Source: Escherichia coli
GTDB lineage: Bacteria; Pseudomonadota; Gammaproteobacteria; Enterobacterales; Enterobacteriaceae
Length of the DNA: 64,000 nucleotides
Strand: one strand, 5' to 3'
Assembly (NCBI RefSeq): GCF_002854065.1
Contig: NZ_CP024147.1
This document shows positions 1 through 64,000 of this stretch, piece by piece. Made by a program: the position numbers and the translations under genes. Under the pieces are notes generated by a model. It was given only the letters and a program-made list of their open reading frames with translations. It did no database searches and was not told where the DNA came from. How positions within the stretch are numbered: position 1 is the stretch's first letter; each line of letters opens with the position of its first letter.

Positions 1-639
1 CATCATTACGCGCTGGCGCTGGTAATCATGCATCAGGAAGAACCACAGAATCGGAATGAACGCCGCTACCAGCACTACTGCGACGCCAATCAGACGCCAG
101 CTAAGGCCAGAGAGGAACAGTACAAACAGACCGGAAAGCGCAACGAGGATTGATGTTCCCAGGTCAGGCTGTGCAGCCACCAGCAGCGTGGGCATAAATA
201 TCAGCACCAGCGCGATGCCAGTGTTCTTCAACGATGGCGGGCAAACGTCGCGGTTGATAAAGCGCGCAACCATCAGTGGTACGGCTATTTTGGCAATTTC
301 CGACGGCTGAAAACGAACAATACCGAGGTCCAGCCAGCGTTGAGCGCCTTTAGAGATGGCACCGAAAGCATCTACCGCCACCAGCAAAATAATACAGATG
401 ATATAGAGATAGGGGGCCCAGCCTTCATAAACGCGTGGAGGAATTTGCGCCATCACCACCATGATGACCAGACCCATCGCGATTTGGCCGATTTTACGCT
501 CCATCATGCCAATATCCTGACCGCTGGCGCTCCAGATAACCAGGGCGCTGTAAACCAGCAATGCCAGTAAAATCAGCAGCATTGTGGGATCGAGATGGAC
601 TTTATCCCAGAATGTTTTTTTATTCGGATTATCCGTCAT
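1..639 (-). CDS. mrdB: Peptidoglycan glycosyltransferase RodA (SEDS family), N-terminal part only; gene runs off the window start
   Basis: Reverse-strand translation from ATG at 637-639 reads MTDNPNKKTFWDKVHLDPTML, matching RodA N-terminus; lies immediately downstream of mrdA as in the mrdAB operon. Antisense ORFs 56..310 and 340..570 are its shadow. Confidence 0.85.
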   Translation of the reverse strand, partial: MTDNPNKKTFWDKVHLDPTMLLILLALLVYSALVIWSASGQDIGMMERKIGQIAMGLVIMVVMAQIPPRVYEGWAPYLYIICIILLVAVDAFGAISKGAQRWLDLGIVRFQPSEIAKIAVPLMVARFINRDVCPPSLKNTGIALVLIFMPTLLVAAQPDLGTSILVALSGLFVLFLSGLSWRLIGVAVVLVAAFIPILWFFLMHDYQRQRVMM

Positions 640-641
640 GA

Positions 642-2543
642 TTAATGGTCCTCCGCTGCGGCAACCGCTGGATTTTCCGCAGGCAGATCGGTGTTGTTAT
701 CACCCAGCATAATGTGGTCGAGGATCTGGCGCATCAGCGTACCAACCGCCGGACCCGCGCCGCCGTTCTCCAGAATCATGGCGACAGCCACTTGCGGATT
801 GTTGTATGGCGCAAAGGCGGTCATCAGTTTGTGGTCACGTAAACGCTCGGCAATTTTGTGCGCATTATAGGTTTCGTTCGCTTTCAGACCGAAGACCTGA
901 GCGGTACCAGATTTCGCCGCAATTTTGTACGGTGCGCTGGCAAAGTATTTATGCGCCGTACCGTTAGGGCGGTTAGCAACACCGTACATACCGTCTTTCG
1001 CCAGCTCCCAGTAACCGGAATGAATATCGCCAACGGGCGGTTCATGCGGTTGTACCCATGGCACCTGTTTGCCGTCTTCGGCGGTGCTCATCAGCAAATG
1101 CGGAACCTTCACGATACCGTCATTAATCAGGATCATCAGTGCCTTACTCATCTGGATTGGGGTCGCTGTCCAGTAACCCTGACCGATACCAACCGGAATG
1201 GTGTCACCCTGATACCACGGTTTTTTAAAGCGTTTCTGTTTCCATTCGCGGGTAGGCATGTTGCCGGAACGTTCTTCCGCCAGGTCGATACCGGTATAAT
1301 GACCATAACCGAATTTACCCATCCATTCGGAGAGGCGATCGATCCCCATATCGTAGGCCACCTGATAGAAGAAGGTATCCGCAGATTCTTCCAGCGATCT
1401 TGTGACATTCAGACGCCCGTGGCCCCATTTTTTCCAGTCACGATAACGTTTTTCCGAACCTGGCAGTTGCCACCAGCCTGGGTCAAACAGCGTCGTATTG
1501 CGCGTGATCACCCCGGCGCTCAATGCCGAAACCGCCACATAGGGTTTAACTGTAGACGCGGGAGGATAAACCCCCTGTGTGGCGCGGTTCACCAGCGGTG
1601 TATTCGGGTCGTTCAACAAGGCGGAATAATCTTTGCTGGAGATACCGTCAACAAACAGGTTTGGGTCATAACTAGGCGTGGAAACCAGCGCCAGCACCCC
1701 ACCTGTACGCGGATCGGTGACTACCACAGCTGCGCGGCTACCCGCCAGCAGCGTTTCAATATATTGCTGGAGTTTGAGATCCAGCGTCAGGTAAATATCG
1801 TGTCCGGCTTGCGGTGGTACTTCTTTTAACTGGCGGATAACACGCCCACGGTTGTTAACTTCAACCTCTTCATAACCAGTCTGACCGTGCAGCACGTCTT
1901 CATAGTAACGCTCAATGCCCAGCTTACCTATATCATGCGTTGCCGCATAGTTGGCCAGTTTGCCGTCATTATTCAGGCGTTCGACGTCTTTATCGTTGAT
2001 TTTCGACACATAGCCGATGACGTGGGTCAACGCCGAACCGTAAGGATAGTAACGACGTTTATAGCCCTTAACTTCAACACCCGGAAAACGGTACTGATTG
2101 ACGGCAAAGCGAGCTACTTGTACTTCGGTCAGGTTAGTTTTCACCGGAATGGAGGTGAAACGGTGTGAACGTGCGCGCTCTTTTCGGAATGCAGCAATAT
2201 CGTCATCGGTCAGATCTACCACGCTGCGCAAAGCGTCCAGCGTTTGCTGCACGTTATCGACTTTCTCCGGCATCATTTCTATCTGGTAGATAGTGCGGTT
2301 GAGAGCCAGAGGGATACCATTACGGTCATAGATAATGCCGCGGCTGGGTGCGATAGGCACCAGCTTAATGCGGTTTTCATTAGAGCGGGTCTGGTAGTCG
2401 GTAAAGCGAACAATTTGCAGATTATACAGGTTGGCGATAAGCACGCCGGTCAGCAGCAAAATCCCCAAAAAGGCGACCAGCGCCCGGCGCACAAACAGCG
2501 CGGACTCTGCCGTATAGTCGCGAAAAGAGTTCTGTAGTTTCAT
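642..2543 (-). CDS. mrdA: Penicillin-binding protein 2 (peptidoglycan D,D-transpeptidase)
   Basis: 633-aa ORF; transpeptidase signature STVKP and conserved PBP2 architecture; operon context with rlmH-rsfS upstream and mrdB downstream. Confidence 0.95.
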   Translation of the reverse strand: MKLQNSFRDYTAESALFVRRALVAFLGILLLTGVLIANLYNLQIVRFTDYQTRSNENRIKLVPIAPSRGIIYDRNGIPLALNRTIYQIEMMPEKVDNVQQTLDALRSVVDLTDDDIAAFRKERARSHRFTSIPVKTNLTEVQVARFAVNQYRFPGVEVKGYKRRYYPYGSALTHVIGYVSKINDKDVERLNNDGKLANYAATHDIGKLGIERYYEDVLHGQTGYEEVEVNNRGRVIRQLKEVPPQAGHDIYLTLDLKLQQYIETLLAGSRAAVVVTDPRTGGVLALVSTPSYDPNLFVDGISSKDYSALLNDPNTPLVNRATQGVYPPASTVKPYVAVSALSAGVITRNTTLFDPGWWQLPGSEKRYRDWKKWGHGRLNVTRSLEESADTFFYQVAYDMGIDRLSEWMGKFGYGHYTGIDLAEERSGNMPTREWKQKRFKKPWYQGDTIPVGIGQGYWTATPIQMSKALMILINDGIVKVPHLLMSTAEDGKQVPWVQPHEPPVGDIHSGYWELAKDGMYGVANRPNGTAHKYFASAPYKIAAKSGTAQVFGLKANETYNAHKIAERLRDHKLMTAFAPYNNPQVAVAMILENGGAGPAVGTLMRQILDHIMLGDNNTDLPAENPAVAAAEDH

Positions 2544-2573
2544 CCGCTGCGTTTTCTACTCAAAGCTCCCTTA

Positions 2574-3041
2574 TCACTCACGGTGATAAGGATGGTTGGT
2601 GGTGATGCTCCACGCCCGGTACAGACTCTCTGCGACCAGCACGCGAACCAGCGGATGGGGGAGGGTAAGCGCCGACAGCGACCAGCTCTGCTCCGCCGCC
2701 GCTTTACAGGCAGGCGACAACCCTTCAGGCCCGCCAATCAGTAGACTGACGTCGCGACCATCCAGCTTCCAGCGTTCCAGCTCAGCGGCTAACTGCGGCG
2801 TATCCCAGGGCTTGCCTGGAATATCTAGGGTGACAATGCGGTTTTTGCCTGCGGCCGCCAACATCTGCTCACCCTCTTTGTCGAGTATGCGCTTGATGTC
2901 CGCATTCTTGCCGCGTTTTCCGGCCGGAATTTCAATCAGCTCGAAGGGCATATCTTTCGGAAAACGACGCAGGTACTCGGTAAAACCGGTTTGTACCCAG
3001 TCCGGCATTTTCGTTCCCACGGCGACAAGTTGCAGCTTCAC
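2574..3041 (-). CDS. rlmH: 23S rRNA (pseudouridine1915-N3)-methyltransferase RlmH
   Basis: 155-aa ORF of the SPOUT methyltransferase family, conserved position between rsfS and mrdA. Confidence 0.92.
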
Positions 3042-3044
3042 GCA

Positions 3045-3380
<336 letters not shown>

Positions 3381-3621
3381 TCAAATAGATAAAAATGGTC
3401 TGTCAGTATACCTGAACCAGAGGCGATTTCGGGACAATTGTCGCCGAATCGGCTTTCGAAAGTGGGCTATCATCCCACCCCGCGCCGCAGATTGCATCGC
3501 CATTTTTGTAAAACAATTTCTACAAAGTCGTGTCTGGCGGAAAAAGTCTGGCTGCGGAGAATATCAGCCTGCCCGGGGCTGTCAATGGTCGTTGCGGCTT
3601 ACCCGTAAAAAAACAGAAAAG

Positions 3622-4233
3622 TCATGCATTCTCGACCCCGATGGCACGGCTATTGAGGACGCGTAGCGTCGCGAATTTTTGGTTTATATCAATGGCGCTC
3701 CAACACCCCTGGTCAACGCGAAAATGCCACATAGACTCGGCAGGCATGCCAATTAGACGAGCAATTAACAGACTCAGTACGCCCTGATGGCTGACGACTA
3801 AAATATTCTGATAGTGCTGATATTCACTAAACCTTGCGATAAAGCGTTCCACTCGTTGCGAAAATGCCTGAAATCCTTCACCGTTCGTGGGGATAGCATG
3901 CTGCCAGTCATTGCACCACGCGCTATAGTTTTCGGCATCTTCTTGCATGAGGTCGCGATGATGTCGCATCTCCCAGTCGCCAAAAAACATTTCGTTGAGT
4001 TCAGGGATGATATGAACGGGCAGCTGGCGGTCACTGAGAACCAGTCGCGCGGTATGCTGTGCCCGTTCCAGTTCACTGCATAAAACCAGGTCAAAGGAAA
4101 CATCATCTAGCAGTGTATGCAGATTTTGCGCTTGCTCAATACCGCGTGCGGTCAGGGGTGTGGGAGCATGACCGCTGTACAGACCATCGACATTTGCTTG
4201 CGTTTCACCATGACGAATTAACCACAGTCGCAT
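3622..4233 (-). CDS. cobC: Adenosylcobalamin/alpha-ribazole phosphatase (histidine phosphatase family)
   Basis: ORF contains the histidine-phosphatase RHGE motif (LIRHGETQAN). Start placed at the second Met (MRLWLIRHGE) giving 203 aa; the ORF track starts one codon earlier. Confidence 0.88.
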   Translation of the reverse strand: MRLWLIRHGETQANVDGLYSGHAPTPLTARGIEQAQNLHTLLDDVSFDLVLCSELERAQHTARLVLSDRQLPVHIIPELNEMFFGDWEMRHHRDLMQEDAENYSAWCNDWQHAIPTNGEGFQAFSQRVERFIARFSEYQHYQNILVVSHQGVLSLLIARLIGMPAESMWHFRVDQGCWSAIDINQKFATLRVLNSRAIGVENA

Positions 4234-4256
4234 CATGCCCTCCGTAACGACAGGTA

Positions 4257-4898
4257 TCAGCGATACAAGCCTTGTTGGTTAATGTAAGTCAGTACCGGTT
4301 CCGGCAATAAATCCTCACACGATTCACCGTTTTGCAAACGTTCGCGGATGATGGTCGCCGAGATGTTAAACCACGGCGTTTCAGCCAGATAAATTTTACC
4401 TGCAGGCTGAAGGTGAAGATCTTCCGGGTTATGTGTCAAATGATCTTCCAGCCATTGCTGGTATTGCGGTTGCGCCATTTCAAGTGGGTAACCTGGACGC
4501 CGACAGACGATCAAATGTGCATTGTCGAGTATCGTTTCGTATTCGTACCAGGTCGGAAAGGTCAGCAATGAATCCTGACCAATAATAAACGCCAGCGGCA
4601 CGTCCGGTCCTTGTTCCTGCCGCCACTCTTTCAGTGTTTGCGCAGTGTAAGAGGGGGCATTGCGCTTTAGCTCGCGTTCATCAAGAGTAAATAATGGCTT
4701 GTCGGCAATCGCCAGTTCAAGCATGTGTTTACGCTGCACGCTGTTCGCTTCCGGCTGGGGACGATGCGGAGGAACATTATTAGGGATTATTGTGACCCGC
4801 GTCAGACCAATCAAATTCGCCAGCGTTTCCACGGGTTTTAGATGACCATAGTGCACCGGATCAAAGGTGCCGCCAAACAGAGCCTGTAAAGATTTCAT
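4257..4898 (-). CDS. nadD: Nicotinate-nucleotide adenylyltransferase
   Basis: 213-aa ORF with nucleotidyltransferase [11 protein letters not shown] motif at the N-terminus. Confidence 0.93.
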
Positions 4899-4899
4899 A

Positions 4900-5931
4900 T
4901 CAACCGTCGATAAATACGTCCGCCAGGGGTTTATGGCACAACAGAAGAGATAACCCTTCCAGCTCTGCCCACACTGACTGACCGTAATCTTGTTTGAGGG
5001 TGAGTTCCGTTCGTGTCAGGAGTTGCACGGCCTGACGTAACTGCGGCTGACTTAAGCGATTTAACGCTTCGCCCATCATGCGCCGGCGGTTCTGCCATAC
5101 CCGATGCTTATCAAACAACGCACGCAGTGGCGTATGGGCAGACTGGCGTTTCAGGTTAACCAGTAACAACAGTTCACGTTGTAATGTGCGCAACAAAATA
5201 ACCGGCTCGCTGCCTTCCAGACGCAGTTGCTGAAGAATATGCAACGCGCGCTTACTTTTTCCCATCAACAAAGCATCAACCCAATGAAAAGGGGTGAAAT
5301 GCGCGGCATCATTCACCGCCTGTTCAACGCGCGGTAATGTCAGTTTGCCGTCTGGCCAGAGCAGCGATAAACGCTCCAGTGCCTGAGCCAGCGCCAGCAG
5401 GTTACCTTCATAACAGTAGCAGAGCACCTGATTTGCAGCGTCATCCAGTTCTAAGTTGAGCTGTTTTGCGCGCGCAGCAACCCAGCGGGGAAGCTGAGCC
5501 TGCTCCGGTGTCTGACAGGTCACCTGCACGCTGCGATTCGCAAGAGCAGTAAACCAGGCGGCATTTTCTTGCGCTTTGCTTAATTTATTACCGCGGACGA
5601 TCAACAGCAGGTCGTCATGCAGAAGTCCGGTGAGTGTGAGAAGTTGTTCATTGATCGCCGCATTCGGTCCGTTTTCTGGTAACAACAGCAATAGCGTTTG
5701 TCGACTGGCAAACAGACTCATAGCCTGGCATAACGAAAAGATCGCATTCCAGTCAGTGTTGGGATCAATGGAAAAAGTGTGGTGTTCTTCGAATCCTTGT
5801 GCCGCAGCTACCTGACGAACAGCGTCCTGGCTTTCCTGCAATAACAGAGGATCGTTACCAAGTAAAAGATACGCCGCGCGCAGCCCTTCATTGAGCTGCG
5901 CGCGGAGTTGTTCCGGGTACAACCGAATCAT
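4900..5931 (-). CDS. holA: DNA polymerase III delta subunit
   Basis: 343-aa ORF; conserved nadD-holA-lptE-leuS order; stop overlaps lptE start. Confidence 0.92.
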
Positions 5932-6512
5932 CAGTTACCCAGCGTGGTGGAGACGCGTGCAGGCGTTGCCGGAGTATCCGTTGTGGTCGACGTCTGTTCT
6001 TCGTCGGAACGAATATCCGCAGCACGGATGCTTGGCAGCTTACGAATCAGCTGTTCGGCAGCACGGTCGTACATCTCTTTTACGATCATGTCTTGTTCGT
6101 TATCTTTCGCTAACGCCATTTGCGGGTTATCAAAGAACGAACGGAAGACTTTGGCGCTAATCGGGTAGATATCACGGCCGGGGATCAACACGGTCGCATT
6201 CACCGTCATGATCATCTGATACTCTGCTGTTTGACCGTTACGGAATACCGATGCGGTATCTTTCGCGATGCTCACTTTACCCAAACGCAGGGATGGAACG
6301 TCCTTACGCGTGGTTTCTTTATCAAGCAACTCGACACCATTCAGACGTAACTGGTTACGCACCGCACGGCTTAATGGCCCGTTCGGATCGCCTGAGTCCA
6401 GGATCATGACCTTCATAGTGGAAGGAACCTGCGTGGTGTCACGCAGATGCCAGCCACACCCGGCGGTGATTAACACCGCCAGAGATAACAACAATGTTGC
6501 CAGATATCGCAC
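5931..6512 (-). CDS. lptE: LPS assembly lipoprotein LptE
   Basis: 193-aa ORF with lipoprotein signal and lipobox (LITAGC); position between holA and leuS. Confidence 0.92.
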
Positions 6513-6526
6513 GCTTCCTCCCGCGC

Positions 6527-9109
6527 TTAGCCAACGACCAGATTGAGGAGTTTACCTGGTACGTAAATCACTTTACGTACAGTAACGCCATCAAGATATT
6601 TTGCTACCAGATGTTCCTGGCCAGCACGTTCGCGAACCTGTTCTTCCGTTGCGTCCACCGGAACGGTGATTTTGGCACGGACTTTACCGTTAACCTGCAC
6701 CACGACCAGCGTGGAGTCTTCCACCATCGCTTTTTCGTCAGCAACCGGCCACGGCGCGTTGTCGATATCGCCTTCGCCTTTCAGTTCCTGCCACAGCGTG
6801 AAGCAAATGTGCGGGGTGAACGGGTTAAGCATACGGACAACGGCCAGCAGTGCTTCCTGCATCAGAGCGCGATCCTGCTCGCCATCGGTCGGTGCTTTCG
6901 CCAGTTTGTTCATCAGCTCCATAATCGCCGCAATTGCGGTGTTGAAGGTCTGACGACGGCCGATATCATCGGTCACTTTAGCGATAGTTTTATGCACATC
7001 GCGACGCAGCGCTTTCTGATCTTCAGTCAGTGCATCAACGTTCAGTGCCGCAACATCACCTTTCGCAGTATGCTCGTACACCAGTTTCCAGACACGTTTC
7101 AGGAAGCGGTTAGCCCCTTCCACGCCGGACTCCTGCCATTCGAGAGTCATATCAGCCGGAGAAGCAAACATCATAAACAGACGAACGGTGTCCGCGCCGT
7201 AACGTTCAACCATCACCTGCGGGTCGATACCGTTGTTCTTCGACTTGGACATTTTGCTCATGCCGGTATAAACCAGTTCATGGCCTGCCGCATCTTTCGC
7301 TTTCACGATACGGCCTTTCTCGTCACGTTCAACGATAGCATCAACCGGGGAAACCCAGTTACGTTCGCCGTTTTCGCCAACATAGTAGAAGGCATCTGCC
7401 AGCACCATACCCTGACACAGCAACTGTTTCGCTGGTTCGTCAGAGTTCACCATGCCTGCATCACGCATCAGTTTGTGGAAGAAGCGGAAGTAGAGCAGGT
7501 GCATAATGGCGTGTTCGATACCACCAATGTAGATATCCACCGGCAGCCAGTAGTTAGCCGCTTCGGAATCCAGCATACCTTCTTTGTACTGCGGGCAAGT
7601 GTAGCGCGCATAGTACCAGGAGGACTCCATAAAGGTGTCGAAAGTGTCGGTTTCACGCAGTGCTGGCATACCGTTAACGGTAGTTTTCGCCCACTCCGGA
7701 TCTGCTTTAATCGGGCTGGTAATGCCGTCCATTACCACATCTTCCGGCAGGATCACCGGCAGCTGGTCGTCCGGGGTCGGCATTACGGTACCGTCTTCCA
7801 GCGTCACCATCGGAATCGGCGCGCCCCAGTAACGCTGACGGGAAACACCCCAGTCGCGCAGGCGGTAGTTCACTTTACGCTCGCCAACGCCCATCGCAGT
7901 CAGTTTATCGGCGATGGCGTTGAAGGCCGCTTCATGGTCAAGACCGTTGAACTCGCCAGAGTTGAACAGCACGCCTTTTTCAGTCAGGGCTTGCTGAGAA
8001 AGATCTGGCTCAGAGCCGTCAGCCGCCAGGATAACCGGTTTGATGTTCAGGCCGTATTTAGAGGCAAACTCGTAGTCGCGTTGGTCGTGCCCCGGAACCG
8101 CCATTACTGCGCCCGTGCCGTACTCCATCAATACGAAGTTTGCTGCCCAAACGGGAATTTCTTCGCCCGTTAATGGGTGAACAGCTTTAAAGCCAGTATT
8201 GACGCCTTTTTTCTCCATCGTCGCCATTTCAGCTTCAGCAACTTTGGTGTTACGGCATTCGTCAATAAAGGCCGCCAGTTCAGGATTATTTTCCGCCGCT
8301 TTCTGCGCCAGCGGATGACCCGCAGCTACCGCCAGGTAGGTACAACCCATAAAGGTGTCCGGGCGGGTAGTGTAAACGGTCAGCGTGTTGTCATAGTCGT
8401 TAACGTTGAAGGTGATTTCCACGCCTTCGGAACGACCGATCCAGTTACGCTGCATGGTTTTAACGGTGTCTGGCCAGTGATCCAGTTTATCCAAATCGTT
8501 GAGCAGCTCGTCAGCGTAAGCAGTGATTTTGATAAACCACTGCGGGATCTCTTTACGTTCAACTTTGGTATCGCAGCGCCAGCAGCAGCCGTCGATAACT
8601 TGTTCGTTCGCCAGTACGGTCTGGTCGTTCGGGCACCAGTTGACCGCAGAAGTCTTCTTATATACCAGGCCTTTTTTATACAGCTCGGTGAAGAATTTCT
8701 GTTCCCAACGGTAGTATTCCGGCGTACAGGTTGCCAGCTCGCGGCTCCAGTCATAACCAAAGCCCAGCATTTTGAGCTGGTTTTTCATATACGCGATGTT
8801 GTCGTACGTCCACGGTGCCGGAGCGGTGTTGTTTTTCACCGCCGCGCCTTCCGCAGGCAGACCAAACGCGTCCCAGCCGATCGGCTGCAGAACGTTTTTG
8901 CCCAGCATGCGCTGGTAACGGGCGATCACGTCACCGATGGTGTAGTTACGTACGTGGCCCATGTGTAGTCGACCAGAAGGATAGGGAAGCATAGACAGGC
9001 AGTAATACTTCTCTTTGCTCTCGTCTTCGGTTACTTCAAATGTGCGCTTCTCATCCCAATGAAGCTGTACTTTGGATTCTATCTCTTCCGGGCGGTATTG
9101 CTCTTGCAT
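6527..9109 (-). CDS. leuS: Leucyl-tRNA synthetase
   Basis: Class I aaRS signatures (HMGH motif, KMSKS-type MSKSK). Start set at MQEQYRPEE (860 aa); the ORF track extends 8 codons further upstream to 9133. Confidence 0.95.
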
Positions 9110-9344
9110 GGCAGCCAGTGGTCCTGTTTTCATTACGGCTACAAAAGTAGCGTTAGAGGTGGTTTTTCAGATCCGCATAGCATAGCCCAAACGTCCGCGT
9201 CAAAACAGCCTTTCGCGCACTCGACGTTGAAATGATGCCCGGATTATTCATACATTAATTTACAGAGTTTGTGGGCGTATTAGCAAAGCAAGGAACAAAG
9301 AACGTCTATTATTATAGTCAGTTAACGACCCGGGAGATGAAACG

Positions 9345-9827
9345 ATGAACAAGGTTGCTCAATATTACCGTGAACTGGTTGCGTCACTGAGCGAACGCCT
9401 GCGCAATGGCGAACGTGATATCGACGCACTGGTGGAACAGGCGCGCGAGCGCGTAATAAAAACAGGGGAGTTAACGCGAACCGAGGTCGATGAGCTGACG
9501 CGAGCTGTCAGACGTGACCTGGAAGAGTTCGCCATGAGCTATGAAGAGAGCCTGAAAGAAGAATCTGACAGCGTCTTTATGCGGGTGATTAAAGAAAGCT
9601 TGTGGCAGGAGCTGGCAGACATCACCGATAAAACGCAGCTTGAATGGCGCGAAGTTTTCCAGGACCTCAATCATCATGGGGTTTATCACAGCGGAGAAGT
9701 GGTCGGGCTGGGAAATCTGGTCTGCGAGAAATGTCACTTCCATCTCCCGATCTACACACCGGAAGTGCTGACGCTATGCCCGAAATGTGGTCATGACCAG
9801 TTCCAGAGACGCCCGTTTGAGCCGTAA
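9345..9827 (+). CDS. ybeL: DUF1451 zinc-ribbon protein YbeL
   Basis: 160-aa ORF with C-terminal CxxC...CxxC zinc ribbon (CEKCHFH ... CPKCGH). Confidence 0.85.
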   Translation: MNKVAQYYRELVASLSERLRNGERDIDALVEQARERVIKTGELTRTEVDELTRAVRRDLEEFAMSYEESLKEESDSVFMRVIKESLWQELADITDKTQLEWREVFQDLNHHGVYHSGEVVGLGNLVCEKCHFHLPIYTPEVLTLCPKCGHDQFQRRPFEP

Positions 9828-9857
9828 TAGTCTGATTTCGCACAGCAATAAAGAGAA

Positions 9858-9890
9858 TATGGGCCGAATGAAATTCCCCGGCCCTTGTTT
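9858..9890 (+). terminator. Intrinsic terminator after ybeL
   Basis: GC hairpin gggccg-loop-cggccc followed by a T-run (ttgttttta), directly downstream of the ybeL stop. Confidence 0.5.
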
Positions 9891-9896
9891 TTATCT

Positions 9897-10880
9897 CTAC
9901 AGTAAATCTTCAGTCTCACGAATTTCCTGACTGACATCTCTGGTTCCGGATGACTGAACTTTACGATACAGGTCGAGAGCCTGTCGGAGATCGACAGGTC
10001 TTCCTTCTCCGTAGTGATACATAATGGCCAGGTTATACCAGGCAGTGGCGTCATTGCATTCAGCGGCTTTCGTAAACCATTCAAAGGCAGCCTGATAATC
10101 TTTCTCAACGCCTTGTCCGTGTTTATACATATAACCGATGTTGACGTAAGCGCCGACGCTCCCCTGAGCGGCAGCCTTCAGATACCAGTACATCGCTTGC
10201 TTATAGTCCTGGTCCACCCCTTCGCCAGCGTTATAATCCCATGCAATTTGAAACTGAGCATGCCGATTACCCTGCTGTGCGCTTTTCAAATACCAGAATG
10301 CGGCGAGTGTCTCGTTTTGAGCAACGCCTTTTCCGTCTTCATAAAGATCGGCCAGATTGTTTTGCGCGTCACTATGGCCTTGTAATGCAGCTTGTTTGTA
10401 CCAGAAAAATGCCAGCGTATAGTCTTGTGCGACTCCGTTGCCATTTCTGTACATCCACCCAAGATTATTTTGCGCATAAGACATTCCGCTCTCCGCGGCT
10501 ATCTGATACCAGGCAACCGCTTCTTTATAGTTGGGGTCTTCTCCACGATCCAGTATCCAGCCAAGGGCGTTGGAAGCGAAAGTATGGCCTTGTAGGGCAG
10601 CTTTTTTCAGCCAGAAGATGGCTTGCTCATTATCTTTATGACGGCTTTTATCCTCGGTATACTTTTGCCCTAAGGAATACTGTGCTTCACAATGACCTTG
10701 CTCAGCGGCCAGCTTCAGCCAGTAAAAGGCCTTTTCGTCGTCCGGAGAGTCAATTGCGCTATCGCGATTATAATAAAACCCAACAATATATTGAGCCTCA
10801 CTATCGCCTTGTTCAGCACGTTCGATAATCTCATCTATTGACAAATTATCGCAGCAACTTGACGTAAAAATCATTATCAT
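9897..10880 (-). CDS. ybeQ: Sel1/TPR-like repeat protein
   Basis: 327-aa ORF made of repeated Sel1-type units (recurring A..W..KAA.QG...AQ..LG..Y motifs). Confidence 0.85.
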   Translation of the reverse strand: MIMIFTSSCCDNLSIDEIIERAEQGDSEAQYIVGFYYNRDSAIDSPDDEKAFYWLKLAAEQGHCEAQYSLGQKYTEDKSRHKDNEQAIFWLKKAALQGHTFASNALGWILDRGEDPNYKEAVAWYQIAAESGMSYAQNNLGWMYRNGNGVAQDYTLAFFWYKQAALQGHSDAQNNLADLYEDGKGVAQNETLAAFWYLKSAQQGNRHAQFQIAWDYNAGEGVDQDYKQAMYWYLKAAAQGSVGAYVNIGYMYKHGQGVEKDYQAAFEWFTKAAECNDATAWYNLAIMYHYGEGRPVDLRQALDLYRKVQSSGTRDVSQEIRETEDLL

Positions 10881-11037
10881 TTCCTTATGGTTGCAGATAA
10901 AAGATATTATATTTTTATGTGTTCCGTTTTTGCGTAAGTCTTATTTTATGCGTATTATGTTGTGTCGGAAAAGTATAAATAAATGAGCCTCGTAATGTAG
11001 TTTACATTCATTAAATGAATGTTTAAGGATAAATTAT

Positions 11038-11745
11038 ATGGACATAGAGTCGCAAAAAATATTGTTTGCACTTTCCACTCCGATGGAAATACGCAATGAA
11101 TGCTGTTTACCTTCGCATTCATCCCCCAAAATGTATTTAGGTACATGCTTTTTTGACCTTTCTTCCTCCTGGGGAATTGATGACCGTGATGACCTGCTGC
11201 GCACAATTCACCGAATGATCGATAACGGTCATGCCGCGCGGTTGGCAGGGTTTTATCACCGCTGGTTTCGTTATTCTCCATGTGAATGGCGTGACTATCT
11301 TGCTGAATTAAATGAGCAAGGTCAGGCTTATGCGCAATTTGTCGCCAGCACAGCCGAATGCTGTGGTGAGGGAGGAATTAAAGCATGGGATTATGTCCGG
11401 ATGGGTTTTTTAAGTCGAATGGGCGTACTTAATAACTGGTTGAGTGAAGAAGAAAGTCTATGGATCCAGTCGCGTATTCATCTACGGGCTCTACGTTATT
11501 ATAGTAACTGGCGGCAATACTTTGCCGGTTATACCTTTGGTCGGCAATATTGGCAGTCTCCCGAAGATGATAATCTGCCTTTATTACGTGAATTCTTAGC
11601 GCGTAAAGAATACGACGATTCCGGCAATGATATGTTTTATCAATTATTTGCCAGTGATGATGCGTATTACCCTACCTTGTCCTGGCAACCATTGGCTTAC
11701 TATTCTGCATGCCCGGAAACGCTTAAGGATATGAGCGACCTATGA
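11038..11745 (+). CDS. ybeR: DUF1266 family protein
   Basis: 235-aa ORF, paralogous to the ybeU product in this window (shared [20 protein letters not shown] core); stop overlaps djlB start. Confidence 0.85.
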
Positions 11746-13169
11746 AAAATTGCTGGAAGATCCTCGAAATAGAGGAAACGACTGACGTCGATATTATCCG
11801 CCGCGCTTATCTGGCGCTGTTACCGTCCTTTCATCCAGAAACCGATCCGCAGGGTTTTAAACAACTTCGTCAGGCGTATGAGGAGGCGCTACGGATTGCG
11901 CAGTCGCCTGCTAAATCTGTTTGGCAACCAGAAGAATATGAGGTAGCAGAACATGAAATTCTGCTCGCCTTTCGTGCGTTACTTGCCTCTGATAGCGAAC
12001 GTTTTCTGCCCTCCGCCTGGCAGCGATTCATTCAGCAATTAAATTATTGCTCGATGGAAGAGATTGATGAATTACGCTGGTCGCTGTGCACAATCGCCAT
12101 GAACACTGCCCATTTATCCTTCGAGTGCGTGGTGTTATTAGCAGAAAGATTGCGGTGGTTGCAGGAGGAAAACGTCGGGGAAATAGACGAAGAAGAACTG
12201 GAATCCTTTTTATATGCCATTGCGAAGGGGAATGTTTTTAACTTCCAGACCATTCTGCATCTGCCCGTTGCCGTGCAAAATGACACCATCGATTTTTACC
12301 AAATGTTCGCTCGGATTTGGTCATCGCATCCAGAATGGCTGACATTGTATTTAGCGCAACATCGCGCAGTGATTATCCCCGATGATGCAAAACTGCACAG
12401 AAATTTACTCCGCTGGTATAGCGCAGGTCGCCTGGGAATTCCCGAACTCCTGGATTACGCCCGGTCGTGGCGGGAAGCTGAACCTGATAATGAAGATGCG
12501 CGTTATTATGAATACGCGCAACGCGTCTATTGTGGAGAAGGCGAAAGCCTGCTGGCAGAACTTTGTGACTACTGGCACGAGTATCCCTCCACTCAGGCGG
12601 ATGCTTTAATGTTGCAATGGTGCCGTCAGCATCGAGTCGATTATTACCCATTAGTGGTGATGATGATTGAAGCTCGCGAACTGGTTAACGACCAGGGAAA
12701 ACCGCTACTTTATGTCCCCGGCGACAGCGCCCGTACGCGTTTTCATTTATACGAAATACTCAGCGATGAAAAACTCTCTGCGCTGGGGCGTTCACTGGTC
12801 GAGATGGTTTTGCACAAAGGACGTAAGCCGCGGATCTCACTCAAGCGTGATACAGAACATACCTTATGGCCATTATATCTAGTTGCCAAACAATTAGTGC
12901 AGGCCAGCCAACCTACAGAAGAATCATTAATGCCGATTGTAAGCCGTCTTGATGCAGAAGATCGTTGTCCACTGGAAGCATTAATTATTCGTCGATTATT
13001 AATTCAGGCGGCGAATTTTACCGAGAAGCAGACTGTTGAACCGGAGCCGCAACCGCAGCCAATGCCCGTTGCCGATGGTGGGCCAGGCTGTCTGGGCATC
13101 ATTAAAATTATTTTCTATATTTTTATCTTTGCTGGTTTGATAGGGAAAATACTCCATCTGTTCGGGTGA
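11742..13169 (+). CDS. djlB: Tail-anchored J-domain-like co-chaperone DjlB
   Basis: 475-aa ORF; N-terminal J-like domain with HPETDPQG in place of HPD, C-terminal hydrophobic anchor ([19 protein letters not shown]); paralogue of DjlC. Confidence 0.85.
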
Positions 13170-13178
13170 CAGTCGACG

Positions 13179-13733
13179 TTAATGTGCGGGAAGCCCGGCA
13201 AGTAATCTTTCCGCATTTTTGTAATGTTGTTTGGCGGCCAGTTTTAACCATTTTTGAGATTCATAATGGTTAACATTAATACCTGAGCCATTTCTGTAGA
13301 TCAAACCTAAAGTATATTGAGCATGAGCATACCCTTGTTCAGCTGCTTCCTTATACCAGAGAATTGCTTTACGGGTGTCGGGTTTGACCCCCAGACCTTT
13401 GAGGTAGATCCACCCCAGTTTACTTTGCGCGCGTGGATTTTCCTGTTCCGCTGATTGCTCATACCAGTATCTCGCCTGTGTATAATCCAGTGGTTTACCG
13501 TCGCTACCATGAAGATAAAATTCTCCAAGGCGATATTGCGACGTTGAGTGACCATGAATCGCGGAAAGCTCCGTGGCTGCCGTGGTGAATGGAAGACTGC
13601 CCGGTGAGCTTAAATAATCAAAGGCATAATTCACCATGGCTTTATCACGCAACGTCGTTTTCTTGGGTTGGCTAATACAGGTAATTGCTGCAACTATAAA
13701 AATTGCGAATATATACATTAATTTTTTATTCAT
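13179..13733 (-). CDS. ybeT: Sel1-repeat protein with signal peptide
   Basis: 184-aa ORF; N-terminal hydrophobic signal-like segment then Sel1-type repeats. Confidence 0.82.
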
Positions 13734-13834
13734 GTGTGAATGCTTCGATTTTCTTTTTATTTTGAAAGCGTCAAGTTTATACTCATCAATAATAAAAAAG
13801 TAGTCAGTTAATGCACTTAAGGGATTATTAACAA

Positions 13835-14542
13835 ATGAATAAGGAAGAACAATATTTTCTTTTTGCGCTTTCTGCGCCCATGGAAATACTTAATCAGGGT
13901 TGCAAACCCGCGCATGACTCGCCAAAAATGTATACCGGGATAAAAGAATTCGATCTCTCATCATCCTGGGGAATAAATAATCGTGATGATTTAATTCAGA
14001 CTATTTATCAGATGACTGATGATGGTCATGCTAATGATTTAGCTGGCTTATATCTGACATGGCATCGCTCTTCCCCTGAAGAGTGGAAAGCATTAATTGC
14101 TGGTGGCTCGGAGAGAGGGTTGATTTATACCCAATTCGTTGCCCAAACCGCTATGTGCTGTGGAGAAGGGGGAATCAAAGCTTGGGATTATGTTCGAATG
14201 GGGTTTCTGTCACGGGTCGGTGTGCTCAACAAGTGGCTGACGGAAGACGAGAGTTTATGGCTGCAATCGCGCGTCTATGTACGAGCTCACCATTACTATC
14301 ACAGCTGGATGCACTATTTTTCTGCCTATTCACTAGGGCGTCTCTACTGGCAATCTTCTCAGTGCGAAGACAACACTTCGCTACGCGAGGCGCTAACCCT
14401 GTACAAATACGATAGCGCCGGGAGTCGTATGTTCGAAGAACTGGCAGCGGGAAGCGATCGTTTCTATGCCACGCTTCCCTGGCAGCCATTAACTGTCCAG
14501 CCTGAATGCCCGGTAACGCTTAAGGATGTGAGCGACCTATGA
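13835..14542 (+). CDS. ybeU: DUF1266 family protein
   Basis: 235-aa paralogue of YbeR; stop overlaps djlC start. Confidence 0.85.
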
Positions 14543-15990
14543 AAACATGTTGGCAAATCCTCGAAATTGAAAGCACGACGCAAATAGACATTATCCGCCA
14601 GGCTTATCTTGCTCGCTTACCGTTATGTCATCCCGAAACCGATCCGCAGGGGTTTAAAGCATTACGCCAGGCCTATGAAGAGGCCCTGCGACTGGCGGTA
14701 AATCCTGTCGAGGAAGCAGATGATGAAGAAAAAGATGCCGCCGCTGAACATGAAATACTACGTGCATTCAGGACATTACTGGATTCAGAAAGTGATCGTT
14801 TTCAGCCTTCCGCCTGGCAGAAATTTATTCAGCAATTAAATACCTGGAACATGGAGGATGTCGATCAATTACGCTGGCCGCTGTGTGCAATCGCTATAGA
14901 AGCGCGATATCTTTCATTAAATTGTGCTTCTTTGCTGGCAGAGCGTTTGAACTGGCATTCGTTTAATGACAGCGAAGGAATAGATGAGGAAGAAAGGGAG
15001 GCTTTTCTTGAGGCCATTCAGGCTGGTGATTGTTTCGATTTCCTTAGCCTTCTGGAATATCCCATTGCGTTGCAGAACCAGACTGTTGAATATTACTTCG
15101 CGCTGGAACGTTGCTGTCGTTACCATCCTGACTATGTCACTGCGTTTTTGGCGATGGCAGGTCCGTGGTTAATTCCTGATGATGCGAAGTTGCATCGCAA
15201 ACTGTTGCGCTGGTACTGCTCGGTGCAAACAGGTATGGCGGAACTCATTCCTGTTGCCCAACAGTGGCAAACGGAAGAACCAGAAAGCGAAGATGCCCGG
15301 TATTACCAGTGTGCACAACGTTTGTACTGCGGCGAGGGGGAAAGCCTGCTTGCCGATCTCTGCGCGTACTGGGGAAGTTACCCATCTACACAAGCCGATA
15401 ATTTGTTGTTGCAGTGGAGCGCACAACATTGCCCGGATTATTTCGCGTTATTAGTGATGGTTATCGAAGCGCGGAGCATGGTAGATGCGCAAGGTAAACC
15501 GTTGAAATATGTTCCTGGTGAGAGCGCCCGGACGCGTCTGTTATGGGCGGAAATTTTACATAGCGGAAAACTATCGCCGTTAGGTCAATCGTTTATTGAG
15601 TCGCTATTCTTCAAACGCAAAGCATGGGCGTGGTGGAAATCGAGAGTCGGTAGCGAGACAGAAGAAGATTCACCGTTACTGGATTTGTATCGGGTAGCGG
15701 AACAGGTAGTACTTGAAGCGTTTCCGAAACAAGAGATGCTGGCCCGTCTTAATACAAGGCTGGAAGGCGGAGATGCTCATCCATTAGAGGCCATTATCAC
15801 CCGGATGCTGTTGACGAAAGTAAAACTCGAGCCGGAGGATGAAGATGTCGATGAGCCAACACCTGAAAACCATGAAGAAAAAAATGATGAGGATGAAAAA
15901 CCACAGAGCATTACCAGCATTATCAAAATCAGCTTAACGGTGCTGGTGATAGGTTATGCTCTCGGCAAAATCGCGATGTTGTTTAGTTGA
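14539..15990 (+). CDS. djlC: Tail-anchored J-domain-like co-chaperone DjlC
   Basis: 483-aa ORF; N-terminal J-like domain ([22 protein letters not shown]), acidic linker, C-terminal membrane anchor. Confidence 0.85.
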
Positions 15991-16003
15991 CGATGTGTTT
16001 TTT

Positions 16004-16046
16004 GCGCCGATGCCGGATGCAGCATTTACGCCGCATCCGGCAGCCG
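16004..16046. repeat. REP (repetitive extragenic palindrome) between convergent djlC and hscC
   Basis: gccggatgc...gccgcatccggc palindrome typical of enterobacterial REP units. Confidence 0.7.
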
Positions 16047-16049
16047 TGA

Positions 16050-17720
16050 TTATGGGATCTCAATGGCTAAATAAACGCTCGCCCGCCGCCTGACCTCATC
16101 GACGCGGGCCATATCGTTTGACTGCAGCGCCGCATCAAAATCGGTGATCACCCGGCCAATCTCTTCTCGCTCGTCACCCAGCGCCCGCGCCCACAACTCT
16201 TCCAGTTTGGCTTTAAAGGTACGATTGATGAGCATATCGCGCGGATAAATTTTCAATGCGGATAACCGCGTCCGACTCTCTTCAATCTGCTGCGCGCTCA
16301 ATGTTACCGGGCTGTGGTTAATCACTCTGGACTTAACGCTGCCGTCTTCCAGAAGCACGTCAACTTCAAGCAAGCCGTTGATATCATAACTAAAGCGAAT
16401 ATCAATCGACTGATAAGCTCCGGTTTTCTTCAACGGCACATCGAAGGATTCCACCAGAATGTTATTTTTAACTTTGTGGTTTTCTCCCTGATAGACGTTA
16501 ACCGTAATAGAATCCTGTTCCGGGTGCATGGTCGAGTAAGTTTCTACACGCGACACCGGTACTGTGGTGTTTCGTTCAATAATCGGCGAGAAAATGCCGG
16601 AAACGCCCTGGCGGTTAACTTCAACGCCCAACGAGTAAGGGCAAATATCAGTGAGGATCACTTCTTCAATATCTTCACTGCGTAAGCGGCAGGCGGCCTG
16701 GATTGCTGCGCCCAGCGCGACAATGGTGCTCGGATCGTAACTTTGATACGGTAATTTGCCAAACAGACGCACGGCGATTCGCTGCACCAGCGGCATTTGT
16801 GACGCGCCGCCAACCAGCACCAGACTGTCGATCTGACTCGGCTTCAGACGCGCATCGCGCAATGCCTGTTCAATCGGCACTCGCAAGCGGTTAAGCAGAG
16901 GCAACCACAAATCTTCCAGTTCGTTCTCGTAAAATTCGCACTCCAGCGTTTCTTCCTGGTACTGCCAGCGAATGTGCATTGGCAATTGATTGCTACATTT
17001 TGCCGCTTCCACACAGGCGTACAGGGCAGCCAGTTCGCTCTCGTTAAGGGCTGTTTTGGCGACTTCCGCGCGTTTTAAAACTTCATCGACCAGCATATGA
17101 GTAAAATCTTCGCCACCGAGGAAGTTATCGCCCGCTGAGGCGTGAACTTCAATCACCGGCGTGGCGTACTCAAGCACCGTAACGTCAAACGTGCCGCCAC
17201 CGAGATCAAATACCAGCGAGCGGGTGTTTTGTTGGGTATGCAGGCCATACGCCATCGCAGCTGCCGTTGGCTCATTAATCAGGCGAACTGCATTTAAACC
17301 GGCTAACTCCGCTGCTAAACGGGTATGCTTGCGTTGTTCATCGCTGAAATAAGCCGGAACAGAGATCACCACATCTTTAATCGGACGTTGCAGAAATTCT
17401 TCGGCATCTTCTTTTAATGAACGTAATACCAAAGAGGACAGTTCTGGCGCGTTAAATGTGTCGCTGCCTAACCGCCAGTTGGTATTACTGCCCATTGCAC
17501 GTTTAAATAACGCTGCCGTTTTATCCGGATGCGAAGTACGCCGTGATACAGCCGGTTTTCCGACTAAAATATGATTATTTTCATCCATGCTAATTATGGA
17601 TGGTGTTAAATATTCACCGAACTTATTTGGAATTAATTGCGCGGCACCGTCTTTCCAGACGGCAATTAAACTATTGGTAGTACCGAGATCGATACCAATG
17701 GCGAGTTCTGCATTATCCAT
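16050..17720 (-). CDS. hscC: Hsp70-family chaperone HscC (Hsc62)
   Basis: 556-aa ORF with Hsp70 ATPase signatures (IGIDLGTTNS; DLGGGTFD). Confidence 0.92.
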   Translation of the reverse strand: MDNAELAIGIDLGTTNSLIAVWKDGAAQLIPNKFGEYLTPSIISMDENNHILVGKPAVSRRTSHPDKTAALFKRAMGSNTNWRLGSDTFNAPELSSLVLRSLKEDAEEFLQRPIKDVVISVPAYFSDEQRKHTRLAAELAGLNAVRLINEPTAAAMAYGLHTQQNTRSLVFDLGGGTFDVTVLEYATPVIEVHASAGDNFLGGEDFTHMLVDEVLKRAEVAKTALNESELAALYACVEAAKCSNQLPMHIRWQYQEETLECEFYENELEDLWLPLLNRLRVPIEQALRDARLKPSQIDSLVLVGGASQMPLVQRIAVRLFGKLPYQSYDPSTIVALGAAIQAACRLRSEDIEEVILTDICPYSLGVEVNRQGVSGIFSPIIERNTTVPVSRVETYSTMHPEQDSITVNVYQGENHKVKNNILVESFDVPLKKTGAYQSIDIRFSYDINGLLEVDVLLEDGSVKSRVINHSPVTLSAQQIEESRTRLSALKIYPRDMLINRTFKAKLEELWARALGDEREEIGRVITDFDAALQSNDMARVDEVRRRASVYLAIEIP

Positions 17721-17803
17721 TGCATTTATATCTTGAAAGAAAAAGAGATAAACAGATTAAGACCACCCAGGTAACGCGTGGTGATCTTAATCAATGACGT
17801 GTG

Positions 17804-18739
17804 TTAAGCGTAAAATTTCAGACGATCGGCCAGTAAATCAACAAAGCTCTGACGATCAACATCGACCATTACAGTGGCATTCGGTTTATTGCCAGTCAGA
17901 TAATAATAATCAACAACCGTCATCCCCTGGGTATATTTCCCCTGTGTTTCCACGCCAACCCAGCGCTCAACAGTGGTAAACAACTCGGGTTTCAACAGCC
18001 AGGCGATGGTGCATGGGTCATGCAGCGGTGCGCCGACAAAGCCCCATTTTTCGTCTTTATGATATTCGAGGAAGAAATCCAGCAGTTCGGCAACAATGGT
18101 TGAAACAGGGTTGCCAATCGCGCGGAAACGCTCGGTGTCCTCACCGTGAATTTGTGCTTTGTGAGTAACATCCAGACCGGCCATCACCACCGGGATCCCT
18201 GACTGGAAGACAATTTCTGCCGCTTCCGGGTCAACGTAAATATTAAATTCAGCCGCAGGCGTCCAGTTACCCAGCCCCATAGCGCCACCCATAATCACGA
18301 TACGGGCAATTTTGCTATGCAGTTCCGGATGGCTATTGAGCAGCAAGGCAACGTTAGTTTGCGGTCCGGTAGAAACAATGGTGACAGGTTCCGCACTTTC
18401 ACGCAGCGTTTTCGCCATTAGCTCTACCGCCGTACAGTTTTGCGGTGCGAACGCCGGTTCCGGTAATGCCGGGCCGTCGAGACCGCTTTCGCCGTGCACA
18501 TTGTCCGCGATAATCAACTCACGCATTAACGGTTTTACCGCGCCGCCTGCTACCGGAATATCGGTGCGATTAAGCAAGGTCAGCATACGCAGAACATTGC
18601 GTAAGGTTTTTTCTGGTGTCTGGTTTCCGGCGGAAGACGTAATTGCTTTGACATCAAGCTCTGGTGAGGCGAGGGCGAGAACTATTGCGATAGCGTCGTC
18701 ATGACCTGGGTCGCAATCTAACAGAATTGGCAGTGCCAT
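17804..18739 (-). CDS. rihA: Pyrimidine-specific ribonucleoside hydrolase
   Basis: Nucleoside hydrolase motif DCDPGHDD near the N-terminus; start set at [10 protein letters not shown] (311 aa); the ORF track extends 11 codons upstream. Confidence 0.9.
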
Positions 18740-18856
18740 TGTTGCTCCTTGTTGTGTGCTTCTTTGCGACAAGGGTAACGCCAGGATGTAACAGATACGA
18801 GGGGCGAAACGATAAAGCGTGAGATGGCGCGCAATTGGGTATGCGCGCCAGAGTGA

Positions 18857-19582
18857 TTAATGCAGGATTTTCGCGAGGAAGTCTTTTGCGCGGTCCGATT
18901 TCGGATCATCGAAGAACGCATCTTTCGGCGAGTCTTCAACAATTTTACCCTCATCCATAAAGATCACCCGATTCGCCACTTTACGGGCAAAGCCCATTTC
19001 GTGGGTCACCACCATCATGGTCATCCCCTCGTTCGCCAGTTCCACCATCACGTCCAGCACTTCGTTGATCATCTCCGGGTCTAGTGCCGATGTGGGTTCG
19101 TCGAACAGCATCGCAATAGGATCCATACACAATGCGCGAGCAATTGCCACACGCTGCTGCTGGCCGCCGGAAAGCTGCGCCGGAAATTTATTGGCATGTG
19201 CGGAAAGTCCCACGCGCTCCAGCAATTTCAATGCTTTTTCACGAGCCGGTGCTTTATCGCGTTTAAGCACTTTCACCTGCGCTAGGGTCAGGTTTTCGAT
19301 AATCGACAGATGAGGGAACAGCTCGAAATGTTGGAATACCATCCCGACGCGAGAACGCAGCTTTGCCAGATCGGTTTTCTTGTCGTTAACCACGATACCA
19401 TCGACGGTGATTTCACCTTGCTGCACTGGTTCGAGGCCGTTGACGGTTTTAATCAGCGTTGATTTGCCGGAACCAGACGGGCCGCAAACCACCACCACTT
19501 CGCCTTTTTTCACTTCGGTTGAGCAGTCGGTCAGCACCTGAAAGTGACCATACCATTTTGAAACATTTTTCAGGGTAATCAT
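18857..19582 (-). CDS. gltL: Glutamate/aspartate ABC transporter ATP-binding protein
   Basis: Walker A (GPSGSGKST), ABC signature (LSGGQQQR), Walker B ([10 protein letters not shown]). Confidence 0.93.
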
Positions 19583-20256
19583 TATGCTGTCCTTCTTTTC
19601 AAGTAGCTGACCAACAACGACGCGCTAAGGCTAATAACGAAATAAACAAATCCGGCAAACAGGATCATCTCAACCTGCGTACCATCACGCTCACCAATGG
19701 TTGAGGCGGTACGGAAGAAATCGGCCAGAGATAACACATACACCAGCGAGGTATCCTGGAACAGTACGATGCCCTGAGTGAGCAGCAGCGGCACCATCGC
19801 GCGGAACGCCTGCGGCAGAATAATCAGTTTCATCGACTGCCAGTGAGTCATTCCCAACGCCAGCGCGGCGCTAGACTGACCACGAGAAATACTTTGAATA
19901 CCAGCACGGATAATCTCTGAATAGTAGGCCGCTTCAAACATCGAAAACGCCACCATCGCCGAAATTAAACGGATATCATTTTTTGGCGATAATCCCAGCA
20001 CGTTTTGCAGAAAACCCGGCACGATCAGGTAAAACCACAGCAAAACCATAACTAAAGGAATCGAGCGGAATACGTTAACGTAGGCTTTGGCAAACCACGC
20101 TACGGGCGCAAAGCTGGACAAGCGCATCACCGCCAGCATGGTGCCCCACAAAATACCAATCACGACTGCCGTGACGGTGATTTTCAGCGTGATCACTAGC
20201 CCGTCGAGCAGATATGGCAGGGAAGGGACAATGGAACTCCAGTCAAACTCGTACAT
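19582..20256 (-). CDS. gltK: Glutamate/aspartate ABC transporter permease
   Basis: 224-aa polytopic membrane ORF, overlapping start/stop with gltL and gltJ. Confidence 0.9.
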
Positions 20257-20996
20257 TATTTGCCCCCCATGTTGCCAGGCAGGCGAACTTTACGTTCAAC
20301 CAGCGTCATCACCAGCATGATAACCGCGTTAATCAACACATACGCTAGCGTAATGGCGGTAAACGACTCCCAGGCGTGAGCCGAGTAGTCGAGCAATTTA
20401 CCCGCCTGCGCTGCCATATCTACCAGACCGATGGTCGAGGCGATGGCGGAGTTTTTCACCAGGTTCATCATCTCTGAGGTCATCGGCGGGACGATAACGC
20501 GATAAGCATTAGGCAGCAGTACGTAGCGGTAAGCCTGCGGCAGCGTCAGACCCATCGCCAGCGCGGCATTCTTCTGCCCGCGCGGCAGCGACTGAATCGC
20601 GGCGCGTACCTGTTCGCAAACGCGAGCCGCAGTAAACAGCCCCAGGCAGAGCATGGAGGAGAGGAAAAACTGAATATTTGGGTCCAGTTCCGCCTTAAAC
20701 CACATGCCGATTTTTTCCGGCAGCAGCTCCGGGATCACCAGATACCAGGTAAAGAACTGCACAATCAACGGCACGTTGCGGAACAGTTCGACATACAACG
20801 TACCCAGACCGGAGAGAAAACGGTTTGGAACGGTACGTAAAATGCCGAAAAATGAACCGACGAGGAAAGCGATAATCCAGGCGCAGATCGACAAAGCGAT
20901 CGTCACCTGAAAACCACTCCAGATCCAACCAAGATAGGTGGTGTTGCCGAACGGAGCTTGTTGTAAAAAAATACCCCAGTTCCAGTCTATAGACAT
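20256..20996 (-). CDS. gltJ: Glutamate/aspartate ABC transporter permease
   Basis: 246-aa polytopic membrane ORF in gltIJKL order. Confidence 0.9.
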
Positions 20997-21005
20997 AAAT
21001 CTACT

Positions 21006-21165
21006 CCAGAAAAAAGAGGGTAGCAGCGTTAACTGCTACCCTCGAAGATTGTTACCCAGCGTATTGCGGTTTTCAGGCCCGATGGGGAACGACCATCAGG
21101 CGTATAGTCTGTCCGTGCTACGTAACAATTGAGAGGGCTGGAATTTCCGCCCCTGGTTCTTGTAA
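21006..21165 (-). ncRNA. sroC: Probable SroC sRNA (gltI 3'UTR / gltI-gltJ spacer fragment), ending in an intrinsic terminator
   Basis: 169-bp non-coding spacer between gltI stop and gltJ start, where E. coli SroC is described; contains hairpin gagggtagcag-cgttaa-ctgctaccctc (21016-21043) followed on the minus strand by TTTTTTCT. Confidence 0.45.
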
Positions 21166-22074
21166 TTAGTTCAGTGCCTTGTCATTCGGTTCTTTGAACA
21201 GTGCTTTCATTTCGTCTGACAGTTCGAAATTCATGTTCAGGTTTTTCGGCGGAATTGGATTTTTGAACCATTTATCAAACCATTTTTCCGCTTCACCGGA
21301 GGTCTGCACCTGAGCGATGGTGTCATCCATCAGCTTTTTGAACTGCGGATCGTCTTTACGCAACATGCAACCGTAGGCTTCCTGAGACTGCGGCTTGCCG
21401 ACGATATCCCAGTTGTCTGGTTTCTTCGCTTTCGCACGTTCACCGGCCAGCAGGGCATCATCCATCATAAAGGCAACGGCACGACCGCTTTCCAGGGTGC
21501 GGAAAGAGTCACCGTGATCTTTGGCGCTGATGATGCGCATATTCATTTTTTGCTCTTCATTCAGTTTGTTGAGCAAAACTTCAGAGGTAGTGCCGGAAGT
21601 GACGACTACGGCTTTGCCTTTCAGGTCGGCAAAATCTTTGATATCGCCGCCCTTTTTGGTCAACAGGCGCGTACCGACCACGAAAATAGTGTCAGAGAAA
21701 GCCGCCTGTTTTTGGCGTTCGACGTTGTTGGTGGTAGAACCACATTCAAAATCGAAAGTGCCGTTTTGCAGAAGAGGAATACGGTTTTGTGAGGTGATCG
21801 GAATCAGTTTCACCTGCAAGTCCGGTTTGTTGAGTTTCTTTTTCACTGCTTCAACAATGGCGTTGGAGTAATCCTGCGAATAACCCACCACTTTTTGCTG
21901 ATTGTCGTAATAAGAGAAAGGTACTGAAGATTCACGGTGACCGACGACAATCACGCCGTTTTTGGCGATTTTGTCCAGCGTACTGCCCGCTGCCGGGGCG
22001 GCGTCATCTGCCTGTGCCAGTCCTGCGGAAAGCGCAAGGGCCAGGATTGCTGTGGCAGGTTTACGTAATTGCAT
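21166..22074 (-). CDS. gltI: Glutamate/aspartate periplasmic binding protein
   Basis: Start set at MQLRKPATAILALALSAGLAQA (signal peptide; 302 aa); the ORF track extends 25 codons upstream. Confidence 0.9.
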   Translation of the reverse strand: MQLRKPATAILALALSAGLAQADDAAPAAGSTLDKIAKNGVIVVGHRESSVPFSYYDNQQKVVGYSQDYSNAIVEAVKKKLNKPDLQVKLIPITSQNRIPLLQNGTFDFECGSTTNNVERQKQAAFSDTIFVVGTRLLTKKGGDIKDFADLKGKAVVVTSGTTSEVLLNKLNEEQKMNMRIISAKDHGDSFRTLESGRAVAFMMDDALLAGERAKAKKPDNWDIVGKPQSQEAYGCMLRKDDPQFKKLMDDTIAQVQTSGEAEKWFDKWFKNPIPPKNLNMNFELSDEMKALFKEPNDKALN

Positions 22075-22392
22075 ATCCAACTCCTTTATCTTCTGCGTTA
22101 AGAACGCATGGATACCCGTTGTGAGTGTTTGTGTTGTTATCGTCTGCAACTTTATTGTGCAGTGTTGTGACTGTTAGGTAACATTTAGTTTGGGTAAATG
22201 TAAAGATATTGATGTTTTATTGTTTGTTTTTGCGAGGTGCACCGCACCATTCCGAAGCAAAATTCTTAAAATGCACTCTTTTGGTGCTACCGGTGGATTG
22301 CTGTGGTGCAACCGGGTTGTACTGATGCTGGTTAAAGCTTTGCCTGGTATAACAAAGCAATAGATGTGCCAAAGTTGGATAGGAGAATATTG

Positions 22393-22434
22393 TTATCCGG
22401 ATAATGCACTGATGCCGCATCCGGTGAGCGTGCC
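22393..22434. repeat. REP-like palindromic element between lnt and gltI
   Basis: tccggataa ... gatgccgcatccggtg resembles REP consensus. Confidence 0.4.
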
Positions 22435-22470
22435 GAAATATGGGATGTATTCCGGCACGATAAGAAGGGA

Positions 22471-24009
22471 TTATTTACGTCGCTGACGCAGACTCATCAA
22501 CACAGCAGCAAAACCAAACAGTGCCGTCAGCACCCACAGCGGCCAGTTGCCGGTACGTGCGTATGGTGTGAGTCCGGTGGTCGGCGTCACGTTAGTGGTT
22601 AACACCTCGCGGGTGAATTGCGGGATCATCGCCTGAATCTCACCCTGCGGGCCAATCACCGCCGTAATGCCGTTGTTGGTGCTGCGCAACAGTGGGCGCG
22701 CCAGCTCCAGCGCACGCATTCGCGCCATCTGGAAGTGCTGCCATGGACCAATAGACTTACCAAACCACGCATCGTTGGAGATAGTCAGCAGATAGTCGGT
22801 ATCCGGGCGGAAGTTATCGCGCACTTGCTCGCCGAGAATGATCTCGTAGCAAATAGCCGCAGTAAGCTCAATACCATTTGCCGACAGCGGCGGCTGGATA
22901 TATGGCCCACGGCTGAACGACGACATCGGCAGATCAAAGAACGGTGCTAACGGACGCAGAATCGACTCCAGCGGGACAAACTCGCCAAACGGCACCAGAT
23001 GGTTTTTGTTATAACGATCGGCTGATTCGTAGCTGTACGGTGCACCTTTACCCAGCGTGATGATGGTGTTGTAGGTATCGTAACGGTTCTGCTTATTAAG
23101 ACGCGCGTCAACAATCCCGGTCACCAGCGTACTCCCTTTATCACGCAACTCACCGTCCAGTGCTTTGAGGAACGGTTGCTGATTAATTTCCAGATCGGTT
23201 ATCGCCGACTCCGGCCAGATAATCAACGATGATTTGCCCATCAGTGGTGCCGTTGCGTTGTAGTAAATCTTCAGCGTATTAAGAAGCTGGCCTTCGTCCC
23301 ATTTCAGCGATTGCGGAATATCGCCCTGAACCATCGAAACCTGAATGGTTTTCTCCGGTTGTGGGGTAAACCACTGGATGTAACGCAGCGGGAAGGGAAG
23401 GGCAAACAGCACGACGGCCACCACCAGCGGACGCCAGTTGCGTTTGACTAACGCCAGTGCCAGCAGGCCGCTAACCATCATCAGCAGGAAGTTAATGGCT
23501 TCCACGCCCATTAGCGGTGCCAGCCCTTTTAACGGGCCATCAATCTGGCTATAGCCGAACTGTAACCACGGGAAGCCTGTCAGTACCCAACCGCGCAGAA
23601 ACTCGGTCACTTGCCAGAGAGCAGGGGCGGCAATCGCCACGCGCAGCCAGGTGGTTTTCGGCCACAGGCGCGACAGCACGCCAGCAAACAGTCCGGTATA
23701 CAGCGACAAATACGCTGCCAGCAGCACCACCAGGAAGATGTTAACCGGGCCAGGCATTCCGCCAAAGGTCGCGATGCTGACATAGACCCAGTTAATACCG
23801 CTGCCAAAGAGGCCAAATCCCCAGCAAAAGCCAATAGCGGCAGACTGGAGTGGACGGCGGTTAAAGGTCAACGCCTGAAGCCCCATCAGCGAAATAATCG
23901 CCGCAGGCCAGACGTCGTAAGGAGAGAAGGCCAGCGTTCCGCAGGCACCGCATAATAACGCCAGCAGCAGGCGAATGCGCTGGCGTTCAATTAATGAGGC
24001 AAAAGCCAT
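22471..24009 (-). CDS. lnt: Apolipoprotein N-acyltransferase
   Basis: 512-aa ORF: N-terminal polytopic membrane region plus C-terminal nitrilase-like domain; conserved ybeZ-ybeY-corC-lnt order. Confidence 0.93.
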
Positions 24010-24033
24010 GTAGTTATCTATCCAGTTTCGGTT

Positions 24034-24912
24034 TTATTCATCCAGCTTTGGCTGGGGTGAGTCATCCGGGATTTTGACATGAACCTGAATAATACGCCGA
24101 CTATCGGCCATCGCCACTTTGAACTGGTAACCGTCGATGTCGATGGTTTCGCCACGCGCCGGAAGATGCCCAAATGCCTGCATCACCAGACCACCGATAG
24201 TGTCGACTTCTTCATCGCTAAAGTGGGTGCCGAACGCTTCGTTGAAGTCTTCAATGGAAGCCAGCGCGCGCACGGTCCAGGTATGACGACTCAGCTGACG
24301 GAAGTCGATATCATCTTCTTCGTCATATTCGTCTTCAATCTCACCAACAATCAGTTCCAGGATGTCTTCAATGGTCACCAGACCGGAAACCCCACCGAAT
24401 TCGTCAATGACGATCGCCATGTGGTAACGCTGAGAGCGAAACTCTTTCAGCATCCGGTCTACGCGCTTACTTTCAGGAACGACAACCGCCTGACGTAACA
24501 CTTTGTCCATGCTGAAGGCTTCAGCATCGCTGCGCATAAACGGCAGCAAGTCTTTCGCCATCAGAATCCCTTCAATGTGATCTTTGTCTTCGCTAATCAC
24601 CGGGAAACGTGAGTGGGCGGACTCGATGATGACATCAAGGCATTCGTCCAGCGTCTGGTTGCGTTTCAGGGTAATCATCTGGGAGCGAGGGATCATGATG
24701 TCGCGGACGCGTTGGTCTGCGATGTCCATCACCCCTTCGAGCATATCGCGCGTATCTTCGTCGATAAGGTCGTTCTGCCCGGAATCACGGATCAGCGCCA
24801 GCAGTTCGTCACGGTTTTTCGGTTCACCGTGGAAAAGTTGGCTGAGTAACAGGGAGAAAAATCCCTTCTTGTTGCTTATCGTGTCACTACTGTGTGAATT
24901 GTCGTCGCTCAT
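24034..24912 (-). CDS. corC: CBS-pair / CorC-HlyC magnesium-cobalt efflux accessory protein
   Basis: 292-aa ORF, conserved position downstream of ybeY. Confidence 0.9.
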
Positions 24913-25001
24913 GGCGTCGTATGGGTTCTCATGTTAGTTAATCAAAACGCCGTCGTTAATCACCAACGGCGGGGACGTCTGCCAGTCAAATGCCTGGCAA
25001 A

Positions 25002-25469
25002 TTATTCTTTCTCGGCAATGTACGGATCCTCATAGCCCAGAGCAAGCATAATCTCTGTTTCGAGGGCTTCCATTTCTTCTGCTTCGTCATCTTCGATGTG
25101 ATCGTAACCTAACAAATGCAGACTGCCGTGCACCACCATATGCGCCCAGTGCGCCTCCAGTGGTTTGCCTTGCTCCTGTGCTTCCTTCTCAACCACCTGA
25201 CGGCAGATAACCAGATCGCCCAGTAGCGACATCTCCATGCCGGGCGGCACTTCAAACGGGAAGGAGAGCACGTTGGTCGGCTTATCCTTACCGCGATAGG
25301 TCAGATTGAGACTGTGGCTTTCGGCGGTATCGACCACGCGAATCGTCACTTCCGACTCTTCCTGAAACTGCGGGATCACCGCATTCAGCCATGTCTGAAA
25401 CTGGCTCTCTTCCGGTAACCCGGAATTATCTTCACATGCCAGTTGTAAATCGAGGATCACCTGACTCAT
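25002..25469 (-). CDS. ybeY: Endoribonuclease YbeY (16S rRNA 3' maturation)
   Basis: 155-aa ORF with the zinc-binding [11 protein letters not shown] motif. Confidence 0.93.
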
Positions 25470-26545
25470 TTTTGTTCCTGTTCTTCGCGCTTGCGTTCTG
25501 CCGCCAGCGCCGCTTTTCGTTTTTGTTCTGCTTCTTCCCAGGCTTCATAAGCGTTAACGATACGCGCCACCACCGGGTGACGAACCACGTCTTCGCTGTG
25601 GAAGAAGTTAAAGCTGATCTCTTCGACATCAGCCAGCACTTCGATGGCATGACGTAAGCCTGATTTAGTATTACGCGGCAGGTCGATCTGCGTGACGTCA
25701 CCGGTGATAACCGCTTTTGAGTTAAAACCGATACGGGTCAGGAACATCTTCATCTGTTCGATGGTAGTGTTCTGGCTCTCATCGAGAATGATAAATGCGT
25801 CATTCAGCGTACGACCACGCATATAGGCCAGCGGTGCGACTTCAATAACGTTGCGCTCAATCAGTTTCTCGACTTTCTCAAAGCCCAGCATTTCAAACAG
25901 CGCGTCGTACAGCGGGCGCAGATACGGGTCTACTTTCTGGCTTAAATCGCCAGGCAGGAAGCCCAGTTTCTCACCGGCTTCGACCGCCGGACGAGTCAGC
26001 AGAATACGACGAATTTCCTGACGCTCCAGGGCATCAACTGCTGCAGCCACTGCCAGGTAGGTTTTACCCGTACCCGCCGGGCCAACGCCGAAGGTAATGT
26101 CATGGTCGAGAATATTGGCGATGTACTGCGCCTGGTTTGGCGTGCGCGGCTTAATTACGCCGCGTTTGGTTTTGATATTGACCGCTTTGCCGTACTCCGG
26201 CACGCTCTCCGCGCTTTGCTCCAGTACCCTTGCTTCTTTAATCGCAAGGTGGATCTGTTCCGGTTCGATATCCTGAATCTGACCGCGCATCGGGGCAGTA
26301 TCGACATACAGGCTACGCAGAATGTCTGCCGCAGCGGTGACGCAAATCGGACGGCCGGTCAGTTTAAAGTGGTTATCGCGGCGATTGATCTCGATGCCGA
26401 GACGGCGTTCGAGCTGCTTGATGTTGTCATCAAACGGGCCGCACAGGCTCAACAGACGCGCATTGTCTGCTGGCTCCAGGGTGATTTCGCGAGTGTCTAT
26501 GTTCAAACCGTTCCTCTTATCTGTATGCCGCCGGAAGCTGAACAT
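25466..26545 (-). CDS. ybeZ: PhoH-like ATPase YbeZ
   Basis: Walker A GPAGTGKT; overlaps ybeY start. Start uncertain: first ATG gives 359 aa; a shorter product starting near [10 protein letters not shown] is possible. Confidence 0.88.
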
Positions 26546-26658
26546 TCACCGGCCTATAAGGAAATTATTCACGCCACAGGAAAAAGGCGCAAGCATTGCG
26601 ATAAAGATGGGGATAAAGAGAGAAAAAACAAGGCCCACCGGAACGGCAGGCCTGAGAA

Positions 26659-28083
26659 TTACGGCTGATAATAACCCACACCAAGGTCGTTTTCTTTGCG
26701 AGTACGGGCAATCACCGATTCCGGTGTTTCTGCCACGCGCAGACCCATTTCATCTTCAGTTCGCACCACTTTACCGCGCAGAGAGTTCGGGTAGACGTCG
26801 GTAATTTCTACATCGACGAATTTACCGATCATATCCGGTGTGCCCTCGAAGTTGACCACACGATTATTTTCGGTACGTCCGGAAAGCTCCATGATGCTCT
26901 TACGTGAAGTCCCTTCTACCAGAATACGCTGGGTGGTGCCGAGCATCCGACGGCTCCATGCCATCGCTTGCTGATTAATGCGCTCTTGCAGAATATACAG
27001 ACGCTGCTTCTTCTCTTCTTCCGGAACATCATCAACCATATCGGCGGCTGGTGTACCCGGACGTGCAGAGAAGATAAAGCTGTAGCTCATGTCGAAATTG
27101 ACGTCGGCAATCAGCTTCATCGTTTTCTCGAAGTCTTCGGTGGTTTCGCCAGGGAAGCCAACGATGAAATCAGAACTGATCTGAATATCCGGACGCGCCG
27201 CACGCAGTTTACGGATGATCGCTTTGTACTCCAGCGCCGTATGGGTACGTCCCATCAGGTTCAGAATACGATCGGAACCGCTCTGTACCGGCAGATGCAG
27301 GAAGCTCACCAGCTCCGGCGTGTCGCGGTACACTTCGATGATATCGTCGGTGAATTCGATCGGATGGCTGGTGGTAAAGCGAATACGATCGATCCCGTCG
27401 ATCGCTGCAACCAGACGCAGCAGATCGGCAAACGATCCGGTGGTGCCGTCGTAGTTTTCACCACGCCAGGCGTTCACGTTCTGACCGAGCAGGTTGACTT
27501 CACGCACGCCCTGAGCCGCAAGCTGGGCAATCTCAAACAGAATATCGTCGGACGGACGGCTTACCTCTTCACCACGGGTGTAAGGCACCACGCAGTAGGT
27601 GCAATATTTATTGCAGCCTTCCATGATGGAGACAAACGCGGTCGGCCCTTCGGCGCGCGGTTCCGGCAGACGGTCAAACTTCTCGATTTCCGGGAAGCTG
27701 ATATCTACCACCGGGCTGCGGTCGCCGCGCACGGAGTTGATCATCTCCGGCAGACGATGCAGCGTTTGCGGCCCAAAAATAATATCGACATAGTGGGCGC
27801 GCTGGCGAATGTGCTCGCCTTCTTGCGATGCCACGCAGCCGCCGACGCCGATAATCAGGTCTGGATTCTTCTCTTTTAACAGTTTCCAGCGGCCTAACTG
27901 ATGGAAGACTTTTTCCTGAGCCTTCTCGCGGATTGAGCAGGTGTTCAGCAGCAGCACATCCGCTTCTTCCGCCACGTCGGTCAGTTGATAGCCGTGGGTG
28001 GCATCCAGCAGATCGGCCATCTTCGATGAATCGTACTCGTTCATCTGACAGCCCCAGGTTTTAATATGGAGTTTTTTGGTCAT
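26659..28083 (-). CDS. miaB: tRNA-i6A37 methylthiotransferase
   Basis: 474-aa ORF with radical-SAM CxxxCxxC (CNKYCTYC) and N-terminal MTTase cysteines. Confidence 0.95.
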
Positions 28084-28228
28084 CGACTTGCTCTTGCGAA
28101 ATAGTAGCCAGGAATGCAGGGCGCATAGTGTAATGCTTTGCTGCCGTTGTGACCAGTATGAGCGTTATCAGCCCTTGGGGGTAAAAATCCTGTAAACTTA
28201 AAGCATATTGCTAACAGGATGATTGACC

Positions 28229-29404
28229 ATGACAAATCAACCAACGGAAATTGCCATTGTCGGCGGAGGAATGGTCGGCGGCGCACTGGCGCTGGGGCTG
28301 GCACAGCACGGATTTTCGGTAACGGTGATCGAGCACGCAGAACCTGCACCGTTTGTCGCTGATAGCCAACCGGACGTGCGGATCTCGGCGATCAGCGCGG
28401 CTTCGGTATCATTGCTTAAAGGGTTAGGGGTCTGGGATGCAGTACAGGCTATGCGTTGCCATCCTTACCGCAGACTGGAAACGTGGGAGTGGGAAACGGC
28501 GCATGTGGTATTTGACGCAGCCGAATTAAAGTTGCCGTTGCTTGGCTATATGGTAGAAAACACTGTCCTGCAACAGGCATTGTGGCAGGCGCTGGAAGCG
28601 CATCCGAAAGTAACGTTACGTGTGCCAACCTCGCTGATTGCGCTGCATCGCCATGATGATCTTCAGGAGCTGGAGCTGAAAGGCGGTGAAGTGATTCGCG
28701 CGAAGCTGGTGATTGGTGCCGACGGCGCAAATTCGCAGGTGCGGCAGATGGCGGGAATTGGCGTTCATGCATGGCAGTATGCGCAGTCGTGCATGTTGAT
28801 TAGCGTCCAGTGCGAGAACGATCCCGGCGATAGCACCTGGCAGCAATTTACTCCGGACGGACCGCGTGCGTTTCTGCCGTTGTTTGATAACTGGGCATCG
28901 CTGGTGTGGTATGACTCTCCGGCGCGTATTCGCCAGTTGCAGAATATGAATATGGCACAGCTCCAGGCGGAAATCGCGAAGCATTTCCCGTCGCGTCTGG
29001 GTTACGTTACACCGCTTGCCGCTGGTGCATTTCCGCTGACGCGTCGCCATGCGTTGCAGTATGTGCAGCCAGGGCTTGCGCTGGTGGGCGATGCTGCGCA
29101 TACCATCCATCCGCTGGCGGGGCAGGGGGTGAATCTTGGTTATCGTGATGTCGATGCCCTGATTGATGTTCTGGTGAATGCCCGCAGCTACGGCGAAGCG
29201 TGGGCCAGTTATCCTGTCCTCAAGCGTTACCAGATGCGGCGCATGGCGGATAACTTCATTATGCAGAGCGGTATGGATCTGTTTTATGCCGGATTCAGTA
29301 ATAATCTGCCGCCACTGCGTTTTGTGCGTAATCTTGGTTTGATGGCGGCGGAGCGTGCTGGCGTGTTGAAACGTCAGGCGCTGAAATATGCGTTAGGGTT
29401 GTAG
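28229..29404 (+). CDS. ubiF: FAD-dependent ubiquinone biosynthesis hydroxylase
   Basis: FAD-binding fingerprint IVGGGMVGGALALGL; start set at MTNQPTEIAIVGGG (391 aa); the ORF track begins two codons earlier. Confidence 0.9.
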   Translation: MTNQPTEIAIVGGGMVGGALALGLAQHGFSVTVIEHAEPAPFVADSQPDVRISAISAASVSLLKGLGVWDAVQAMRCHPYRRLETWEWETAHVVFDAAELKLPLLGYMVENTVLQQALWQALEAHPKVTLRVPTSLIALHRHDDLQELELKGGEVIRAKLVIGADGANSQVRQMAGIGVHAWQYAQSCMLISVQCENDPGDSTWQQFTPDGPRAFLPLFDNWASLVWYDSPARIRQLQNMNMAQLQAEIAKHFPSRLGYVTPLAAGAFPLTRRHALQYVQPGLALVGDAAHTIHPLAGQGVNLGYRDVDALIDVLVNARSYGEAWASYPVLKRYQMRRMADNFIMQSGMDLFYAGFSNNLPPLRFVRNLGLMAAERAGVLKRQALKYALGL

Positions 29405-29409
29405 CCTTA

Positions 29410-29510
29410 CAACATTGCCGGATGCGTGCCAACCGTAGGTCGGATAAGACGCGGCAGCGTCGCATCCGACATTGAAGGATAAGACGTGTCAACATCGCAT
29501 TCGACATTGA
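29410..29510. repeat. BIME/REP cluster downstream of ubiF
   Basis: Two REP-like units (gccggatgcg ... gtaggtcggataagacgcggcagcgtcgcatccgacat). Confidence 0.6.
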
Positions 29511-29520
29511 ATGAACGCAG

Positions 29521-29553
29521 AAAAGCAAAAAGCTCGCCGAAGCGAGCTTTTTT
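29521..29553. terminator. Bidirectional intrinsic terminator (end of tRNA operon on minus strand; also faces ubiF)
   Basis: Hairpin agctcgc-cgaa-gcgagct flanked by A-run and T-run, immediately 3' of glnX on the minus strand. Confidence 0.7.
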
Positions 29554-29557
29554 AATG

Positions 29558-29632
29558 TGGCTGGGGTACGAGGATTCGAACCTCGGAATGCCGGAATCAG
29601 AATCCGGTGCCTTACCGCTTGGCGATACCCCA
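29558..29632 (-). tRNA. glnX: tRNA-Gln (anticodon CUG)
   Basis: 75-nt reverse-strand cloverleaf sequence, anticodon loop UUCUGAUU, ends CCA. Confidence 0.95.
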
Positions 29633-29669
29633 ACTGGGTGCACTTACAAGGTAAGCGTCTTGAATAAAT

Positions 29670-29744
29670 TGGCTGGGGTACGAGGATTCGAACCTCGGAA
29701 TGCCGGAATCAGAATCCGGTGCCTTACCGCTTGGCGATACCCCA
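29670..29744 (-). tRNA. glnV: tRNA-Gln (anticodon CUG)
   Basis: Exact repeat of the glnX sequence. Confidence 0.95.
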
Positions 29745-29791
29745 ACAAATTGGTTTTGAATTTGCCGAACATATTCGACACATTCAGAATT

Positions 29792-29868
29792 TGGTGGCTA
29801 CGACGGGATTCGAACCTGTGACCCCATCATTATGAGTGATGTGCTCTAACCAACTGAGCTACGTAGCC
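29792..29868 (-). tRNA. metU: tRNA-Met elongator (anticodon CAU)
   Basis: 77-nt sequence whose reverse complement reads GGCUACGUAGCUCAGUUGGUUAGAGCACAUCACUCAUAAUGAUGGGGUCACAGGUUCGAAUCCCGUCGUAGCCACCA. Confidence 0.95.
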
Positions 29869-29883
29869 AGATTGTTTCTTCGA

Positions 29884-29958
29884 TGGCTGGGGTACCTGGA
29901 TTCGAACCAGGGAATGCCGGTATCAAAAACCGGTGCCTTACCGCTTGGCGATACCCCA
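29884..29958 (-). tRNA. glnW: tRNA-Gln (anticodon UUG)
   Basis: 75-nt Gln tRNA with anticodon loop UUUUGAU; same acceptor stem as glnX/glnV. Confidence 0.95.
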
Positions 29959-29992
29959 ATAACCGGGCGGTGAACCGCTTACTCGAAGAAGA

Positions 29993-30067
29993 TGGCTGGG
30001 GTACCTGGATTCGAACCAGGGAATGCCGGTATCAAAAACCGGTGCCTTACCGCTTGGCGATACCCCA
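29993..30067 (-). tRNA. glnU: tRNA-Gln (anticodon UUG)
   Basis: Repeat of the glnW sequence. Confidence 0.95.
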
Positions 30068-30090
30068 TCCGTACAACGCTTTCTGGTGAA

Positions 30091-30175
30091 TGGTGCGGGA
30101 GGCGAGACTTGAACTCGCACACCTTGCGGCGCCAGAACCTAAATCTGGTGCGTCTACCAATTTCGCCACTCCCGC
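30091..30175 (-). tRNA. leuW: tRNA-Leu (anticodon UAG), class II tRNA with long variable arm
   Basis: 85-nt sequence; reverse complement starts GCGGGAGUGGCGAAAUUGG and ends ...CCCGCACCA. Confidence 0.93.
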
Positions 30176-30183
30176 AAAAAAGA

Positions 30184-30260
30184 TGGTGGCTACGACGGGA
30201 TTCGAACCTGTGACCCCATCATTATGAGTGATGTGCTCTAACCAACTGAGCTACGTAGCC
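30184..30260 (-). tRNA. metT: tRNA-Met elongator (anticodon CAU)
   Basis: Identical to the metU sequence; first gene of the operon. Confidence 0.95.
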
Positions 30261-30299
30261 ATCTTTTTTTCGCGATACCTTATCGGCGTTGCGGGGCGC

Positions 30300-30328
30300 A
30301 TTATGCGTATAGAGCCTTGCAGCGTCAA
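30300..30328 (-). promoter_or_regulatory. Sigma70 promoter of the metT tRNA operon with GC-rich discriminator
   Basis: On the minus strand: -35 TTGACG (30323-30328), 17-bp spacer, -10 CATAAT (30300-30305), then GCGCCCCGC discriminator and an A-rich UP-like tract upstream. Confidence 0.6.
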
Positions 30329-30639
30329 CCTCTTTTTCAAGGAAAATTGCTCGAAAGTGACTGTTTGGTTAGGTTGCGAACAGCGTGGCGCTATATTCGT
30401 CAATTATTGTTTACTTTGTGTTTTTTCCCCACCCTACAGCCATTCTTTTGTCATACAGGATGAAATTCGGAATTTAACAATAGTGGTGGGAAATTAATCT
30501 ATGAAATACTGGCCTACAGTAATGAGTTGTCAAACAGTGATGTGGCAAACCCGGAACATTTCCTTACTGCATATCAGAATCAACAAGCACCTCAATAACT
30601 GAAACAGCCCCGGATTTCACCGGGGCTGTTTCGCATTTC

Positions 30640-32304
30640 TTACTTATACGCCGACTGGTGAACACCAACCGCGCGACCAGACGGATCGTCCATTTTCTTG
30701 AACGCTTCATCCCATTCGATCGCTTTAGCGGAAGAACACGCGACGGAAGGACCGCCCGGCACGCACTCAGCGGCGCTCGGAAGCGGGAATAGTTCTTCAA
30801 AGATCTCCCGGTACAGATACGCTTCTTTTGAGGTCGGTGTGTTGTACGGGAAGCGGAAGCGGGCAGTTTCCAGCTGTTGATCAGAAACCTGCTGCGCCGC
30901 CACTTCTTTCAGGGTGTCGATCCAACTGTAACCGACGCCATCGGAGAACTGCTCTTTCTGCCGCCAGGCCACGCTTGCGGGCAGGTATGACTCAAAACAT
31001 TCACGCAGGATGTGTTTTTCCATCTTGCCGTTACCGCACATTTTATCCTGCGGGTTAATGCGCATCGCCACGTCGAGGAATTTCTTGTCGAGGAACGGAA
31101 CGCGTGCTTCCACGCCCCAGGCTGACATCGCTTTGTTGGCACGCGCGCAGTCATACATATGGAGGGCCAGCAGTTTACGCACCGTCTCTTCATGCAGTTC
31201 TTTGGCATTCGGTGCTTTGTGGAAGTAAAGATAACCGCCGAACACTTCATCAGAACCTTCACCGGACAGCACCATTTTAATGCCCATCGCTTTGATCTTA
31301 CGCGACATTAAATACATCGGTGTTGAAGCGCGAATAGTGGTCACATCATAGGTTTCGATGTGGTAAATCACGTCGCGGATGGCGTCCAGACCTTCCTGTA
31401 CAGTGAAGTGAATTTCATGATGCACAGTGCCCAGATGGTTTGCCACTTCCTGGGCTGCTTTCAGATCCGGTGAACCCGGCAGACCTACAGCAAAGGAGTG
31501 TAACTGCGGCCACCAGGCTTCAGAGCGTTCCTGATCTTCCACGCGACGGGCTGCGTATTTCTTGGTGATAGCGGAAATAATTGAGGAATCCAGACCACCA
31601 GAAAGCAGCACACCGTAAGGCACATCAGACATCAGATGGCTTTTAACGGAATCTTCCAGAGCCTGACGCAGCTCGTTTTTGTCGGTGACATTATCTTTCA
31701 CCGCATCGTAGTCGAACCAGTCGCGATGATAATAAGAACGGATTTCGCCGTCCTGACTCCACAAATAGCTCCCCGCCGGGAACTCTTTAATCGTGCGGCA
31801 TACCGGCACGAGGGCTTTCATTTCTGAGGCCACATACAGCTGACCATGTTCGTCATAGCCCATATACAGTGGGATGATCCCCAGATGGTCGCGACCAATC
31901 AGGTAGGCATCTTTTTCGCTGTCGTACAGGGCAAAGGCAAACATGCCCTGCAAGTCGTCGAGAAATTCCGGCCCTTTTTCCTGATACAGCGCGAGGATCA
32001 CTTCACAGTCAGACCCTGTCTGGAACTGATAACGATCGCCGTATTCAGCGCGCAATGCCTGGTGATTGTAGATTTCACCGTTTACCGCCAGTACGTGGGT
32101 TTTTTGTTGGTTGTAGAGAGGTTGCGCCCCCGCGTTAACGTCAACAATTGACAGACGTTCGTGGGCGAGAATGGCGTTATCACTGGCATAAATACCGGAC
32201 CAGTCCGGGCCACGATGACGCATCAGGCGTGACAGCTCGAGTGCTTTCTTACGCAGCTCAACTGCGTCTGTTTTGATATCGAATACGCCAAAAATTGAAC
32301 ACAT
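30640..32304 (-). CDS. asnB: Asparagine synthetase B (glutamine-hydrolysing)
   Basis: Start set at MCSIFGV (N-terminal Cys nucleophile of class II amidotransferases; 554 aa); PP-loop SGGLDSS present. The ORF track extends 78 codons upstream. Confidence 0.93.
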   Translation of the reverse strand: MCSIFGVFDIKTDAVELRKKALELSRLMRHRGPDWSGIYASDNAILAHERLSIVDVNAGAQPLYNQQKTHVLAVNGEIYNHQALRAEYGDRYQFQTGSDCEVILALYQEKGPEFLDDLQGMFAFALYDSEKDAYLIGRDHLGIIPLYMGYDEHGQLYVASEMKALVPVCRTIKEFPAGSYLWSQDGEIRSYYHRDWFDYDAVKDNVTDKNELRQALEDSVKSHLMSDVPYGVLLSGGLDSSIISAITKKYAARRVEDQERSEAWWPQLHSFAVGLPGSPDLKAAQEVANHLGTVHHEIHFTVQEGLDAIRDVIYHIETYDVTTIRASTPMYLMSRKIKAMGIKMVLSGEGSDEVFGGYLYFHKAPNAKELHEETVRKLLALHMYDCARANKAMSAWGVEARVPFLDKKFLDVAMRINPQDKMCGNGKMEKHILRECFESYLPASVAWRQKEQFSDGVGYSWIDTLKEVAAQQVSDQQLETARFRFPYNTPTSKEAYLYREIFEELFPLPSAAECVPGGPSVACSSAKAIEWDEAFKKMDDPSGRAVGVHQSAYK

Positions 32305-32520
32305 AACCTTCTCCGTTAACCTGGTATTTGTTGCTTGTTGTGTTTGCTTGTTTAAAAAAATGCCGCAAAGCAGCACTGTGCGCAAGCGATTTGGCGGTGA
32401 AAAAATAAAAACGTAATGGTGATTGCTGATTTGTGAAAAAGGGGAGGGTGCGGTGATGTATTTATTGATGGATCGATAATTTTTGGCGAGTTTTATTGAA
32501 TGGTATGATTTTAATGATGG

Positions 32521-32556
32521 GTAAAAATAAGAAACCACGTCCTGAGACGTGGTTGC
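32521..32556 (-). terminator. Intrinsic terminator after nagD (end of nagBACD operon)
   Basis: Minus-strand hairpin aaccacgtc-tcag-gacgtggtt followed by tcttattttt. Confidence 0.65.
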
Positions 32557-32559
32557 TAT

Positions 32560-33312
32560 TCAGATAACGTCGATTTCAGCGACCGATGGGTAAATCCAGC
32601 TGGGGCGGAACGGCATACTGTCGATATCGTCGAGCGATGAAACACCAGAAAGCACCAGAATCGTCTCCAGACCGGCCTGGAAGCCGGCCAGAATATCGGT
32701 ACGCAGGTTATCGCCGACAATCACCGTTTCTTCCGAATGTGCCTGCATTTTGTTTAATGCCGCGCGGATAATCCACGGACTCGGCTTACCAACATAGAAC
32801 GGTTTGCGCCCGGAGATTTTCTCAATCCCTGCACACAACGCGCCACAGGCCGGATAAAAACCGCGCCCGTGAGTATCCGGGTTGGTGGCGATAAAGCGTG
32901 CACCGTTAGCGACGAAATAGGCCGCTTTATGCATCATGTCCCAGTTGTAGGAACGCGTTTCGCCAACAATCACGAAATCAGGGTTCACATCGGTAATAGT
33001 GAAACCGGCTTTGTACAGTTCATGAATCAGTGCGCCTTCGCCCACCACATACGCTTTCTTGCCTTCCTGGCGACGCAGGAAATCGGCGGTCGCCATCGCA
33101 GAGGTATAAAACACGCTGTCAGGTACATCGACACCGGCAGTGGCAAAGCGGTTCGCCAGATCTTGCCCGGTCTGCGAAGGATAGTTGGTCAGCAACACCA
33201 GCGGCAGGCCTTTATCCATAATCCCGTGCAAAAATTCCGCTGCACCCGGTACGGCGACGTTATCGTGCATCAGCACGCCGTCGATATCGCAAATTACATT
33301 TTTAATGGTCAT
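32560..33312 (-). CDS. nagD: HAD-superfamily ribonucleotide monophosphatase
   Basis: 250-aa ORF with HAD motif I (CDIDGVL); last gene of the nag operon. Confidence 0.92.
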   Translation of the reverse strand: MTIKNVICDIDGVLMHDNVAVPGAAEFLHGIMDKGLPLVLLTNYPSQTGQDLANRFATAGVDVPDSVFYTSAMATADFLRRQEGKKAYVVGEGALIHELYKAGFTITDVNPDFVIVGETRSYNWDMMHKAAYFVANGARFIATNPDTHGRGFYPACGALCAGIEKISGRKPFYVGKPSPWIIRAALNKMQAHSEETVIVGDNLRTDILAGFQAGLETILVLSGVSSLDDIDSMPFRPSWIYPSVAEIDVI

Positions 33313-33359
33313 GGACTACCCAGAATATTGACAACAATAAGCGCCACTATAAAAGCACA

Positions 33360-34580
33360 TTAATTTTCCAGCAAATGCTGGAGCAAAATACCGTTGAGCA
33401 TGGCGCGTTTTACCAGCGCAAAAGCGCCGATTGCCGAGCGGTGATCCAGCTCAGAACGTACCACCGGCAGATTAGTACGAAACGCCTTCAGCGCCTGAGT
33501 ATTAATGCAGCTTTCAATAGCAGGGAGCAGCACTTTATCGGCTTCCGTGATTTCTCCGGCAATAACAATTTTTTGCGGGTTAAACAGGTTGATGGCAATG
33601 GCGATGGTTTTGCCCAGATGACGACCGACATACTCAATCACTTCCGAGGCCAGGCTATCGCCTTTGTTCGCGGCTTTGCAGATAGTTTTGATGGTGCAGT
33701 CGTCCAGCGGCACGCGGCTCTGGTAGCCCTGCTTTAACAGATTCAACACCCGTTGTTCAATAGCGGCGTTGGCAGCGATAGTTTCCAGGCAGCCAAAGTT
33801 GCCGCAGTGGCAGCGTTCACCCAGCGGTTCGACCTGAATATGGCCAATTTCACCGACGTTACCGTTGCGGCCAATAAAAATGCGCCCGTTAGAGATAATC
33901 CCGGCCCCGGTTCCGCGATGGACACGCACCAGAATGGAGTCTTCGCAATCCTGACTTGCACCGAAGTAGTGCTCCGCCAGCGCCAGACTACGGATATCGT
34001 GACCAACGAAACAGGTCACTTTAAAACGCTCTTCCAGTGCTTCTACCAGCCCCCAGTTTTCTACCTGAATATGCGGCATGTAATGAATTTTGCCGCTGTC
34101 CGGGTCAACAAGCCCTGGCAGGATAACGGAAATGGCGATCAGCTCGCGCAGTTTGCGCTGGTAGCTATCAATAAACTGAGCAATGGCATTCAGCAGGGCA
34201 TGTTCCAGCGTCTGCTGGGTACGTTCCGGCAGCGGGTAATGTTCTTCTGCCAGCACTTTGCTGCTGAGATCAAACAGAGTGATGGTGGCGTCATGACGAC
34301 CAAGCCGTACGCCGATTGCGTGGAAATTGCGGGTTTCGGTGACGATGGAGATAGCGCGGCGGCCCCCGGTGGAGGCCTGCTGATCAACTTCTTTGATCAG
34401 CCCGCGTTCGATAAGCTGACGCGTAATTTTGGTTACACTGGCGGGGGCAAGCTGGCTTTGCTCGGCAATCTGAATCCGCGAGATTGGCCCGTACTGGTCA
34501 ATCAGGCGATAAACCGCCGCGCTGTTAAGCTGTTTTACGAGATCAACATTACCTATCTGAGCTTGTCCGCCTGGTGTCAT
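33360..34580 (-). CDS. nagC: N-acetylglucosamine repressor (ROK family)
   Basis: 406-aa ORF with N-terminal HTH and ROK zinc motif (CHCGNFGCLE). Confidence 0.93.
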   Translation of the reverse strand: MTPGGQAQIGNVDLVKQLNSAAVYRLIDQYGPISRIQIAEQSQLAPASVTKITRQLIERGLIKEVDQQASTGGRRAISIVTETRNFHAIGVRLGRHDATITLFDLSSKVLAEEHYPLPERTQQTLEHALLNAIAQFIDSYQRKLRELIAISVILPGLVDPDSGKIHYMPHIQVENWGLVEALEERFKVTCFVGHDIRSLALAEHYFGASQDCEDSILVRVHRGTGAGIISNGRIFIGRNGNVGEIGHIQVEPLGERCHCGNFGCLETIAANAAIEQRVLNLLKQGYQSRVPLDDCTIKTICKAANKGDSLASEVIEYVGRHLGKTIAIAINLFNPQKIVIAGEITEADKVLLPAIESCINTQALKAFRTNLPVVRSELDHRSAIGAFALVKRAMLNGILLQHLLEN

Positions 34581-34588
34581 ACTTTCTC

Positions 34589-36597
<2,009 letters not shown>

Positions 36598-36687
36598 TAT
36601 TCACCTCAATAAGTAAAATGTAAGCCGTTGGCGGATTAGGCATCTTTAAGCGTAACCTGGATTTGCGCAGACAGGCGTCAATCCGAC

Positions 36688-36712
36688 CTGATTTTTTGAA
36701 TGATAAAATAAG
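36688..36712. promoter_or_regulatory. Candidate NagC operator in the nagE-nagB divergent control region
   Basis: ctgattttttgaatgataaaataag, an AT-rich dyad of the type bound by NagC. Confidence 0.45.
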
Positions 36713-36752
36713 TTTTCTGGTTTAGCCAGTAAAAGGGAGTGATGATAACGAT

Positions 36753-36776
36753 ATTTGGTGACAAAACTCACAAAAG
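36753..36776. promoter_or_regulatory. Candidate CRP binding site between the two NagC operators
   Basis: atttGGTGAcaaaacTCACAaaag approximates the TGTGA-N6-TCACA consensus. Confidence 0.45.
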
Positions 36777-36785
36777 ACACGCGTT

Positions 36786-36807
36786 TAATTTGCGATACGA
36801 ATTAAAT
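36786..36807. promoter_or_regulatory. Candidate NagC operator (nagE-proximal)
   Basis: ttaatttgcgatacgaattaaa, an AT-rich palindrome with central CG-rich core. Confidence 0.45.
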
Positions 36808-36929
36808 TTTCACACACTCTGTAGCAGATGATCTAACAATCTGATTACAGAACATCGGCAGTACAATTTGCAGCAAAATAAAAATACGGCTTTAAACGAG
36901 CCAAATAGGGTTCTCGTAGGGGGAATAAG

Positions 36930-38876
36930 ATGAATATTTTAGGTTTTTTCCAGCGACTCGGTAGGGCGTTACAGCTCCCTATCGCGGTGCTGCCGGTGGC
37001 GGCACTGTTGCTGCGATTCGGTCAGCCAGATTTACTTAACGTTGCGTTTATTGCCCAGGCGGGCGGTGCGATTTTTGATAACCTCGCATTAATCTTCGCC
37101 ATCGGTGTGGCATCCAGCTGGTCGAAAGACAGCGCAGGTGCGGCGGCGCTGGCGGGTGCGGTAGGTTACTTTGTGTTAACCAAAGCGATGGTGACCATCA
37201 ACCCAGAAATTAACATGGGTGTACTGGCGGGTATCATTACCGGTCTGGTTGGTGGCGCAGCCTATAACCGTTGGTCCGATATTAAACTGCCGGACTTCCT
37301 GAGCTTCTTCGGCGGCAAACGCTTTGTGCCGATCGCCACCGGCTTCTTCTGTCTGGTGCTGGCGGCCATTTTTGGTTACGTCTGGCCGCCGGTACAGCAC
37401 GCTATCCATGCAGGCGGCGAGTGGATCGTTTCTGCGGGCGCGCTGGGTTCCGGTATCTTTGGTTTCATCAACCGTCTGCTGATCCCAACCGGTCTGCATC
37501 AGGTGCTGAACACCATCGCCTGGTTCCAGATTGGTGAATTCACCAACGCGGCGGGTACGGTTTTCCACGGCGACATCAACCGTTTCTACGCTGGTGACGG
37601 CACCGCGGGGATGTTCATGTCCGGCTTCTTCCCGATCATGATGTTCGGTCTGCCGGGTGCGGCGCTGGCGATGTACTTCGCAGCACCGAAAGAGCGTCGT
37701 CCGATGGTTGGCGGGATGCTGCTTTCTGTTGCTGTTACTGCGTTCCTGACCGGTGTGACTGAGCCGCTGGAATTCCTGTTCATGTTCCTTGCTCCGCTGC
37801 TGTACCTCCTGCACGCACTGCTGACCGGTATCAGCCTGTTTGTGGCAACGCTGCTGGGTATCCATGCTGGCTTCTCTTTCTCTGCGGGGGCTATCGACTA
37901 CGCGTTGATGTATAACCTGCCGGCCGCCAGCCAGAACGTCTGGATGCTGCTGGTTATGGGGGTTGTCTTCTTCGCTATCTACTTCGTGGTGTTCAGTTTG
38001 GTTATCCGCATGTTCAACCTGAAAACGCCGGGTCGTGAAGATAAAGAAGACGAGATCGTTACTGAAGAAGCCAACAGCAACACTGAAGAAGGCCTCAATC
38101 AACTGGCGACCAACTATATTGCTGCGGTTGGCGGCACTGACAACCTGAAAGCAATTGACGCCTGTATCACCCGTCTGCGCCTTACAGTGGCTGACTCTGC
38201 CCGCGTTAACGATACGATGTGTAAACGTCTGGGTGCTTCTGGTGTAGTAAAACTGAACAAACAGACTATTCAGGTGATTGTTGGCGCGAAAGCAGAATCC
38301 ATCGGCGATGCGATGAAGAAAGTCGTTGCCCGTGGCCCGGTAGCAGCTGCCTCTGCTGAAGCAACTCCGGCAACTACCGCTCCTGTAGCAAAACCGCAGG
38401 CTGTACCAAACGCGGTATCTATCGCGGAGCTGGTATCGCCGATTACCGGTGATGTCGTGGCACTGGATCAGGTTCCTGACGAAGCATTCGCCAGCAAAGC
38501 GGTGGGTGACGGTGTGGCGGTGAAACCGACAGATAAAATCGTCGTATCACCAGCCGCAGGGACAATCGTGAAAATCTTCAACACCAACCACGCGTTCTGT
38601 CTGGAAACCGATAAAGGCGCGGAGATCGTCGTCCATATGGGTATCGACACCGTAGCGCTGGAAGGTAAAGGCTTTAAACGTCTGGTGGAAGAGGGCGCGC
38701 AGGTAAGCGCAGGACAACCGATTCTGGAAATGGATCTGGATTACCTGAACGCTAACGCCCGTTCGATGATTAGCCCGGTGGTTTGCAGCAATATCGACGA
38801 TTTCAGCGGCCTTATCATTAAAGCTCAGGGGCATGTTGTGGCGGGTCAAACGCCGCTGTATGAAATCAAAAAGTAA
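36930..38876 (+). CDS. nagE: PTS N-acetylglucosamine-specific EIICBA
   Basis: 648-aa ORF: polytopic EIIC, EIIB cysteine motif (CITRLRL), C-terminal EIIA domain. Confidence 0.94.
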   Translation: MNILGFFQRLGRALQLPIAVLPVAALLLRFGQPDLLNVAFIAQAGGAIFDNLALIFAIGVASSWSKDSAGAAALAGAVGYFVLTKAMVTINPEINMGVLAGIITGLVGGAAYNRWSDIKLPDFLSFFGGKRFVPIATGFFCLVLAAIFGYVWPPVQHAIHAGGEWIVSAGALGSGIFGFINRLLIPTGLHQVLNTIAWFQIGEFTNAAGTVFHGDINRFYAGDGTAGMFMSGFFPIMMFGLPGAALAMYFAAPKERRPMVGGMLLSVAVTAFLTGVTEPLEFLFMFLAPLLYLLHALLTGISLFVATLLGIHAGFSFSAGAIDYALMYNLPAASQNVWMLLVMGVVFFAIYFVVFSLVIRMFNLKTPGREDKEDEIVTEEANSNTEEGLNQLATNYIAAVGGTDNLKAIDACITRLRLTVADSARVNDTMCKRLGASGVVKLNKQTIQVIVGAKAESIGDAMKKVVARGPVAAASAEATPATTAPVAKPQAVPNAVSIAELVSPITGDVVALDQVPDEAFASKAVGDGVAVKPTDKIVVSPAAGTIVKIFNTNHAFCLETDKGAEIVVHMGIDTVALEGKGFKRLVEEGAQVSAGQPILEMDLDYLNANARSMISPVVCSNIDDFSGLIIKAQGHVVAGQTPLYEIKK

Positions 38877-38880
38877 TCTG

Positions 38881-38975
38881 CTTTATGCCTGATGCGACGC
38901 TTGACGCGTCTTATCAGGCCTACAAAAGCTCAGTCCAGGTTGGATAAGACGCTTAAGCGTCGCATCCAACAATGA
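38881..38975. repeat. REP/BIME elements downstream of nagE
   Basis: gcctgatgcgacgc...gtcttatcaggcctac and ggataagacgcttaagcgtcgcatcc palindromes. Confidence 0.6.
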
Positions 38976-39143
38976 CGCAGGACTGGCAAAAGCGGTGGAG
39001 ATCTTCTCTGCCGCTTTTTTTTTCATCAATCATCCCCATAATCCTTGTTAGATTATCAATTTTAAAAAACTAACAGTTGTCAGCCTGTCCCGCTTATAAG
39101 ATCATACGCCGTTATACGTTGTTTACGCTTTGAGGAATCCACG

Positions 39144-40808
39144 ATGAGTGAGGCAGAAGCCCGCCCGACTAACTTTATTCGTCAGATCATCGATGAAGAT
39201 CTGGCCAGTGGTAAGCACACCACAGTACACACCCGTTTTCCGCCGGAGCCGAATGGCTATCTGCATATCGGTCATGCGAAATCTATCTGCCTGAACTTCG
39301 GGATCGCCCAGGACTATAAAGGCCAGTGCAACCTGCGTTTCGACGACACTAACCCGGTAAAAGAAGATATCGAGTATGTCGATTCGATCAAAAACGACGT
39401 AGAGTGGTTAGGTTTTCACTGGTCTGGTAACGTCCGTTACTCCTCCGATTATTTTGATCAGCTCCACGCCTATGCGATCGAACTGATCAATAAAGGCCTG
39501 GCGTACGTTGATGAACTGACGCCGGAACAGATCCGCGAATACCGCGGCACCCTGACGCAGCCGGGTAAAAACAGCCCGTACCGCGACCGTAGCGTTGAAG
39601 AGAACCTGGCGCTGTTCGAGAAAATGCGTACCGGCGGTTTTGAAGAAGGTAAAGCCTGCCTGCGTGCGAAAATCGACATGGCTTCACCGTTTATCGTGAT
39701 GCGCGATCCGGTGCTGTACCGCATTAAATTTGCTGAACACCACCAGACTGGCAACAAGTGGTGCATCTACCCGATGTACGACTTCACCCACTGCATCAGC
39801 GATGCCCTGGAAGGTATTACGCACTCTCTGTGTACGCTTGAGTTCCAGGATAACCGTCGTCTGTACGACTGGGTACTGGACAACATCACCATTCCTGTTC
39901 ACCCGCGCCAATACGAATTCTCGCGCCTGAATCTGGAATACACTGTGATGTCCAAGCGTAAGCTGAACCTGCTGGTGACCGATAAGCACGTTGAAGGCTG
40001 GGATGACCCGCGTATGCCGACCATTTCCGGTCTGCGTCGTCGTGGTTACACTGCGGCTTCTATTCGTGAGTTCTGCAAACGCATCGGCGTGACCAAGCAG
40101 GACAACACCATTGAGATGGCGTCGCTGGAATCCTGCATCCGTGAAGATCTCAACGAAAACGCCCCGCGCGCAATGGCGGTTATCGATCCGGTGAAACTGG
40201 TTATCGAAAACTATCAGGGCGAAGGCGAAATGGTTACCATGCCGAACCATCCGAACAAACCGGAAATGGGGAGCCGTCAGGTGCCGTTTAGCGGTGAGAT
40301 TTGGATCGATCGCGCCGATTTCCGCGAAGAAGCTAACAAGCAGTACAAACGTCTGGTGCTCGGTAAAGAAGTGCGTCTGCGTAATGCTTATGTGATTAAG
40401 GCAGAACGCGTCGAGAAAGATGCCGAAGGTAATATCACCACCATCTTCTGTACTTATGACGCCGACACCTTAAGCAAAGATCCGGCAGATGGTCGTAAAG
40501 TCAAAGGTGTTATTCACTGGGTGAGCGCGGCACATGCGCTGCCGGTTGAAATCCGTTTGTATGATCGTCTGTTCAGCGTGCCTAACCCAGGTGCTGCGGA
40601 TGATTTCCTGTCGGTGATTAACCCGGAATCGCTGGTGATCAAACAGGGCTTTGCTGAACCGTCGCTGAAAGATGCGGTAGCGGGTAAAGCATTCCAGTTT
40701 GAGCGTGAAGGTTACTTCTGCCTCGACAGCCGCCATTCCACTGCCGAAAAACCGGTATTTAACCGCACCGTTGGGCTGCGTGATACCTGGGCGAAAGTTG
40801 GCGAGTAA
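39144..40808 (+). CDS. glnS: Glutaminyl-tRNA synthetase
   Basis: 554-aa ORF with class I HIGH motif (YLHIGHAKS) and VMSKR (KMSKS-type). Confidence 0.95.
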
Positions 40809-40822
40809 TTTTAAGTTTTACC

Positions 40823-40997
40823 TGGCCGGGTGAAGCGTTTACGTCGCATCCGGCAAGGAACAGACAAACAGTTTCAAACGCTAAATTGCCTGATGCGCTA
40901 CGCTTATCAGGCCTACATGATCTCTGCAATATATTGAGTTTGCGTGCTTTTGTAGGCCGGATAAGGCGTTCACGCCGCATCCGGCAAGAAACATGCA
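40823..40997. repeat. BIME cluster of three REP units downstream of glnS
   Basis: Three REP-like palindromes (e.g. tgtaggccggataaggcgttcacgccgcatccggcaag). Confidence 0.7.
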
Positions 40998-41006
40998 AAC
41001 AATCCC

Positions 41007-41034
41007 AAACGCCGCGGTCTGCGGCGTTTTTTCT
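41007..41034 (+). terminator. Intrinsic terminator after glnS
   Basis: Hairpin aaacgccgc-ggtc-tgcggcg followed by ttttttctgctttt. Confidence 0.65.
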
Positions 41035-41387
41035 GCTTTTCTTCGCGAATTAATTCCGCTTCGCAATTTATCCATAAAATAAATTTAAAATAACAAAACA
41101 TAATTAAATAAAATATAACCGCTTTCATCTTGCTGGAAATTCACGCTTTTATTCTTCTGCAAGCCTTTCAACCGCAAACTTAAGCCTTGTAACAAAAATC
41201 ATCAAAATATGTGCGGTTGCTCATGTTCTTACATTCTGGTTACAGAAAGAGATTGATAATTCGCGTCGCGAAAAATAGTCTGTTCCTGTAGTCAGCGAGA
41301 CTTTTCTCAACGCTACTTTTTTAATTTTTATTTTTTTTCGCTGTTCACCTTTGGTGCAGCAATTTATACGTCAAAGAGGATTAACCC

Positions 41388-42794
41388 ATGCGTACGTTTA
41401 GTGGCAAACGTAGTACGCTGGCGCTGGCTATCGCCGGTGTTACAGCAATGTCGGGCTTTATGGCAATGCCGGAGGCTCGCGCCGAAGGATTCATCGACGA
41501 TTCAACCTTAACCGGCGGTATATATTACTGGCAGCGTGAACGCGACCGTAAAGATGTTACCGACGGCGACAAATACAAAACCAACCTTTCTCACTCCACC
41601 TGGAATGCCAACCTCGATTTTCAGTCCGGTTATGCTGCTGATATGTTCGGCCTTGATATTGCTGCGTTTACGGCGATTGAAATGGCGGAAAACGGCGACA
41701 GCTCTCACCCGAACGAAATCGCGTTTTCAAAAAGTAATAAAGCCTATGACGAAGACTGGTCCGGCGACAAAAGCGGTATAAGCCTGTATAAAGCTGCGGC
41801 CAAATTTAAATACGGTCCGGTTTGGGCGAGGGCAGGTTATATTCAGCCAACCGGTCAGACGCTGTTAGCGCCTCACTGGAGCTTTATGCCGGGTACTTAT
41901 CAGGGTGCGGAAGCCGGAGCGAATTTTGATTACGGCGATGCTGGTGCGTTGAGTTTCTCCTACATGTGGACCAACGAATACAAAGCACCGTGGCATCTGG
42001 AAATGGATGAGTTTTATCAGAACGATAAAACCACCAAAGTTGATTATCTGCACTCCCTTGGGGCGAAATACGACTTCAAAAATAACTTCATACTGGAAGC
42101 GGCATTTGGTCAGGCGGAAGGGTATATCGATCAATATTTTGCCAAAGCCAGCTACAAATTTGATATCGCCGGTAGCCCGTTAACCACCAGCTACCAGTTC
42201 TACGGTACGCGCGATAAAGTTGACGATCGCAGCGTCAACGATCTTTATGACGGCACCGCCTGGCTGCAAGCGTTGACCTTTGGTTACCGGGCGGCTGACG
42301 TAGTGGATTTGCGCCTCGAAGGCACCTGGGTTAAGGCTGAAGGTCAGCAGGGATACTTCCTGCAACGTATGACTCCAACCTACGCTTCCTCCAACGGCCG
42401 CCTGGATATCTGGTGGGATAACCGTTCCGACTTCAACGCTAACGGCGAAAAAGCGGTCTTCTTCGGTGCGATGTATGACCTGAAAAACTGGAATCTTCCA
42501 GGCTTCGCCATCGGCGCTTCCTACGTTTACGCATGGGATGCAAAACCTGCGACCTGGCAGAGCAATCCGGATGCGTACTACGACAAGAACCGGACTATTG
42601 AAGAATCTGCATACAGCCTGGATGCGGTCTACACCATTCAGGATGGCCGCGCCAAGGGCACGATGTTCAAATTGCACTTCACCGAATACGACAACCACTC
42701 CGACATCCCAAGCTGGGGCGGTGGTTACGGCAACATCTTCCAGGATGAGCGTGACGTGAAATTTATGGTAATCGCACCATTCACCATCTTCTGA
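41388..42794 (+). CDS. chiP: Chitooligosaccharide-specific outer-membrane porin
   Basis: 468-aa ORF with signal peptide and C-terminal aromatic beta-barrel terminus (FTIF); followed by chiQ. Confidence 0.9.
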
Positions 42795-42843
42795 TGCCCG
42801 ACGCGGCAGGTTTTGTGCCTGCCGCACATTTGAGGAATTTGCT

Positions 42844-43170
42844 ATGAAAAAACTGATTCTCATCGCCATGATGGCATCGGGGCTGGTGGCTTGTGCGCAA
42901 TCAACCGCGCCACAGGAAGACAGCCGTCTGAAAGAGGCATACAGCGCCTGTATCAACACCGCACAAGGTTCGCCAGAAAAAATTGAAGCCTGCCAGAGCG
43001 TGTTAAACGTGCTGAAGAAAGAGAAACAACATCAGCAGTTTGCCGACCAGGAAAGTGTACGCGTACTGGATTATCAGCAGTGTCTGCGTGCAACGCAAAC
43101 CGGAAATGATCAGGCGGTGAAAGCCGATTGTGATAAGGTCTGGCAGGAAATTCGCAGTAATAACAAATAA
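42844..43170 (+). CDS. chiQ: Small lipoprotein ChiQ
   Basis: 108-aa ORF with lipobox LVAC after a signal peptide; co-oriented 49 bp after chiP. Confidence 0.85.
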   Translation: MKKLILIAMMASGLVACAQSTAPQEDSRLKEAYSACINTAQGSPEKIEACQSVLNVLKKEKQHQQFADQESVRVLDYQQCLRATQTGNDQAVKADCDKVWQEIRSNNK

Positions 43171-43200
43171 GTGAGAGCTGTAACTCTCGCTTTTCTTATT
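43171..43200 (+). terminator. Intrinsic terminator after chiQ
   Basis: Hairpin gagag-ctgtaa-ctctc followed by T-rich tract. Confidence 0.5.
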
Positions 43201-43210
43201 TCCCTTGCAT

Positions 43211-43240
43211 AAAAAAGCCAACCTACAGGTTGGCTTTTCT
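43211..43240. terminator. Bidirectional terminator between chiQ and fur
   Basis: A-run, agccaacc-taca-ggttggct hairpin, T-run; serves fur on the minus strand. Confidence 0.7.
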
Positions 43241-43253
43241 CGTTCAGACTGGC

Positions 43254-43700
43254 TTATTTGCCTTCGTGCGCGTGCTCATCTTCGCGGCAATCGCCTTCGG
43301 CACAGTGACCGTAAAGATAGAGACTGTGGTTAGTCAGGCGAATGCCATGTTTTGCGGCAATTTCACGCTGACGCGCTTCGATGGAATCATCACTAAATTC
43401 GATAACCTTGCCGCAGTCGAGGCAGATCAGGTGATCGTGGTGATGTTGCTGTGTCAGTTCAAATACGGATTTACCGCCTTCAAAATTGTGGCGGGTGACG
43501 ATACCAGCGTCGTCAAACTGGTTCAGTACGCGATATACCGTAGCCAGACCAATTTCTTCACCCATATCGATCAGACGTTTGTATAAATCTTCCGCACTGA
43601 CGTGATGGTTGTCCGGCTCCTGAAGGACTTCCAGGATTTTTAAACGAGGAAGCGTTACTTTCAGGCCAGCTTTCTTTAGGGCGGTATTGTTATCAGTCAT
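43254..43700 (-). CDS. fur: Ferric uptake regulator
   Basis: 148-aa ORF with Fur metal-binding motifs (HHHDHLICLDCGKVIEF ... HSLYLYGHC). Confidence 0.95.
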   Translation of the reverse strand: MTDNNTALKKAGLKVTLPRLKILEVLQEPDNHHVSAEDLYKRLIDMGEEIGLATVYRVLNQFDDAGIVTRHNFEGGKSVFELTQQHHHDHLICLDCGKVIEFSDDSIEARQREIAAKHGIRLTNHSLYLYGHCAEGDCREDEHAHEGK

Positions 43701-43779
43701 GCGGAATCTGTCCTGTTACTAAGCGGTTCACTTCATTAGAAGAAGTGACAGAATTTGCTCTTGAGATAATGCGTATCAT
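43693..43779 (-). CDS. uof: uof leader peptide (28 codons) translationally coupled to fur
   Basis: Minus-strand ORF MIRIISRANSVTSSNEVNRLVTGQIPHD whose stop overlaps the fur start; matches the described upstream-of-fur ORF. Confidence 0.55.
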   Translation of the reverse strand: MIRIISRANSVTSSNEVNRLVTGQIPHD

Positions 43780-43783
43780 TATA
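43765..43783. promoter_or_regulatory. Fur-box-like sequence at the uof/fur leader
   Basis: Minus-strand TATAATGATACGCATTATC matches about 16 of 19 positions of GATAATGATAATCATTATC; overlaps the uof start codon and a TATAAT hexamer. Confidence 0.45.
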
Positions 43784-43988
43784 GAATTGCCACGCCTAAA
43801 TGAAAACCACAAGTCCCTGGCAAATATTGTTAATAAAAACGTGGCACAGCTTACATTTACAACGGCAAGGCCACTTGAACACCGGGACATTGTACAGGTA
43901 CAACAGCAAAAGTTACAAATTTGTAGCAATTATTTTGATTGGCATTATCTATTAATACGGCGTAGACATGAGTCTACGCCGCATCACA

Positions 43989-44519
43989 TCAGGCATTGAG
44001 AATTTCGTCGAGATGCAACTCTTCAGAAATCTGTTTAACCCATTTTTCTACACGTTCAGCGGTCAGTTCCGGCTGACGGTCTTCGTCGATAGCCAGACCG
44101 ACAAAGTGGTCGTCATCTGCCAGACCTTTTGATGCTTCGAAATGATAGCCCGCAGTTGGCCAGTGACCAACGATGGTTGCACCGCGCGGTTCAATGATGT
44201 CGCGGATGGTGCCCAATGCGTCGCAGAAATATTCGGCGTAATCTTCCTGGTCACCACAACCAAACAGCGCAACCAGTTTGCCATTGAAATCAATCTCTTC
44301 GAGAGTCGGGAAGAAGTCATCCCAGTCACACTGCGCTTCGCCGTAATACCAGGTTGGGATGCCCAGCAGCAGAATGTCATAAGCTTCCAGATCTTCTTTG
44401 CTGCTTTTTGCAATGTCATGGACATCGGCAACGTCTTTACCAAGCTGTTTTTGAATCATTTTTGCGATATTTTCGGTATTACCGGTGTCGCTGCCGAAAA
44501 AGATGCCAGTGATAGCCAT
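43989..44519 (-). CDS. fldA: Flavodoxin 1
   Basis: Start set at [16 protein letters not shown] (FMN-binding loop; 176 aa); the ORF track extends 39 codons upstream. Confidence 0.92.
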
Positions 44520-44658
44520 GAGTGAAATAACCTCTTGAAACTTATTGAAATGGGGGTGGAAAATTGCCCACGGATAAAGGCAATCATAGCAGAACAGGCA
44601 GTCTTGCGGAATCAGCAAACGAGCAGGACTGCACACTGTGCTACATGAAAGTGGAAAT

Positions 44659-44952
44659 TTAAACGATGCCCTGACTACGCAGCGCCGCCAGTTGCTGCAT
44701 TAACATCTCTTCGATCAGTTCGCTACGGCTCATATTGCGCGATTCCGCCAGCTCGTTCAGCGCCTCGACAGCTTCCGCGTTCAGCTTCAGTTCGACACGC
44801 TTAAGGCCACGTACTTTGTCGCGTTTTAGTTGGTTGCGTTTATTAATACGCAGCTGTTCATCGCGCGAAAGCGGATTAGTTTTCGGTCGTCCCGGTCGAC
44901 GCTCGTGCGCGAACAGATCTAATGTCGTACGGTCCGTTTGTTCTTTGGCCAT
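44659..44952 (-). CDS. ybfE: Small DNA-damage-inducible protein YbfE
   Basis: Start set at [14 protein letters not shown] (97 aa); the ORF track extends 23 codons upstream. Confidence 0.75.
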
Positions 44953-45070
44953 GATCTTGGTGACTTCGGGGGAAACAATCAGCCAGGCCTCTGCCCGGAT
45001 GGATAGCGCGCCATAATACATCAGCGCGATGAGTCACGCCAACGCCCACGCGCGGAAAGCGACGCGGACG

Positions 45071-45086
45071 CTGGGTTTTTAATCAG
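45071..45086. promoter_or_regulatory. Candidate LexA (SOS) box upstream of ybfE
   Basis: ctgggtttttaatcag fits CTG-N10-CAG spacing, about 120 bp upstream of the chosen ybfE start. Confidence 0.3.
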
Positions 45087-45091
45087 TTGCG

Positions 45092-45856
45092 TTAATCATT
45101 GAGATAGCGACGGATAGCGCGTAATACCGCATCCGGTTTTTCAGCATGGACCCAGTGACCCGCGCCTGCAATCACATGCGCCCGTGCCTGTGGAAATTGT
45201 GCCAGTAAATCATCACGGTACTGCTCGCTAACATACGGAGAATTACCACCAGGGATAAACAGGGCAGGGTGATCCCATGCCGGGATTTTCTCCCAACCCA
45301 CAATATGCGGATACTGATCCCACAATACCGGCACGTTAAAGCGCCACTCCCCGTCAACAAAAGATTTCAACAGAAACTGAATCACCCCTTCTTCATTAAG
45401 ATGCTGGCGCATTATTGCTGCTGCTTGCTGGCGAGTTTGTGCGTCCGATTCACTGACCGCGTTGATAGCCGCGAAAATCTCATCATGACGGCGTACGTGA
45501 TAGTCGACCGGTGCGATATCGATCGCCACCAGTTTATCGATGCGATCGGGGGCCAGTGCAGTAAGTGCCATTACCGCTTTACCGCCCATGGAGTGACCGA
45601 TAAATGTTGCTTTGTCGATCTGCAGTGCATCCAGGGTATCAACAAGATCCTGCGCCATCGTCGGGTAATTCATTACCGGATCTCTCGGTGAAAGACCGTG
45701 GTTACGCATATCAACCTGGATGATATTGTGATCGTTTACCAGATCGCGAGCCAGTACGCCAAGGTTGTCGAGGCTGCCAAACAGACCATGGACAAGAACG
45801 ATGGGAGAATTATTGTGCTGGTTTTGTGCAGTTTGCGCGCGGATATTCAATTTCAT
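45092..45856 (-). CDS. ybfF: Alpha/beta-hydrolase esterase
   Basis: 254-aa ORF with nucleophile elbow GHSMGG. Confidence 0.9.
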   Translation of the reverse strand: MKLNIRAQTAQNQHNNSPIVLVHGLFGSLDNLGVLARDLVNDHNIIQVDMRNHGLSPRDPVMNYPTMAQDLVDTLDALQIDKATFIGHSMGGKAVMALTALAPDRIDKLVAIDIAPVDYHVRRHDEIFAAINAVSESDAQTRQQAAAIMRQHLNEEGVIQFLLKSFVDGEWRFNVPVLWDQYPHIVGWEKIPAWDHPALFIPGGNSPYVSEQYRDDLLAQFPQARAHVIAGAGHWVHAEKPDAVLRAIRRYLND

Positions 45857-46040
45857 GGCAAAGTTCTTTTTTTCGCGTTGTCGGGTTAGGGTATTATGTT
45901 GACCATTGTGCCACAGGGCTGCAACAAATAAGGTTTATTCCGAGTTTTTCTGCAAGCCAGGCTTGACGCTATCCGCTGCCGGGATTTATTCATATACTCC
46001 TGGCGACTTGTATTCAGCTAAGACACTGCACTGGATTAAG

Positions 46041-46586
46041 ATGAAAACGATTGAAGTTGATGATGAACTCTACAGCTATATTGCCAGCCACACTAAGCAT
46101 ATCGGCGAGAGCGCATCCGACATTTTACGGCGTATGTTGAAATTTTCCGCCGCATCACAGCCTGCTGCTCCGGTGACGAAAGAGGTTCGCGTTGCGTCAC
46201 CTGCTATCGTCGAAGCGAAGCCGGTCAAAACGATTAAAGACAAGGTTCGCGCAATGCGTGAACTTCTGCTTTCGGATGAATACGCAGAGCAAAAGCGAGC
46301 GGTCAATCGCTTTATGCTGCTGTTGTCTACACTATATTCTCTTGACGCCCAGGCGTTTGCCGAAGCAACGGAATCGTTGCACGGTCGTACGCGCGTTTAC
46401 TTTGCGGCAGATGAACAAACGCTGCTGAAAAATGGTAATCAGACCAAGCCGAAACATGTGCCAGGCACGCCGTATTGGGTGATCACCAACACCAACACCG
46501 GCCGTAAATGCAGCATGATCGAACACATCATGCAGTCGATGCAATTCCCGGCGGAATTGATTGAGAAGGTTTGCGGAACTATCTAA
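46041..46586 (+). CDS. seqA: Replication-initiation negative regulator SeqA
   Basis: Start set at [22 protein letters not shown] (181 aa); the ORF track extends 45 codons upstream. Confidence 0.9.
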
Positions 46587-46611
46587 AACGTTGCAGACAA
46601 AGGACAAAGCA

Positions 46612-48252
46612 ATGGCAATCCACAATCGTGCAGGCCAACCTGCACAACAGAGTGATTTGATTAACGTCGCCCAACTGACGGCGCAATATTATGTACTGAA
46701 ACCAGAAGCAGGGAATGCGGAGCACGCGGTGAAATTCGGTACTTCCGGTCACCGTGGCAGTGCAGCGCGCCACAGCTTTAACGAGCCGCACATTCTGGCG
46801 ATCGCTCAGGCAATTGCTGAAGAACGTGCGAAAAACGGCATCACTGGCCCTTGCTATGTGGGTAAAGATACTCACGCCCTGTCCGAACCTGCATTTATTT
46901 CCGTTCTGGAAGTGCTGGCAGCGAACGGCGTAGATGTTATTGTGCAGGAAAACAATGGCTTCACTCCGACGCCTGCTGTTTCCAATGCCATCCTGGTTCA
47001 CAATAAAAAAGGTGGCCCGCTGGCAGACGGTATCGTGATTACACCGTCCCATAACCCGCCGGAAGATGGTGGAATCAAATACAATCCGCCAAATGGTGGC
47101 CCGGCAGATACCAACGTCACTAAAGTGGTGGAAGATCGTGCCAACGCACTGCTGGCCGATGGCCTGAAAGGCGTGAAGCGTATCTCCCTCGACGAAGCGA
47201 TGGCATCCGGTCATGTGAAAGAGCAGGATCTGGTGCAGCCGTTCGTGGAAGGGCTGGCCGATATCGTTGATATGGCGGCGATTCAGAAAGCGGGCCTGAC
47301 GCTTGGCGTTGATCCGCTGGGCGGTTCCGGTATCGAATACTGGAAGCGTATTGGCGAGTATTACAACCTCAACCTGACTATCGTTAACGATCAGGTCGAT
47401 CAAACCTTCCGCTTTATGCACCTTGATAAAGACGGCGCGATCCGTATGGACTGCTCCTCTGAGTGTGCGATGGCGGGCCTGCTGGCACTGCGTGATAAGT
47501 TCGATCTGGCGTTTGCTAACGACCCGGATTATGACCGTCACGGTATCGTCACTCCGGCAGGTTTGATGAATCCGAACCACTACCTGGCGGTAGCGATCAA
47601 TTACCTGTTCCAGCATCGTCCGCAGTGGGGCAAAGATGTTGCCGTTGGGAAAACGCTGGTTTCATCTGCGATGATCGACCGTGTGGTCAACGACTTGGGC
47701 CGTAAACTGGTAGAAGTCCCGGTAGGTTTCAAATGGTTTGTTGATGGTCTGTTCGACGGCAGCTTCGGCTTTGGCGGCGAAGAGAGCGCAGGGGCTTCCT
47801 TCCTGCGTTTCGACGGCACGCCGTGGTCCACCGACAAAGACGGCATCATCATGTGTCTGCTGGCGGCGGAAATCACCGCTGTCACCGGTAAGAACCCGCA
47901 GGAACACTACAACGAACTGGCAAAACGCTTTGGTGCGCCGAGCTACAACCGTTTGCAGGCAGCTGCGACTTCCGCACAAAAAGCGGCGCTGTCTAAGCTG
48001 TCTCCGGAAATGGTGAGCGCCAGCACCCTGGCAGGTGACCCTATCACCGCGCGCCTGACTGCTGCTCCGGGCAACGGTGCTTCTATTGGCGGTCTGAAAG
48101 TGATGACTGACAACGGCTGGTTCGCCGCGCGTCCGTCAGGCACGGAAGACGCATATAAGATCTACTGCGAAAGCTTCCTCGGTGAAGAACATCGCAAGCA
48201 GATTGAGAAAGAAGCGGTTGAGATTGTTAGCGAAGTTCTGAAAAACGCGTAA
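46612..48252 (+). CDS. pgm: Phosphoglucomutase
   Basis: Phosphoserine loop [11 protein letters not shown]; start set at [10 protein letters not shown] (546 aa). Confidence 0.94.
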
Positions 48253-48263
48253 ACACATTAAAT

Positions 48264-48297
48264 AAAAAAAGGGCGGTCGCAAGATCGCCCTTTTTTA
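48264..48297. terminator. Bidirectional intrinsic terminator between pgm and potE
   Basis: A7 - gggcggtcgc-aa-gatcgccc - T6 structure. Confidence 0.75.
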
Positions 48298-48307
48298 CTT
48301 TGCTTTT

Positions 48308-49627
48308 TTAACCGTGTTTATTTTTCAGTTCAAAGCGTGGTGATACCAGACCATACAGTGTCCAACCAAGGAAGGTCACGATGGAACCGTACAGCATGGC
48401 TTCTTCCCCGGATGAGTACAGCGCATAAAAGCTGTACATCGCGCCAACAAAAGCAACAAAGTTTGCAACTTTCGCTTTTGAGGGGGGCACATTAGCGACC
48501 TTCTGAATAATGACTAATGCCGCCATTGACAGAATATACGGAATGATATTGGTCACCACGGCCAGGTTAACCAGCACGTTGAACTGACTGTTTAGCGACG
48601 GGCTAATCGTCATCAGCGCCAACCCGCTCTGGATAATCACAATGGTCAACATTCCCTGCACCGGTGCATCCACTTTGGTTACACGGGAGAAAATTTTAGG
48701 GAAGTAGCCTTCATCAGATGAAGATTTAAACACCTGGGCAATGGTGAACTGCCAGCCAAGCAGCGAACCGCAGCAGGACATCACCATCAGCGCCATAATG
48801 ACTTTACCCACTTCCGGCGTGAACATCTGCGCGAAGGCCAGACCAAATGGTGCCGTTGAATTTGCCAGCTCCATATTTGGCACAATCCCGGCAATCACGT
48901 TGGTGGAGACGATATAAATCACCGCCGCACCTAACGTACCGCCGAGTACCGCGATTGGCACATTACGTTCCGGGTTTTCCACTACATCAGTATTTGCACA
49001 CGCAGACTCCAGACCAAGAAAAGCCCACAGCGTCATAGCGATGGAAGAACCTACCGCACTGAAGAACGGTGCATGATGCGGATTCCAGGAATCAACGTAC
49101 AGCGTCGGGCTAAACCAGAACCAGCCAATAATGCACAGACCGACGACCGGAATAATGACTCCCCACACAGTAATGCTACTGATTTGCCCGGTAATGCGCG
49201 CACCACCAAAGTTAGCCACGGTACAAATCCACAGCACCCCGATGGTCGCAAGACCAATCTGCACTGGCGACAAACTCGCGCCGAGCAGTTCGGTGCCGTA
49301 ACCAACCGCCGAAATAGCAATCGCGACGTTAGCAATCAGCAGTGAGACGCCGTAGGTATAGTTCGCCATAAAGTTACCGGATTTACCGAAAGCATACTCG
49401 GCATAACCGCCCATACCTCCTGATTTACGGCTGAACATACCGCATTTTGCGAATGCCCATGCCAGTGCCATTGAGCCTACGGCTGTCACCAGCCAGGAGA
49501 TAATTGAGATTGTCCCAACTTCGGCAAGCTTTGTCGGCAGCATGATGATACCGGAGCCCATCATGTTGACCATCGTCAGTATGGTTAACTGAACGACGCC
49601 CATTTTGTTCGATTTAGCCTGACTCAT
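48308..49627 (-). CDS. potE: Putrescine-ornithine antiporter (APC family)
   Basis: 439-aa 12-TM ORF overlapping the speF stop. Confidence 0.93.
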   Translation of the reverse strand: MSQAKSNKMGVVQLTILTMVNMMGSGIIMLPTKLAEVGTISIISWLVTAVGSMALAWAFAKCGMFSRKSGGMGGYAEYAFGKSGNFMANYTYGVSLLIANVAIAISAVGYGTELLGASLSPVQIGLATIGVLWICTVANFGGARITGQISSITVWGVIIPVVGLCIIGWFWFSPTLYVDSWNPHHAPFFSAVGSSIAMTLWAFLGLESACANTDVVENPERNVPIAVLGGTLGAAVIYIVSTNVIAGIVPNMELANSTAPFGLAFAQMFTPEVGKVIMALMVMSCCGSLLGWQFTIAQVFKSSSDEGYFPKIFSRVTKVDAPVQGMLTIVIIQSGLALMTISPSLNSQFNVLVNLAVVTNIIPYILSMAALVIIQKVANVPPSKAKVANFVAFVGAMYSFYALYSSGEEAMLYGSIVTFLGWTLYGLVSPRFELKNKHG

Positions 49628-51822
49628 AATTTTTCCCCTTTCAGCAGGGTGCTTTGCGCATCACGAGGCTTGATGACATAGCACCAAACTTGCTTACGAC
49701 CATCATGTTCTTCGATATAGACACCCTGCAGCTCCGGTGCAAAACCTGGCAGCAGGTTGATCCCTTCTTCCAGAGCGCTGAAGTAACGCAGAACAGCACC
49801 ACCCCAGATTTCACCCGGAACAACACACAGCACACCCGGAGGATAAGGAAGCGCACCTTCGGCAGCGATACGGCCTTCAGCATCCGGCAGACGAACCAGT
49901 TCCACTTCACCGCGTAAATAGGCGTAGTTGGCTTCTTGCGGATTCATGCTGACGCGTGGGAAGTGCTCCTTACGGAACATCTCTTTTTGCAGTTGTTTCA
50001 CGTTGTGGCGGGCATACAAATCATGCATTTCCTGACACAACTGACGCAGGGTATAACCGGCGTAGCGCTCTTCATGCTGTTTGTAGATGGAAGGTAGCAC
50101 TTCTGCTAATGGCGCGTCGGACTCAAGCAGTTTTTCGAAGCGTACCAGCAGGGCAACAAGTTGCTGAAGTTTGGCCATATCTTCTGCCGGAGTCAGCAGG
50201 AAGAGGATGGAGTTAAGATCGCATTTTTCCGGCACTACGCCATTTTCGCGCAGGAAGTTAGCAAGAATCGTCGCGGGTACACCGAACGCTTCATATTCGC
50301 CGTTACGTGCATCAATACCTGGGGTTGTCAGCAACAGTTTGCATGGATCGACAAAGTATTGATTCTCTGCATAGCCTTCAAAAGAATGCCAGTGTTCCCC
50401 TGGTACAAACTGGAAGAAGCGCAGATCAACCGCAATTTGCGCTGTTTCATACGACTGCCAGGGTTTACCATCCACCAGTTCAGGTATGAACGGACGAATA
50501 TGCTGACAGTTATCGAGGATCAGTTTGCGGGCATTAATGCCATTTACCACACAATCCATCCACATATTACGACCGCTGACACCTTCATGCATTTTGGCGT
50601 TGATATCCAGTGCGGCAAACAGCGGATAGAACGGGCTGGTGGAGGCATGCATCATAAAGGCGTTGTTCATGCGTTTGTGCGGTACATAACGCTGTTGCCC
50701 TTTGATGTGGCTGTCTTTTTTATGGATTTGTGAAGTTTGAGAAAAACCAGCCTGCTGTTTATGTACGGATTGCGTAACCAGAATACCCGGATCGTTCTCA
50801 TTAAGATCCAGCAACAGCGGCGAACAGTCAGCCATCATCGGAATAAACTGTTCATAGCCGACCCATGCGGAATCAAACAGGATGTAGTCACACAGATGAC
50901 CAATTTTATCCACCACCTGGCGGGCGTTATAAATCGTACCGTCGTAGGTGCCTAGCTGAATCACAGCGAGGCGGAACGGACGCGCCTCTTTTGCCCGTTG
51001 CGGTGCAACTTCTGTAATCAGTTCACGCAGATAACTTTCTTCGAAGCAGTGCGCATCAATACCACCGATAAAACCATACGGGTTACGTGCTGTTTCCAGA
51101 TAAACCGGTGTTGCACCAGCCTGTAGCAAGGCCCCGTGGTGGTTAGACTTATGGTTATTGCGGTCAAATAGCACCAGATCACCCGGTGTCAGCAGGGCGT
51201 TTAAAACCACTTTGTTAGAAGATGAAGTACCATTTAAAACGAAGTAGGTTTTATCGGCATTAAACACTTTTGCTGCATGTTGCTGTGCAATGCATGGCGC
51301 GCCTTCGTGAATCAGCAGATCGCCCATCGCGACGTCGGCGTTGCACAAGTCGGCACGGAACAGCGCCTCACCAAAGTATTCCACAAACTGATTCCCCGCC
51401 GGATGGCGACGGAAAAATTCGCCGCCCTGATGACCGGGGCAGTCAAATGCGCTGTTGCCCTGATTGACATAATCGACCAGTGCGCGAAAGAAAGGTGGGC
51501 GCAGTTGAGTTTCATAATGGCTGGCAGCGGTTTCTAACTGACGACCATAAAATTCTTTGCGTGCTTCTCCATGTTCGAAGACACCAGAAATACGTGAAAG
51601 ATATTCTGCTGGTATACGTTCTTCATTTTCCGTTGCAATAAAAACAGGAATGTCATAGCCAGTAGCGTCTATTTCATCGAGTTTTCCACGTTCAACATCA
51701 CTGACTGATAAAATAATGGCGGCAACGTCAATATAATTACTTTCGTCTATATTCACGCATGCACGATGAGTGGAAAAACAATCCGGGCAAGAACGACTAA
51801 CGGCAATTTTTAATTCTGACAT
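49624..51822 (-). CDS. speF: Inducible ornithine decarboxylase (PLP-dependent, fold I)
   Basis: About 732-aa ORF of the Orn/Lys/Arg decarboxylase family. Start ambiguous between ATG at 51831 (MNKMSELK) and 51822 (MSELKIAV). Confidence 0.92.
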   Translation of the reverse strand: MSELKIAVSRSCPDCFSTHRACVNIDESNYIDVAAIILSVSDVERGKLDEIDATGYDIPVFIATENEERIPAEYLSRISGVFEHGEARKEFYGRQLETAASHYETQLRPPFFRALVDYVNQGNSAFDCPGHQGGEFFRRHPAGNQFVEYFGEALFRADLCNADVAMGDLLIHEGAPCIAQQHAAKVFNADKTYFVLNGTSSSNKVVLNALLTPGDLVLFDRNNHKSNHHGALLQAGATPVYLETARNPYGFIGGIDAHCFEESYLRELITEVAPQRAKEARPFRLAVIQLGTYDGTIYNARQVVDKIGHLCDYILFDSAWVGYEQFIPMMADCSPLLLDLNENDPGILVTQSVHKQQAGFSQTSQIHKKDSHIKGQQRYVPHKRMNNAFMMHASTSPFYPLFAALDINAKMHEGVSGRNMWMDCVVNGINARKLILDNCQHIRPFIPELVDGKPWQSYETAQIAVDLRFFQFVPGEHWHSFEGYAENQYFVDPCKLLLTTPGIDARNGEYEAFGVPATILANFLRENGVVPEKCDLNSILFLLTPAEDMAKLQQLVALLVRFEKLLESDAPLAEVLPSIYKQHEERYAGYTLRQLCQEMHDLYARHNVKQLQKEMFRKEHFPRVSMNPQEANYAYLRGEVELVRLPDAEGRIAAEGALPYPPGVLCVVPGEIWGGAVLRYFSALEEGINLLPGFAPELQGVYIEEHDGRKQVWCYVIKPRDAQSTLLKGEKL

Positions 51823-51976
51823 TTTGTTCATCTCTTTATTTCAGGTAATAGCAGGTCCTCAATTTCTCAAAGGAGAAATCGATCACGCCGGAAAAAAGCA
51901 AAGCTCCACCGCTGATAAATAAATCAGTAGTTTGCTTTTTGCAGATGCAATAACCCAGACCAGCCCGGTAACTGGC

Positions 51977-52150
51977 TATACTCGTCATACTTCAAGTTGC
52001 ATGTGCTGCGTCTGCGTTCGCTCACCCCAGTCACTTACTCATGTAAGCTCCTGGGGATTCACTCGCTTGTCGCCTTCCTGCAACTCGAATTATTTAGAGT
52101 ATATACTCGTCATACTTCAAGTTGCATATGCTGCGACTCGAATTATGTAG
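51977..52150. repeat. ERIC/IRU-type repeat plus a truncated tandem second copy
   Basis: Core cgctcaccccagtcacttact / atgtaagctcctggggattcac (52019-52062) matches the ERIC consensus; 34-bp segment tatactcgtcatacttcaagttgcatRtgctgcg occurs twice (51977-52010 and 52103-52136), the second joined directly to the element's right-end motif actcgaattat. Confidence 0.7.
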
Positions 52151-52256
52151 AGTTTAAAAGGGTTAGCAGTATATGAGCACCGAGGGATACAGGTATTAAC
52201 CTGTAATGCTTAAAGTCAGGGAGACCTGTACGCTGGGGTGCCCTTTAGTCAGAAGA

Positions 52257-52361
52257 CTAGCGGGCATTAAAGAAATGAAAGTCAAAACTATTACGATGGG
52301 CAAACTTCATGATATGGGTTGTCCGCCTTATATGAGGCATTAAGCGGTTATTATTTTCCAT
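52257..52361 (-). CDS. speFL: speF leader arrest peptide SpeFL (34 codons)
   Basis: Minus-strand ORF MENNNRLMPHIRRTTHIMKFAHRNSFDFHFFNAR, upstream of speF; matches the described ornithine-sensing arrest peptide. Confidence 0.8.
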   Translation of the reverse strand: MENNNRLMPHIRRTTHIMKFAHRNSFDFHFFNAR

Positions 52362-52635
52362 TTACCTTTACCTCTTGCTGTGTCAGTTGAAGGTAGAGTT
52401 ATTCTATCCATGAAATGGCTATAATCTGTGAAGAAGATCAACAAAAAACGATCATACCCCAGATAATAAATCATTAATTATGAATAGCGCCATACTAGAT
52501 GCTGTTTTGTTACTTAAATGTTGTAATTTCGTGTTTTATATTTGCGTTAAGAAATTAAACCTGCCAAATAATAATATTTGGCGCAGGTTTAATAATAAAT
52601 TAATCACTATTTAGGCGAATTTATTGAATAAAAAT

Positions 52636-53313
52636 TCAAAGCATAAACCGATAACCAATCCCAGTTTCAGTAATAAAATGGCGAGGCCGGGCCGGGTCTT
52701 GCTCCAGTTTTTGTCGCAGATGCCCCATATAAATACGCAAATAATGACTGTGTTCGACCGCGTTTGGCCCCCACACCTGGTTAAGGAGTTGGCGCTGGGT
52801 GAGCACTTTCCCGGCATTATTCAGCAGCACCGCCAGCAGGCGGAATTCAATCGGCGTGAGATGCACCTCTTCCTCACCCCGGTGAATCACGCGGGCGGCT
52901 AAATCGACGGTAACATCGGAGAATTTCACCAGCGGATCGGGCGCGGTGGTGACAGAGTGGCGGCGTAATGCGACGCGCAGACGGGCCTGCAATTCGCCAA
53001 TGCCAAACGGCTTACTCAGATAATCATCCGCTCCGGCATCCAGCGCGGCGATTTTGTCGCTCTCTTCGCTGCGTGCGGAAAGCACAATCACCGGCACCGC
53101 GCTCCACTGGCGCAGGTCGCGGATAAACTCAATCCCATCACCATCGGGCAGGCCGAGATCGAGAATAATCAAATCTGGCTTACGGGTTGCCGCTTCCAGC
53201 AAGCCGCGTTGCAGCGTTTCGGCCTCAAAGACGCGCATCCCGTCGCCCTCCAGCGCCGTGCGCAGAAAGCGACGAATAGCCTGTTCATCTTCAACAATCA
53301 GAACGTTTGTCAC
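52636..53313 (-). CDS. kdpE: Response regulator KdpE (OmpR family)
   Basis: 225-aa ORF with receiver domain and winged-helix output; overlaps kdpD stop. Confidence 0.94.
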   Translation of the reverse strand: MTNVLIVEDEQAIRRFLRTALEGDGMRVFEAETLQRGLLEAATRKPDLIILDLGLPDGDGIEFIRDLRQWSAVPVIVLSARSEESDKIAALDAGADDYLSKPFGIGELQARLRVALRRHSVTTAPDPLVKFSDVTVDLAARVIHRGEEEVHLTPIEFRLLAVLLNNAGKVLTQRQLLNQVWGPNAVEHSHYLRIYMGHLRQKLEQDPARPRHFITETGIGYRFML

Positions 53314-55994
53314 ATATCCTCATGAAATTCTTCAAGTTCAGGAGCGGTTTGCTGGGGAAGTGTAACACGAAAACAGGCACCACCTTCCGGTCGGTTGAAC
53401 GCGGTAATGGTGCCGCCGTGTACATCCACAATCGCCCGACAAATTGCCAGTCCAAGCCCTACCCCCGGTACTGCCGACTCTTTATTCCCGCGAGCAAACT
53501 TATCAAATATCGTCTGCTCCTGGCCTGGCGGAAGACCGGGGCCGTTATCCCAGACATCCAGTTGTAGATTTTCGCCCTCAACGTGGGCATCGATACCAAT
53601 TTCGGCCTGCGCACCCGCATATTTCACTGCGTTCTCCAGCAAATTAATCAGCACCCGTTCAAAGAGTGGCCCGTCAACGTGGATTAAGGTCAGCGGTTCT
53701 GGCAGAGAAAGATTGATGGGCGACGATAAACCCGGTTCCAGCATTTGCAGCGCGCTGCCGACTACTTCTTCCAGCGTTAACCACTCTTTCTTCAAATTAA
53801 AGCCGCCGGACTGAATTCGCGCCATATCCAGTAGATTATTCACCAGTCGGGTAGTGTTCAGCACATGCTGACGAATCTCGCTGGCCTGGCGGGCGTGGGG
53901 TGATCCTTCGCTTGCCAGATCGAGCGTTAAGATTTCTGCCTGACCAAACAGCACCGTAAGCGGAGTGCGTAAATCATGCGAAAGCGCCGCCAGCAGGGCG
54001 TTGCGGATCTGTTCACGTTCGCTTGCCATCCGCGCCTGTTCTTCGCTGGCGGTCAGCGTCAGCCGCTCAAGCGCATTGGCGACTAACAGCGTAAACGTCT
54101 CCAGCAGGCGCTGCTGTTCCGGGATCATCAACTGACGCAGATTCCCCGGTTCCACCACCACCAGCCCGTAGGTTTTCTCACCGCTTTTTAACGGCAAAAT
54201 CTGGTACGGCACGCCGGGTAACGTGTCGGTGCCCGCACCCGCAGGCAGGCCTTTATCAAAACTCCACTGCGCGATGGCATCGTCCCACGGCGTCATTCCT
54301 TGCGGATGTGTTAACGGCTGCAATTTACCGTTGTCATCGGGCAACAACACCTGACTGCGGGCATGAAACGTGGAGGCAATAAATTGTTCGCTGGTGGCGG
54401 CGATGTCCTGCGGACTGCGGCCCACAGCCAGAGCTTTCGACATTTCATATAAGTGCCGTGTGCGTTGTTCGCGGTAACGGGCTACCCGCGCCTGATAACG
54501 CACGCCAGCAGTAAGGTTCCCGATCACCAGCCCGACGGTTAACATCACCGCGAAGGTCAGCAGATATTGCACATCAGAGACGGCGAGCGTGCCGCGTGGG
54601 GCGATAAAAAAGAGATCGAAACTCACCACATTAATGACGGTAGCAACCACCGAAGGCCAGCGTCCATAAAATAGCGCCACCACCACCACGCCAAGTAGAT
54701 ACAGCATCACCAGGTTGGCGGCATCAAACGCCATCAGCCACTGCATGGCAATTAAGGTGATAACGGCGCATAACGCGGCGGCAACCACGCATCCCTGAAT
54801 CTGTACCCGCCACTTGTCTTTAAAAGAGCGGCTATCCGGCGCGTTGTTAATCGTGCGGGCGGGTGGTTCATCAAGCGCGACCAGCACCTGATCGAGATCG
54901 GGGGCGATGCGCGCCAGTCGGTCAGCAAACGTTTCCCGACGCCACCAGCGGCGCGAGGCTGGGCGACCGAGAATAATCTTGCCGAGATTATGTTCACGGG
55001 CATAACGCACTACCGCTTTCTCTTCCGCTGGATCAGAAAGTGTTGCCGTCTCCGCGCCCAGCTCCTGCGCCAGACGTAAGGCGCTGAGAATTGCCCGACG
55101 TTTTTTCTCCGGTAAGCGATGCAGGGCAGGGGTTTCAACATACACCGCGTGCCAGACGCTACCCAGCCGCGCCGCCAGCCGCGCCGCCGCGCGGACCAGT
55201 TTCTCACTGCCGGTGTTATGCCCGATGCATAAAAGGATCGCGTCGCGCGTGTGCCAGACTTTCTCTTCGCCAGGATGCCCCCGCCAGGCGCGCATTTGCT
55301 CATCAACGCGATCGGCAGTACGGCGCAGTGCCAGTTCGCGCAGGGCGATCAGATTGCCTTTGCGGAAAAAATGTTCAATGGCGCGCTCCGCCTGCCCGGC
55401 AATATAGACTTTGCCTTCTTTCAGCCGCTGGCGCAGATCGTCCGGGGGCAAGTCCACCAGCACCACGTCGTCGGCGGCATCGAAAAAAGGATCGGGCACG
55501 GTTTCCCGTACCTGAATTCCGGTGACGCCGCTGACCACATCATTCAGACTTTCCAGATGCTGAACGTTGACGGTTGTGAAAACATCAATGCCAGCTTCTA
55601 GCAGTTCTTCGATATCCTGCCAGCGTTTAGGATGACGAGAACCTGGCGCATTACTGTGCGCCAGTTCGTCCATTAAGATCAGCGCCGGACGGCGGGCGAG
55701 GGCGGCATCGAGATCAAACTCGCTGATGTGCCGCCCACGGTACGCCAGGCGTTTTGGCGGCAGAACAGCCAGCCCTTCCAGCATGGCGGCGGTATCTTTC
55801 CGCCCGTGGGTTTCTACCACGCCAACCACAATATCCAGCCCTTGCGCCCGCAGTCGCTGGGCTTCTGCCAGCATCGCCCAGGTCTTCCCGACGCCTGCGC
55901 AGGCACCGAAGAAAACTTTCAGCTTCCCCCGATGCGGCGCGGCAGTTTGTTCCAGCAGACGATCGGGGTCGGGACGTAAGGGTTCGTTATTCAT
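53310..55994 (-). CDS. kdpD: Sensor histidine kinase KdpD
   Basis: Start set at [14 protein letters not shown] (894 aa); N-terminal KdpD domain with Walker-type GACAGVGKT, Usp domain, TM segments, HisKA (LSHDLRTPL) and HATPase. Confidence 0.94.
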
Positions 55995-56559
55995 CAAGTT
56001 TATCCAGCGCCAGATTGAGTTCGACAATGTTGACGACCGGCTGGCCGATATATTTCACCAGTGGTTGTTGGCTGTATTTTGCGATCAGTTGCGTGAGCTG
56101 TTCAACGCTGAGATTACGCGCTTTCGCTACGCGTGGGATCTGCCAGGCAGCCGCTTGCGGGGTGATGTTATTGTCCAGCCCGCTTGCCGACGCCGTCACC
56201 AGTTCAACCGGAACGTTCGCGCTGGCATCCGGGTTAGTGGCCCGTAATGCAGCAACGCGTGCGGCTATTAGTTTATCCAGCTCAGGGTTACTGACCGCCA
56301 GGTTGCTCCCGCCAGAAGCCTGTGGATTATAGGGCATTTCTGCCGTTGCCGACGGGCGACCATGAAAATAGCCGTTGCCGGTAAAATTCTGCCCGATTAA
56401 TGCCGAACCGCGCACCGTATCACCTTCACGAATCAACGAACCATTGGCCTGCCAGGGAAACCACCATTGCCCCAGCACGGTGGTCAGCAGCGGGTAAACG
56501 CCGCCAGTAATCAATAACAGAAAGATAAATGTCGATAATGCCGGACGTAATCCACTCAT
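55987..56559 (-). CDS. kdpC: K+-transporting ATPase subunit KdpC
   Basis: Start set at [16 protein letters not shown] (190 aa). Confidence 0.92.
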
Positions 56560-56567
56560 GGTAAACC

Positions 56568-58616
56568 TCACACCAGACCGCAAACGGTCAGCAGTAAATC
56601 AATGACTTTGATACCAATAAACGGCACCAGCAGCCCACCCAGACCGTAAATCCATAAGTTACGGCGCAACATGGCAGAAGCGGTAAGCGGTTTATAACTC
56701 ACACCTTTTAACGCCAGAGGAATCAAAAAGACGATAATCAAGGCGTTGAAAATGACCGCACTGAGAATGGCGGAGTCGGGCGAATGAAGGCGCATGATGT
56801 TCAGCGCATTTAACTGCGGATACGTTGCCGCGAACGCCGCCGGAATAATGGCGAAGTATTTCGCCACATCGTTGGCAATGCTGAAGGTGGTCAGCGAGCC
56901 ACGGGTCATCAGCATCTGTTTGCCAATGTGCACCACCTCGATCAACTTGGTCGGGTTAGAGTCGAGATCGACCATATTGCCCGCCTCTTTCGCCGCCTGG
57001 GTGCCAGAGTTCATCGCCACCGCGACATCTGCCTGCGCCAGCGCCGGAGCATCGTTGGTGCCGTCGCCGGTCATCGCTACCAAACGACCTTCCGCCTGAT
57101 ACTGACGAATCAATGCCAGCTTGGCCTCCGGTGTCGCTTCGGCGAGGAAATCATCGACGCCCGCTTCTGCAGCTATCGCAGCGGCAGTCAGACGGTTATC
57201 GCCGGTAATCATCACCGTTTTAATGCCCATTTGGCGCAGTTGCGCGAAGCGTTCTTTAATGCCGCCTTTAATGATATCTTTCAGCGCAATAACGCCCAGC
57301 ACACGAGAACCTTCCACCACCACCAGCGGCGTGGCTCCCTGACGCGCAACCTGATCGACTTTTTGATCAACATCGGCAGGGAAGTGACCACCGTTAGCCT
57401 CAACATGGCGGCGAATGGCATCGACAGAACCTTTACGGATCATGCGGTTGTCGATGTTGATCCCGCTCATCCGGCTTTGCGCAGTAAACGGTACAAAGGT
57501 GGCATGGAGCGACTGCACATCGCGTTCGCGCAGGTTAAAACGTTGCTTGGCGAGGATCACAATACTGCGGCCTTCCGGCGTTTCATCAGCCAGCGAAGCC
57601 AGTTGTGCGGCGTCAGCCAGCATTTTTTCATCCACGCCCTGCGCAGGGATAAACTCCGATGCCTGACGGTTACCGAGTGTGATGGTGCCGGTTTTATCCA
57701 GCAGCAGAACGTCAACGTCACCTGCCGCTTCAACTGCACGTCCGCTGGTGGCAATCACATTCGCGCCCAGCATCCGACTCATCCCGGCGACGCCGATCGC
57801 TGACAACAGGCCGCCAATAGTGGTTGGGATCAGACAGACCAGCAGCGCCACCAGTACCGTTACACTGACTGCATTACCACCCCACGCAGAAAACGGCCAC
57901 AGCGTGGCGGTTGCCAGTAAAAAGACGATAGTCAGGGCAATCAGCAGGATGGTCAGGGCAATCTCGTTCGGCGTTTTACGTCGCTGTGCGCCTTCCACCA
58001 TCGCGATCATCCGATCCAGAAATGTCTCGCCGGGGTTAACGCTACACTCAATCACCAGCCAGTCAGAAAGAATACGCGTGCCGCCGGTGACGGAGGCAAA
58101 ATCGCCGCCGGATTCACGGATAACCGGTGCCGATTCCCCGGTGATGGCGCTTTCATCGACCGATGCACCCCCTTCAATAACTTCACCATCGCAGGGGATA
58201 ATATCGCCAGCTTCTACTAGCACGATGTCACCTTTGCGCAGTTGATCGGCGGGAACTTTGTCCGCCGCAGCGCCATATTTCGGTTCGCGCAGCTTGCGGG
58301 CAAAGGCAGTTTTTTTCACCCCTTTCAGACTGTTGGCCTGCGCTTTACTGCGGCCTTCTGCCAGCGCCTCGGCGAAATTAGCGAACAGTACGGTGATCCA
58401 CAGCCAACCGCTAATGGCTGCGCTAAACAGCGCAATGCCGGGCATCGCACCGCTTGCCATCGCGATGCTAATACAGGTGGTCAGCAGACTGCCGATCCAG
58501 ACGATAAACATCACCGGATTGCGCCATTGCGCCTGCGGGTTTAATTTTTTCACCGCTTCTTTCAGCGCCTGAACGACAAGTGTTGGTTCGAATAGCGCCA
58601 GTTGTTTACGACTCAT
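56568..58616 (-). CDS. kdpB: K+-transporting P-type ATPase catalytic subunit KdpB
   Basis: 682-aa ORF with P-type phosphorylation motif DKTGT and hinge motif [10 protein letters not shown]. Confidence 0.95.
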
Positions 58617-58638
58617 ATTCAGTGCTCACTCAATATCA

Positions 58639-60312
58639 TCAGGAGAGATATTCCGCCACCGGACCAAGCGCCAGGGCAGGGATAAAGGTCAGTGCGCCAA
58701 CCAGCAACACGGTGCCGATTAACAGGCCAACAAACAGCGGGCCGTGCGTTGGCAGCGTGCCGGAGCTGGCGGGTTGGCTCTTTTTACTCACCAGCGAACC
58801 GGCAATTGCCATCACCGGGATAATCACCCCGAAGCGACCGACAAACATGCAGAACGCCAGTAAACAGTTCCAGAACGGAGAGTTGGCGCTTAATCCGGCA
58901 AAGGCGCTGCCGTTGTTGTTAGCGGCGGATGACACGGCGTACAGCACTTCGCTAAAACCATGCGGGCCAGGGTTGAGCATGGCGCTACGTCCGGCGTCGG
59001 TCATCATTGCCAGCGCCGCGCCCATCAGCACCAGCGTCGGGGTGACCAGAATCGCCAGTGCAGTCAGTTTCATCTCACGTACGTCGATTTTTTTACCCAG
59101 ATATTCCGGTGTACGACCAATCATCAGCCCGGCAATAAACACCGCCAGCAGGACAAACAGCATCATGCCGTAAAGACCAGAACCGACACCGCCGAATACC
59201 ACTTCACCAATTTGCATCAGCCACATCGGCACCATGCCACCGAGAGCGGTAAACGAATCATGCATCGCAATCACCGCGCCACAGGACGCCGCCGTAGTCA
59301 CGACCGCAAACAGGCTACTGACCAGCACGCCGAAACGGCTCTCTTTACCTTCCATATTGATGCTGCTGTCCGCACCCAGCGCCAGCAGATGAGGATTACC
59401 CTGAACTTCTGCCCACATCACCACGCCTACGCAGATGACAAAAATCACTGACATCGCCCACAGCAACATGCGCCCCTGGCGGCGATCGCCCGTCACTTCA
59501 CCAAAGGCAAAGCACAGCGCTGTTGGGATCAAGAAGATCGCCAGCATCTGCACGAAGTTGGTCAGTGCGGTTGGGTTTTCAAACGGATGCGACGAGTTGG
59601 CATTAAAGAAACCACCGCCGTTAGTGCCGAGCATCTTGATCGCTTCCTGAGAAGCCACCGGACCCATTGGTAACAGCTGTTGCGCTCCTTCAACGGTATT
59701 CACCGCCTGATAAGGCTGAAAGTTTTGCAGTGCACCTTGTTGAATAAAAAACAGTGCGATCAACAACGCCACAGGGACTAGCACCCATAACGTGATGCGT
59801 AGCAGATCGACCCAGGCATTCCCGAGTGTGCTCATGCTCTGGCGGGTAAATGCACGGATGAAGGCAAAAATCACCGCAATCCCGCTGGCGGCAGAAAGAA
59901 AGTTTTGCACCGTTAAGCCCGCCATCTGGCTGAAATAGCTCAACGTGGTTTCACCGCTATAAGATTGCCAGTTGGTATTCGTGACAAAGCTGACGGCGGT
60001 ATTCAGCGCCAGATCCCACGACAGCCCCGGCAACTGCTGTGGATTAAGCGGCAGATAGTGCTGACCGAGCAACATAAAAAACAGCACCGCAAGCCCCAGC
60101 ATGTTCAGGCCGAGAATGGCTGAGAGATACTGCTTCCAGTTCATCTCATGGTTAGAGACGCCAGGTAAACGAAAGAGTATACGTTCAACGCCCGCTGTAC
60201 CGGGAAGAGGAATATCATTAATCAACCGTGCCAGCCCGCTACCTAAGGGACGCGCCAGCACCATCAGCACCAGTAAAAACGTGGCGATCAATAAGAACCC
60301 TTGCGCAGCCAT
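58639..60312 (-). CDS. kdpA: K+-transporting ATPase channel subunit KdpA
   Basis: Start set at [16 protein letters not shown] (557 aa); start overlaps the kdpF stop. Confidence 0.94.
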
Positions 60313-60401
60313 CAGAACGCCTCCGCATTGATCAGGGCATAAACCAGATAACCCAGTAATAAAAACACCAGCAACACGCCGGCTATCACGCCTGCACTCA
60401 C
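60312..60401 (-). CDS. kdpF: KdpF small membrane subunit (29 codons, GTG start)
   Basis: Minus-strand GGAGG RBS then GTG AGT GCA GGC GTG... encoding (M)[28 protein letters not shown]. Confidence 0.75.
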
Positions 60402-60470
60402 AGTGCACCTCCAGTGGCCTAAAAGTGATACCGGAAGGGTAGAATTTTGGCTGCAAAGATTTCGCAAAAA

Positions 60471-60495
60471 TCTGCGGACGGGGTGTAAAAAAAGT
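60471..60495. promoter_or_regulatory. KdpE operator upstream of kdpF
   Basis: Minus-strand CCATTTTTATACTTTTTTTACACCCC, a T-rich sequence of the KdpE-operator type, about 70-95 bp upstream of the kdpF start. Confidence 0.6.
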
Positions 60496-60713
60496 ATAAA
60501 AATGGCAAAAGCCATGATTTAACTAATGTTTAGTATTAATTTAACTTTTGTGTAACTTAATTACAGGGTCAATGTAAATAAACCATCAATAAGCAAAAAT
60601 AAGTGGTCGGATGAGTAGTAAAATTACACAAAAGGCGGTACTATTTTCATCAGATAAACAAATTCATTTTTCCGGTGCTATTCACCGGGTAGATACAAAA
60701 GGGGGAGAAAAGT

Positions 60714-60920
60714 ATGGAACTCTACAGAGAATATCCTGCATGGCTTATCTTTTTACGCCGTACTTATGCGGTTGCAGCGGGCGTTCTGACGCTGCCTTTC
60801 ATGCTTTTCTGGAAAGACCGCGCCCGCTTTTACAGCTACCTGCACCGCGTCTGGTCGAAAACCAGCGACAAACCGGTGTGGATGGATCAGGCCGAAAAGG
60901 CAACCGGTGATTTTTACTGA
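60714..60920 (+). CDS. ybfA: Small DUF2517 protein YbfA
   Basis: 68-aa [26 protein letters not shown]..., in the position downstream of the kdp promoter. Confidence 0.8.
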
Positions 60921-60935
60921 TTGCCTGCGCGCTTA

Positions 60936-60963
60936 AGCCAGCCTCGTATCAGGGGGCTGGTTT
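60936..60963 (+). terminator. Intrinsic terminator after ybfA
   Basis: Hairpin agccagcc-tcgtatcag-ggggctgg followed by ttt. Confidence 0.5.
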
Positions 60964-61704
60964 ATGTGTTTTACATCAACGTCTTCCATGATAATTAACA
61001 TGGAAGACGTTTACATCGTGTTATTCATTTCATCACTGTTTTAGCATCAAGTTTCGATAGTATCCTTTTAAAGGGCGGCTCAGGATGCGGTCGCCTCCAT
61101 TGTTGCTCTAAGCAACTATGTCGTCAGAAATCTTCAGTTAGGTTGCATACTCCATTACACACTTTCCTGAAACCTCAGGGGAAGGTGAGAAAGCCCCTGT
61201 CACTTTTGCTCATTCCAGCATCTAAATAAATTCCGAATTTTGCTATTAACATCGCTACCGCAAGAAAAGCAGATAGTAAAGAGAGTAATATATACTTTAT
61301 TGATATATTAAGAATAATTAATTGTTAACATATCTAATGCAATAAGATGTGTTGTTGTTAATAAAAAGCTTATAGATTTATAGTTAATAATTAAAACGCA
61401 TCCGATATTTCAGCTTTTTCTATGCAAGATACAATTTTATAAGGTGTCCATTTTTATATGGAGGCGGTAGCGTGTCTGTTACTAGTGGTTTTATTTGCAT
61501 GGTGAATATATTGGGATTGTTAAATGCATAACGATGTATCCGTTCTGGTCGTTGTAAACATTGCTAATTGCTTAATATTATTAGTGATTATGGCTGGAAA
61601 GATAAAATGTGTGATAAACGGTGATGGATATCACCTTCATGACTAAAAAATAAATAAAAACCCATCAATAAATAATTCATTTATTAAAAAGGACTCATAC
61701 CAGT

Positions 61705-62157
61705 ATGACGGAGTATTATCTCAATGAAACTGTTGTAACTTTTCCCGGGAATATTATTCAGGACAGTACGATTAATATGCTGCGCCTCAGCGATCCCGAC
61801 GCTGCACTCATTATCAGTCGGGGCCAGATGCAGGAAGGAGACGAATTAGCCTCCCAGATTGAACAGCAAATGAAAAAACTGGAGAAACAGGTAAAGGATC
61901 TTCACTACACGCCAGTTCAGGTAACACGGGTAGGGATTAATGACGGTGAACAAGGGCTGGAAATACAGAGCCAGTTTCTCCGGGGTAACGAGCAGGTGTA
62001 CCAGTGTCAGGTGGCATTTGTATTGCCGGGTGAGCGGGTCATGATGGCCTTCACCTACGCCAGAACCACACCGCTGACCCCGGCAGATATGACGCGCTGG
62101 GCTGAAATTAAAAAGAATCTGCGCTTCAGGATGCGGCAGGAAGCCAGGACGAATTAA
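61705..62157 (+). CDS. Eag-family (DUF1795) chaperone of a type VI secretion prePAAR effector
   Basis: 150-aa ORF whose N-terminus (YYLNETVVTFPGNIIQDSTINMLRLSDPDAALIISRGQ) has the DUF1795 pattern; ends 18 bp before an Rhs ORF that begins with a prePAAR motif. Confidence 0.75.
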   Translation: MTEYYLNETVVTFPGNIIQDSTINMLRLSDPDAALIISRGQMQEGDELASQIEQQMKKLEKQVKDLHYTPVQVTRVGINDGEQGLEIQSQFLRGNEQVYQCQVAFVLPGERVMMAFTYARTTPLTPADMTRWAEIKKNLRFRMRQEARTN

Positions 62158-62175
62158 TCATACAGGGAACGGGAC

Positions 62176-64000
62176 ATGGAAGAGGCATTCTGGGCGGCAA
62201 GACAGGGTGATGCCCTGCTGCATACGTCGTTTATGGCAGATGTGCTGGGGGCGGTGCTGGAGGTGGCCGCAAATGTCGTTATTGATGCTCTCATTGTCGG
62301 CACAACCTCGTTACTGGCGGCGTCAGTGGGGTTCACGATGGGGTGCACGGCCGTCGTGCTGACCGGTTTTGTGGCGGGTGTGGCGATGGTGTACACCGGC
62401 GTGACAGAAAAGGTCAGCGAAGCCTGTTCAGCCCTCGCAGATATGCTTTTCCCGCCTCAGATTGAAGGTTACATCCTCACCGGCTCTGGTGACACATGGA
62501 TCAACAGCAAACCTGCCGCGCGGGCAGCGGCGACTGCGGCATCGCGGCAGGACATTGAGGCGCAGGAGGCGCAGTCGAAGGCGGAACAGGAAGAAGCGCA
62601 GCGTCAGGAGGATGCCAGAACGTTCCGGGATGTGGCCGGGGAATATCTGGAAATGGCGGGGGCCATAGCCCTGGCGGTTAACCCGGTGACAGGGCCTGTG
62701 CTGATGTCCCGGGCGCTGCACGACCAGCTCAGTACGGAAGAAGGGCGTTCTGAAATGGTGGATGGCGTGACACATTTTGTGTCGGAACTATGGCAGCCCA
62801 CTGTGGCCAGTGCGGCCCCGGGCTCCACCCCGACCCCTGACGATAAAATCGACTGCCATAAACATCCTTCCTCACTGACGCAGTTTCTCGCACAAAAAAA
62901 AGCTGCCTTTCTGGATGACCCCCTGGGAACGGCCCTTAACCTGCTGAGTCCGGACGGTATGCTGGAAACCGCCTTTCAGGGAGTGAATGCGGTTATTGGC
63001 AGCATCAGTAATCTGTTCAAAGGCGATGACGAGCCGCCCGCAGCGGAATATATCGCGGAAGGCGCGCGGGATGTGCGTATCAACAGCCAGCCGGCGGCAC
63101 GCAGCGGGGCACGCTGTACCTGCGAGGCCAGGGTGGTGAATGAGCCGGGGAACGGGGCGTTTGTGTCACCGGATGTGCGCATTGGCGGTCCGTTACTGGT
63201 GGTCAGGGATATCAGAAGCGGCAGGTCGCAGATAACCCTGGTGGCAACTGTGGCGCTGATGTTTCTTCGCCCGGGCAAAATGCTTTCTAAAATCGCCTGT
63301 TTTGCTGCCAGTGTCGGGATGAGCATGCTGGCGCAGAAGGCCACCAGAGCCCTTCCGCATCCGGTCAATGCCGCCACCGGGGCCAAATACCTTGCCGATG
63401 ACGATGACTTCGATTTCAGTCTGCCGGGCCACTTTCCGCTGGACTGGCAGCGCGTGTACAGCAGTCGTGACGAACGCACGGAAGGAATGTTTGGTCAGGG
63501 CTGGAGTGTGATGTATGAAGTCAGCCTGGTGCGCACACCGGGTAACGCGGACGAAAACTGCATGACCTTTGTGTCGGGCATGGGGCGACGCCTGGATATG
63601 GAAGCCGTGCTGCCGGGGAGCGGGTTTTACAGCCCCGGCGAAGGACTGGCAGTCCGGCGTGGTGAGCAGGGGCACTGGCTTATCAGCAGCGATGATGGAC
63701 AGTTTTTTCTGTTTGAAGCCGACCCGCACAACCCGCAGCGCCAGCGGCTGAAAATGCTGGGCGACCGTAACAGCAACTGTCTGAATCTGTACTACGACGA
63801 CCGGGGACGTATCACTGAAATCAGCGGCGAACAGCAGCGTCCGTGCATCCGTCTGTATTACGAACTGGCGGCGCATCCCCGGCGGATGACACAGATTTAT
63901 CAGCATTTCCCTGAGACTGCACCTTTACTGCTGCGTCGTTACAGCTATGACGAGGCCGGCCACCTGAACGGCGTGTACGACAGCACGGGGCACCTGCTGC
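62176..64000 (+). CDS. Rhs-family polymorphic toxin, N-terminal 608 codons (prePAAR, TMD, PAAR, start of YD repeats); continues past the window end
   Basis: Own translation from ATG 62176: MEEAFWAARQGDALLHTSF (prePAAR AARxxDxxxH), hydrophobic helices aa 21-75, PAAR motifs (TWINSKPAAR; VRINSQPAARSGARCTC), second hydrophobic segment aa 352-388, then YD-repeat sequence (NLYYDDRGRITEISG; YSYDEAGHLNGVYDSTGHLL). No stop before base 64000. Confidence 0.85.
   Translation, partial: MEEAFWAARQGDALLHTSFMADVLGAVLEVAANVVIDALIVGTTSLLAASVGFTMGCTAVVLTGFVAGVAMVYTGVTEKVSEACSALADMLFPPQIEGYILTGSGDTWINSKPAARAAATAASRQDIEAQEAQSKAEQEEAQRQEDARTFRDVAGEYLEMAGAIALAVNPVTGPVLMSRALHDQLSTEEGRSEMVDGVTHFVSELWQPTVASAAPGSTPTPDDKIDCHKHPSSLTQFLAQKKAAFLDDPLGTALNLLSPDGMLETAFQGVNAVIGSISNLFKGDDEPPAAEYIAEGARDVRINSQPAARSGARCTCEARVVNEPGNGAFVSPDVRIGGPLLVVRDIRSGRSQITLVATVALMFLRPGKMLSKIACFAASVGMSMLAQKATRALPHPVNAATGAKYLADDDDFDFSLPGHFPLDWQRVYSSRDERTEGMFGQGWSVMYEVSLVRTPGNADENCMTFVSGMGRRLDMEAVLPGSGFYSPGEGLAVRRGEQGHWLISSDDGQFFLFEADPHNPQRQRLKMLGDRNSNCLNLYYDDRGRITEISGEQQRPCIRLYYELAAHPRRMTQIYQHFPETAPLLLRRYSYDEAGHLNGVYDSTGHLL

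Follow-up and report, generated by a model that had tools for sequence, protein, structure and literature searches.

An auxiliary class I prePAAR Rhs effector module at the Escherichia coli ybfA-ybgA site, intact but probably not exportable

The pairing of an Eag chaperone with a prePAAR-containing Rhs effector is textbook, and a catalogue of it for Escherichia exists already (Ahmad et al. 2020, PMC7773334). In the closest relative, RhsA of Pseudomonas protegens, the N-terminal part has a seal peptide and an anchor helix and is cleaved at H304|P305, and the DUF6531 domain serves as a plug, or cork (PMC8765631). Class II prePAAR effectors differ by a second transmembrane domain (TMD) after PAAR (Ahmad et al. 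2020, PMC7773334). For the PAAR-Rhs protein of Salmonella bongori, the crystal does not show the toxin, whose RNase activity is a prediction (bioRxiv 10.1101/2024.02.26.582050). A PeerJ paper on a "chaperone-effector-immunity" arrangement in strain UMN026 was also considered as a match and set aside, as it concerns DUF4123, a different system.

Here, we describe a further example of this pairing at the 3′ end of a 64,000-nt stretch of E. coli DNA (the window), which interrupts the Rhs gene. [quoted passage not shown] An earlier note, made from the window sequence, had proposed a T6SS effector locus, and this was borne out by the Eag-type (DUF1795) protein, the prePAAR/TMD/PAAR Rhs protein, and the downstream tip. 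We read eag-rhs-immunity as an auxiliary class I prePAAR T6SS effector module that is intact but most likely not exportable in the matching strain, with a probability of roughly 0.85. The module leaves the current understanding of T6SS effectors unchanged; annotation gains names for its three products, which are an Eag chaperone, an Rhs effector of prePAAR class I tipped with a BECR-fold RNase, and an immunity protein. Features within the window are collected in Table 1.

Architecture of the chaperone and effector genes

The first gene is the DUF1795 gene of the earlier note, whose coordinates and 18-bp gap to the Rhs open reading frame (ORF) agreed with ours: eag ends in a TAA at positions 62155-62157, and the next ATG is at 62176. 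Pfam DcrB (PF08786, equivalent to DUF1795) matches residues 18-137 of the 150-amino-acid (aa) product (E = 3.9e-19). Its best solved relatives are the SciW structures 9mvg, 6xrr, and 6xrb (E = 6.6e-4 to 7.7e-4, residues 19-124), with EagT6 at E = 0.28. RefSeq labels the product "DcrB-related protein," and NCBIfam holds no family for the Eag, toxin, or immunity protein. The order eag-then-rhs recurs at the ansP locus (see below) and in Salmonella. The Eag-type protein is predicted to be the chaperone for the N-terminal transmembrane helices of the effector.

The Rhs frame is uninterrupted from 62176 to 63999 (608 codons), and the full-length protein in CUWW06 has 1,544 aa, ending in PLGWIDPLGL and a 105-aa toxin. 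RefSeq labels it "RHS repeat-associated core domain-containing protein." As the earlier note had it, the protein starts with the prePAAR motif AARQGDALLH, followed by hydrophobic helices and PAAR motifs; regular-expression, hydropathy, and Pfam searches all agreed. The E values of the profile matches to the two proteins are strong and speak against chance features. This motif is the sole match to AARxxDxxxH in the protein; its residues A7, A8, D12, and H16 are ≥90% conserved among 40 homologues, and the motif is also present in distant homologues. Pfam prePAAR_I (PF25799), which was built on Rhs1, reached only E = 1.2 (9.9 bits, residues 5-59). On sequence grounds, the effector belongs to the RhsA-like rather than the Rhs1-like branch. 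Kyte-Doolittle means of 1.9 to 2.2 mark residues ∼17-78 as the sole strongly hydrophobic stretch in the 1,544 aa, and an AlphaFold2 (AF2) model places helices at residues 19-50, 57-74, and 76-91. At a mean of >1.4, only one further window appears, a marginal one at residue 169.

Table 1. Features of the chaperone-effector locus within the 64,000-nt window
Feature	Coordinates	Strand	Basis
AT-rich spacer (35% GC), ybfA terminator to module	60921..61619	.	No ORF >40 aa
vgrG scar, homologous to last 37 nt of vgrG plus vgrG-eag spacer (ansP module)	61620..61704	+	Local blastn
eag, 150-aa DcrB/DUF1795-family protein	61705..62157	+	Pfam, PDB matches, RefSeq name
rhs 5′ part, codons 1-608 of 1544; gene passes window end	62176..64000	+	ORF; full ORF L001:21177-25811
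prePAAR motif AARQGDALLH, residues 7-16	62194..62223	+	Regex match
Single transmembrane/hydrophobic region, residues 17-91	62224..62448	+	Kyte-Doolittle, AF2 helices
PAAR segment 1, residues 95-120; first PAAR tetrapeptide at 113	62458..62535	+	Weak Pfam, AF2 beta-strands, RhsA alignment
Helical insertion 1 within PAAR, residues 121-208; four predicted helices	62536..62799	+	RhsA alignment, AF2
PAAR segment 2, residues 209-233; conserved D223, C227, H230	62800..62874	+	Homologue conservation, AF2
Helical insertion 2 within PAAR, residues 234-288; three predicted helices	62875..63039	+	AF2; no alignment to RhsA
PAAR segment 3, residues 289-343; second PAAR tetrapeptide at 306	63040..63204	+	Pfam PAAR_motif
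Segment aligned to RhsA seal peptide/anchor helix region, residues 344-395	63205..63360	+	RhsA alignment
Plug ("cork") domain DUF6531, residues 396-473	63361..63594	+	Pfam E = 2e-18 (match 395-473)
First YD/Rhs repeats of cocoon, interrupted by window end	63595..64000	+	Profile and PDB matches

In the PAAR domain, Pfam PAAR_motif matches residues 291-321 (E = 2.6e-5) and, weakly, residues 97-118, while the NCBIfam model T6SS_PAAR_dom scores segment 3 at 7.6e-5, under its curated cutoff. A Foldseek search of the PDB with a model of the N-terminal 400 aa returned PAAR proteins at a nonsignificant E of about 3. We considered and dropped the view that PAAR is split here by one unprecedented 170-aa insertion: RhsA already has a linker of ∼95 aa that carries the same block, and the Rhs described here only enlarges it. 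The two helical insertions are a minor peculiarity of the module. Only three clusters at 50% identity match the whole N terminus in one stretch, and both insertions are present at full length only in the Escherichia/Salmonella branch of RhsA-like effectors. Within insertion 1, a helix of marginal hydrophobicity spans about residues 158-178. A bolder proposal makes the insertions an extra device at the spike tip, perhaps a second element, active on membranes or in contact with a receptor, that helps target entry, and, separately, has the intact module kept in a T6SS-less strain for a selected, secretion-independent role; we consider this proposal unlikely.

Behind PAAR, an N-terminal autocleavage site is predicted at H395|P396. 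The core that follows gives 13 RHS_repeat matches (E ≤ 1e-3) and one to RHS (PF03527) in Pfam, and its best solved relative is RhsA (7q97; 1,055 bits, residues 287-1440). PLGWIDPLGL occupies residues 1428-1437 and fits the core-end pattern PxxxxDPxGL. With a prePAAR motif, a single TMD region before PAAR, a PAAR domain, and >1,000 aa with YD repeats, the predicted architecture is that of a class I prePAAR effector. A class II or hybrid architecture was rejected: the stretch at residues 350-391 lies under transmembrane hydropathy and aligns to the seal/anchor helix region of RhsA.

Toxin tip, immunity gene, and chromosomal site

The earlier note had placed the toxin and immunity gene beyond base 64000 and had suggested extending the sequence downstream; in CUWW06, that extension yielded PLGWIDPLGL, the 105-aa toxin, and a 97-aa putative immunity ORF. 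The toxin tip shares about 90% identity with that of S. bongori A464_2174 (8qjc; E = 2e-62). Its AF2 model (pLDDT 95.4) has a BECR/RNase A-like fold; among 31 sequences, H10, H14, and H92 are ≥90% conserved, and K13, R83, E85, and H94 are invariant. In MafB2, the catalytic histidines are His335, His402, and His409. The tip matched no Pfam family at E ≤ 10, Ntox50 (PF15542) included, and thus forms a separate sequence family that shares the BECR fold. The toxin models as a BECR-fold RNase, and its activity would be ribonucleolytic. The immunity ORF lies directly 3′ of rhs in CUWW06, overlapping it by 4 nt (RefSeq label, "hypothetical protein"). A SymE-family gene is present at the 3′ end of these Rhs elements. 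Toxin-immunity pairing is conserved: an immunity homologue (38 to 57% identity) lies 3′ of the toxin homologue in Lonsdalea, Avibacterium, and Clostridium. GC content falls from 62% in the core to 40% in the toxin and 32% in the immunity gene. The toxin family spans Proteobacteria and Firmicutes and has no Pfam model, and the homologue in 8QJC was solved but is invisible. The family is an easy target for biochemical characterization.

The module lies between ybfA and ybgA, a site filled in K-12 by rhsC, which is unrelated and has no Eag gene; the case shows turnover at E. coli Rhs slots, with the rhsC site holding a different Rhs clade. The spacer after the ybfA terminator is not similar to the one that separates ybfA from rhsC in K-12. 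The module promoter probably lies in this spacer; promoter-like matches within it are no more frequent than in shuffled sequence. Apart from a terminator-like hairpin at ybfA, promoter and terminator scans at the locus gave nothing above chance, and Rfam gave no match in or near it.

Between spacer and eag lies a vgrG scar. Local blastn aligned this region to an ansP-locus module (L013:11918-12016) with 86% identity over 101 bp, and the scar is also where the long alignment between the two modules (97.4%) starts. At the ansP locus of strain QA-1986 83, the order is vgrG-eag-rhs-imm, with eag and the rhs core 97.4% identical to those of the window module; identity to the paralogue ends about 27 codons before the end of PLGWIDPLGL, and the two tips are unrelated. 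Judged by these alignments, the window module is a vgrG-less copy of the ansP (rhsE-site) vgrG-eag-rhs module and had a vgrG-linked ancestor. A Salmonella homologue lies within SPI-6, directly after vgrG.

The T6SS in the matching genome and the fate of the module

Across 5,426 genomes, eag-rhs was found in 218 and the SPI-6-like tssA-tagJ block in 170, and a combined eag-rhsNT plus SPI-6-like tssC query found 219 genomes in total. These totals alone were used to assess co-occurrence, a per-genome count being ambiguous since eag-rhs is present twice in many genomes. The distribution of eag-rhs is nearly nested with that of the SPI-6-like T6SS at aspV.

This distribution bears on the reading that the locus has nothing to do with T6SS: the DcrB-like product would belong to the envelope and be unrelated, and the Rhs protein would either be exported otherwise or be a nonsecreted relic like K-12 Rhs. 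The Pfam name DcrB does stem from a periplasmic lipoprotein, vgrG is absent from the locus, and K-12 retains its Rhs elements although it has no T6SS. Such a reading fits poorly, however, with the prePAAR, TMD, and PAAR architecture, close homology to the T6SS-exported RhsA, a 97%-identical copy directly after vgrG, a Salmonella homologue inside SPI-6, and the near nesting with the SPI-6-like T6SS. We consider it already close to refuted and give it hardly any weight.

The T6SS loci found in CUWW06 are remnants. The survey covered five types of E. coli T6SS through their marker genes (megablast) and four loci by inspection; the marker queries were composites of a 100%-identical kdp anchor and T6SS marker genes. 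The aspV cluster is cut by an IS3 element, leaving just tssA, tssG, tssF, tssE, and a tagJ pseudogene, while close relatives still have an intact system; PapRG-06-5 and QA-1986 83, for example, carry the SPI-6-like cluster in intact form together with both eag-rhs copies. At ansP, vgrG breaks off at nt 1448 of 1998 and has lost its C-terminal third, where PAAR docks. The pheV T6SS is a four-gene remnant (frameshifted tssB, tssC, tssK, and a truncated tssL), and the metV site is empty. Apart from the pheV remnant, megablast found no Sci-1, metV-type, EHEC-type, or Sci-2 marker genes in CUWW06; the marker queries likewise found no Sci-1-type hcp, tssM, tssF, or vgrG and no metV-type hcp or tssM. 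In the marker searches and the four loci, the core set (tssA-M, hcp, vgrG, and clpV) is incomplete. IS1 and ISAs1 copies lie near the second T6SS and spike gene losses.

The composite queries left one extra tssC-like place, which is accounted for by the pheV tssC remnant, found via colinearity with K-12. Local blastn of the four CUWW06 loci and the window had been negative for it, and CUWW06 is absent among the best 60 matches listed for a tssC 3′ query. Strain EC02 has a truncated tssC, whose context gave no lead on this place.

Because the SPI-6-like cluster, the ansP vgrG, and the pheV T6SS are all truncated, the effector module is probably unfireable in CUWW06. The module could still be an active weapon if a different VgrG carried it and it were launched by a T6SS outside the reach of our survey, which relied on nucleotide-level markers and four loci; a very divergent T6SS or an orphan compatible vgrG could have escaped it, and all three ORFs are intact. 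Yet the matching genome has only remnants at three separate T6SS-related loci, Sci-1-type and metV-type markers are absent, and the extra place is the pheV tssC remnant. In addition, the C-terminal third is missing from the sole vgrG of the type that adjoins this eag-rhs family, and PAAR-VgrG pairing is generally specific (PMC7773334). We regard continued use as improbable.

The intact ORFs could also be explained if the module were kept for a role independent of secretion, either as a toxin-antitoxin-like addiction or regulatory pair or mainly for immunity against relatives with the same toxin. A precedent is reported for Salmonella Rhs elements (PMC7043789), and the Rhs family occurs in about 4% of E. 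coli genomes, making exposure plausible. Neither version, however, needs eag or the 4.6-kb rhs gene, and recent IS-mediated loss of the launcher explains the intactness equally well, since close relatives keep an intact system; we think such a role distinctly improbable. That the three long ORFs (150, 1,544, and 97 aa) are all uninterrupted would be unexpected for a module long useless.

The earlier note had held that a genome lacking a T6SS apparatus, together with an Rhs lacking a toxin tip, would argue for an inactive relic. Only the first part describes CUWW06, which has no intact T6SS; its Rhs keeps a complete tip and an immunity gene. The module thus looks like a weapon that was stranded recently, and its immunity gene may retain some use. 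It shows how effector cassettes can outlive their launcher: a wastewater strain retains an intact 4.6-kb toxin gene after T6SS and spike losses.

Where a launcher is intact, the module would be expected to work by homology with the P. protegens EagR1-RhsA-VgrG1 system. Eag would shield the N-terminal transmembrane helices of the effector in the cytoplasm of the producer, the prePAAR motif would complete the PAAR cone that caps the VgrG spike, and the YD-repeat cocoon would enclose the C-terminal toxin. The toxin would be freed by a cut behind PLGWIDPLGL, and the N-terminal 395 residues would be cut off at H395|P396. Firing of the SPI-6-like T6SS would then carry a BECR-fold ribonuclease into a neighboring cell, with the 97-aa downstream protein presumably protecting sibling cells.

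Comparison with known systems

P. protegens EagR1-RhsA-VgrG1 (7Q97; PMC7773334, PMC8765631) is closest to the module. Both have eag directly upstream, prePAAR, one TMD region, and a PAAR domain split by a linker with the block W-x-PTVAS-x-APGS...C-x-KHP; both continue with the seal/anchor-aligned region, an HP cleavage motif, the DUF6531 cork, a YD cocoon, and a C-terminal aspartyl-protease motif. They differ in the N-terminal fragment (395 residues here versus 304 in RhsA), in the longer insertion 1, in insertion 2 (residues 234-288), which has no RhsA counterpart in the alignment, in the toxin tip, and in the lack of an adjacent vgrG at the window locus.

Salmonella Typhimurium SciW-Rhs1 (SPI-6; 6XRR/6XRB) and the main-cluster copy of PapRG-06-5 share with the module the Eag family, class I logic, and the T6SS family, SPI-6-like at aspV with Tae4/Tai4. 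The distance between PAAR motifs, however, is 34 aa in the compact Rhs1 type versus 193 here, the Rhs cores are 33% identical, and the two Eag proteins of one genome (module and main-cluster type) show no similarity by blastp. S. bongori N268-08 A464_2174/A464_2173, a PAAR-Rhs protein with its antitoxin (8QJB-D; bioRxiv 10.1101/2024.02.26.582050), has a tip very similar to ours, and our immunity protein starts MNIDF and ends AINKL, matching primers in that paper. Its Rhs has 1,530 aa versus 1,544 here, and the cores align strongly only in the C-terminal half.

K-12 RhsC (b0700) occupies the same ybfA-ybgA slot and likewise has a GC-rich core, an AT-rich tip, and a small downstream ORF. The earlier note had stated, correctly, that K-12 Rhs proteins have no Eag gene and are of another subtype: RhsC has a plain N-terminal PAAR (MSGKPAARQGDMTQYGG) without the prePAAR histidine, TMD, or upstream Eag, and its core is about 31% identical to that of the window Rhs. 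K-12 also has orphan tips and H-repeat/ISAs1 elements, which the window locus lacks. Finally, MafB2-CT of Neisseria meningitidis (8HHJ) and YxiD-CT of Bacillus subtilis (9V8I; Ntox50) are 16% identical in sequence to the toxin; those toxins are delivered by Maf or LXG/T7SS, whereas the toxin of this module would travel by Rhs and T6SS.

Predicted Eag chaperone and RhsA-like N-terminus

The 150-aa product of the ORF preceding rhs matches DcrB in Pfam (PF08786; E=3.9e-19, residues 18-137), the family that the earlier note called DUF1795; among solved structures, meaningful similarity is confined to the Salmonella Eag chaperone SciW (9mvg, 6xrr, and 6xrb; E about 7e-4), with a weak match to EagT6. 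In the raw sequence, the rhs ATG lies at 62176, 18 bp past the end of eag, and the frame stays open for 608 codons, to the window end. E. coli CUWW06 (NZ_CP182139.1), a Thai wastewater isolate, matches the final 3 kb at 100% identity and differs at 3 of 23,001 overlapping bases overall. In CUWW06, rhs is followed by a 97-aa ORF (4-nt overlap with rhs), a SymE-family gene on the opposite strand, and ybgA; the locus is therefore the ybfA-ybgA slot. K-12 has rhsC, ybfB, and orphan tips there; its RhsC begins with MSGKPAARQGDMTQYGG, lacks an accompanying eag gene, and shares about 31% identity with the window Rhs in the core. By its sequence, we assign the window Rhs to a clade other than that of K-12 RhsC, occupying the same slot.

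In Pfam, the Rhs protein has 13 RHS_repeat matches and the RHS core (PF03527); its sequence contains DPIGL at 1411 and, at 1428-1437, PLGWIDPLGL, beyond which a tip of about 105 aa remains. GC content is 62% in the core, 40% in the toxin, and 32% in the immunity ORF, a pattern typical of Rhs elements. At the other end, AARQGDALLH occupies residues 7-16, and residues about 17-78 form the sole strongly hydrophobic region of the whole protein. In the Rhs fragment, Pfam matched PAAR_motif at 291-321 (E=2.6e-5) and, weakly, a first piece of PAAR at 97-118; DUF6531 covers 395-473. The best solved relative is Pseudomonas protegens RhsA (7q97; 1055 bits), the reference class I prePAAR effector, to which the N-terminus aligns in three pieces: the initial PAAR segment together with the linker; the block W-x-PTVAS-x-APGS...C-x-KHP; and the second PAAR half through HPV-x-AATGAK. 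A seal peptide and an anchor helix lie between PAAR and the cork domain of RhsA, which cleaves itself between H304 and P305 (PMC8765631); the predicted equivalent here is between H395 and P396. A second transmembrane region at 350-391, which would make the protein class II, was rejected because its hydropathy is below transmembrane level and the region corresponds to the RhsA seal and anchor. The Pfam prePAAR_I model, built on Rhs1, gave only E=1.2, which fits an RhsA-like rather than an Rhs1-like branch.

These results agree with the earlier note, which had read the locus as an Eag-paired T6SS Rhs effector. ORF coordinates and the DcrB match, obtained with the profile search that it had proposed, confirm a DUF1795 gene 18 bp before the Rhs ORF; motif position, hydropathy, and Pfam make its description of prePAAR, hydrophobic helices, and PAAR motifs accurate; and its account of the K-12 RhsC start and missing Eag gene holds for K-12, the Rhs subtype indeed differing. 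The CUWW06 extension supplied the DPxGL-type motif, toxin domain, and immunity gene expected past base 64000, which, with the motifs, Pfam matches, and RhsA homology, upholds the overall reading.

The two PAAR tetrapeptides are separated by 193 residues, compared with 94-100 in RhsA-like homologues (Caballeronia and other taxa) and 34 in the main-cluster effector, which is Rhs1-like. The AF2 model computed for residues 1-400 (40 sequences; pLDDT 79) contains prePAAR strands, three helices in the transmembrane region, PAAR strands at 95-120, 209-227, and 291-342, and two helical insertions between these strands (four helices at 124-206, three at 234-282). PAAR proteins ranked top, without significance, in a Foldseek search with this model. 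Among 1.84 billion cluster representatives, only three clusters matched all 400 residues in one stretch; a word-index search brought up homologues from E. coli, E. marmotae, Salmonella (59% identity), and, as fragments, Shigella. The model thus suggests a PAAR domain that is enlarged and twice interrupted, a minor peculiarity worth recording.

Toxin tip and predicted immunity protein

Neither Pfam nor NCBIfam has a family for the toxin tip, which is a sequence family of its own with 61 homologues in Enterobacterales, Pseudomonas, Avibacterium, Clostridium, and Lacrimispora. The tip of Salmonella bongori A464_2174 (8qjc) is about 90% identical (E=2e-62); the toxin lacked density in that structure, and its authors predicted an RNase fold like that of CdiA-CT from Y. 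kristensenii (bioRxiv 10.1101/2024.02.26.582050). We repeated the fold test independently of their prediction. By structure prediction (AF2 model; pLDDT 95.4), the tip is a BECR-fold protein and a putative RNase. In a 31-sequence alignment, K13, N58, W62, G76, R83, E85, I91, G93, H94, and P95 are invariant and H10, H14, and H92 nearly so; MafB2-CT is a demonstrated RNase that requires three histidines, and YxiD-CT is a tRNase (Pfam Ntox50) with an HxVP motif.

The 97-aa ORF likewise could not be assigned to a family in Pfam or NCBIfam. In Lonsdalea, Avibacterium, and Clostridium sporogenes, a homologue of it (38-57% identity, 24 invariant columns) is found directly 3' of the toxin homologue, and because of this conserved pairing across genera we call it the predicted immunity gene. 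The primer ends for the S. bongori antitoxin match the termini of the 97-aa protein. This predicted BECR RNase toxin-immunity family without a Pfam entry, common to the window module and S. bongori, is worth recording. On the C. sporogenes contig, small toxin/immunity cassettes stand in a row: Ntox50, the toxin family of this Rhs tip together with its immunity gene, Imm11, and EndoU_bacteria. This putative RNase tip is therefore also in circulation among polymorphic-toxin arrays of Firmicutes.

All Rhs elements examined end with a SymE-family (type I toxin-like) gene on the opposite strand: those at ybfA, aspV, and ansP in three E. coli strains, as well as an Rhs tip of Lonsdalea quercina with the same toxin family. 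We are not aware of a published connection between SymE-like genes and the ends of Rhs elements.

Origin of the module and its proposed cognate secretion system

The window's locus lacks vgrG. A further copy of eag and the rhs N-terminus, 99% identical, is present in many genomes; in QA-1986 83 it lies between ansP and pptA, the K-12 rhsE slot, in the order two small ORFs, vgrG (666 aa), eag, rhs (1558 aa), imm, and symE (minus strand). The ybfA and ansP modules are 97.4% identical from 85 bp before eag to just short of the demarcation motif, and their tips are unrelated. Those 85 bp are a recombination scar, which shows that a vgrG-linked module gave rise to the ybfA copy; at ybfA-ybgA, a copy of the ansP module without vgrG has taken the place of rhsC. 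In the spacer preceding the scar, no ORF exceeds 40 aa, and nothing resembles the 243-bp ybfA-rhsC spacer of K-12 or any of the fetched loci. Elsewhere in the window, sroC and a seven-tRNA cluster are ordinary E. coli features.

Coordinates of features in the window, in CUWW06 (L001, L002, L014, L015, L023), in the QA-1986 83 ansP locus (L013), and in other fetched stretches
Feature	Position	Strand	Remarks
sroC sRNA	window 21008-21170		
Seven-tRNA cluster	window 29561-30260	-	
700-bp spacer	window 60921-61619		35% GC; 3' of ybfA terminator-like hairpin (60934-60964)
vgrG scar	window 61620-61704		85 bp before eag; homologous to last 37 nt of ansP vgrG plus vgrG-eag spacer, 86% identity
eag ORF, 150 aa	window 61705-62157	+	ORF list, raw sequence; stop TAA at 62155-62157
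Full rhs ORF, 1544 aa	L001:21177-25811	+	CUWW06
SymE-family gene	L001:26145-26474	-	beyond window
Further SymE-family genes	L002:40327-40560, L013:17545-17787, L015:20826-21035, L004:14623-14778, L020:895-1050		
aspV SPI-6-like cluster	L002:32261-41500		tssA, tssG, tssF, tssE, tagJ pseudogene, then IS3, Rhs scrap, symE
ansP vgrG	L015:16865-22485		coordinates of the locus; vgrG ends at nt 1448 of 1998, joined to 153-bp rhs scrap, symE fragment, ISAs1
pheV remnant	L023:13706-26071		frameshifted tssB, tssC, tssK, truncated tssL; adjoins Wadjet JetD fragment and two IS1 copies
Phage-like blocks	L014:38329-50000		CUWW06 2.378-2.390 Mb

A Salmonella serovar Ohio contig has the 59%-identical homologue inside SPI-6, in the order tssM, tagF, glucosaminidase effector with its immunity gene, vgrG, DcrB, and rhs. 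The long-PAAR eag-rhs is thus a main-cluster effector, directly 3' of vgrG, in some serovars, whereas S. Typhimurium has the compact Rhs1 type at that position; the two N-terminal types therefore appear interchangeable there. Among 5426 complete E. coli genomes, eag-rhs is present in 218 and a SPI-6-like tssA-tagJ block at aspV in 170, and a combined query (eag-rhsNT plus SPI-6-like tssC) found only 219 in all; carriers of this T6SS are therefore almost nested within eag-rhs carriers, against a background of 3-4%. The intact aspV cluster of PapRG-06-5 includes Tae4/Tai4, TagJ/TagK, orphan tips, and its own vgrG-eag-rhs (1374 aa, compact PAAR). We infer that the window module is an auxiliary effector of the SPI-6-like system, loaded on the ansP-type VgrG.

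T6SS remnants in CUWW06 and comparison with known effectors

The earlier note had also proposed a check for T6SS core genes. Read in CUWW06, T6SS-related genes are present at aspV, ansP, and pheV, but all three loci are remnants; the toxin tip is kept. We surveyed markers with composite queries (kdp anchor plus T6SS marker genes), counting extra matching places per CUWW06 record. Such queries found none of the EHEC-type, Sci-2-type, or SPI-6-like tssC genes in CUWW06, nor Sci-1 hcp, vgrG, tssM, or tssF. The metV-type query (tssC, hcp, vgrG, and tssM) gave one extra place, the same as for Sci-1 tssC; this tssC-like place is at pheV, and the metV site is empty. In this marker survey and at the inspected loci, no hcp, tssM, or clpV was detectable in CUWW06, nor any intact vgrG of the surveyed types. 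Three T6SS-related loci have decayed independently in one 4.65-Mb genome. The same genome has, near the ydeQ/ydeR fimbrial genes, two tandem copies of a filamentous-phage-like block; both encode a Zot-family protein and a GspD-like secretin, and a replication protein II/X gene is annotated in the copy that was fetched in full.

In CUWW06, the ORFs for effector, chaperone, and immunity protein are all intact; the effector is likely stranded in a strain that lost its launcher. Strain 100416, a close relative with 99.9% identity at the locus, has a complete Sci-1-type system, which is unlikely to fire this effector without a matching VgrG.

Class I prePAAR effectors have one transmembrane region, Rhs repeats, and a length of >1000 aa, and Escherichia genomes have already been screened for prePAAR effectors (PMC7773334). 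We classify the module as a class I prePAAR Rhs effector that has an Eag chaperone and an RNase-type tip; it is a new, uncharacterised member of a kind already catalogued for Escherichia.

What the first reader, a model, noticed from the sequence alone, without database searches (positions are those of the whole stretch)
62176..63340. Rhs N-terminus has two hydrophobic regions flanking the PAAR domain
Besides the N-terminal helices (aa 21-75) there is a second hydrophobic stretch (ITLVATVALMFLRPGKMLSKIACFAASVGMSMLAQ, aa 352-388) just after the CTCEARVV PAAR core. PAAR motifs also occur twice (KPAAR near aa 112, QPAARSG near aa 306). As far as I recall, two TMD regions mark the larger, Rhs-type class of prePAAR effectors.
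Basis: partly seen in the sequence, partly recalled or inferred. Interest (0 to 1): 0.5.

Follow-up and report, generated by a model that had tools for sequence, protein, structure and literature searches.

The report
Post-PAAR hydrophobic linker of Rhs toxin
The second greasy stretch in this E. coli Rhs toxin is real and conserved, but it is most likely the already described connector that threads from the spike-binding PAAR domain into the toxin cage, not a second membrane-spanning domain.

Summary
The ORF starting at 62176 is the N-terminus of a 1544-aa Rhs toxin with a prePAAR motif, a hydrophobic region at aa 18-77, a split PAAR domain, and a second hydrophobic stretch at aa 353-387. An EagR-type chaperone gene lies just upstream.

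Ahmad 2020 defines class I (Rhs, large) by one TMD region and class II (small, no Rhs) by two.

The second stretch is bipartite: 12 hydrophobic residues, then RPGK, then 19 mixed residues containing K372. It never reaches the classical hydropathy threshold (19-residue Kyte-Doolittle maximum 1.35, against 2.21 for the N-terminal region and 2.25 for a class II TMD2).

It aligns residue by residue with P. protegens RhsA 254-304. That segment holds the seal peptide and anchor helix that enter the Rhs cocoon, and it ends at the N-terminal autocleavage site (here H395/P396).

The layout is conserved in 72 relatives and 34 diverse representatives. Jurenas 2021 calls the region postPAAR and reports it as a second EagR-binding site, so a chaperone or membrane role is not excluded.

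Verdict: an ordinary new member of a known family. Interest is low.

The parts
61705..62157 (+). eagR-like chaperone gene (150 aa, DcrB/DUF1795 family). Its stop codon ends 18 nt before the rhs start codon.
   Evidence: Pfam PF08786 E=3.6e-19. Weak match to SciW, PDB 6XRR/6XRB, E about 7e-4. Homologues lie directly upstream of the rhs gene in at least 40 of 73 related loci.
62176..64000 (+). First 608 codons of a class I prePAAR Rhs effector gene. The ORF continues past the window end and is 1544 aa in the identical E. coli CUWW06 copy.
   Evidence: Pfam PAAR_motif, DUF6531, RHS_repeat and RHS. AF2 model of aa 345-1544 matches RhsA 7Q97 with TM 0.92.
62194..62223 (+). prePAAR motif AARQGDALLH (aa 7-16)
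   Evidence: Read directly from the sequence. A7, A8, R9, D12 and H16 are invariant in 75 aligned sequences. The motif definition AARxxDxxxH is from PMC7773334.
62227..62406 (+). N-terminal TMD region (aa 18-77), the expected EagR-bound segment
   Evidence: 19-residue Kyte-Doolittle maximum 2.21. The threshold of 1.6 is reached in 70 of 72 relatives. AF2 predicts helices 19-51 and 58-74.
62449..63210 (+). Discontinuous PAAR domain. PAAR strands lie at aa 92-122 (KPAAR 112-116), 207-232 and 287-345 (QPAAR 305-309, CTCEARVV 314-321). They are interrupted by helical insertions at aa 124-206 and aa 234-281.
   Evidence: Pfam PF05488 at aa 291-321, E=4e-9. AF2 strands have pLDDT around 90 and the insertions are helical. 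The only Foldseek hits are PAAR proteins 4JIW/4JIV and they are weak. The second insertion occurs only in Escherichia/Salmonella relatives.
63232..63267 (+). H1: 12-residue hydrophobic segment ITLVATVALMFL (aa 353-364), flanked by basic residues R350 and R365/K368
   Evidence: 11-residue Kyte-Doolittle value 2.49. Charged residues are essentially absent in 72 relatives. It aligns with RhsA 254-265, which is unmodelled in 7Q97. AF2 predicts a helix with pLDDT below 60.
63268..63294 (+). Seal-peptide equivalent RPGKMLSKI (aa 365-373)
   Evidence: Aligns with RhsA K268-GKFLSNL-275, the seal peptide. K368 is charged in 84% of relatives and position 369 is hydrophobic in 87%. This is the only part of aa 345-393 not below pLDDT 50 in the cocoon-context model, where aa 369-371 form a strand.
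63295..63354 (+). H2: ACFAASVGMSMLAQKATRAL (aa 374-393). It contains the near-invariant C375 and the anchor-helix equivalent, which is about 7 residues shorter than in Pseudomonas.
   Evidence: Aligns with RhsA 276-302, which includes anchor helix 289-302. C375 is conserved in 61 of 62 relatives. AF2 predicts a helix at aa 385-391 with low confidence.
63358..63594 (+). Predicted N-terminal autocleavage motif H395-P396-VNAATGAK, followed by the cork/plug domain (DUF6531, aa 395-473)
   Evidence: P396, G402 and K404 are invariant. RhsA is cleaved at P305 and P. laumondii Rhs1 at P289 in the PVYVASGE motif. Pfam PF20148 E=7.5e-19. pLDDT rises to 80-90 from aa 394.

Best explanation
The gene encodes a class I (Rhs-type) prePAAR T6SS effector, and its cognate EagR chaperone gene lies immediately upstream.

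The first hydrophobic region (aa 18-77) is the true TMD region, which the chaperone shields. The second stretch (aa 353-393) is the conserved 'postPAAR' connector between the PAAR cone and the Rhs cocoon. It has three parts:
- a short hydrophobic linker (H1, aa 353-364);
- a basic seal-like peptide (aa 365-373) that passes through the cork;
- a small-residue/hydrophobic segment ending in a short amphipathic helix (aa 374-393) that lies against the inner wall of the cocoon.

The connector ends at the N-terminal autocleavage site at or next to P396. After self-cleavage this segment would keep the N-terminal fragment (prePAAR-TMD-PAAR) attached to the cage. Pulling it out during delivery would unplug the cage and release the toxin.

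Shown here: the sequence features, their family-wide conservation, and residue-level alignment to RhsA.
Inferred from homologues: the location inside the cocoon, the autocleavage, and the unplugging role.
For: - **Class I features.** The prePAAR motif, TM-like aa 18-77, PAAR, DUF6531, RHS repeats and the adjacent DcrB-family gene are all present.
- **Closest solved relative.** P. protegens RhsA (7Q97) matches with E=4.8e-85. Query aa 287-606 align with chain 131-454, where chain number + 60 gives the residue number. This places query 353-364 on RhsA 254-265, query 365-373 on the seal peptide 268-275, query 374-393 on 276-302 (anchor helix 289-302), and P396 on the cleavage-site P305.
- **Solubility of the homologue.** RhsA lacking only aa 1-73 keeps this stretch yet is soluble and stable without EagR1, and it does not bind EagR1.
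- **Hydropathy.** The 19-residue Kyte-Doolittle maximum after PAAR is 1.35. It is 2.21 for the N-terminal TMD, 1.38 for RhsA at the same place, and 2.25 for the class II Tas1 TMD2. Charged residues (R365, K368, K372) break the post-PAAR stretch into two short segments, the first only 12 residues. The longest stretch in this region free of D/E/K/R/H/N/Q/P has a family median of 13 residues, against 42 in the TMD.
- **Conservation.** The layout H1 / basic linker / x-S-K-x-x-C / H2 / P-V-x-x-x-T-G-x-K is conserved in 72 relatives and in 34 diverse representatives. The threshold of 1.6 is reached after PAAR in only 7 of 72 and 8 of 34.
- **Structure model.** The AF2 model of aa 345-1544 is an RhsA-like cocoon (TM 0.92 to 7Q97). 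The seal-like peptide is its only moderately confident element upstream of the cork.
Against: - AF2 gives pLDDT below 50-60 for aa 345-366 and 374-393, both in isolation and with the cocoon. The model therefore does not show where H1 or H2 sit. I could not read coordinates to check contacts.
- The anchor-helix region is about 7 residues shorter here than in Pseudomonas. An anchor helix has been seen only in RhsA among solved Rhs cores.
- H1 (RhsA 254-265) was not modelled in 7Q97, so no structure assigns it a place.
- In P. laumondii Rhs1 the isolated postPAAR region co-precipitates with EagR and cross-links to its concave face. The region may therefore be chaperone-bound at some stage.
- No dedicated TM predictor (TMHMM, DeepTMHMM, Phobius) was available.
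Confidence: 0.68

Rival explanations
1. The post-PAAR stretch is a functional second TMD region or second Eag-binding site, a shortened version of the class II TMD2. A second EagR dimer would shield it in the producer cell, and it would insert into the target inner membrane together with the N-terminal TMD to help translocate the toxin.
For: - It sits where TMD2 sits in class II effectors. A profile-profile alignment carries the PAAR C-terminal half through to Tas1's 'LEEWL', the start of its TMD2, and matches it to the class I junction motif E-x-P-x-W-L.
- Jurenas 2021 reports EagR binding to postPAAR of P. laumondii Rhs1 by pull-down and cross-linking, and draws both hydrophobic regions inserting into the membrane.
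- AF2 predicts helices at 353-363 and 366-391.
- Some Rhs-type relatives do have a long TM-like run after PAAR. P0158 has about 46 uncharged residues, and the 1.6 threshold is reached in 8 of 34 representatives.
Against: - Here the 19-residue Kyte-Doolittle maximum is 1.35. H1 is only 12 residues and is flanked by basic residues, and H2 contains K372 and many Ser/Gly/Ala.
- RhsA 74-1486 is soluble without EagR1 and does not bind it.
- RhsA 268-302 is seen inside the cocoon.
- The class II motif GxxxxGxxLxGxxxD is absent.
- The profile of this family does not align with P. laumondii postPAAR or with Tas1 TMD2 beyond its first residues.
Confidence: 0.2
2. The stretch is simply the buried C-terminal strands of the PAAR fold.
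For: PAAR domains have hydrophobic cores, and the stretch directly follows the last PAAR strand. The first half of H1 shows an alternating hydrophobic pattern in Pseudomonas relatives (G-I-G-L-A-I).
Against: - The Pfam PAAR match ends at aa 321, and the confident AF2 PAAR strands end at aa 342.
- The family-invariant end of PAAR is V343-R344-x-I346-R-S-G349.
- Stand-alone PAAR proteins (4JIW/4JIV, 93 aa) align only with the region before it.
- Aa 353-391 are predicted helical, and pLDDT drops from about 90 to below 60.
Confidence: 0.04
3. The stretch is a chance hydrophobic patch with no specific role.
For: An 11-residue window this hydrophobic arises in 11% of shuffles of the protein's own composition.
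Against: The 35-aa mean is reached in only 0.9% of shuffles. The layout, the flanking basic residues, C375 and the cleavage motif are conserved across Escherichia, Salmonella, Pseudomonas, Snodgrassella, Paraburkholderia, Mangrovibacter and others.
Confidence: 0.02

Closest known systems
Pseudomonas protegens RhsA (PFL_6096; PDB 7Q97; Gunther et al. 2022, PMC8765631) with EagR1
   Same: - The order of parts is the same: prePAAR, TMD, split PAAR, hydrophobic linker, seal peptide, Cys, anchor region, then P-V-x-A-A-T-G-A-K cleavage motif, cork (DUF6531), Rhs cocoon and DPxGL toxin cleavage.
- The core is 44% identical and the fold matches with TM 0.92.
- Post-PAAR hydropathy is almost the same (1.38 against 1.35).
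- An eagR gene lies directly upstream in both.
   Different: - Here the PAAR domain carries larger helical insertions. Aa 234-281 are specific to Escherichia/Salmonella.
- The anchor region is about 7 residues shorter.
- No vgrG gene is adjacent; the locus sits between ybfA and symE/ybgA.
- The toxin domain is different and unannotated.
Photorhabdus laumondii Rhs1 'postPAAR' region (PDB 7PQ5; Jurenas et al. 2021, PMC8636562)
   Same: The concept is the same: a conserved helix-containing region between PAAR and the N-terminal autocleavage site (PVxxxxGE/K) in a prePAAR-TMD-PAAR Rhs with an EagR chaperone. Jurenas 2021 reports it as a second EagR-binding site.
   Different: - There is no detectable sequence similarity in the postPAAR itself. 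The family profile aligns only with prePAAR-PAAR and with the shell.
- P. laumondii has a catalytic Asp before the Pro (D288-P289). This family has N or H there.
- No anchor helix was seen in 7PQ5.
Class II prePAAR effectors (Tse6, Tas1, Tne2; Ahmad et al. 2020, PMC7773334)
   Same: They share prePAAR, a first TMD region, PAAR, an Eag chaperone, and a hydrophobic region that starts at the same point after the last PAAR strand.
   Different: - Class II proteins are about 450 aa and have no Rhs cage.
- Their TMD2 is a long uninterrupted run (Tas1 19-residue Kyte-Doolittle maximum 2.25, 35 or more uncharged residues).
- They carry a GxxxxGxxLxGxxxD motif, which is absent here.
- They have no cleavage motif or cork.
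Salmonella Typhimurium Rhs1-SciW (PDB 6XRR)
   Same: A class I prePAAR Rhs with an upstream DUF1795 chaperone. It is the structural model for how the chaperone holds the N-terminal TMD.
   Different: It is only distantly related. SciW matches the window's EagR at E about 7e-4, and Rhs1(1-59) matches the family profile at E=0.025. A different Salmonella Rhs (P0017, 63% identical) is the closer relative.

Membership tests
Class I prePAAR effector (Ahmad et al. 2020) | N-terminal prePAAR motif AARxxDxxxH | tested here: met
   AARQGDALLH at aa 7-16. It is invariant in 75 aligned sequences.
Class I prePAAR effector (Ahmad et al. 2020) | TMD region between prePAAR and PAAR | tested here: met
   19-residue Kyte-Doolittle values of 1.6 or more across aa 18-77, maximum 2.21. 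AF2 predicts helices 19-51 and 58-74. TMHMM and Phobius were not available.
Class I prePAAR effector (Ahmad et al. 2020) | PAAR domain | tested here: met
   PF05488 E=4e-9, score 37 against a cut-off of 27. AF2 PAAR strands have pLDDT around 90.
Class I prePAAR effector (Ahmad et al. 2020) | [quoted passage not shown] | tested here: met
   1544 aa in the identical full-length copy. PF05593 E=2e-82, PF03527 E=8e-14, DPIGL at 1411 and DPLGL at 1433. Only aa 1-608 lie inside the window.
Class I prePAAR effector (Ahmad et al. 2020) | Only one TMD region (none after PAAR) | tested here: inconclusive
   By hydropathy there is none. The post-PAAR 19-residue Kyte-Doolittle maximum is 1.35, below 1.6, and the hydrophobic segments are short and interrupted by R365, K368 and K372. 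The predictors that define the class (TMHMM, Phobius, TMbase) could not be run.
Class I prePAAR effector (Ahmad et al. 2020) | Cognate Eag (DUF1795) chaperone gene nearby | tested here: met
   A 150-aa DcrB-family ORF whose stop codon ends 18 nt before the rhs start codon (PF08786 E=3.6e-19). Homologues lie upstream in at least 40 of 73 related loci.
Class I prePAAR effector (Ahmad et al. 2020) | T6SS- and VgrG-dependent export | not testable with these tools
   No vgrG or T6SS genes were identified next to the locus, which is kdp-ybfA-eagR-rhs. Testing this needs genetics.
Class II prePAAR effector | About 450 aa, no Rhs cage | tested here: not met
   1544 aa with an Rhs cocoon.
Class II prePAAR effector | Second TMD region after PAAR, plus the GxxxxGxxLxGxxxD motif | tested here: not met
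   19-residue Kyte-Doolittle maximum 1.35 against 2.25 for Tas1 TMD2. The motif is absent.
RhsA-type N-terminal plug (Gunther et al. 2022) | Cork domain preceded by the cleavage motif P-V-x-x-x-T-G-x-K | tested here: met
   DUF6531 at aa 395-473, E=7.5e-19. P396, G402 and K404 are invariant.
RhsA-type N-terminal plug (Gunther et al. 2022) | Seal peptide and anchor helix upstream of the cleavage site, inside the cocoon | tested here: inconclusive
   The sequence aligns with RhsA 268-302. AF2 gives a strand at aa 369-371 with moderate confidence, but low confidence for the helix at aa 385-391. The anchor region is about 7 residues shorter.
RhsA-type N-terminal plug (Gunther et al. 2022) | Actual N-terminal autoproteolysis | not testable with these tools
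   Needs protein chemistry.
postPAAR EagR-binding region (Jurenas et al. 2021) | Conserved alpha-helix between PAAR and the N-terminal cleavage site | tested here: met
   AF2 predicts helices at 353-363 and 366-391, with low pLDDT of 54-60. The layout is conserved.
postPAAR EagR-binding region (Jurenas et al. 2021) | Binding of EagR to this region | not testable with these tools
   No complex prediction was available. Published data conflict between P. laumondii (binds) and P. protegens (does not bind).

The most novel reading that the evidence does not exclude
The bipartite post-PAAR hydrophobic module (H1, basic linker, conserved Cys, H2) is a degenerate homologue of the class II TMD2 and is present in essentially all Rhs-type prePAAR effectors.

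It would have two states. In the producer cell it is tucked into or against the cocoon, or held by a second EagR. After firing it is pulled out and joins the N-terminal TMD in the target membrane. Under this reading class I and class II differ in degree rather than kind, and unplugging the Rhs cage is mechanically coupled to membrane insertion.
Probability: 0.15. Interest if true: 0.5.

Novelty: new member of a known kind. Interest (0 to 1): 0.2.

Why it matters
The finding mainly corrects an annotation-level idea. Rhs-type prePAAR effectors are defined by one TMD region, and a hydrophobic stretch after PAAR should not be read as a second TMD without checking.

How Rhs toxins leave their cage and cross the target inner membrane is still open. 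Published data also disagree on whether the postPAAR region binds the Eag chaperone. The family-wide layout documented here gives concrete residues to mutate: the 12-residue H1, the basic linker, the near-invariant Cys, and the shortened anchor.

For E. coli specifically, this eagR-rhs pair at the ybfA locus is present in about 4% of complete genomes (218 of 5426) and is uncharacterised.

Tried and rejected
- **AF2 placement.** I hoped the AF2 models of aa 1-420 and aa 345-1544 would place the stretch. Both give low confidence there (pLDDT below 60), so they neither confirm nor refute the in-cocoon location.
- **Foldseek on the N-terminal model.** It returned only weak PAAR hits.
- **Homology to class II TMD2.** phmmer gave a marginal alignment into Tas1 TMD2. 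The family profile and hhalign stop at the start of the hydrophobic run. Homology beyond position is therefore unproven.
- **Retrieving class II proteins.** A word-index search with the Tas1 fragment returned only fragments. One Tas1-like locus (L082) was frameshifted and could only be pieced together by eye.
- **First homologue search.** It returned mostly truncated close relatives. The genome scan and the exhaustive profile search were needed to get diversity.
- **NCBIfam.** It added nothing.
- **Promoter/terminator scan upstream of eagR.** Matches did not exceed chance.
- **Two PAAR domains.** Rejected, because the motifs belong to one discontinuous fold.
- **Continuous 35-aa TM segment.** Rejected because of the RPGK break and K372.
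Full report
**What is there.**
Window 62176-63999 (+) translates without stops into the N-terminal 608 residues of an Rhs protein. The ORF runs off the window. A 100% identical stretch in E. coli CUWW06 gives the complete 1544-aa protein, annotated 'RHS repeat-associated core domain-containing protein'.

The locus order is kdpFABC, ybfA, an AT-rich gap, a 150-aa DcrB/DUF1795 gene (61705-62157), then rhs. In the full record this is followed by a 97-aa ORF, symE and ybgA. Similar DNA is found in 218 of 5426 complete E. coli genomes.

Pfam finds PAAR_motif (aa 291-321), DUF6531 (aa 395-473), RHS repeats and the RHS core. The upstream gene is DcrB family and weakly resembles the Eag chaperone SciW.

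**Checking the observation.**
All quoted strings are present, and the hydrophobic stretch is aa 353-387, one residue off. AARQGDALLH (aa 7-16) is a perfect prePAAR motif.

With a 19-residue Kyte-Doolittle window and the classical 1.6 threshold, only aa 18-77 qualify (maximum 2.21). The post-PAAR stretch peaks at 1.35. It is bipartite:
- ITLVATVALMFL (12 aa; 11-residue mean 2.49);
- then R-P-G-K;
- then MLSKIACFAASVGMSMLAQ, which contains K372 and many small or polar residues.

In composition shuffles, the 35-aa mean is reached in 0.9% of trials and the 11-aa peak in 11%. Conservation rather than hydropathy makes the feature real.

**Family evidence.**
A genome scan returned 80 loci from Escherichia, Paraburkholderia, Snodgrassella, Pseudomonas, Pantoea, Mangrovibacter, Andreprevotia, Burkholderia and others. 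I aligned 72 N-termini and found one common layout:
- the end of PAAR (V-V-R-E/D-I-R-S-G-K);
- an 11-12 residue segment with essentially no charged residues;
- a Gly/basic linker;
- a F/M-x-S-K-x-x-C motif, with the Cys in 61 of 62 sequences;
- a small-residue/hydrophobic segment;
- the invariant P-V-x-x-x-T-G-x-K.

One subclade keeps H1 but replaces H2 with a basic, Pro-rich linker.

The 19-residue Kyte-Doolittle threshold of 1.6 is reached in the N-terminal region of 70 of 72 sequences, but after PAAR in only 7 of 72. The median stretch free of D/E/K/R/H/N/Q/P is 42 residues in the TMD against 13 after PAAR.

An exhaustive profile search of 1.8 billion representatives gave 34 diverse prePAAR Rhs proteins with a recognisable cleavage motif. 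The same layout recurs, and the threshold of 1.6 is reached after PAAR in 8 of 34.

A few Rhs-type members do carry a long class-II-like run after PAAR. P0158, for example, has about 46 uncharged residues. This fits Ahmad's wording that large effectors 'almost exclusively' have one region.

An EagR homologue sits directly upstream in at least 40 of 73 loci.

**What the stretch corresponds to.**
The closest solved structure is P. protegens RhsA (7Q97; E=4.8e-85). F271 and P305 fix the offset between chain and residue numbers at 60. The alignment then maps as follows:

| Query | RhsA | RhsA element |
|---|---|---|
| aa 353-364 | 254-265 | unmodelled linker |
| aa 365-373 | 268-275 | seal peptide |
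| aa 374-393 | 276-302 | includes anchor helix 289-302 |
| P396 | P305 | N-terminal autocleavage site |

Gunther et al. describe the seal peptide as filling a gap in the cork as the chain enters the cocoon. [quoted passage not shown]

RhsA residues 74-1486 retain this stretch. That fragment is soluble and stable without EagR1 and does not bind it.

P. laumondii Rhs1 has the analogous cleavage motif (D288-P289-VYVASGE). In this family the residue before the Pro is N or H rather than D.

**Structure models.**
The AF2 model of aa 1-420 (pLDDT 74.6) builds a confident PAAR from four separate pieces: aa 13-16 from prePAAR, aa 95-114, aa 209-227 and aa 291-342. Two helical insertions (aa 124-206 and 234-281) interrupt them. 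Helices at aa 353-363 and 366-391 are predicted at pLDDT 54-60.

The 'two PAAR motifs' plus the prePAAR AAR are therefore elements of a single PAAR fold, as Ahmad et al. proposed (summarises this).

The AF2 model of aa 345-1544 (pLDDT 79.9) is an RhsA-like cocoon, with Foldseek TM 0.92 to 7Q97 and 44% identity. Upstream of the cork only aa 367-373, the seal equivalent, escape the below-50 zone, with a strand at aa 369-371. H1 and the anchor equivalent are unplaced. The models are consistent with the connector reading but do not prove it.

**The class rule.**
Ahmad et al. 2020 state that class I effectors are Rhs proteins of about 1200 aa with a single TMD region. Class II effectors are about 450 aa with TMD regions before and after PAAR, plus a GxxxxGxxLxGxxxD motif. 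A 2026 paper repeats this. The class II motif is absent here.

**What keeps the rival alive.**
Jurenas et al. 2021 name the region 'postPAAR'. They report that it co-precipitates with EagR, cross-links to EagR's concave face, and forms a second EagR site.

The region starts at the same point as class II TMD2. hhalign carries the alignment from the PAAR C-terminal half to Tas1's 'LEEWL', matching a junction motif E-x-P-x-W-L found in 11 of 34 diverse class I proteins, and then stops.

I could not run a dedicated TM predictor or a complex prediction. A chaperone-binding or membrane role for H1 therefore remains possible (about 0.2).

**Verdict.**
The 'two TMD regions mark the Rhs class' claim is wrong.

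The second stretch is best explained as the known postPAAR / seal / anchor connector that ends at the N-terminal autocleavage site. This is a new, uncharacterised member of a known family, with minor clade-specific differences: larger PAAR insertions and a shorter anchor region.

Noticed in passing
window 63298-63300 (C375 of the Rhs): A near-invariant cysteine sits between the seal-like peptide and the anchor region. It is present in 61 of 62 family members and in at least 90% of 22 diverse representatives, usually as (P/A/G)-C after basic residues. It corresponds to C277 of RhsA. None of the papers I read assigns it a function.
   Followed up: partly
window 62545-62793 and 62875-63018 (aa 124-206 and 234-281): The PAAR domain is interrupted by two predicted helical insertions. 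The second is found only in the Escherichia/Salmonella relatives. The first contains a third mildly hydrophobic stretch at aa 158-177, MAGAIALAVNPVTGPVLM.
   Followed up: partly
P0158 (1439-aa representative), aa ~178-225; also P0110, P0119, P0139: Some Rhs-type prePAAR effectors carry a long, Gly-rich, uncharged run after PAAR that resembles a class II TMD2. The one-TMD rule for class I therefore has real exceptions.
   Followed up: partly
alignment A5; Tas1-like locus L082:2560-3960: A junction motif E-(I/V/M)-P-x-W-L lies between PAAR and H1 in 11 of 34 diverse class I proteins. hhalign places the class II Tas1 'LEEWL', the start of its TMD2, on this motif. This hints at common ancestry of H1 and TMD2. 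The L082 gene is broken by frameshifts, probably long-read assembly errors.
   Followed up: partly
window 60950-61750: An AT-rich gap of about 800 bp (34-35% GC) lies between ybfA and eagR. The eagR-rhs genes are about 60% GC and kdp is about 53%, which looks like an island boundary. Promoter-like matches there do not exceed chance.
   Followed up: no
L001:13009-13701 (beyond the window end): The C-terminal 111 aa after DPLGL (the toxin) and the overlapping 97-aa downstream ORF (putative immunity) have no Pfam match. A symE toxin gene follows on the opposite strand.
   Followed up: no
loci L036, L037, L044, L059, L063-L068, L080: A Pseudomonas subclade with prePAAR 'AQxVHAAREGDAILHP' keeps H1 but replaces the Cys/H2/anchor part with a basic, Pro-rich linker (RPRPKxxPK). 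H2 is therefore dispensable in some lineages.
   Followed up: no
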